From positions 120,001 through 152,000 of the forward strand of contig NC_007181.1 of the NCBI RefSeq assembly GCF_000012285.1: a stretch of DNA of 32,000 nt, read 5' to 3'. Shown here one piece after another: positions 1 through 32,000 of the stretch (position 1 is the first letter of the stretch; every line of letters begins with the position of its first letter). The stretch comes from Sulfolobus acidocaldarius DSM 639 (GTDB lineage Archaea; Thermoproteota; Thermoprotei_A; Sulfolobales; Sulfolobaceae). The notes beneath the pieces are model-generated. The model searched no databases. It was not told the DNA's origin and saw nothing but the letters and a program-made list of their open reading frames with translations. The position numbers and the translations under genes are program-made.

Positions 1-415
1 ATTCTAGGGCGTCTGCTGGATGGTGAACATAAAACACTCTCTCATTGCCTTCAGTCTCTACTTTTTTAGGCTTAGCTCCTGTACTTAAGAGTAAGTAATC
101 ATACTCTCTCTTTATTTTTTCTTTATTGGCAGTTTCTCCATAAATAGTTCTTCCTGAGAAGTCAATTTCAGTTATTCTTATACCTGTTTTAACGTCTATT
201 TTCCTCTTTTCTTTGAAGAACTCAGGCGTGTATGTCATGAATAAACTTTCATCATCAAAAAGTCCCTCGATAAAATAAGGTATTCCACAGGGCGCATGGC
301 TTACGAATTTCGTTGACTCGAATACCTCAATATCCATCTCTGGTTTTAGTCTTCTAACTTTAGAAGATGCACTCATTCCTGCTGCTCCACCACCTACTAC
401 AACTAACTTCTCCAT
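1..415 (-). CDS. Pyridine nucleotide-disulfide oxidoreductase (NADH oxidase / CoA-disulfide reductase family), N-terminal part; the gene runs off the window start
   Basis: Minus-strand translation from the ATG at 413-415 reads MEKLVVVGGGAAGMSASSKVRRLKPEMDIEVFESTKFVSHAPCGIPYFIEG... It has a GxGxxG dinucleotide-binding fold followed by a single redox-Cys motif (SHAPCG) typical of the Nox/CoADR family. The frame stays open to position 1. It is absent from the ORF track because there is no stop in the window. Confidence 0.8.
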   Translation of the reverse strand, partial: MEKLVVVGGGAAGMSASSKVRRLKPEMDIEVFESTKFVSHAPCGIPYFIEGLFDDESLFMTYTPEFFKEKRKIDVKTGIRITEIDFSGRTIYGETANKEKIKREYDYLLLSTGAKPKKVETEGNERVFYVHHPADALE

Positions 416-742
416 TACAGTCACCTTATTTTTAATATTTCTAAATCAAAGTTAATAAACTATACATACGTAGATTTTTGGATATATTAATATTTAACTA
501 CTTATATAATAACTAATAATTAACTTTTATGTTAATTATGAAGATTACGTTTCGTGTATGTTCTTTTCTGACGCAATAAATAGATCAGTAACACCATCCA
601 TGAGACCCATCTTATAATATGAGGAAAGCCTCGCCATTTAAGGTGAGGAGGAAGCCAGATTCCTAGGAAGAAATTTATAATTTTCAGCAGTAGCCATCTT
701 TAACACTTGCCTTTTCATCTAATTTATGCAATAGGTAACTCA

Positions 743-754
743 TTTATAGTAAAT
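743..754 (+). promoter_or_regulatory. TATA-box-like element (tttatagtaaat) centred about 26 nt upstream of the ATG at 774
   Basis: An A/T hexamer-rich box sits at the canonical Sulfolobales distance for a leaderless transcript. No comparable box lies in front of the PGI/PMI start at 1201, which suggests 774-3533 is one transcription unit. Confidence 0.45.
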
Positions 755-773
755 TTACCAAGAGATACTTGTT

Positions 774-1208
774 ATGGAGAAAACAGGTTTTGAAAATTTA
801 ACGAAGAAATTGGATGAGATAAGCGAGGCAGGTCTTAGTTTTAATGAAGCTGAGTTAATAAGATTCCTTAGATCTGAGGTTAAGAAGCAGAAGGGTTTGT
901 TAGATTCCTTTAACGAGGCATTAGATTCCCAGAGATGGGAAGAAGCTCTATCGTCGTTTTTGTTGTTTACGCAGAGAGTTAATGTGGTATTCATTTATCT
1001 GTTTCAGCCTACCCACATCTCGTTATTAACAGGAAGTAAAATATCCTCATTACTTGAGGAGTATCTCTCAGCAACATCACTTTCAATATCTATGTCCCTT
1101 CTGAAATTAAGACCACATCTCAAGAAAATTGGAGTTGAAAGCATAACGACCTCAATTTTGTCAAACCCACCATCTCTTAACTTCAGTATGGTGATAAAGG
1201 GTGAGTAA
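774..1208 (+). CDS. Hypothetical protein; only the N-terminal ~70 aa look like genuine coding sequence
   Basis: The ORF has its own TATA box and its stop overlaps the GTG start of the next gene by 8 nt (a coupling signature). The second half is Ser/Leu-rich and pyrimidine-rich, like an antisense frame, and is overlapped by minus ORF 1004-1246. See the finding on this locus. Confidence 0.4.
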   Translation: MEKTGFENLTKKLDEISEAGLSFNEAELIRFLRSEVKKQKGLLDSFNEALDSQRWEEALSSFLLFTQRVNVVFIYLFQPTHISLLTGSKISSLLEEYLSATSLSISMSLLKLRPHLKKIGVESITTSILSNPPSLNFSMVIKGE

Positions 1209-2121
1209 TGTTTACGAGAGGTGGAAAGAGTTTTATGAAGACGCAATTTCCCGTGATATACCCGGCGTTAAAACCGCTGAAAAAATAGCTTATTTTGGTA
1301 TTGGCGGAAGCGGAATACCAGGTGAAGTCCTAAAACTCCTAGACTTACCTGTGGAGTATAAGCTGTTCAGGAGTTACAAGGTAAACGTTGATTCAAAAAC
1401 TACAGTTGTAGCGGTAAGTTATTCTGGTAACACTGCAGAGACACTTGCTGGGGTAAAGAGGGCTCAAGAATTAGGTGTAAAGGAGATAATAGTCATTACC
1501 TCTGGAGGTAAACTTAAGGAGATAGCTGAAAGTAAAGGATATCCTTTATTAAGCTTACCCCAAGGCTATCAGACACGATTTATTTTTCCGTATATTTTCA
1601 CATATCTTGTTAGAATCCTTAACCAGAGTACAGGATCTAACTATAGAGTACAAGATTTAGTTGATGGAATACAGGACAATTTCACCATGTTGTCAGAGGT
1701 AAGTACACGAATAGCCAATAGGATCACTGGAAAGGTTCCTATATTTTATGCTTCAGATTTACTCCCTATTGCTGAAAGATTTAAACAGGAAGTAAATGAG
1801 AATGCTAAGTATCCAGCCTTTTTCTCTCAGTTACCTGAGGCTAACCATAACGAGATAGAACTTTACTCGTCACAACAGGGAAATCAGTTTATACCAATTG
1901 TTATTCCCTCTGATAAGATAGACGAGGCTACAGCTTCTCTAATAAATGCAGAGTTAATTTATCCACCTTATAAGAGTATACTGAAGAACATATCCGGCAT
2001 GTTTCTGATTGCAGGACTAGCTTCAGTGAAGTTAGCTTCTCAATTGAATATAAAAGCAGAAGAGCTAAGGATAATACCTAAAATAAGAGAAAGGACACAC
2101 AATTTACTTATGGGTGGTTAG
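1201..2121 (+). CDS. Bifunctional phosphoglucose/phosphomannose isomerase (archaeal PGI/PMI, SIS-domain family)
   Basis: 306 aa with a GTG start. It has the SIS-domain signature ([11 protein letters not shown] ... [11 protein letters not shown]) and the size and layout of the crenarchaeal PGI/PMI family. Confidence 0.8.
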
Positions 2122-2123
2122 TC

Positions 2124-3533
2124 TTGAATCCTCTGAGGCTTTACAACACTCTGGGTAGAAGAATAGAGACTTTTGAATCATTTGATCCATTAACGGTAAA
2201 AATGTATGTCTGTGGTCCTACGGTTTATGACTACGTTCATATAGGTCATGGTAGAGCATTTGTGGGTTTTGATGGTATAGTGAGATACCTTAAGTTGAGG
2301 GGCTTCAACGTAATAAGAGTTCAAAACATTACCGATATAGACGATAAAATAATTAAAAGAGCCAATGAGACAGGCAAAGATTGGAGAGAAATAGTAGATT
2401 ATTACACAAAGGACTACATGGAATCACTTAAAGCTTTGAAGGTAGAAATAGATCAACATCCTAGAGTAACCAGTCACATCCAGGAAATAATTGATTTTGT
2501 TCAAAAACTAGTAGATAAAGGTCATGCTTACATAACTTCTAGTGGAAGTGTCTACTTTGATGTGGATTCCTTCCCTAGTTATGGGTTATTATCAGGGAGT
2601 AAAAAAGAGGAGTGGAATCAGGGAGAAGAAATAGTTAAGGAGAAGAAAAATCCCTATGATTTTGCTTTATGGAAGGCATGGAAGCCCGGAGAGCCCTATT
2701 GGGAATCGCCATGGGGTAAGGGTAGACCAGGCTGGCATATCGAATGCTCTACAATGTCAACTAGATATCTCGGTGAGCAGTTTGATATACACGGTGGAGG
2801 TGTGGATCTAGTCTTTCCCCACCACGAGAATGAAAGGGCACAGAGTGAGTCTCTATTAGGTAAGATATGGGTTAAATACTGGGTTCATGTAGCTTATCTC
2901 ACAATAAACAAGGAGAAGATGAGTAAGTCGCTTGGAAATATAATACCACTGAATGAAGCGTTAAAGAAATGGGGTCCCAGCGTTTTAAGGTTCTGGTACC
3001 TGTCTACTAAATATAGAAATTCCATAGACTATAGTGAGCAAACCTTAGAGCAGGCTAGATCATCCCTTCAGAGACTCAAGGACGCAATGGGTATAATAAG
3101 GAGTGTAATTAAAGAAGAGCCTAAAAGTCACTCCAATGAAGAGGAAATAAGTACACAGAGAGAAATAATTAGTCTAATCGGGAAGTTTCATGAGGCCATG
3201 AGTAACGATTTTGATACTGCTACTGCTCTTTCAAATATATATGAAATTGCTAACCTAGTTTTCACAAAAATCCAATACACTAGGGATTTCATGGGGGCAA
3301 TGTTAGCTTTTGACGCATTTAGACAATTTAACTATGTCTTTGGGGTTATGGACGAGGAGTTTAGCCCTAGCTATGAAACTATGTACAAGGTTATAGATTC
3401 AGTTGTTGAAATAAGAAATATACTAAGAGCTAGGAAGATGTATGATCTAAGTGATGAAATAAGATCTGTTCTAGCTAATGCAGGGATTAAGATTTTAGAT
3501 GGAAAAGAAAAATCTACTTGGAGGTTTGAGTGA
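2124..3533 (+). CDS. cysS: Cysteine--tRNA ligase
   Basis: Class I aaRS motifs are present: HIGH (HIGHGRAF) and KMSKS (KMSKSLGN), plus the CysRS-typical N-terminus ([12 protein letters not shown]) and WHIECS. TTG start. Confidence 0.95.
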
Positions 3534-3954
3534 CACTTTTTTCAACTATAAATAAGGGAGTTTTTTCTCCGTTAAAGTATCTCTCTAGCATCTCTATAGT
3601 GGTAGGGCTAACGTTCTCACGACGGAGTTCATCAAGCCCTAGGAAATCTGCACTTGTGGCATCACTTCCTGGATTCAATTCCCCGTTTAAAACTTTGCAT
3701 ATAAAGTCGAAAATTACGTAGTGATATCCCTCTTTTATTATTTCCACCACTGCTAGCAACTCAATAGGTTCCACGTCTAGGGCAGTTTCCTCCTTCATTT
3801 CTCTTTTTACAGCATCTACTAGAGTTTCACCGTATTCTACTTTGCCTCCTGGTATAGCCCAATTTCCCTTATTGGGTGGGTTTCTCCTTTTAACTAACAG
3901 AACCTTATTGCCTTTGAGTATTACTCCTCCTACTGCAACTAAAGGTCGTTCCAT
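3514..3954 (-). CDS. NUDIX hydrolase (MutT family)
   Basis: A Nudix box is present: [24 protein letters not shown] (GX5EX7REUXEEXGU). 146 aa. Convergent with cysS, with a 20-nt 3' overlap. Confidence 0.85.
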
Positions 3955-4005
3955 AATAAAATTAACATAGGATAAAAGTTAATATATAGTAGTTAATGTA
4001 GCTTA

Positions 4006-5265
4006 TTGATGCGAGTATTTTCATTAGCCCTAATCGTACTATTGATCCCAATGTTAGTAACTACAGGTTTTGCTATTAATTATAACAGTTATTCGACTCA
4101 AAAGATAAGTCAACTCACAATTTATTCTCAGCTACAATATGACCTCAAACAAGTTTCAGGTAATAAAACTAATTTGTACTCAGTTAACTATAAGGTAAAT
4201 GGTTATCAAGGTGCAACTGTTAATGTCAGTGTTGTTGTAAATAAGCTAAACATAACAAAGCCAAATAATGCAACACTACCAATATCTTCGGGTAATTACA
4301 CTGTAAACCTACTTGATGAGCTATTAAGCCTCCATTATCCTTATTTCTTACCTTACCTAATGTTTAATCAGACATACGGGATATATCTTAAAGATGCTAC
4401 TTATGTAGTATACTTCGCCGGAAACTCCACATTTAAGTTAATGAACCAGAATATATCTGCATATAAATTCTACCTACTATCAAATGCTTCCTCTAGAGCT
4501 ACGCAATATATTGTATTACCTAATGGTATATTAGCAAATGCAACGTTTGCTGGTGCTAATTATACTTATGTGTTCACATTAAAGAACTATACTGATCCCA
4601 TAATACTGAATATTAATTCAACGGATCTCGGTAATGGTGTTTCAAAACCGTATCTATACGTGTATAGTATATACAATCAGGCTTATCAGACTCTTACACC
4701 TGACGCATATCTTGAGGTTTATTATCCCTTCCAGATAGGTGGCTATGTGGCTGAACTATACTATTTACTTTATCCACAATCAGGAAGTGCTCTTGTTCAA
4801 AATGTGCTTTTAGGTAACAATGTTAATTTCCAGGTATATTTTAAGCCTTATAACCAAGACATAATTACATTCTTACCTAGTGTTGGAAGTAACCAAATTA
4901 CGTGGAGTGGAGAAAAAGTTACTCTAGTGAACACCACCGACCTAAAACTTGTCAATGGAAGCGTTGTTAAAGCATACCTATACAAGTACAGTGATAATTT
5001 CTCCACTGTTTACGTTTACTTCTCCATGAATGGTGTTTTATTACAACAAATGAATTACTCTTACACGTATAAGACTTATATAAACGAATTGAGTTTCTTA
5101 GGTAATAACTACTATCCCTTGAACACTACATTACCTACTTTAACTAAGCCAAGTTATACTACATTACCCTATCAGGCTGTAGACTTTAACACTTTCCTGA
5201 TTGGAACTATAATTTTCACTGTAGTTTTATCGATATTAATCATAGTTTTTAGACAAAAAACATGA
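4006..5265 (+). CDS. Secreted or surface-anchored glycoprotein, function unknown (N-terminal signal/TM, C-terminal TM anchor, many N-x-S/T sequons)
   Basis: It has a hydrophobic N-terminus (VFSLALIVLLIPMLVTTGF), a C-terminal TM (FLIGTIIFTVVLSILIIVF) followed by basic residues, and about 20 N-x-S/T sequons. The Tyr/Asn/Thr-rich composition is typical of Sulfolobales extracellular proteins. The track start at 4006 is TTG; the ATG at 4009 is the more likely start. Confidence 0.7.
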   Translation: MMRVFSLALIVLLIPMLVTTGFAINYNSYSTQKISQLTIYSQLQYDLKQVSGNKTNLYSVNYKVNGYQGATVNVSVVVNKLNITKPNNATLPISSGNYTVNLLDELLSLHYPYFLPYLMFNQTYGIYLKDATYVVYFAGNSTFKLMNQNISAYKFYLLSNASSRATQYIVLPNGILANATFAGANYTYVFTLKNYTDPIILNINSTDLGNGVSKPYLYVYSIYNQAYQTLTPDAYLEVYYPFQIGGYVAELYYLLYPQSGSALVQNVLLGNNVNFQVYFKPYNQDIITFLPSVGSNQITWSGEKVTLVNTTDLKLVNGSVVKAYLYKYSDNFSTVYVYFSMNGVLLQQMNYSYTYKTYINELSFLGNNYYPLNTTLPTLTKPSYTTLPYQAVDFNTFLIGTIIFTVVLSILIIVFRQKT

Positions 5266-5385
5266 TTTTTCTTTGATTATATTGTCATTAGGCAATTTGA
5301 TTTATCACTAGTTTTTACTACTGATTTTAGCACAAATTATAGCTAAATTAAAATTGTTTAGAGAGAAGAATTACTTGGATAAAAT

Positions 5386-6657
5386 ATGAATTCTTCTGCG
5401 GTAGAGGAAACTTTATCCTCTAATTTATATGTGCAACAGGTAAAGAAACTGTATAATGTTGGTAAAATTTTAGGTTTAAATGAAGATGTTTTAGATACTC
5501 TAGCTCAACCTGAAAGAGTTATTCAGGTTAAGATTGAAATAAAAGGTAAGGACGGTCAAGTAAGAACTTTTATGGGTTGGAGATCTCAGCATAACAGTGC
5601 CCTTGGTCCCTATAAGGGCGGTGTAAGGTATCATCCAAATGTTACTCAGGACGAGGTAGTTGCTTTATCTATGATGATGACTTGGAAGAATGCTCTGCTT
5701 TTGTTACCCTATGGAGGAGGAAAAGGAGGTATAAGAGTGGATCCATCAAAACTAACGCAAGATGAGCTAGAGCAACTATCACGAAGATATGTGGGTGCTT
5801 TGTACAAATACATAGGTAGTGATATTGATATTCCCGCACCTGATGTTAATACAAACCCTCAAACAATGGCTTGGTATGTAGATGAATACATTAAGATTAC
5901 AGGAAGAGCGGATTATGCAGCATTTACAGGAAAACCCATCGAATTAGGAGGCTTACCCGCAAGAATTTACAGTACAGGTCTGGGTGTAGCTACAACAGCC
6001 AGACTCGCAGCTGAGAAAGTATTAGGTGGCATAGAGGGAGCTAGAGTACTAATTCAGGGCTTTGGTAACGTAGGTAGTTTCACTGCAAAGTTCTTAGAGG
6101 AAATGGGTGCTAAAATCGTTGGTATAAGCGACATAAAGGGAGGAGTGATAAACTACAACGGAATAGATGTAAAGAAAGCGCTAGAGGTTAAGGATAACAC
6201 AGGAAGCGTATTTAATTATCCAGATGGTAAGAAAGTCACAAATGAGGAGTTCTTAGTAAGTGACTGTGATATCCTCATTCCAGCTGCTATAGAGAATGTA
6301 ATTCACAAGTTTAATGCTCCAAAAGTAAAGGCAAAGTTGATAGTTGAAGGTGCAAATGGTCCGTTAACAGCTGACGCTGATGTAGTAATGAAGGACAGGG
6401 GAATCATGGTAGTCCCTGATATTTTAGCTAATGCAGGAGGCGTAGTTGGAAGCTATGTTGAATGGGCTAATAACAAAATGGGAGAGATAATGGATGAAGA
6501 AGAGGCAAGAAAACTAATAGTTAGCAGAATGGAGAGAGCTTTTGATTACGTATACACCAAATATAATAAGTTAGGAGATCAGGATATGAGAACTGCTGCG
6601 ATGGCAATGGCAATAGAGAGAGTAGTAAATGCAATGAAAGTTAGAGGAAAATTATGA
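5386..6657 (+). CDS. gdhA: Glutamate dehydrogenase (NAD(P)+)
   Basis: It has the GDH catalytic-Lys motif ([10 protein letters not shown]), a GFGNVG dinucleotide fold, and full-length (423 aa) family-typical sequence. Confidence 0.95.
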
Positions 6658-6939
6658 TCAGACTACATAACTTAAAACTACAAATGCAATGATAAGTACA
6701 ACCATTATAACACCTATTATTAATGCCATTTTCGCCATATCCTTATTACTTCCGAATACGATAGGAATTGGACCTATAAAAATAACTCCACCATATTCTG
6801 TTTTTGTCTCCTCTCTCTGATTCTCATTCCTCTCTTTTTTAGAACTCTTTATTATTCCACTAACAATTCCTACAATAACGAGTACTAAACCTACGAATAT
6901 TATTGTTAATCCTATAGCAGAGAGGATATCAGTGCTCAT
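6658..6939 (-). CDS. Small two-TM membrane protein resembling the archaeal DUF131 / TIGR00304 family
   Basis: 93 aa with two hydrophobic helices flanking a charged loop. The motif GGVIFIGPIPIVFGS is, as I recall, characteristic of DUF131. Its start lies 4 nt downstream of the stop of the ATPase gene at 6944-8431. Confidence 0.7.
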   Translation of the reverse strand: MSTDILSAIGLTIIFVGLVLVIVGIVSGIIKSSKKERNENQREETKTEYGGVIFIGPIPIVFGSNKDMAKMALIIGVIMVVLIIAFVVLSYVV

Positions 6940-6943
6940 ATTA

Positions 6944-8431
6944 TTATATAGTTTCTTCGAAAGATTTAATTTTATTTGCCAAAATCTCCATCTCTTTAGG
7001 CATTTCAGCCCCGTCTTCAGTTGTCACTAGTTCTCCTATACTTCCCCTGAACTTATCATAATCAATACCTCTCTTTTTGAACACATTCACTAACCATCTG
7101 TATGTTTCCTCTTTCGTTAAATCCCTTAACTCTTTCTCATCAGGATATATTCCAAAGTTCTTAATGACTTCTATTAATTTTGCCTTGGTATAGTAGTTTT
7201 CAACTTCCCTGTTTAGAGGGACACAGAATTCCCTAAGGTGATTATCAATTTTCTCACATAATCCTAAGAATATTACATTTAAGTCCAATGCGTTCTTTAA
7301 TGAGAGCCATAATTGCAACTCAATATCGTTAGATGCTTTAAATATAGTAATTCCAAGTTCCTGTCTATTTAATCCAATCTTCTTTAACCAGTTTTCTATA
7401 ACAGGAGGTTCAACTAGATCACTTGCCAATATTATTATTCTATTAAATAATACGTCACTTATGTTAGCCTTTAGCAGCCCAAGAACTTTCTTTAATCTCT
7501 CTTCGGGTCTAACTGAAATAGCTGAGGAGACTCCATTTTTCTTTCTCATTATAACATAACTGTCAACTGAAGAGCTAACAATATACGGAGAATGCGTTGT
7601 AACGAACACCTGAAATACATCGTTATTAGTCCACTCCTTAATCAATCTCATGATTTTTGACTGCAGAGTGGGGTACATATTCACCTCAGGCTCTTCCAGT
7701 AAAAGAACTTTGCTACCACTTAACCATAGAATAAATAACATTAAGATTACTCTTTGAAACCCACTGGCAGCTAGGTCAATATATATTGGTAAGTTCTGTA
7801 TGTTTAATACTAGTTTTCCTCCGTCCCAGAACTCTAAACCTTTAATCTCCGGTATAGTGTTGCTGACGAGGTTTACAAAATCATACCATTTCCTCTTCAT
7901 ATTTATAGGGCTTCTATTCATGTCTATCATTCTCTTCATAGTAGAGTCAAAGTAATATTGATCGAATATTGGCACATACTCTACAGCCTGAGATGCAAAG
8001 GAAAATAATTGTTTAACAATTTCTAAATCATCTTTTGTAGGTGTTCCACCATTTATACTCAGAGATTCTAGTGACCACTCAATGAACTTATTATTGTATT
8101 GTAGTGTATTTACTACTTCAACCCTGATTTTTCCGTTTCTACCCGTGTTCCTAAAAACCTCTTGTTCATTAAATTCTATTACACCGCCGATTTTAATTAG
8201 TTTTGAAACATCGTAATCTCTCCACAGAAGCATGTATTCTCCATTCCTATCTTCAATGTTTCTCTTTTCTAGTCCTGCCCCTAAATTCTTTATAAATAGA
8301 TATATGGCGGTGAGGAGGTTCGTCTTTCCGTAGCCATTATAACCAACTATTATATTTAGACCTCCTAGACCTGTTAATTTGACTGAGGATATGCTTCTGA
8401 AGTTATTCACGTAAAACTCAATAAGCTTCAT
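6944..8431 (-). CDS. ABC/SMC-type (AAA15/OLD-like) ATPase with a Toprim-like but apparently degenerate C-terminal region
   Basis: Motifs present: Walker A GYNGYGKTN; a signature-like ASGFQRV; Walker B VLLLEEPE; an H-loop TTHSP. The C-terminal ~170 aa (RIIILASDLVEPPVIENWLKKIG...ITIFKASND...NVIFLGLCEKID) follows the strand/helix pattern of the OLD-family Toprim, but the expected E, GG and DxD positions look substituted. Confidence 0.75.
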   Translation of the reverse strand: MKLIEFYVNNFRSISSVKLTGLGGLNIIVGYNGYGKTNLLTAIYLFIKNLGAGLEKRNIEDRNGEYMLLWRDYDVSKLIKIGGVIEFNEQEVFRNTGRNGKIRVEVVNTLQYNNKFIEWSLESLSINGGTPTKDDLEIVKQLFSFASQAVEYVPIFDQYYFDSTMKRMIDMNRSPINMKRKWYDFVNLVSNTIPEIKGLEFWDGGKLVLNIQNLPIYIDLAASGFQRVILMLFILWLSGSKVLLLEEPEVNMYPTLQSKIMRLIKEWTNNDVFQVFVTTHSPYIVSSSVDSYVIMRKKNGVSSAISVRPEERLKKVLGLLKANISDVLFNRIIILASDLVEPPVIENWLKKIGLNRQELGITIFKASNDIELQLWLSLKNALDLNVIFLGLCEKIDNHLREFCVPLNREVENYYTKAKLIEVIKNFGIYPDEKELRDLTKEETYRWLVNVFKKRGIDYDKFRGSIGELVTTEDGAEMPKEMEILANKIKSFEETI

Positions 8432-8541
8432 ACTACACTCTCAATCATAATTAAGACTATCAGAGATATAATTGTTAAGTAGTACAAAGAAAGAAGTTTC
8501 TCTTCATAAGAAAAAAGGGGGTATTATTAGCCTTAATGATT

Positions 8542-9330
8542 TTAAAGCGTAGCTCTAATAGCTCCACCATCAACTGGTATTAAAACACCATTTACATAAG
8601 TTGCTAGACTTGAAGCCAGAAATATTATAACATTAGCAACTTCCTCCGGGGTTCCAAATCTCCTGAGTGGAATATCTCTTGTCACTTCATCAATAACCTG
8701 CTCCTCAGTCTTATTCTCGTTCTTTGCCCTATTCTTAACAACTTCTTTTAACCTATCTGTTAACGTCCAACCCTGCATTATTCCGTTCACTAAAATACCT
8801 TTAGGTCCTAGTTCCCTTGAGGCTACTTTTATTAGACCTGCCAAGGACAGTCTTACCACATTAGATAAATCCAGATTATCCATTGGTTGTTTTAAGGTGA
8901 ATGAGGTAGCTAATATAATTCTTCCATCCTTTTCCATTCTTTTACCTGCTTCTCTTACTGCAACTACTGCACTCATTAACAGTAAGTTAAATGCATTTCT
9001 CCAATCCTCATCTGTTAAAGTCATTAGATCTCCTGGCTTTGGACTACCAGTATTATATACGAATATATCTAGTCCGTTTAGCATCTTATAGCCTTCATCT
9101 ATGAGCTTTGCAACATCATCAGCCTTGGTTAAATCTGCCGTAACATAATGAACCTTACCAATAGTCTTTAATTTTTCATATGCTAAAATGAGGTTCTTTT
9201 CATCATGTGAAGATATGATTACCTCTGCACCCTCTTCAACAAACCTCTTTGCTGTAGCGAACCCTATTCCCTTGCTAGAGGCTGTTACAATTACTTTTTT
9301 ACCTTTTATTCCTAGATCTATCTTCTCCAC
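8542..9330 (-). CDS. Short-chain dehydrogenase/reductase family protein (atypical: no obvious YxxxK)
   Basis: It has a Rossmann motif (TASSKGIG), an NTG motif and a C-terminal PVDGG. By eye alignment to FabG, the region where YxxxK is expected reads SNVVRLSLAGLIK. Confidence 0.85.
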   Translation of the reverse strand: MEKIDLGIKGKKVIVTASSKGIGFATAKRFVEEGAEVIISSHDEKNLILAYEKLKTIGKVHYVTADLTKADDVAKLIDEGYKMLNGLDIFVYNTGSPKPGDLMTLTDEDWRNAFNLLLMSAVVAVREAGKRMEKDGRIILATSFTLKQPMDNLDLSNVVRLSLAGLIKVASRELGPKGILVNGIMQGWTLTDRLKEVVKNRAKNENKTEEQVIDEVTRDIPLRRFGTPEEVANVIIFLASSLATYVNGVLIPVDGGAIRATL

Positions 9331-9940
9331 CTAAGAAGAATTCAATCGTATATCTTTTTGAATCTTTCGAAACGTTTATAAGTTTCCTTATCATCTTAAA
9401 GTCCTCCTCAAGTACGCTCCTTAGATTTGGGTTATATAATGCAGCAGCAGGATGATAAGTTGGAAATATATTTATTACGTGATCATCAATTTTCCATTCA
9501 TATACTTTCCCCCTACTTTTAGTTATGGAATGGAATTCAATATTAGCCTTTGAGAGAATATAAGAAGTTGAATGTCTACCTAGTGTGACAATTACTTGGG
9601 GTTTTATTAATCTAATTTGGAGATCAAGGTATGATGAACAAGCGGTGATCTCGTCTTCTTCAGGATCCCTATTATTTGGTGGTCTGCATTTGACAACGTT
9701 TGTTATGAAAACTTCATCTCTTTTGATACCCAACGTGTCTTCTATCAATTTAGTGAGTAGTTTTCCAGCTGAACCGACAAAAGGTCTTCCCTCTTCATCT
9801 TCTGTTTCCCCTGGAGCTTCTCCAATGAACATAACTTTAGCCTTAGGATTCCCTTCACCAGGAACAGCGTTCCTTCTGTCCATCCAGAGTTTACACTTTC
9901 TACAAACTTTGATTTCGTTAGCTATCTCGTCTAACTCCAT
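9299..9940 (-). CDS. udg: Uracil-DNA glycosylase, family 4 (thermostable, Fe-S type)
   Basis: Motifs present: CRKCKLW...R...[19 protein letters not shown] (family-4 motif A, GEAPG), further Cys residues for the 4Fe-4S cluster, and HPAAALY (motif B). Confidence 0.9.
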
Positions 9941-9965
9941 ATATACATATTTTTACAAAAAGATC

Positions 9966-10019
9966 ATATATCAGGTTATCGACCCTTCTTCATTGCTCAG
10001 CCTATGTCGACGTCATCAT
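9966..10019 (-). ncRNA. C/D-box guide sRNA (2'-O-methylation guide), canonical dual-guide architecture
   Basis: The minus strand reads AUGAUGA (C, 10019-10013), 12 nt cgucgacauagg, CUGA (D', 10000-9997), gca, AUGAAGA (C', 9993-9987), 12 nt agggucgauaac, CUGA (D, 9974-9971). The box order and 12-nt spacers match the archaeal consensus exactly. Ends are approximate. Confidence 0.8.
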
Positions 10020-10091
10020 AACTGTACCCCACCCGGCTGAGAATCCTCATTGACATAAGTTAATATACTCAGATTCCGGAGGAGGGTGGGG
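10020..10091 (-). ncRNA. Candidate H/ACA-box pseudouridylation guide sRNA (single hairpin with K-loop and ACA)
   Basis: The minus strand has an 8-bp lower stem (CCCCACCC/GGGUGGGG), a 7+6 nt internal loop (UCCUCCG / UCAGCC), and a 5-bp upper stem (GAAUC/GAUUC) plus a U.G pair. Tandem G.A/A.G pairs close a 20-nt apical loop. ACA (10025-10023) lies 1 nt after the stem and 15 nt from the upper-stem base, followed by a 3-nt tail. No ORF is present. Confidence 0.5.
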
Positions 10092-10109
10092 AATTGCTGT
10101 TCTAGGTAG

Positions 10110-10121
10110 ATATTTATATTT
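10110..10121 (+). promoter_or_regulatory. TATA-box-like element (atatttatattt) about 27 nt upstream of the GTG at 10142
   Basis: The position and composition fit a Sulfolobales leaderless promoter. Confidence 0.45.
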
Positions 10122-10141
10122 AGCTTGAATATATCATTTTT

Positions 10142-10450
10142 GTGTCAATAGACAAAGATTTTCTTTTAATTCAGGATATGATTTTGGCTAAAACCTCAAT
10201 AGAAAAGGCATTACTTCATGTAAACTCTAGAAATGAAAAAACAGTCTACTCATGGGTTCAGAGGGAATTGAGCGGTTTCTTTAGGAAATACTCCAAGAAT
10301 AAGGACTTAGCTAACGACATCATTAAAATACAAGAGTGTATAAGTAAAGAGGATTATATTTGCTTAAAACAACAATTACTCTCAACAAAGAAAAAAATAG
10401 AGGATCAGATTGATTTACTCTATAAGAGTATGTACAGAAGGGCATCTTAA
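10142..10450 (+). CDS. Hypothetical helical protein (102 aa)
   Basis: The ORF has a correctly placed TATA box and a Lys/Glu/Ile-rich composition typical of real Sulfolobales proteins. No recognisable motif. GTG start; an in-frame ATG lies 12 codons downstream. Confidence 0.5.
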   Translation: MSIDKDFLLIQDMILAKTSIEKALLHVNSRNEKTVYSWVQRELSGFFRKYSKNKDLANDIIKIQECISKEDYICLKQQLLSTKKKIEDQIDLLYKSMYRRAS

Positions 10451-10495
10451 TAATTCTCATTTCTATACTTATTGTGATAAATAAGACTTAGCTGG

Positions 10496-10894
10496 TTAAT
10501 ATGAAGGTATTGTCTCACCGTGTGGGCACTTGCCCGGTTTTCCTAAATACTCATAAAGTTTATCAATAATTTCCTTTGGAACAGCGAAGTCAAACTCCCT
10601 GGTAAACTGGCACGCCTCATCTTTGGAAAAACCCATTTCTACCAATAAATACTCTAATATCCTGTGAGCCCTAACTAGTTCCTCAATAGCTTTAATCCCT
10701 GTCTCTGTAATAGAGATTCCCTCCTTTTTCTTCTCTATGAACCCCTTCTTTTCAAGGTGCTGAAGCTCTTCAAAGGCGCTTGCAGGAGAGATTTTTAAAT
10801 CTCTAGCTATCCAGCTTAATTTGGCTTGTTTACCCTGATCGTTATATTTCCTGACAGCTACTAGATATATTAATTCACGCCTAGAAAGCTTCAC
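10496..10894 (-). CDS. Metal-dependent transcriptional repressor, DtxR/MntR/IdeR family (short form without the SH3-like domain)
   Basis: It has an N-terminal winged HTH (AKLSWIARDLKISPASAFEELQHLEKKGFI), the DtxR dimerisation/metal-site region (HRILEYLL...) and a C-terminal CPHG motif. Confidence 0.85.
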   Translation of the reverse strand: MKLSRRELIYLVAVRKYNDQGKQAKLSWIARDLKISPASAFEELQHLEKKGFIEKKKEGISITETGIKAIEELVRAHRILEYLLVEMGFSKDEACQFTREFDFAVPKEIIDKLYEYLGKPGKCPHGETIPSY

Positions 10895-10935
10895 AAATCT
10901 TAATATATAATCGAACTATTTAAGTATGTGTAAAT

Positions 10936-11793
10936 ATGGAAGGAGTAGTACCCGCAATAGTCACCCCCTTTAAGGAAAATGAAGATATTGATTTCGAATC
11001 TCTAAATTTATTTTTAAATTTTCTTGAGAGAAATGGAGTTAAATGGATATTTGCTTTAGGTAGTACTGGAGAATTTAATATGCTGAGCTTGAGTGAGAAG
11101 CAAGAGTTTATAAGAAAACTGAGAGAGATAACAAAACTCAAAATAGTAATCAATGTCTCTGAAAATTCTCTTAAGAACACACTCTCATTAGGTAAGCTAG
11201 CTTTTGATGTGGGCATGGAAGGAATTGCACTTATTCCTCCAATATATCATAAGCCTTCAGAAAGTGGGCTAATTAGCTATTTTGAGGAGATGTCGAAATT
11301 AGATCTTCCATTATATGTTTACGCATATCCTGACAAGGTTCCCATAACATATGAGACAATAAGTAAGTTGGTAAAACAAGATATTATAGATGGAATTAAG
11401 TTGACCACTGATAACTTACCTTTATTCAAGAAGTATTTGGGTCTAAAGGAAATTAAGAATGACCTGAAAATCCTGATAGGGAGCGATACTTTATTTGTAT
11501 ACTCACTAATTGAGGGTGGTAATGGATGCATATCGGCAGTAGCTAACGTTGCCCCAGAGTTAATGATGAGGGCATATCAGGGAGTAAGGGAAGGCAAGTT
11601 AAATGAGAGTTTAGAGATTCAAGGGATGATATCAAAGATAAGCGACGCAATAATGAGCGGAGATTTTCCCTCAGGTGTTAAAGTAGCCCTGAGGTATAGA
11701 GGGGTAAGTGTAGGAAGTGTAAGGAGACCCTTAAAGGAGAGTATTGAGGTGAATGCTCGTATATATTCAGTTCTGAAAGAGCTCGGAATGTGA
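10936..11793 (+). CDS. DHDPS/N-acetylneuraminate-lyase superfamily class I aldolase (DapA- or KDG-aldolase-like)
   Basis: It has the family N-terminus (PAIVTPFKENEDIDFESL), a GSTGE motif, and a Schiff-base Lys context (IDGIKLTT) at the expected position. 285 aa. Confidence 0.8.
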   Translation: MEGVVPAIVTPFKENEDIDFESLNLFLNFLERNGVKWIFALGSTGEFNMLSLSEKQEFIRKLREITKLKIVINVSENSLKNTLSLGKLAFDVGMEGIALIPPIYHKPSESGLISYFEEMSKLDLPLYVYAYPDKVPITYETISKLVKQDIIDGIKLTTDNLPLFKKYLGLKEIKNDLKILIGSDTLFVYSLIEGGNGCISAVANVAPELMMRAYQGVREGKLNESLEIQGMISKISDAIMSGDFPSGVKVALRYRGVSVGSVRRPLKESIEVNARIYSVLKELGM

Positions 11794-11845
11794 TGATGGG
11801 TCGATGTTACTGATTAGTTGATGAGATTATCTCCGGCTGAGAATC
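11786..11845 (+). ncRNA. C/D-box guide sRNA, canonical dual-guide architecture, overlapping the stop codon of the upstream aldolase gene
   Basis: The plus strand reads GUGAUGA (C, 11790-11796), 13 nt ugggucgauguua, CUGA (D', 11810-11813), uuag, UUGAUGA (C', 11818-11824), 12 nt gauuaucuccgg, CUGA (D, 11837-11840). It fills the 52-nt gap between convergent genes. Ends are approximate. Confidence 0.8.
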
Positions 11846-12274
11846 TTACTCCTCATCTAACTGTATTCTTGTAAATCTCATGTGTCTTTTAATTGCATCT
11901 ACAACGAAAACTATTCCGCCAATAAGCACTACTATGGCTGAAAATACTTCTAATGCAAGCTCATGTGAGGAAATGAGAAATATTATGATGAAAAATGAGG
12001 TAAGGAAGAAAGAGGCAAAGAATACACTTTTAGGTAAGATATTGTTAAAAAGCAACATATAATCGTCATCAAGAATTACTTTTCTAGGCACTATCTTTCC
12101 TTCCAATGTTTCCTCGACTAAACCAGCAGCAACGAGTTTTTTCACATGATATCTTACAGCACTTGTTGAGGAGAAACCTAGATCCTCTTGTATTTGCCGT
12201 ATTGTAACACCGTTCTTACTCTTCAGCACATAATAGTAGACTCTCTTTGTAGGTAATGATAATGAAAGCTCCAT
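11846..12274 (-). CDS. Membrane-tethered winged-helix (ArsR/MarR-like) DNA-binding protein with two C-terminal TM helices
   Basis: The N-terminal wHTH reads VTIRQIQEDLGFSSTSAVRYHVKKLVAAGLVE. It is followed by two hydrophobic helices (VFFASFFLTSFFIIIFLI and FSAIVVLIGGIVFVV). 142 aa. Confidence 0.7.
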   Translation of the reverse strand: MELSLSLPTKRVYYYVLKSKNGVTIRQIQEDLGFSSTSAVRYHVKKLVAAGLVEETLEGKIVPRKVILDDDYMLLFNNILPKSVFFASFFLTSFFIIIFLISSHELALEVFSAIVVLIGGIVFVVDAIKRHMRFTRIQLDEE

Positions 12275-12332
12275 GCTGACTCATTATCTATTTTTTGTCA
12301 AATAAATCTTTCTGAGAAAATTTTCATGGTAG

Positions 12333-15161
12333 TTAGTAACCTCTATAACCTAACACATGCCACATACCTATTAATGTCACTAATAAAACTAGAACTTTAT
12401 TCGTATTATTTATATATTTAGAGATGAGAGTTAGCATAACTGAATTGTAGTAATTTCTATCTATTTCTTCTCCTTTGAGGAGACTATATAAATCAGTAAA
12501 GAGATTATATTGTATAAGGTCATTTTTATCTATTTGATAAACTAAAAGTTCTATTAAAGGTAGAGCATTTTTGTTACCCATTAGAAAGAGAGTAGAGTAA
12601 AATACTAATAGGTCGGAAATAGTCTCTACTTTCGTAAGTATCTTCACTTTATTGTCTATTATCATTTTTGATAAAGTAATTGCAGTGGCAATACTACTTT
12701 TAGCTTTATCATCTCTTATTTTGTGAACAATTGAGGATAATTCAGTTATTCCCTGTAAGGCAAGCCTAGCTTCATATTTTTCATTATTGGCTAGGCTTTT
12801 AAGTATCTGGAGTTGATACAATTTTAATAGATCCATATAGTCTTCATCTGTGGCAGTAGAACTCTTTATTCTCTTGAGTATTATTTCCCCCCAAGGTAGA
12901 ATTAGTTTCTCAGCCAACTCAATTGTTCCCTTAACCGACTCGTCATTGGGATGGGTTAACAACAATGTATATCCAATTATGGCGTCAGCTCTCCTTTTTA
13001 AGTAATCCATAAAATCCTCGATTTTATCAAATTGATAATGTGAAAAAAGGTATGAGACGACTTCCTTAAACTCCTTTAGGTCTAGTTGTGTATTCTTTGG
13101 TTTTGTGTAATTTTTTCTAAACTTATCATAGAGCGTTACGACCTTATTAAGCTCCTTATTTCTTACGTTATAGTCAATTAATAGAGAGTAAATCAGAGTT
13201 GAAAGTAAAGGGTCCTTCACATCGATCTTATCTATCATATCTGTTTTGTAGTAAAGTAATGATAATGGTATTTGAGAGAAGGGGGTGACAGCTAGTAAAT
13301 CCTCCAATATTTTTTCTATACTAGTTGGTGTAAATTCTTTAAGAAGATTGTAAATTATTATCGAAAGCAGATTTGCTAATCTCTTGTCTCTTCCTACTCT
13401 GTTGAAGCTAGAAATAACATCGCTTAATAAATCGCTAATCACTGTTCTATCTTTCAATTTAAGTATTTCTTCATATGCCCATGAAATACACTCTCTGTTT
13501 TCACTCTTCCTTAGTAAAACCAGAATACTAATGATATTTTCTATTGGATCTACATCTCTCTTTAGTTCCATACAGTCGATATTTCTTGTTGAAGATACTA
13601 CGTCGACTAACTCATTGAATATTTTTCTTATTGCTAATTTTGATGGCTTATACAATTTTCCGGCTGACAAAAGTAGTTTATTTAATTCACTATTTACTAG
13701 TACATGATTTTCGTTCACTTCTGTAAAATATAGTCTAAGTAAGTCTATTGCAGTTTCAGAGTCTTCTTTTACTTTAGTTAATAGATAGGAAGATAATCCA
13801 TCAATAATTTTGTCTAAATCTACCTTATGCTGGCTTTCCTTTACGTAATCATCGTCAAAATACGTCTTTATATCTTCATTTACATTAGAAAACCACTCGA
13901 CTATTATGTCTTTATCTTCTTCACCTACTCTTCTTCCGTTTTTAGTAAGTGTGAATAAACCAAGTTTATATGGTATAGGAGTCCCATATTCCTCTGCAAG
14001 CTTAACTAACGGAATATACCATATGGCTTTATTTGGATCTGCATCAAGAATCACGTTGTAAAAGTAGTTGAATATATTTCTTTCATAATCTTTCAATAAA
14101 TCATTATAATTTGGTGAAGAGAGGAAATGGTCTAATATTTCTATTACTTGTCCCCTAGGTTTTAAGGTATAGTAAATGTCCTTAGTTAGAACTATTATCT
14201 TTCTAAAATTTGATCCGTCATTAATATCATCTTGAATTTTCTTAATAAAAGCGAAATTTCCTTCTAAGTCATGATAATCTATTAACTTGACATCACCAAA
14301 TCCTATCTCCTTAAGCCTCTTCATTATCAAAGTGCTTAAGGTGCTCTTTCCACTTCTTACGGGTCCTAATATTATTAAGTCCTTGCCTTGAGTTACTGTC
14401 CTAACCCCATAATTAGTTAAATCAACGAATTCAGGAAAAGTTAGAGGAGATATTATTTGATCGTTATCAATTTCCTCTCCTGCTACATTATCTATTTCCC
14501 CTAGCTCGTATTTGGAAGAACCTGGTAAAAGTCCTAAACTGGAGTCTAACAAGTAAAATATTATTTTTTTATAAGATTCTGGTAGAAGTTCCCAGTCTCT
14601 CTTTAAATTATTTCCTTTATAATGTTTTTTTAATACCTCTAAGGGTTTTCCTGATTCTCTGCCCACATACATGATTCGTTTAAAACGATTTGTTAGCCTT
14701 ATGGACTCATCTAACTTTCCCTCTGTGTATAATTTTAAACCTTCCCTTACTAAAAGGGGAATATAGGAAAAGTAATTGTCCAACACGAAACATGAATAAT
14801 CGAGTATTTTAGCCATTTCATTTCCATTAACTCCTTTTGACTTCAGATAGGCTATTGCCTTGTAATAGGGATAAGTTAGTGCATATCCTCTCACGACAAG
14901 AGAACTTTCACCCAACTTGATATTCCCTTTCACTAGATCAACAACATAAAAATTTCCTATCACGTGAACCTTTGCTTCATTTTCTTTTTTTGCCTTCTTT
15001 AAAGTTTCCCTAAGGGCAAGAAACTCTTTCAAGTCATTAAATTCATCAGGTAATTCGATCAAGTTAAACTTTCTCGCTATATTGGATTTGTTGAAGAGTG
15101 GAGGGACTCGAATATAGATTGGTCTCTTCTTAATTCCTGTGAGTGACGTAATAATCTTCAT
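12333..15161 (-). CDS. Large P-loop NTPase of unknown function (unassigned N-domain + NTPase + long alpha-helical repeat-like region + hydrophobic C-terminal tail)
   Basis: Walker A is LGPVRSGKSTL and the candidate Walker B is NVILDAD. The C-terminal ~550 aa are Leu/Ile/Lys/Glu-rich and helical. The last ~20 aa (VLVLLVTLIGMWHVLGY) are hydrophobic. The track start at 15206 is a TTG lying upstream of a TATA box; the ATG at 15159-15161 (MKIITSL...) is the likely start. Confidence 0.75.
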   Translation of the reverse strand: MKIITSLTGIKKRPIYIRVPPLFNKSNIARKFNLIELPDEFNDLKEFLALRETLKKAKKENEAKVHVIGNFYVVDLVKGNIKLGESSLVVRGYALTYPYYKAIAYLKSKGVNGNEMAKILDYSCFVLDNYFSYIPLLVREGLKLYTEGKLDESIRLTNRFKRIMYVGRESGKPLEVLKKHYKGNNLKRDWELLPESYKKIIFYLLDSSLGLLPGSSKYELGEIDNVAGEEIDNDQIISPLTFPEFVDLTNYGVRTVTQGKDLIILGPVRSGKSTLSTLIMKRLKEIGFGDVKLIDYHDLEGNFAFIKKIQDDINDGSNFRKIIVLTKDIYYTLKPRGQVIEILDHFLSSPNYNDLLKDYERNIFNYFYNVILDADPNKAIWYIPLVKLAEEYGTPIPYKLGLFTLTKNGRRVGEEDKDIIVEWFSNVNEDIKTYFDDDYVKESQHKVDLDKIIDGLSSYLLTKVKEDSETAIDLLRLYFTEVNENHVLVNSELNKLLLSAGKLYKPSKLAIRKIFNELVDVVSSTRNIDCMELKRDVDPIENIISILVLLRKSENRECISWAYEEILKLKDRTVISDLLSDVISSFNRVGRDKRLANLLSIIIYNLLKEFTPTSIEKILEDLLAVTPFSQIPLSLLYYKTDMIDKIDVKDPLLSTLIYSLLIDYNVRNKELNKVVTLYDKFRKNYTKPKNTQLDLKEFKEVVSYLFSHYQFDKIEDFMDYLKRRADAIIGYTLLLTHPNDESVKGTIELAEKLILPWGEIILKRIKSSTATDEDYMDLLKLYQLQILKSLANNEKYEARLALQGITELSSIVHKIRDDKAKSSIATAITLSKMIIDNKVKILTKVETISDLLVFYSTLFLMGNKNALPLIELLVYQIDKNDLIQYNLFTDLYSLLKGEEIDRNYYNSVMLTLISKYINNTNKVLVLLVTLIGMWHVLGYRGY

Positions 15162-15179
15162 TATACTGACATACTTTGA

Positions 15180-15195
15180 TAAAAATAGTATATAA
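15180..15195 (-). promoter_or_regulatory. TATA box (ttatatactattttta on the minus strand) centred about 27 nt upstream of the ATG at 15161
   Basis: This is a strong A/T box at the canonical distance. It lies inside the 15-codon N-terminal extension proposed by the ORF track. Confidence 0.55.
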
Positions 15196-15312
15196 CGATT
15201 AGCCAAAAATCTTGTGTTATCAATGCTAGTACTTTACCAGGATAGTTCAATATAAGCGTGAATTCTAATTTTGTCTTTTTTATTACTATATCTTTAAAGA
15301 ACTATATCCGCT

Positions 15313-15326
15313 AAAATATAAATATA
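15313..15326 (+). promoter_or_regulatory. TATA box (aaaatataaatata) centred about 27 nt upstream of the ATG at 15347
   Basis: The distance and composition are canonical. It is a divergent partner of the promoter at 15180-15195. Confidence 0.55.
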
Positions 15327-15346
15327 GACCGTCATATATATTAATC

Positions 15347-16912
15347 ATGGCATTTGTAAACGAGAGAACGTATCAGAAGTACTTAGAAGAAGGGAGAGAA
15401 GAGGAATTTCACAAGGAATTCGACAAGGCTGTAAATGAATTATCATCGGGAATAGGAAAGGAATATCCATTAATTATAGGTAAAAGGGAGATAAGGACTA
15501 ATGAAAAAATAATTGTCACGGTCTCCTTTAATTCTGATTTAAGGTTAGGAATATTCCAGAAAGCAACTGAGAATGAGCTTAACGAAGCCATAGAAACTGC
15601 AGAAAATGCCTATAAGGAGTGGCAATATTCAGACTGGAAAGACAGGGTAGAGATTGCTATGAGAGCTGCTGAGTTAATGGCAAGACACAAATTCGCTCTG
15701 GCAGCCACAATTACCTTTGAAAATGGTAAAAATAGGTATGAAGCCATGGCTGAAGTCGACGAGACAATAGATTATCTTAGGTACTACGCCTATTTGTTAG
15801 AGGAGAATAGGGGATATATCAGGGAAATGGAGTCAAGAATTTACAAGAACGAGAAAGGATATAGCGTAATGAGACCTTATGGTACATGGTTTGTAGTCTC
15901 ACCGTTTAATTTTCCTTTAGCAATAACTGCTACCATGACTTTAGGCTCAGTGTTGACTGGTAATACAGCTATTGTAAAGCCTTCGTCAGATACACCGTTA
16001 TCAGCCTACAACCTAATACAGATTCTGAGAAGAGCAGGGTTACCTGATGGTGTGGTAAATTATTTGACTGGGAAAGGAAGCGAAATCGTTACTCCAGCTC
16101 TAAAGAGCAAGAGAATAGCTGGTCTAGCTTTCACAGGATCAAAGGATGTTGGGCATAAACTCGCAAAGGATTTTCTTGATGTAGACACTAGACCTATAGT
16201 CATGGAGCTAGGTGGTAAGAATGCTGTCATAGTTACCGATAAGGCAAATATAGACAAGGCTGTGGAAGGCGTATTTAGAGGTGCGTTTGGTTTTGGAGGG
16301 CAAAAGTGTAGTGCGAGCTCAAGAATTTATGTTGAAACTAATGTTTATGATACGTTTCTGAACAAGTTAGTGAATAGGACCAAAGAGGCGATTATAGGAG
16401 ACCCTACAAAGAAGGAGACATTTCTCGGTCCATTAATAAATTCTGATGCGGTATCAAAGTATGTTAAGTTTGTAGAGGAAGCTAAGAAGGGAGGGGGAGA
16501 GATTCTGTACGGTGGAGAAGTTATAGATGTGAAGAGACGGTTGGTTAAACCAACCATAGTATCCAATTTACCTCTATCTCATTGGTTATGGAAGACTGAG
16601 TTATTTGTACCTATAATTCTAGTTACTAAAATCGGTAGTCTTGAGGAAGGGGTTAAATTAGCAAATGATGTTGAATATGGATTAACTGCCGGAATATTCT
16701 CAGAGGATCAGAAAGAGATAGAATATTTCTTTAACAAGATTGAAGCTGGTGTAGTCTATGCAAATAGAATGGTAGGAGCTACTACTGGAGCAATGCCAGG
16801 AGTACAGCCATTTGGAGGCTGGAAACATTCAGGATGGACAGGTAAAAATGCTGGAGGACCTTACTATTTACTTTCCTTCATGAGGGAACAAGCAAGGACA
16901 ATGTATACATAA
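15347..16912 (+). CDS. Aldehyde dehydrogenase family, most like 1-pyrroline-5-carboxylate (L-glutamate gamma-semialdehyde) dehydrogenase
   Basis: It has the ALDH catalytic Glu (MELGGKN) and Cys (GQKCSASSR) motifs. The 521-aa length and N-terminal extension are typical of the PruA/RocA-type subgroup. Substrate assignment is by resemblance only. Confidence 0.8.
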   Translation: MAFVNERTYQKYLEEGREEEFHKEFDKAVNELSSGIGKEYPLIIGKREIRTNEKIIVTVSFNSDLRLGIFQKATENELNEAIETAENAYKEWQYSDWKDRVEIAMRAAELMARHKFALAATITFENGKNRYEAMAEVDETIDYLRYYAYLLEENRGYIREMESRIYKNEKGYSVMRPYGTWFVVSPFNFPLAITATMTLGSVLTGNTAIVKPSSDTPLSAYNLIQILRRAGLPDGVVNYLTGKGSEIVTPALKSKRIAGLAFTGSKDVGHKLAKDFLDVDTRPIVMELGGKNAVIVTDKANIDKAVEGVFRGAFGFGGQKCSASSRIYVETNVYDTFLNKLVNRTKEAIIGDPTKKETFLGPLINSDAVSKYVKFVEEAKKGGGEILYGGEVIDVKRRLVKPTIVSNLPLSHWLWKTELFVPIILVTKIGSLEEGVKLANDVEYGLTAGIFSEDQKEIEYFFNKIEAGVVYANRMVGATTGAMPGVQPFGGWKHSGWTGKNAGGPYYLLSFMREQARTMYT

Positions 16913-16961
16913 CTTATTTCGATTCAAGTAATATGGGAATATTCTTTTTCCTATCTTCTTT

Positions 16962-17603
16962 TTAACCTTTAGGTGTTATAATGAGTGTTATGTATTGTAC
17001 TTGGTAGTTATATACGTCGTAGACAGGGAGTAGAATAATAGTTACGGGCTTTACGTTAAGTATTTTAAGAGTTACGTTGTAGATTTGTATGTCTCCCTTC
17101 ATGCCTAAATACTGGTCATGGACCACTTCTACCCATCCTGTCATATTATATGTATATATTAATGTATTGTTGTTTGAGCACTGGCAGTATAAGTAGAAAT
17201 AAGTGACAGAATCGGGGTGTGCGACTATAAGATTAGGATATGTGTAGAAAAGTAAACTAGAGTTTAAGGGACTCATATTATTTACTTCATTTTGGTTAGT
17301 GAGCCCAAGATATAGGCTGGAGTTCAGCTTTTGTAAAATACTACTATTCGCAATTAGACCCAGCAAACTTAGTGTGTTACTAGTGTTAATCTTAGTGTTG
17401 TTCAATTGAATTATATAGGGTCTAACCACATTAGGCTTCTCCGCAGTTTGTGTCTGCGTTATATTTTGACTTTTATCGGTAGTCGTATAGTAGGTTGTAG
17501 GCTGAAATTTAAATTCTGATGGTGTAGTTATGTATATAACTAGAGCTGCAATTGATATGGAAAGTATTATACCTATAGCAGCTGCAATAACTGATACATT
17601 CAC
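16962..17603 (-). CDS. N-terminally membrane-anchored, sequon-rich extracellular protein, function unknown
   Basis: It has an N-terminal TM (VIAAAIGIILSISIAALVIYI), a Thr/Gln-rich linker and more than 10 N-x-S/T sequons. 213 aa. Confidence 0.6.
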   Translation of the reverse strand: MNVSVIAAAIGIILSISIAALVIYITTPSEFKFQPTTYYTTTDKSQNITQTQTAEKPNVVRPYIIQLNNTKINTSNTLSLLGLIANSSILQKLNSSLYLGLTNQNEVNNMSPLNSSLLFYTYPNLIVAHPDSVTYFYLYCQCSNNNTLIYTYNMTGWVEVVHDQYLGMKGDIQIYNVTLKILNVKPVTIILLPVYDVYNYQVQYITLIITPKG

Positions 17604-17734
17604 GAGTGTTCATATATTGAAATACTTTAAATATCTAATCCAAACTTTTCCGTATCTAATTCTAAACTCAAGAATGTTAATAATTGATTTTACATGAAAG
17701 TTCGAAAAAATAATAAATCAAATAAAATTTGATT

Positions 17735-18160
17735 TTAGCTACCTATTTTCTTGACATATTCTTTATACATACATCTGTCCTGAATAACTACTAAACCTGC
17801 TTTCCTAGCCTTCTCAGCTGCTTCATCATGTCTAATCCCTTCTTGCAGCCATATCACTTTAACATCTCCTTTCATCTTCACTCTCTCCAACACTTCATCA
17901 ACTATTTTTGGGACCTCACTTGAAGGTCTAAATACTTCAACCACTTCTATTTTCTCTGGTATATCGAGAATTGATTTGTAGCTTTTTCTTCCGAGTATCT
18001 CATTAACTGTAGGGTTTACGGGAATTACGTTATATCCTTTACTTATTAAGAATCTGGGAACTTCATGAGCGGGCTTTGACGGATCCTTGGAAAATCCTAT
18101 AGTTGCAATATTTTTATATTTCCTTAATACTTCTTCTATTACTTTCTCCTCGTCTACCAT
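17735..18160 (-). CDS. CoA-binding domain protein (YccU/YneT-like, CoA_binding_2)
   Basis: It has a 141-aa Rossmann-like pattern (IATIGFSKDPSKPAHEVPRFLISKGYNVIPVNP ... VEVFRP ... VIWLQEG) typical of this family. Confidence 0.85.
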   Translation of the reverse strand: MVDEEKVIEEVLRKYKNIATIGFSKDPSKPAHEVPRFLISKGYNVIPVNPTVNEILGRKSYKSILDIPEKIEVVEVFRPSSEVPKIVDEVLERVKMKGDVKVIWLQEGIRHDEAAEKARKAGLVVIQDRCMYKEYVKKIGS

Positions 18161-18312
18161 AGCATATTATTAATTTCTGAGTTAAAAATAATTTTGGTGA
18201 AGTACGTTTCCTTTTATTATAAAATTAAAGTAAAAGTAGATAGATGATTTTAAAATGGTAAAATTTAAAAAGTTTGAGATTTAAGTAAATTCTTAAGAGG
18301 GGAATAAAAATA

Positions 18313-18495
18313 ATGGATAAACTTGTTAAAGCGTCAGTATCTATAATAGTTGTATTACTAGGTGTATTCGTTTTCGTAAGTGGATTATTGGGTATTGTAA
18401 GGATAGCATCACCAGAGTTTCCTCCTTATTTAGGAATGCTATTAATGACAGTTGGGTCAATTAGCACCGCCTGTATACTCACGGAAAGAAAATAA
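18313..18495 (+). CDS. Small hypothetical membrane protein (60 aa, two hydrophobic helices)
   Basis: The ORF is preceded by a purine-rich gagggg element 10 nt upstream. It has two clear hydrophobic segments and no motif. Confidence 0.4.
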   Translation: MDKLVKASVSIIVVLLGVFVFVSGLLGIVRIASPEFPPYLGMLLMTVGSISTACILTERK

Positions 18496-18710
18496 GTTTT
18501 ACATCGAGGATATTTTTCAATCCTTACCATAAAACTTTGACCATCTCAAACTCATGTGGGGCGTTATTTTAGTTTGATTAATTTTTTATGACTAGAGGAA
18601 TATAGTTAAAGTTCTAGTTCACTCCTTCTTTAATTTTATTAGTGATCGACATGTATCTTAAAATCTTTACATCCGCAAGGTAAAAACATAAAAGGTAATA
18701 TGGTGGGTAC

Positions 18711-18804
<94 letters not shown>

Positions 18805-18855
18805 AATTACCAGAATTCATTTCCTAGATATGATTAAAATATTTTTCTCTCCTCA

Positions 18856-19191
18856 TTATTCATATTCACGCCATACCTTACCGCACTTAGTGCATTTATA
18901 AAATCTTGTAGCTGGTTCATCAGCACTCCTTGTTTGTAGTATCCAAAAGTACGCTTCATCATTTCCGCAAGAAGGACAGGATATTCCTCTAGTTAATTGC
19001 ACTCCTGTTTTTGGCATATCACTTTCTAACACAAGTGTCTTTTCCTTTGCAGAGTGCTTAATCACAGTTGTTATTTTAGCTTCTTTCTGATTCTCCGTGT
19101 CTATATATCCGCATTTAGAGCATTTGTATACGGTTTTACCATTCTCCTTTCTAGGCATCATCATAGAACCACATTTTGGACAGAACTTCAT
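18856..19191 (-). CDS. tfs: Transcription factor S (TFS; RNA polymerase subunit M/TFIIS-like)
   Basis: It has an N-terminal Zn ribbon (CPKCGSMM...CSKCGY) and a C-terminal TFIIS-type Zn ribbon (CPSCGNDEAYFWILQTRSADEPATRFYKCTKCG) with the acidic DE hairpin. Confidence 0.9.
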   Translation of the reverse strand: MKFCPKCGSMMMPRKENGKTVYKCSKCGYIDTENQKEAKITTVIKHSAKEKTLVLESDMPKTGVQLTRGISCPSCGNDEAYFWILQTRSADEPATRFYKCTKCGKVWREYE

Positions 19192-19217
19192 GACGTCTCA
19201 CCGGGCATAATAATAGT

Positions 19218-19466
19218 TTAAGTGCTAACGAGTTTATTTACTTTTCTTTTTATAGCTTTAACTATCGTTATGCATGTATCTTTTTCCTCTCCACTATCTA
19301 CAAAGATCTTTACTTCATCTTTAACTGGAGAATTTTCAAAGCTCTCTTTAAGCTTCTTCTCGTTCTCTTCAAATATTATTTTTTCGAGTATCTTTCCTCT
19401 GAATATGCATAAAGCGTAAAGGTCATCCTGATTAGCGATAACTGCTTTCCTTGTTTCTTTTTTCAA
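19218..19466 (-). CDS. Hypothetical protein (82 aa), translationally coupled to rpoL
   Basis: Its start overlaps the rpoL stop by 4 nt. The composition looks like real coding sequence, and the antisense ORF 19222-19419 is Ser/Phe/Leu-rich junk. No recognisable motif. Confidence 0.55.
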   Translation of the reverse strand: MKKETRKAVIANQDDLYALCIFRGKILEKIIFEENEKKLKESFENSPVKDEVKIFVDSGEEKDTCITIVKAIKRKVNKLVST

Positions 19467-19735
19467 ATTTTTTTCACTTCATCTATGAATAGATTGGCAT
19501 AGTTTTCAGCCAACTCTATTGCTTTAATTAATGCCTCCCTTGCTGATATACTTCCATCGGTCAAGATCTTAATCGTTATACTAGTTATAAGTGGATGAGG
19601 CAAGGAATAGGCAGCAAATTTCACTCCTGGTACCTTCAAAAGCATTCCCTTAAGTAAGTTGCCTATTGTGTGTTCCTCTCCGTCTATTTGTAATTCTAAA
19701 TAATTTTGTTCCTCTTTTATTACTTTAATTTCCAC
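19463..19735 (-). CDS. rpoL: DNA-directed RNA polymerase subunit L (Rpo11)
   Basis: 90 aa with the conserved EDHTLGNLL-like core (EEHTIGNLLKGML) and the YSLPHPL motif. Confidence 0.9.
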   Translation of the reverse strand: MEIKVIKEEQNYLELQIDGEEHTIGNLLKGMLLKVPGVKFAAYSLPHPLITSITIKILTDGSISAREALIKAIELAENYANLFIDEVKKI

Positions 19736-20291
19736 CTTTCTTCACCGTAAATGCCAGTTTTCTTGTCTCAATATTTCCACAGTCTGGGCATTTTAAATGT
19801 TCTTCGTCTTGCCTCTGTAAGGGACTTCCACAGATTGAGCACTTAGCAGAGATCACTCCCAAGTCTCTCTGTTTGATCGTTAAAGGAACCGGAATAATGT
19901 AGTTTATTGGTTTAGCTCTTATGATATCACCAACTCTCATGGCATCTGAAATAGTGTTCAGATACTTGCTAGATATTTGTGAGATGTGTATGTAACCGCT
20001 CAGGGTAGTTACTAATGACTTATCCTCTAAACTCTGAATGTTAATTATAGCTGAATCCTCTTTAATTCCTACCACTATTCCAAGAACATATTTACTCTTC
20101 TTTAGTGATAGAATACCCGGTTTTTTGAATCCAATGGAGTTAACTTTCCTGTTTATCATATCATAGAAAGCTTTACCTACAACGCTTGAGTAAACGGTAC
20201 CATTAAACTCATAAGTTCCTTCACCGGTTGTGAACTCCTCAATTACACTCAGTTCCTCTCCTGGCAAAAGCAATTCTCCTTGATTCTTCAA
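19725..20291 (-). CDS. csl4: Exosome complex RNA-binding protein Csl4
   Basis: It has an N-terminal domain (LPGEELSVIEEF), a central S1 fold and a C-terminal Zn ribbon (CSICGSPL...CPDCGN). It sits next to rpoL, as is common in archaea. TTG start. Confidence 0.85.
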   Translation of the reverse strand: MKNQGELLLPGEELSVIEEFTTGEGTYEFNGTVYSSVVGKAFYDMINRKVNSIGFKKPGILSLKKSKYVLGIVVGIKEDSAIINIQSLEDKSLVTTLSGYIHISQISSKYLNTISDAMRVGDIIRAKPINYIIPVPLTIKQRDLGVISAKCSICGSPLQRQDEEHLKCPDCGNIETRKLAFTVKKGGN

Positions 20292-20297
20292 GTTTCT

Positions 20298-21298
20298 TCA
20301 CCACGGAAATATATACTCATCCAACTTACTAAAAATTATCATTTTTGCTTCTCCCGGTGTGAGAACAGGCTTTTCATATTCAAAAAGATCATCTATGGGC
20401 AGTCTAGGGCAGGAGGTAACTATGAAACTATCTATTTCAGGGTTATCTATATTTCTGAGGGCATCAACGTTAAGGCTTCTATTAGTTATTATGAAAACCT
20501 TGTACCCCTTTTCCTCCAGTTTCTTTTGAAGATATTTCACCATTAAAGGTCTATTTTGCCCTGTCTTAACTCCCTGTATTATAGCCCAATTTCTCGAGTC
20601 TAAGGCTTTCATTATTTTTCCGTATCTGATCTTGAGAATCCTATAAACTTCATCTGTAAGATCTTCATTTTTACTTGTATAAGGATCTAATTTGACTATT
20701 GGTTTCCTTGTCGTCAGACCTACACCTAAAGCGTGAAACACTCCCCCTGAAACGTTTACATAAACGTCTGCACTTGAGTTCACTACTGCCTTATAATCGC
20801 AACCTAATATCTGTCCATCGTGCATGAATGGAGACGAGGGTTTACCAATAATAACGTTAAACTGTGACTGCATCTTTTCTTTAATCTTTGGAAGTAGGTG
20901 AGAGTGTTGGATTGTCGACGATAACGAAACTGTTCTTGGATTATACTTCTCGTTAATGTATTGAATAAGTTTCTCTATTTGCTCCTCCTCTACATTTAAC
21001 TTACTTTTCAATTCAATGAACAATGTTGGAAATTTAGGGTAATACCAAGTATAAGGAGTATGTCCAAAATGTATAATTAAGTCTACTCCTAATGTTCTAG
21101 CCTCGTCTTCAGCGACATCACAAGCTCCCCAGCTAGCATCTGAGGAGATTACGAACTCTATATCCTTTGCTGTTTCTCTTAATCTTTCCAGAAGACCTAT
21201 AGAAAAAGGTTTTATACCTTCAGGGAATTGGAGCAGAACTTTCTTAGCACTTCTTTTACGTATTTCTTCAATTATCTTATCTACTTCAAAATCATAAC

Positions 21299-21302
<4 letters not shown>
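20298..21302 (-). CDS. dph2: 2-(3-amino-3-carboxypropyl)histidine synthase (diphthamide biosynthesis protein Dph2)
   Basis: 334 aa with the Dph2 family pattern (VLLQFPEG..., WGACD, HFGH, and conserved Cys residues for the 4Fe-4S cluster). Confidence 0.9.
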
Positions 21303-21829
<527 letters not shown>

Positions 21830-21859
21830 ATGTAGATGTATATGACAAAGTTTAAAATC

Positions 21860-22120
21860 TTAACTACTGCTCTTTCCTACCTCTTTTAATGTCTTCTCAA
21901 TCGCATTAATGTGTTGTAGAATCTCGTCAATAGTATTTCTTAGGGTCAAAACATCCCTAGGATCCTTAATAGGCATTTCAACTTCTAGTGTTAAACTCTC
22001 TTTGTCTGAATGAAGATTTATTTGCATATCTCTGGGTAAATCTACGTTATCCACTTCTAAGCTTTTCATAATGATTTTACTAGCTTCAGTGGAAATCTTA
22101 ACTGAAATCTTTATTTTCAA
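21860..22120 (-). CDS. pcc1: KEOPS complex subunit Pcc1-like
   Basis: 86 aa with a beta-beta-beta-alpha pattern and the conserved LR-containing C-terminal helix (LTLRNTIDEILQHI), comparable to archaeal Pcc1. The call is by resemblance only. Confidence 0.6.
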   Translation of the reverse strand: MKIKISVKISTEASKIIMKSLEVDNVDLPRDMQINLHSDKESLTLEVEMPIKDPRDVLTLRNTIDEILQHINAIEKTLKEVGKSSS

Positions 22121-23135
22121 CTTTTATCAATCCCTCTTTTGAGGAATAAGGCATAAAATATCTACTTGTATACATTATTTCGCCATTTTTAAGTACAACA
22201 GGCTTGTCCCTCTTAACTTTACCTTGTTGAGAGTAGATAATATACGCAAGCAACGGCGACTTCAGGTCAGTGCTTATAAGATAATACCTACTAAAGTCCA
22301 CTATACTGTCAACTCTATATCCTCTTGCCATCTCGTCTCTGAATCTTGTAATTAAGGTCTCACTGTAACTAGGTGTCATAACTACCTGAAAAAGCTCCCC
22401 TACACCTTTCAAATCAAGGAAATACATAGCGGAAAAGGCTAGCTCTAGCGAATCATAATCCATGTACAAAATCCTATCCGTGATCAGATCATTTCTAGAA
22501 AATTTCGGATTTACTTTAATTACGCTATTAGTTATTTTGTAAAGCAATGTGTTTAGCTTTGTCTCATTGATTTCCTCTAGTCTCTCAGTTTCGTTAATTC
22601 CTATCTCCTTCAAGGCTTTTATTGTGCCTTCCCTGTTTCCACTCATTCCTGGTATATAGGGATCAAAGGATATGGTAAGGGAGAAGAATAGAGGCAAGTT
22701 TTTATAGTTAGGGATCTTAAGGTTCTTCTCTACTGAAACTCCTAAATTTTTCATGTCTTCGATCACGCTCTTCTCCACATTAGTAAGTTCCCGTCTTTCA
22801 ACTATTAATGACGACACAATACCTATAATCATTGGAAGTAAGTCCTCAGAAGATAAGGGGAATATAGATGAAAAGGATGTGCTTCCTAGGAAGTATGTTT
22901 TATCTTTAAATTTTATTAGTCTATCTCCGTTTGAGTTTTGTTCTAACTTTACTGGACACTCTGAGTTAAATGTCAACATGAAACTTGAATGAGCATATTT
23001 TCCTAATAGAAAGGACGCTATTAAAGAGTCAATTGTATAAGATGATTTCACGCATAAAGGCTTAGGATAGGATATTATCTCACTAACTAAGTTTCTAAGT
23101 TCCTCCTTGGAGGGCTCATTTAAGAAACTTTCCAA
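22098..23135 (-). CDS. RecJ-like DHH-fold protein lacking obvious catalytic motifs; candidate Cdc45/RecJdbh homologue (CMG helicase accessory)
   Basis: 345 aa with no DHH/GGGH catalytic strings visible. From memory, Saccharolobus solfataricus RecJdbh is encoded immediately upstream of the tkt/aro cluster, which matches this position. Sequence identity could not be verified. Confidence 0.45.
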   Translation of the reverse strand: MESFLNEPSKEELRNLVSEIISYPKPLCVKSSYTIDSLIASFLLGKYAHSSFMLTFNSECPVKLEQNSNGDRLIKFKDKTYFLGSTSFSSIFPLSSEDLLPMIIGIVSSLIVERRELTNVEKSVIEDMKNLGVSVEKNLKIPNYKNLPLFFSLTISFDPYIPGMSGNREGTIKALKEIGINETERLEEINETKLNTLLYKITNSVIKVNPKFSRNDLITDRILYMDYDSLELAFSAMYFLDLKGVGELFQVVMTPSYSETLITRFRDEMARGYRVDSIVDFSRYYLISTDLKSPLLAYIIYSQQGKVKRDKPVVLKNGEIMYTSRYFMPYSSKEGLIKVENKDFS

Positions 23136-24070
23136 ACTTCCTTCACCTTCTCTCTTAGCTCCGAGAATTTTATATCATTTACAAAAATTAGCCCTAACGA
23201 ATAAGCTATTAGTTCAAGTATTCTTACAACTAGGACTAAACTGGGAGGGATAATTGCGGTAAGGGCTAATTCTGCGGCTCCTGCTGCAGAGGGAATAGGT
23301 ACTAATAAGGATACTTGGTAAGTAATGTTTATTATTATAGATTTAAGATAAGAACTAAATATGAGATAAAATGGTAAGGACTGTAATATATAACCTATAA
23401 CGGTCAAAGCAGAGTAAAAGGACGCCATTTTCACGTTAGAAAGTCTATCTTTAATAAGCCACTTACTATCTAAGTAAGCTCTTTCCAAAGGCTTAATGTA
23501 CTTAAATGTGAATATCTTTTGTTCTAGCCTGTTCAACGTTTCGTGAGAGGTTCCATAAACGTAACCAAAGCCTGCTATCCACATTGCTACGTTAAAAAAA
23601 GCAACGAAAACGAATATAGTTAATAGTGGAGAGAACCTAAGCCAAAATAATATTAAGAACATCACTGAAACTACTGTGACATCAAAAAAGGACTCTATTA
23701 GCGAGATTGAAAATGCTTTGTCCAATGAGATACCTTTTTTTGTGTATAGTATAGCTCTAGCTAAATCGGGTCCTGCTGCGCCAGGAATAATGAGGCTTAT
23801 TCCATTACCGAACAATCTTGCCTTAAAGGAAGTGAAGAAGTTTACCTTAGAAATCATTGAATCTCTATACGCTAATATGAGGCATTGCGTAATATAAGAT
23901 AGGAAAAAAAGTACAACAAAAACTGGATCCATAGATAGAAATACATCGATGAGATCAATTTTGAATATAAGGGCATATCCAATGATCACTGCAATAGGCA
24001 GAACAGCAACTATTACTAATTTTCTTTCCACAACTAGATTATCTATTAGACTTTTTAAAGCATTTTCCAC
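23120..24070 (-). CDS. Polytopic membrane protein, UPF0104/flippase-like (LPG-synthase TM region-like) family
   Basis: It has about 8 hydrophobic helices and the motif FGNGISLIIPGAAGPDLARAILY, which resembles the conserved P-G...G-E/D..R loop of UPF0104. Confidence 0.5.
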   Translation of the reverse strand: MENALKSLIDNLVVERKLVIVAVLPIAVIIGYALIFKIDLIDVFLSMDPVFVVLFFLSYITQCLILAYRDSMISKVNFFTSFKARLFGNGISLIIPGAAGPDLARAILYTKKGISLDKAFSISLIESFFDVTVVSVMFLILFWLRFSPLLTIFVFVAFFNVAMWIAGFGYVYGTSHETLNRLEQKIFTFKYIKPLERAYLDSKWLIKDRLSNVKMASFYSALTVIGYILQSLPFYLIFSSYLKSIIINITYQVSLLVPIPSAAGAAELALTAIIPPSLVLVVRILELIAYSLGLIFVNDIKFSELREKVKEVWKVS

Positions 24071-24923
24071 TGGGGTAACAAATTACTAGATTTCCGTTTT
24101 CTTCATCTCTAACTAGAAACTCATGACTTTCTATGTCTAATCTGCTCAATCCGCATGAGGGTTGTTTCATTCTTCCATCTAGAAAGTCAAACCTTTCTAA
24201 GGAACATGTAGGGCATTTATCGTTCTTACTTATTTTCACATTGTCTATCCTAAGCTCTCTGGTGTCTAAATAGTACAAAGAGTGTAAATTAGCTTGGTTT
24301 CTCAGGTGGTTTAACATTAACTGAACCTGAAGGGAAGCAGTTATGGAAATTACCGTATCAAGTGTTCCTATAGTTTCACACGCATTTACTTCGTTCTCAT
24401 GTTCGTCGTAGTTCATAAAGCATCTTAAACAGGGTCCTTCTCTAGGTACTATCAGCATTACCGAAGAGTACTCTCCCATTACCCCGCCGTAAACTAGTGG
24501 AATTCTCAGTTTCACTGCTACATCATTTAGCAAAAATCTGTAGTACAAATTATCCAGTGCATCAAATATATAATCACTATCCTTGAGCATCTCTTCGGCA
24601 TTATTTGAATCTATTATATCATTAACGACCTCAACTTTAATTCCTGAGTTAATTTTCCTTATTTTTTCTGCACATACAGTAGCTTTAGGTTTCCCAATAT
24701 CACTCTCCTCGAACAAGTGAGTTCTGTGAAGATTGGTTACCTCCACTATATCAGCATCGATAAGCTTGATTTTTCCCACGCCCAGTCTGGCTAATAGTTC
24801 GGCTAGAGTAGTACCTAAGGCTCCACAGCCTACTATTGCTATTTTAAGCTGGCTTATCTTTTCCTGAACTCCAAGTCCCAATACAAGTAATTGTCTAGCA
24901 TATCTTTCCATTAGCTTAGTCAC
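24039..24923 (-). CDS. ThiF/MoeB/HesA-family E1-like adenylyltransferase (ubiquitin-like protein activating enzyme)
   Basis: The sequence RYARQLLVLG...IAIVGCGALGTTLAELLARLGVGKIKLIDADIVEVTNLHRT gives a nucleotide-binding GxGxxG fold. Two CxxC pairs (CLRC, CPTC) fit the structural Zn site. Confidence 0.85.
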   Translation of the reverse strand: MTKLMERYARQLLVLGLGVQEKISQLKIAIVGCGALGTTLAELLARLGVGKIKLIDADIVEVTNLHRTHLFEESDIGKPKATVCAEKIRKINSGIKVEVVNDIIDSNNAEEMLKDSDYIFDALDNLYYRFLLNDVAVKLRIPLVYGGVMGEYSSVMLIVPREGPCLRCFMNYDEHENEVNACETIGTLDTVISITASLQVQLMLNHLRNQANLHSLYYLDTRELRIDNVKISKNDKCPTCSLERFDFLDGRMKQPSCGLSRLDIESHEFLVRDEENGNLVICYPSGKCFKKSNR

Positions 24924-24975
24924 TATAAAGCTTATAACTGAGTAGTATAAATTCTGTTGGGGGCTAGATTTTGCG

Positions 24976-25786
<811 letters not shown>

Positions 25787-25794
<8 letters not shown>

Positions 25795-26704
25795 TACATT
25801 CGGCAAATTACTAGTGGAAATGGGAGAGAAGCTAAAGGACATAGTGGTAATAACTGCTGATGTGGGCGACTCAAGCAGAGCATCCTATTTCAAGGAGAAA
25901 TTTCCTGACAGGTACTTTAATGTTGGTATCTCAGAGCAGGACATGATAGACTTTGCAGCAGGTCTTTCAGCAACTGGATTTAAGCCAGTTGTAGTTGATT
26001 TTGCAATGTTTTTAATGAGAGCATGGGAGCAGATTAGGAATGCTGTAGCTAGGATGAACTTGGATGTGAAGTTTGTGGTTACGCATTCAGGGTATAGTGA
26101 TAGTGGTGACGGATCAAGTCATCAATGCTTAGAAGATATATCCTTAATGAGAGTATTACCCAATATGAAGGTAATAATACCTGCAGACCCAGCAGATATA
26201 AGGAGAAGTTTTCCCGTGATAATGGAAGAACTAAGAGGACCATTATACTATAGAGTCGGAAGGGAGTATTCACCGTCAATCACTGATGGTTTAGAATATG
26301 ATTTCAAGTTAGGCAAAGCTTACGTGCTTAAGGAAGGAGATGACGTTGCAATAATGGGTGCGGGAGTAGTCCTTTGGGACGCATTAAGGGCTGCAGAGGA
26401 ACTTGAAAAGAAGGGAATAAGTGCGTCAGTGATCAACCTATTATCAATAAAACCAATCGATGAGCAGACCATAGAATATTATGCTAGAAAAACAGGAAGG
26501 ATTGTCACTATTGAGGAGCATAGTATCTATGGAGGCATAGGCTCTGCAGTGTCTGAGGTGGTGGTTAAGAGATACCCGGTTCCTATGAGGTTTGTAGGGG
26601 CTACTGGTTTTGGAAGGAGTGCGAGGAGTCAGAGAGACTTACTGGACTTTTACGGAATAAATTACAAATCGATAATAAGTTCTGTAATGGAGTTGTTGAA
26701 ATGA
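25787..26704 (+). CDS. tkt: Transketolase, C-terminal (pyrimidine-binding) subunit
   Basis: The sequence [13 protein letters not shown]...[10 protein letters not shown]...[14 protein letters not shown] fits the family. The ATG at 25787 overlaps the upstream stop (ATGCGTGA) and matches the family N-terminus better than the track start at 25763. Confidence 0.9.
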
Positions 26705-27726
26705 ATGAACTAGAAGAGTTGAGAAAAGAAATAGAGGAGATAGATAGTCAAATTTTAAATTTAATCGCAAAAAGGCTCCAAGTTTCTTCTATGATAGGAG
26801 AGATTAAAGGTAAGATGGGTTTTAACGTTACGGATGAGAAGAGGGAGGAATATGTTAAGGAATATTGGACTGAGAAGGGTAGAAGGCTAGGAATTCCAGA
26901 ATCTTTAGTCTCATCTGTTCTCACTAACCTAATTTCCTACTCAAAGATGTTTCAAGTTAAAGACTCGAAGAAGAGAAGAGTTACAATAATAGGATATGGT
27001 GGAATGGCAAGATCCTTGTCATCTCTCTTTCATCTTTCTGGTCATAATGTGGTAATTACAGGCAGAGATAAGAGAAAGGCTGAGAGACTTGCAAATGAAT
27101 TTAAGTTTGTCTATATGGAAGAAAAGAGTGCACTGGACTGGAGTGAATATGTTATACTTTCGATTAGTCCCAGTGGACTGGACTATGCAGAGAGTGTTTT
27201 AAAATATGCTAAAGAAAAAGTTGTGATGGATATTTTTTCTACTAAATCTAATACATTTCGAAAACTTCAGACCCTATCTGAACAGTTCTCTTTTGAGTAT
27301 ATTTCAACTCATCCTCTTTTTGGTCCTATTTTATATCCTGTAGGGGAGAGAATAGCTGTGATACCCTCCCAGAAATCCACGAGAACACAGGAGGTTATAG
27401 AGTTTTGGAGAAAGTGTGGTTTAGTACCTGTCTTGACTACTCCAGAAGAACATGACAAAGTCATGGCTATAGTCCAAGTTTTGGCTCATTTCTACATGTT
27501 AGGTCTGTTACGAAGCTCAAACACGTTAAAGAAGGAGTTGGAAGTCGGTAATAAGATAGATGAATTACAGACTACGAATTTTAGAGAGATAAGTAAGATA
27601 TTAGATAGAATCAACTCCTTACTCCCCGTTATTTTGGAAATTCAGAAGGATAATCCTTATGCCCATAAGGTAAGAGATTTAGGTATGAGAGAACTTCAAG
27701 ATGTTTTGAAAAGTCTAGGTGAGTGA
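26701..27726 (+). CDS. tyrA: Bifunctional chorismate mutase / prephenate dehydrogenase
   Basis: It has an N-terminal AroQ-type CM helix ([22 protein letters not shown]) followed by a Rossmann fold ([11 protein letters not shown]) and the PDH motif (STHPLFGP). Confidence 0.85.
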
Positions 27727-27729
27727 AAC

Positions 27730-28722
27730 ATGCTCCTAATTCTTAAACAAAACGCAAATTACTCTTCCTTAAAAGAAAAACTAAATAATTCGTCTGCTTC
27801 ATATAAGTTTCTTGATCTATACGGTAAAAAACTTGTAGTTACCTGGCCTGATACTTATGTAGAAAACATAAAGGACGAGAGTATAGAGATTGCTGTTAAA
27901 AGTAAGCGTCAATTTCCTCTAGTGAGCAATGAATGGAAAAAAGATCCCACTATTGTTAAAGTCAAGGATGTAGAAATAGGTGGGGACAGGTTAGTTGTTG
28001 CTGCAGGACCATGCGCAGTTGAAGATGAGGAACAAGTATTAACTGTTGCCAAGGCTGCCAAAAGAGCTGGAGCAAAACTTCTGAGAGGAGGTGCTCTAAA
28101 GCCCAGAACCAGTCCCTATTCATTTCAAGGACTAGGGGAGAGAGGGTTAGAGATACTCAGAAAGGTAGGAGACCAAGTTGGACTCCCTGTAGTTTCAGAG
28201 ATAATGGATACTAGGCAAATAGACATGTTCAAAAAGTATGCTGATATGCTCCAGATCGGTGCTAGGAATGGTCAGAACTTCGATTTACTTAAGGAAGCTG
28301 GGAAATCTGGGATGCCAGTATTATTGAAGAGGGGTTTAGGCAACACGGTAGATGAGTGGTTACTAGCAGCTGAGTATTTACTTTTGGAGGGTAATGGTAA
28401 CGTGGTATTGTGTGAAAGAGGGATTAGGACATTTGAAAAGGCTACGAGATTCACTATGGATATAGGAGGGATGATAGCAGCAAAATTACAAACTCATTTA
28501 CCCATATGTGCAGATCCAAGTCACCCAGCAGGTAAAAGAGAATTAGTTCATTCCCTTGCTTTAGCTGCTGTTGCTGCTGGTGCAGATATGTTATTAATTG
28601 AAGTTCATCCAAATCCCGAGAAGGCACTTAGCGATTCAGAGCAACAATTAACACCAGACTCATTTGAACTACTAATGAATAGGATAAGAGCTTTAGCTAA
28701 TGTTTTAGGTAGAAAGGTATGA
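27730..28722 (+). CDS. 3-deoxy-7-phosphoheptulonate (DAHP) synthase, type I-beta with an N-terminal extra domain
   Basis: It has a KDO8PS/DAHPS-I-beta core ([32 protein letters not shown]). About 90 aa precede the barrel. Confidence 0.9.
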
Positions 28723-29780
28723 TAAGATTTAGTGAGAGTATTACCTCTCAACAGGATATAGATGTAGTAGTTGGAGAAAACGCATTAAGTTATCTGAGAG
28801 AAATACAAAATAAAAAAGCCATATTTTACTCAAGTAGCGTGAACATAGATTTTATTAAACCTCATCTTGAGGGAGAATACACCCTTGTTCCCATAAAGGA
28901 CGGAGAGGAAGCAAAGGATATCCAGTATTCACTTGAGCTCCTAAAGGTTCTATTTGATGGAGGTTTTGATAGAGGGGACTATGTAATTGCAATTGGTGGA
29001 GGGTCTGTAACGGATACTGTTGGTTTTATAGCCTCCACGTATATGAGAGGCTTAAATCTAATCAATGTTCCCACCACCCTTCTTGGAATGGTTGATGCTG
29101 GAATAGGTGGAAAGAACGGAGTCAATTTTGGGAGAATTAAAAACATCATCGGAACTTTCTATCAGCCTAGAGCAATTATTGCAGACTTGAGGTTTTTAAT
29201 ATCATTACCCTCAGAGGAGGTTAGGAAAGGTCTAGCTGAGGTCATAAAATATGGTTTAGTGTTAGATAAAGAATTATATGACTTCCTCGCCCTAAATAAG
29301 AATTCAGTGTTAAGCAAAGACCCTGAGTCGTTGGAGTATGTTGTACAGAGATCCATACAGGACAAGCTGAGTGTGGTTAAGGAAGATGAGAGGGAGACAA
29401 AGGGAGTTAGAATAGTTTTGAACTTTGGTCATACTATTGGGCATGCTATTGAAGCTGGATCAGGATTTAGTATACCTCACGGTTATGCAATATCTGTGGG
29501 TATGGTCTGCGAGGCTAAAATAGCTGAGGAGATGGGTTATTCCGAGGAAGGAGTAGTTGAAGATACTGTGTGGATACTTTCGCATTACAACTTGCCAATT
29601 AGTATTGATGAGCTGTCCTCTAAGATTGACCTCAAAGAGGCTTTATTTGCACTATCAAAGGATAAGAAAGTGAGAAATGGAGTACTATTGATGCCCTTTC
29701 CCACAAGGATAGGAGATTGGAAAAGAGTTGAAGTACCAATTGAGACTTTAAAAGGGTTTGCTGAACAATGCTTAAAATAA
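28719..29780 (+). CDS. aroB: 3-dehydroquinate synthase
   Basis: It has the motifs [31 protein letters not shown] and [11 protein letters not shown]. Confidence 0.9.
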
Positions 29781-30559
29781 ATAATGATACAAAACTTTTT
29801 GGAGTCTTAGGAGAAAACATACCATATACCTTATCTCCAGCTATACATAACTATGCATTTCAAAGGTTAGGAATTAATGCAGTTTACCTGAGATTTGATG
29901 TAAGAAGGGATAAATTTCACTCCATAATAATAGGACTATTGAATATAGCTTCCGGCTTGAATGTTACAATACCTTATAAAGAGGACGTAGTTAAGTATCT
30001 CTATGGCGTTTCTGAGGAGGCTAGAGTCATTGGAGCTGTGAACACTATTCATAACCTAAATGGTTACAATACTGACTACATAGCCATTTACAATTTGATA
30101 AAGGAGAAGCTAATTGATAAACCTTCAATATGCACAGTTTTTGGAGCTGGTGGTGCAGGGAGGGCTAGTATATACGCATTATTGAAATTAGGCTGTGAGG
30201 TTTATGTAATAAATAGATCATTAGAAAGGGCTCAATCCCTAGAGAAAGATTTTAAAGAATTTGGTTATGATATTAAGATAATTTCTTCCTGTAAACCTGG
30301 AGATATAATAGTTAACGCTACTCCAAATTCTAGTTACGTTCCAGACGAATGCATAAAGGGAAAACTTGTTGTAGATCTAGTTTATAATCCTGTAAAGACT
30401 CCACTTATATTAAAGGCTGAAAAAACAGGTATAAGATCAATAAATGGTCTAGAGATTTTGGTACGTCAGGCAATGGAGGCTGAAAGGATTTGGTTTGGTA
30501 AATCGTTAAGTGATGAAGAGGTGGTGAAGTTCTTATATGCCAGGAAACTCGTTAGGTAA
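29768..30559 (+). CDS. aroE: Shikimate 5-dehydrogenase
   Basis: It has the motifs SLSPAIHN, NVTIPYK, GAVNT, NTD and a GAGGAGRA Rossmann motif. Confidence 0.9.
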
Positions 30560-30560
30560 G

Positions 30561-31712
30561 ATGTTTAGAATTACGACATTTGGAGAGAGTCATGGTCCAA
30601 TGATAGGTGTGATTGTGGACGGCGTTCCTGCAGGACTTTACATAAGTAAGGAGGATATCGAGTTTGAATTGAGTTTTCGAAGACCAGGTAAGCAATTCGT
30701 TAGCGGAAGGAGGGAGAAGGATGAGCCTGAAATTGTCAGCGGGGTTTATAATGGTAGAACCACAGGTGCCCCGCTAACTATCATTATTAGAAATAATGAT
30801 GTGATCTCCTCACTATATGAGGAAGTTAAACATAAACCCAGACCAGGACATGCAGACTTACCGTATATCATGAAATACGGTTATGAGAATTGGGACTATA
30901 GGGGAGGAGGGAGATCGAGTGCAAGGGAGACCGCATCTAGAGTAGCAGCCTCTGCAATAGCCAAGAAATTACTCATGTTAACTGATACTGTGATAGGTGC
31001 ACATCTGAAGTCTTTGGGTCCAGTGGAACTTGATGAAGATGTTTCCTTCAGGGAGATATTCTGTTCTAAGTACAGCCCCGTAAGGGCAAGTAAGAAATGG
31101 CTTGAAGAGAAGTACGAGGAACTGATCAAACAAGCTACAGTTGAAGGAGATAGTTGGGGAGGAGTTGCTGAAGTTATTGCGGATAATGTGCCGATAGGTT
31201 TGGGTGAGCCAGTTTTTGATAAACTGAAGTCTGATTTAGCTAAGGCTTTACTTTCAATACCTGCAGTTGTTGGTTTTGAGTATGGGTTAGGATTTAAAGC
31301 AAGTAAAATGAAGGGTAGTGAGGCAAACGATGAAATAGTTATTAAGGATAATGGGAAACTGGGATGGAGATACAATAAGGCAGGAGGTATATTAGGTGGT
31401 CTTTCAAATGGCGAGAAATTAGTTTTGAGATGTGCATTTAAGCCTACTAGTTCAATAAGAAAACCACAGAAAACTGTAGATTTACGTACCTCTGAAGAGT
31501 CTACTATTCGTGTGATAGGTAGGCATGATCCTGCGGTAGCAATAAGAGGTGTCTCTGTGGCTGAGGCAATGGTTGCCTTAGTGTTAGTGGATCATGCACT
31601 TAGATCTGGTTATATTCCACCTGTAAAATTGAGTGAAGATCAAGCTAGGATTATAGAGGAGAAATGGAGGAGGTATGTAGAGGAATGCAAACCTATGCAG
31701 GAATCTCAGTAG
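30561..31712 (+). CDS. aroC: Chorismate synthase
   Basis: The family N-terminus is [12 protein letters not shown], and the signatures RPGHAD and [10 protein letters not shown] are present. The ATG at 30561 (1 nt after the aroE stop) fits better than the track start at 30537. Confidence 0.95.
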
Positions 31713-32000
31713 TAAACGCATTGCCAGGCTGGTACGGTTCATCAATGGCAATTGACTTAAAGGTAGAGGTGAAAGTCAGTGAGACTGAGTACTGTGAGAG
31801 TCAAGATATATTGATAGATACTATAATTCAATTCTTCAGACAAAAGTACAACCTACCTTGTATGAAGGCTGAAATAAACTCAGAGATTCCTCCAAAAGGA
31901 GGTTTGAAAAGCAGTAGTGCTGTTTCCACTGCGTTAATAGCTGAAATTATGAGAAGGTATAAGATAAAAGATGTCGATCCACCAAAATTATCCGCAATAC
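31685..32000 (+). CDS. aroK: Shikimate kinase, archaeal GHMP-kinase type (partial; runs off the window end)
   Basis: The frame from the ATG at 31685 reads [29 protein letters not shown]...[21 protein letters not shown]. It has the GHMP motif (P-x-GSGLGSS-like GGLKSSSA) and an N-terminus comparable to the Methanocaldococcus-type enzyme. It overlaps the aroC end by 28 nt. Confidence 0.8.

Follow-up and report, generated by a model that had tools for sequence, protein, structure and literature searches.

A tandem of an H/ACA guide sRNA and a C/D box sRNA upstream of udg in Sulfolobus acidocaldarius and its conservation in related archaea

Introduction

The closest described systems are the archaeal H/ACA motifs Sso1, Sto1 and Sac1, each of which was found by Muller et al. 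(2009; PMC2651775) to be 'directly flanked' by a C/D box motif (Sso1 by Sso-159, Sto1 by sR4 and Sac1 by sR39). The H/ACA-C/D arrangement at the locus described here is thus already known. In the same study, northern blot analysis of S. solfataricus detected a long form containing both the H/ACA and C/D motifs as well as a short form, and the target of all three guides was predicted computationally to be U35 of the intron-containing pre-tRNATyr(GUA), with an ACA distance of 14 nt. No rRNA target or other tRNA target was found for Sac1, Sso1, Sto1 or Mse2, and the reconstituted Sso1 RNP was active in vitro. The S. islandicus orthologue, sR115, is associated with Cbf5; its deletion abolishes only the pseudouridine (Ψ) at position 35 of tRNATyr, and its reconstituted RNP is also active.

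More distant counterparts are the euryarchaeal single-hairpin H/ACA sRNAs, such as Pab91 of Pyrococcus abyssi (Muller et al., 2008; PMC2377435). They follow the same structural rules, in that the K-turn or K-loop is situated 5-6 bp above the pocket and the ACA box 14-15 nt from the target U. However, sRNAs of this type target rRNA, whereas the predicted target of Sac1 is a tRNA precursor with which it would pair across the intron; in addition, they have no reported fusion to a C/D sRNA and show no detectable sequence homology to Sac1. Promoterless C/D sRNA genes, the products of which are cut from longer transcripts, have also been described in archaea (Tripp et al., 2017, reviewed in PMC7994747).

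In this study, we analysed a 32,000-nt stretch of the S. acidocaldarius DSM 639 chromosome (NC_007181.1), hereafter called the window, in which the window coordinate plus 120000 equals the genome coordinate. The anatomy of the locus, its identity with the published locus, and its conservation and covariation were established in the present analysis, while expression, association with L7Ae and the function of the orthologues are taken from the literature.

Identity of the locus

A first-pass annotation, made from the sequence alone, had proposed that the minus strand of the window encodes an H/ACA guide hairpin placed head-to-tail with a C/D sRNA, as a dicistronic precursor or a composite RNA. 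Both proposals fit the published locus. The published sequences of Sac-sR103 and Sac-sR11 match the window exactly at an offset of 120000, and the Sac-sR103 sequence that was listed among the S. acidocaldarius C/D box sRNAs by Dennis et al. (2015; PMC4644070) is identical to that of the window. Sac-sR103 has been assigned to complement(129966..130023), and its exact match lies at 10023..9965 (minus strand). Table S1 of Daume et al. (2017; PMC5539422) places an H/ACA box sRNA at complement(130023..130091), and its entry for Sac-sR103 reads "preceded by an H/ACA box sRNA". By comparison of coordinates, this H/ACA feature corresponds to 10023-10091 (minus strand) in the window.

Since the sequence of Sac1 has been published only as a figure, its identity with this hairpin is drawn from the coordinates and from the annotation 'according to Muller 2009'. 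Between the published Sac1 + Sac-sR39/sR103 (PMC2651775, PMC4644070, PMC5539422) and the present locus, no difference was found. We therefore consider it very likely that the locus consists of the H/ACA guide sRNA Sac1 followed by the C/D box sRNA Sac-sR103 (the Sac-sR39 of Muller et al., 2009), both on the minus strand, and that Sac1 is a guide for U35 of pre-tRNATyr. The suggestion that such close H/ACA-C/D coupling was an undescribed archaeal arrangement does not hold, because it had been described by Muller et al. (2009; PMC2651775).

Anatomy of the H/ACA hairpin

On the minus strand, the region reads 5'-CCCCACCC-UCCUCC-GGAAUC-U-GA-GUAUAUUAACUUAUGUC-AAU-GA-G-GAUUCU-CAGCC-GGGUGGGG-U-ACA-GUU-3', so that a lower stem, a pocket, an upper stem, a K-turn and an ACA box follow one another within 10091-10023, and the C/D sRNA begins 3 nt further on. 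The lower stem is formed by CCCCACCC (10084..10091), whose 5' end coincides with the published 5' end at 130091 (window position 10091), and GGGUGGGG (10027..10034). The pocket is bounded by the 5' guide strand UCCUCC (10078..10083), the predicted partner of which is G37 plus the first intron nucleotides of pre-tRNATyr (GGAGGA), and by the 3' guide strand CAGCC (10035..10039), which complements GGCUG. The upper stem (helix 2) pairs GGAAUC (10072..10077) with GAUUCU (10040..10045) and includes a closing G.U pair.

Above helix 2, a K-turn module occupies 10046..10071 and consists of U(3n)-GA on the 5' side, a distal stem-loop with a G-C closing pair, the 3-nt bulge AAU, and GA-G(3b) on the 3' side. 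The ACA box (10023..10025) lies 14 nt 3' of the pocket top and ends at the published end of the H/ACA feature (130023, window position 10023). It is separated from the C box by the 3-nt spacer GUU (10020..10022), exactly as first read. Upstream of the hairpin, a TATA-like A/T-rich element (AAATATAAATAT, 10110..10121, minus strand) is centred about 25 nt from the hairpin 5' end and represents a putative archaeal promoter; A/T-rich stretches are likewise present 20-40 nt upstream of the hairpin in homologues.

Several dimensions given by the first-pass annotation require revision. The G that precedes GAAUC forms a pair with the U that follows GAUUC, and this extra G.U pair makes helix 2 6 bp rather than 5 bp long, reduces the internal-loop pocket from the proposed 7+6 nt to 6+5 nt, and sets the ACA box at 14 nt, not 15 nt, from the pocket top. 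The overall structure was nevertheless recognised correctly. The GA/GA motif of the L7Ae-binding type was also confirmed, but as a K-turn with a 3-nt bulge and, in most loci, a G-C closing pair, instead of the K-loop with a plain 20-nt loop that had been envisaged.

The hairpin therefore has the structural features of an archaeal single-hairpin H/ACA guide, namely two stems around a pocket, a K-turn 5-6 bp above it, and an ACA box at 14-15 nt. The K-turn is recognised at the sequence level by the GA/GA dinucleotides, the bulge and the closing pair above a 6-bp helix 2, and its distal stem contains only one clear Watson-Crick pair in Sac1. For the minus strand, RNAfold returned both the upper stem and the lower stem of 8 bp (-26.2 kcal/mol, z = -2.56), and 2 of 200 shuffled sequences folded as well as this. 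A single-sequence fold of this kind is only moderate evidence; the case against a chance structure rests on conservation. No H/ACA family of Rfam matched the hairpin at either gathering or permissive thresholds.

Conservation and covariation in homologous tandem loci

Sulfurisphaera, Stygiolobus, Saccharolobus, Acidianus and metagenomes contributed twelve further H/ACA-C/D tandem loci, giving 13 loci from at least five genera. The covariance model, which was built without 4 of the 13 loci, matched the element in all 13 (E = 1e-8 to 1e-21). In each homologous locus, the tandem lies within a few kilobases of udg. The S. tokodaii locus (L026; 85.7 bits) occupies the same position upstream of udg, while that of S. 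solfataricus (L027), which was outside the model building, scored 40.9 bits (E = 1e-8) and is about 4 kb from udg; a C/D sRNA follows the hairpin in both. A udg-based search of species-representative genomes returned only distant relatives. A loss of synteny in such relatives (Acidianus, Metallosphaera and MAGs), where a transporter gene lies directly upstream of udg, was considered and rejected, because the covariance model matched the element about 1.6 kb upstream in two of these loci (L005 and L001).

Base pairing is maintained in 99.5% of the stem cells across the 13 loci, with compensatory (two-sided) changes in 8 of the 16 pairs. None of 500 shuffles reached the observed covariation score, and slid controls were paired at 65% or less. 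The compensatory changes that the first-pass annotation had named as a check on its reading are thus present. All eight pairs of the lower stem are kept in every locus, with compensatory changes in three of them. Helix 2 is 100% paired, and both sides have changed in four of its seven pairs; the pair that closes it over the pocket reads G.U, G-C, A-U, U-A or C-G across the homologues. The distance between the ACA box and the pocket top is exactly 14 nt in every one of the 13 loci of the model alignment, and likewise in each of the 9 loci that were parsed. The GA/GA of the K-turn is also invariant, its bulge reads NAU in 12 loci and AGU in L027, and the G-C closing pair of the distal loop is a standard pair in 11 of the 12 loci scored.

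The two guide strands differ in their conservation. The 3' guide is CAGCC in 12 of the 13 loci and UAGCC in the other, where a wobble pair would keep it compatible. In contrast, the 5' guide differs between genera (UCCUCC, UCCACC, AUCACC, UUCGCC, CCUAUC and CCUAUU), as would be expected if it pairs with a variable intron. Read as reverse complements, the 5' guides predict that U35-A36 is followed by GGAGGA in Sulfurisphaera tokodaii, S. javensis and L035, GGUGGA in Stygiolobus azoricus and L034, GGUGAU in Stygiolobus caldivivus, GGCGAA in RB850M, GGUGGAG in L033, GAUAGG in Saccharolobus and S. tengchongensis, and AAUAGG in Acidianus.

These features are shared with Sso1+Sso-159 of S. solfataricus, Sto1+sR4 of S. 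tokodaii and sR115 of S. islandicus, which resemble the present locus in the lower stem, the pocket, a 6-bp helix 2, the K-turn, the 14-nt ACA distance and the C/D sRNA that directly follows, and which have the same 3' guide, CAGCC. Homology to the S. tokodaii and S. solfataricus elements was obtained from the covariance model. The Saccharolobus elements differ from Sac1 in having CCUAUC as the 5' guide instead of UCCUCC, a lower stem of another sequence in which the changes are compensatory, a helix 2 with a 1-nt bulge, and an ACA-to-C-box spacer of -1 to 1 nt compared with 3 nt in S. acidocaldarius.

The C/D box sRNA and the products of the tandem

Sac-sR103 (9971..10019, minus strand) has the organisation AUGAUGA-12-CUGA-3 (GCA)-AUGAAGA-12-CUGA, and thus the C, D', C' and D boxes and the ~12-nt guides of an archaeal C/D box sRNA. 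The C box AUGAUGA (10019-10013) is followed by the D' guide (10012-10001), the D' box CUGA (10000-9997), the C' box AUGAAGA (9993-9987), the D guide (9986-9975) and the D box CUGA (9974-9971). In Rfam, it matched C/D families below threshold only (sR14 gave 22.8 bits, with a gathering score of 38). Conservation of the guide cores CGACAUA and GGGUCGAU extends over six loci from Sulfolobus, Sulfurisphaera and Stygiolobus. Published accounts of its target disagree: Muller et al. (2009; PMC2651775) stated, as 'data not shown', that the C/D half is able to guide 2'-O-methylation in the peptidyl-transferase region of 23S rRNA (U2621, 2645 and 2648), whereas in Dennis et al. (2015; PMC4644070) Sac-sR103 is apparently without a robust rRNA target ('NP NP').

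In published RNA-seq data, Sac-sR103 is represented by 15,304 and 25,932 reads in two studies (PMC5539422, PMC4644070), while read numbers for the H/ACA part are low (125, 47, 85 and 79, against 15,304 for the C/D part; PMC5539422). L7Ae RIP-seq yielded one minus-strand peak at 129924-130080 (log2FC 4.06, p = 2.3e-17; PMC5539422), which spans both sRNAs and therefore is no proof of L7Ae on the H/ACA K-turn.

Thirty nucleotides after the D box lies udg (9299..9940, minus strand), a type-4 uracil-DNA glycosylase gene whose product shows 100% identity to the type-4 UDG of S. acidocaldarius; an overlap between the udg start codon and the D box CUGA is seen in Sulfurisphaera and in two loci from metagenomes. 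The C/D sRNA has no room for its own promoter and is evidently released from a longer precursor. In this respect, the locus resembles the promoterless C/D sRNA genes and di- or polycistronic snoRNA genes, including the overlap of the Sulfurisphaera C/D sRNA with a downstream start codon, but the upstream partner here is an H/ACA sRNA and not a protein-coding gene or a second C/D sRNA. On the basis of gene spacing only, there is a small chance that the H/ACA-C/D unit works as an uncut bifunctional particle, or that it forms a processed leader at the 5' end of the udg mRNA, such that translation or stability of this DNA-repair mRNA would be controlled by sRNA excision or by L7Ae binding to the C/D K-turn. 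The leader, if true, would tie RNA-modification capacity to uracil repair.

We also weighed an obligate composite RNA, in which the uncut H/ACA-C/D molecule of about 125 nt would be the functional form and would engage both enzyme sets. Composite C/D-H/ACA scaRNAs of the U85 type in eukaryotes carry both domains on one transcript, function undivided, and act on snRNA targets in Cajal bodies. In 12 of the 13 loci, the ACA-to-C-box spacer measures just -1 to 4 nt, and the final A of ACA doubles as the first base of the C box in S. solfataricus, Acidianus and RB850M. Such tight spacing would make it hard to produce two fully independent mature ends. The long form on the northern blot, the citation of Sso-159 as a 120-nt RNA (Muller et al., 2009; PMC2651775) and the single L7Ae RIP peak over both parts also agree with an uncut molecule. 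However, in S. acidocaldarius the 58-nt C/D sRNA is about 100-fold more abundant than the H/ACA part and has a defined 5' end at 130023, and the two parts are annotated separately. The short S. solfataricus form is thought to be the H/ACA motif alone (PMC2651775), which by itself is active in vitro. Furthermore, a C/D flank has been reported only for Sso1, Sto1 and Sac1 and not for Mse2 or Ape7 (PMC2651775), and in one locus (L035) the two genes are separated by an A/T-rich 35-nt spacer that carries a T5 run. Unlike those of the U85-type scaRNAs, the halves of this locus are found apart, and their predicted targets are unrelated. An obligate composite is improbable, and we favour two guide sRNAs derived from one precursor.

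Predicted target of the H/ACA guide

The target pattern proposed by the first-pass annotation, GGCUGA-U-N-CGGAGGA, is off by one nucleotide on each side. As GGCTGANNCGGAGGA, its best occurrence in the window has three mismatches, and the number of occurrences is not above chance. The corrected register, GGCUG-U-A-GGAGGA, fits C32-U33-G34-U35-A36 of tRNATyr(GUA) followed by G37 and the intron; in this predicted duplex, CAGCC pairs with GGCUG, that is, with G30-G31-C32-U33-G34. The match of CAGCC to the anticodon loop is predicted from the universal anticodon-loop sequence of tRNAs, alongside the computational prediction of Muller et al. (2009).

The only tRNA gene in the window (18712-18804, minus strand) has the anticodon TCT and is not a tRNA-Tyr gene. 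ARAGORN and a regular expression found no tRNA-Tyr gene over the homologous loci. A scan of viral sequences gave no matches; a looser scan matched the acceptor and D arms of tRNAs, and a refined scan returned 12 unrelated sequences. In metagenomes, a search combining the predicted target with the T-loop returned five matches, none of which is a tRNA and all of which have a GC content of 0.50-0.65. In a full-text literature search, the predicted target string was matched only by unrelated primers. Neither mapping of Ψ35 nor deletion of Sac1 in S. acidocaldarius was found in the literature consulted.

A genuine H/ACA guide might instead act mainly on an rRNA site or another RNA in S. acidocaldarius, as the target duplex is predicted here, archaeal H/ACA guides act mostly on rRNA, and the A. 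pernix relative Ape7 has a second, predicted 23S target. We regard this as very unlikely. Muller et al. (2009) found no rRNA or other tRNA target for the guides of this group, and deletion of sR115 in S. islandicus removes only tRNATyr Ψ35. In addition, the nearly invariant 3' guide is the complement of C32-U33-G34 beside the target U, as the GUA anticodon loop requires, and the genus-to-genus variation of the 5' guide fits an intron and not a conserved rRNA.

Least probable of all is a plus-strand RNA element, for which the first-pass annotation had pointed to GGCUGA/CGGAGGA as the internal loop of a K-turn, or else a structured spacer or terminator within a divergent promoter region. The isolated plus strand folds slightly better (-27.1 kcal/mol, z = -3.39), but this reading was rejected on the following grounds. 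About 20 G.U cells of the 13-locus alignment turn into A.C mismatches on the plus strand, where the covariance model scores 12 bits compared with 82 bits on the minus strand. Only a minus-strand reading makes sense of the fixed 14-nt ACA distance, the GA/GA K-turn and the C/D boxes alongside, and the published RNA-seq transcripts lie on the complement strand. The pocket strands, moreover, have kept their sequence although unpaired, and a terminator has no need of this.

Proposed mode of action

For the U35 guide, the following mechanism may be proposed, in which the promoter, the site of processing and the precise duplex with the target in S. acidocaldarius are predicted elements. Transcription from the putative promoter just upstream would yield one transcript of about 125 nt. 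The K-turn of the hairpin would bind L7Ae, and the lower stem and ACA box would bind Cbf5-Nop10-Gar1. The pocket would then be placed on the intron-containing pre-tRNATyr(GUA), with CAGCC paired to GGCUG of the anticodon arm, UCCUCC paired to G37 and the start of the intron, and U35 and A36 left unpaired, so that Cbf5 could convert U35 to pseudouridine prior to splicing of the intron. The C/D half would assemble with L7Ae, Nop5 and fibrillarin. A cut at or near ACA would allow the C/D sRNA to accumulate separately, while some of the long form may persist.

Conclusions

Overall, this analysis adds little that is new, as the locus is the S. acidocaldarius copy of a published system. The hairpin has no Rfam family, and it was recognised as an archaeal H/ACA guide in the first-pass annotation from the raw sequence. 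Small additions are the presence of the tandem in Stygiolobus, Acidianus, Sulfurisphaera javensis, Sulfolobus tengchongensis and uncultured Sulfolobaceae as well, and the finding that the two guide genes have been drawn 35 nt apart in at least one lineage. The system to which the locus belongs reflects the loss in Sulfolobales of Pus7 activity at U35 of tRNATyr, a role that was taken over by Cbf5 with a guide RNA that pairs across the tRNA intron.

Identification of the locus

The hairpin at 10091-10020 and the C/D sRNA that follows it at 10019-9971, both on the minus strand, are the published H/ACA guide Sac1 and Sac-sR39/sR103. The published sequences of Sac-sR103 and of a second C/D sRNA, Sac-sR11, match exactly at 10023..9965 (minus strand; DSM 639 coordinate 130023) and 11786..11845 (plus strand; 131786); thus, window position equals genome position minus 120000. 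The UDG protein is 100% identical to the protein named S. acidocaldarius type-4 UDG. Daume et al. 2017 (PMC5539422) list both the H/ACA sRNA and Sac-sR103 in their Table S1, the latter with 15,304 reads, and one minus-strand L7Ae RIP-seq peak (129924-130080, log2FC 4.06, p = 2.3e-17) covers the two. The published ends correspond to 10091, the first base of the hairpin, and 10023, the last A of the ACA.

Conservation and structure of the hairpin

The hairpin matches no Rfam family. It is flanked by udg (9299-9940, minus strand) on one side and a divergent ORF of about 100 aa on the other, in a region containing no credible coding sequence. Neighbourhoods of udg in relatives were gathered through UDG homologues (loci numbered with L). 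The H/ACA and C/D tandem was present in Sulfurisphaera tokodaii (L026) and S. javensis (L029), Sulfolobaceae RB850M (L032), Stygiolobus azoricus (L028) and S. caldivivus (L030), and three metagenome contigs (L033-L035). A covariance model trained on these and S. acidocaldarius (nine sequences) detected four loci outside the training set: Saccharolobus solfataricus (L027; 40.9 bits, E = 1e-8), Sulfolobus tengchongensis (L031; 52.9 bits) and two Acidianus-type loci (L005 and L001; about 52 bits). A C/D sRNA adjoins the H/ACA element in all four.

In the resulting 13-sequence alignment, which was fitted to the model's own structure and contains related sequences, 99.5% of the stem cells are standard pairs, and both-sided changes occur in 8 of the 16 pairs (24 cells). 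The observed covariation score was reached by none of 500 shuffles, and pairing fell to 36-65% when the 3' partners were slid by one to three columns. In a MAFFT alignment of six sequences, pairing was likewise 100%, and two pairs were compensatory. Compensatory changes in both stems, which the first-pass annotation had named as a check on its proposal, are thus present.

The minus-strand fold from RNAfold contains both the 8-bp lower stem and the upper stem (-26.2 kcal/mol, z = -2.56). Since the plus strand does about equally well (-27.1 kcal/mol, z = -3.39), energy by itself cannot decide between the strands. The plus-strand reading is rejected by about 20 alignment cells with G.U pairs that would read A.C on the opposite strand, by the covariance model (82 bits for the minus strand versus 12 bits for the plus strand) and by the published strand-specific reads, which together settle the minus strand.

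On this strand, the hairpin reads CCCCACCC-UCCUCC-GGAAUC-U-GA-(17 nt)-AAU-GA-G-GAUUCU-CAGCC-GGGUGGGG-U-ACA-GUU. The GA/GA tandem is unchanged across the 13 loci, 12 of which have NAU as the 3-nt bulge, and the distal stem is closed by a G-C pair in most. These features define a K-turn, rather than a K-loop, on top of a 6-bp helix 2. The ACA lies exactly 14 nt from the pocket top in all 13 loci, not 15 nt as first measured. The G10077/U10040 position, originally left unpaired, is G.U, G-C, A-U, U-A or C-G across homologues and is therefore a base pair, shifting the register by one base. With these corrections, the minus-strand H/ACA hairpin of the first-pass annotation is confirmed by the published feature ends and the 13-locus conservation.

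Target of the H/ACA pocket

Twelve loci have CAGCC as the 3' guide, and the thirteenth has UAGCC. Beside an unpaired U-N, CAGCC needs a target of the form 5'-GGCUG-U-N. The anticodon loop of tRNATyr(GUA) reads C32-U33-G34-U35-A36, and the demanded target appears to fit this loop. The 5' guide differs among genera (UCCUCC, UCCACC, AUCACC, UUCGCC, CUCCACC, CCUAUC and CCUAUU), a variation that fits pairing with a fast-evolving intron, not with conserved rRNA. From the guide sequences, the predicted target in S. acidocaldarius is GGCUG-UA-GGAGGA; no tRNA-Tyr gene is present in the window or any comparison locus.

Muller et al. 2009 (PMC2651775) predicted the H/ACA motifs Sso1, Sto1, Sac1, Mse2 and Ape7 to guide Ψ35 formation in intron-containing pre-tRNATyr(GUA). 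In these motifs the K-turn sits 5-6 bp above the pocket, and the target U and the ACA are 14 nt apart. The authors identified no rRNA target for the guides of Sulfolobales and obtained Ψ35 formation in vitro with a reconstituted Sso1 RNP (PMC2651775). The S. islandicus orthologue sR115 is Cbf5-associated and active as a reconstituted RNP, and its deletion abolished tRNATyr Ψ35 and slowed growth (PMC11077068). The pre-tRNATyr target predicted here is based on this computational prediction, the orthologue experiments and the guide conservation pattern. The functional interpretation first proposed, an H/ACA guide beside a C/D guide, stands, apart from a pocket register that was off by one base.

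Of the six guides associated with Cbf5 in S. islandicus, four are atypical (without lower stem and without ACA), and further guides of this kind, beyond those annotated, probably exist in S. acidocaldarius. Table S1 of Daume et al. 2017 also has an entry at genome 1043124..1043206, outside the window. The window contains an intron-bearing tRNA gene of 93 nt (18712-18804, minus strand; ARAGORN tRNA-???, Rfam tRNA 59.3 bits), which we read from its loop, CU-TCT-AG, as tRNA-Arg(TCT) whose intron follows position 37.

The C/D sRNA

Sac-sR103, ending at 9971 (minus strand), consists of AUGAUGA, a 12-nt guide, CUGA, GCA, AUGAAGA, a 12-nt guide and CUGA. Its matches to Rfam were all sub-threshold (best sR14, 22.8 bits). 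Six loci from Sulfolobus, Sulfurisphaera and Stygiolobus share the guide cores CGACAUA (D' guide) and GGGUCGAU (D guide), which argues for conserved C/D targets. The two guides, GUCGACAUA and GUCGAUAA (9975-10012, minus strand), resemble each other. Muller et al. 2009 gave 23S U2621 plus 2645 and 2648 as targets, as 'data not shown' (PMC2651775); the supplementary table of Dennis et al. 2015, where the entry for Sac sR103 is apparently 'NP NP', disagrees.

Organization and processing of the tandem

The back-to-back layout first described holds: the gap from ACA to C box is 3 nt in S. acidocaldarius, with the C/D boxes directly adjoining, and eleven of the other loci fall between -1 and 4 nt; the C box shares its first base with the final A of the ACA in Saccharolobus, Acidianus and RB850M. 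The coupling had been thought undescribed in archaea; however, Muller et al. 2009 reported a C/D motif directly flanking each of Sso1, Sto1 and Sac1 (Sso-159, Sto-sR4 and Sac-sR39), so the arrangement was already known (PMC2651775).

We favour the reading that one promoter, putatively the TATA-like AAATATAAATAT at 10121-10110 (minus strand), would yield one H/ACA and C/D precursor, which would be cut near the ACA, and that some of the uncut long form may remain. A northern blot in S. solfataricus detected a long form (H/ACA plus C/D) and a short form (PMC2651775). In S. acidocaldarius small-RNA libraries, the C/D part is ~100x more abundant than the H/ACA part and has its own 5' end at 130023 (PMC5539422). 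An uncultured Sulfolobaceae contig (L035) carries a 35-nt A/T-rich spacer, AGCAATTTAAAGTTGTTTTTGGATATTTTAAAAGA, with a T5 run between ACA and C box (1341-1375), indicating that tight fusion is common, not obligatory; this spacer looks like a terminator and promoter splitting the tandem into two transcription units. An obligate bifunctional H/ACA-C/D RNA, with which the close spacing and the long form would agree, is unlikely.

Genomic neighbourhood

The D box CUGA overlaps the udg start codon (CTGATGG) in Sulfurisphaera tokodaii (L026, 9998-10003), S. javensis (L029, about 9997-10003) and two metagenome loci (L034, 2498-2503; L035, about 1422-1427), where udg has the sRNA pair as its immediate 5' leader. 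The corresponding gap in S. acidocaldarius is 30 nt long and includes a T5 run. C/D sRNA genes overlapping ORF 5' ends are a known minority arrangement according to Tripp 2017, as cited in PMC7994747. Sac-sR11 (Rfam sR11, 43.4 bits; 11786-11845, plus strand) begins 8 nt before the stop codon of a DHDPS-family ORF (10936-11793). An sR11-like C/D sRNA lies between DHDPS and udg in S. solfataricus (L027, about 9945-10000) and S. tengchongensis (L031, about 9895-9960); thus, both sRNA loci are kept in the neighbourhood despite rearrangements. The divergent ~100-aa ORF, which has no Pfam match, is divergently paired with the tandem in nine Sulfolobus, Sulfurisphaera and Stygiolobus-type loci, and ORF and tandem are inverted relative to udg in Stygiolobus (L028, 9513-9966; L030, 9500-9969) and one metagenome contig (L033, 2038-2487).

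The only additions made here are a broader taxonomic range, covariation statistics and spacing variation for this family. For the Sac1 locus, expression and L7Ae association are documented in S. acidocaldarius itself, and its function is known from two sister species.
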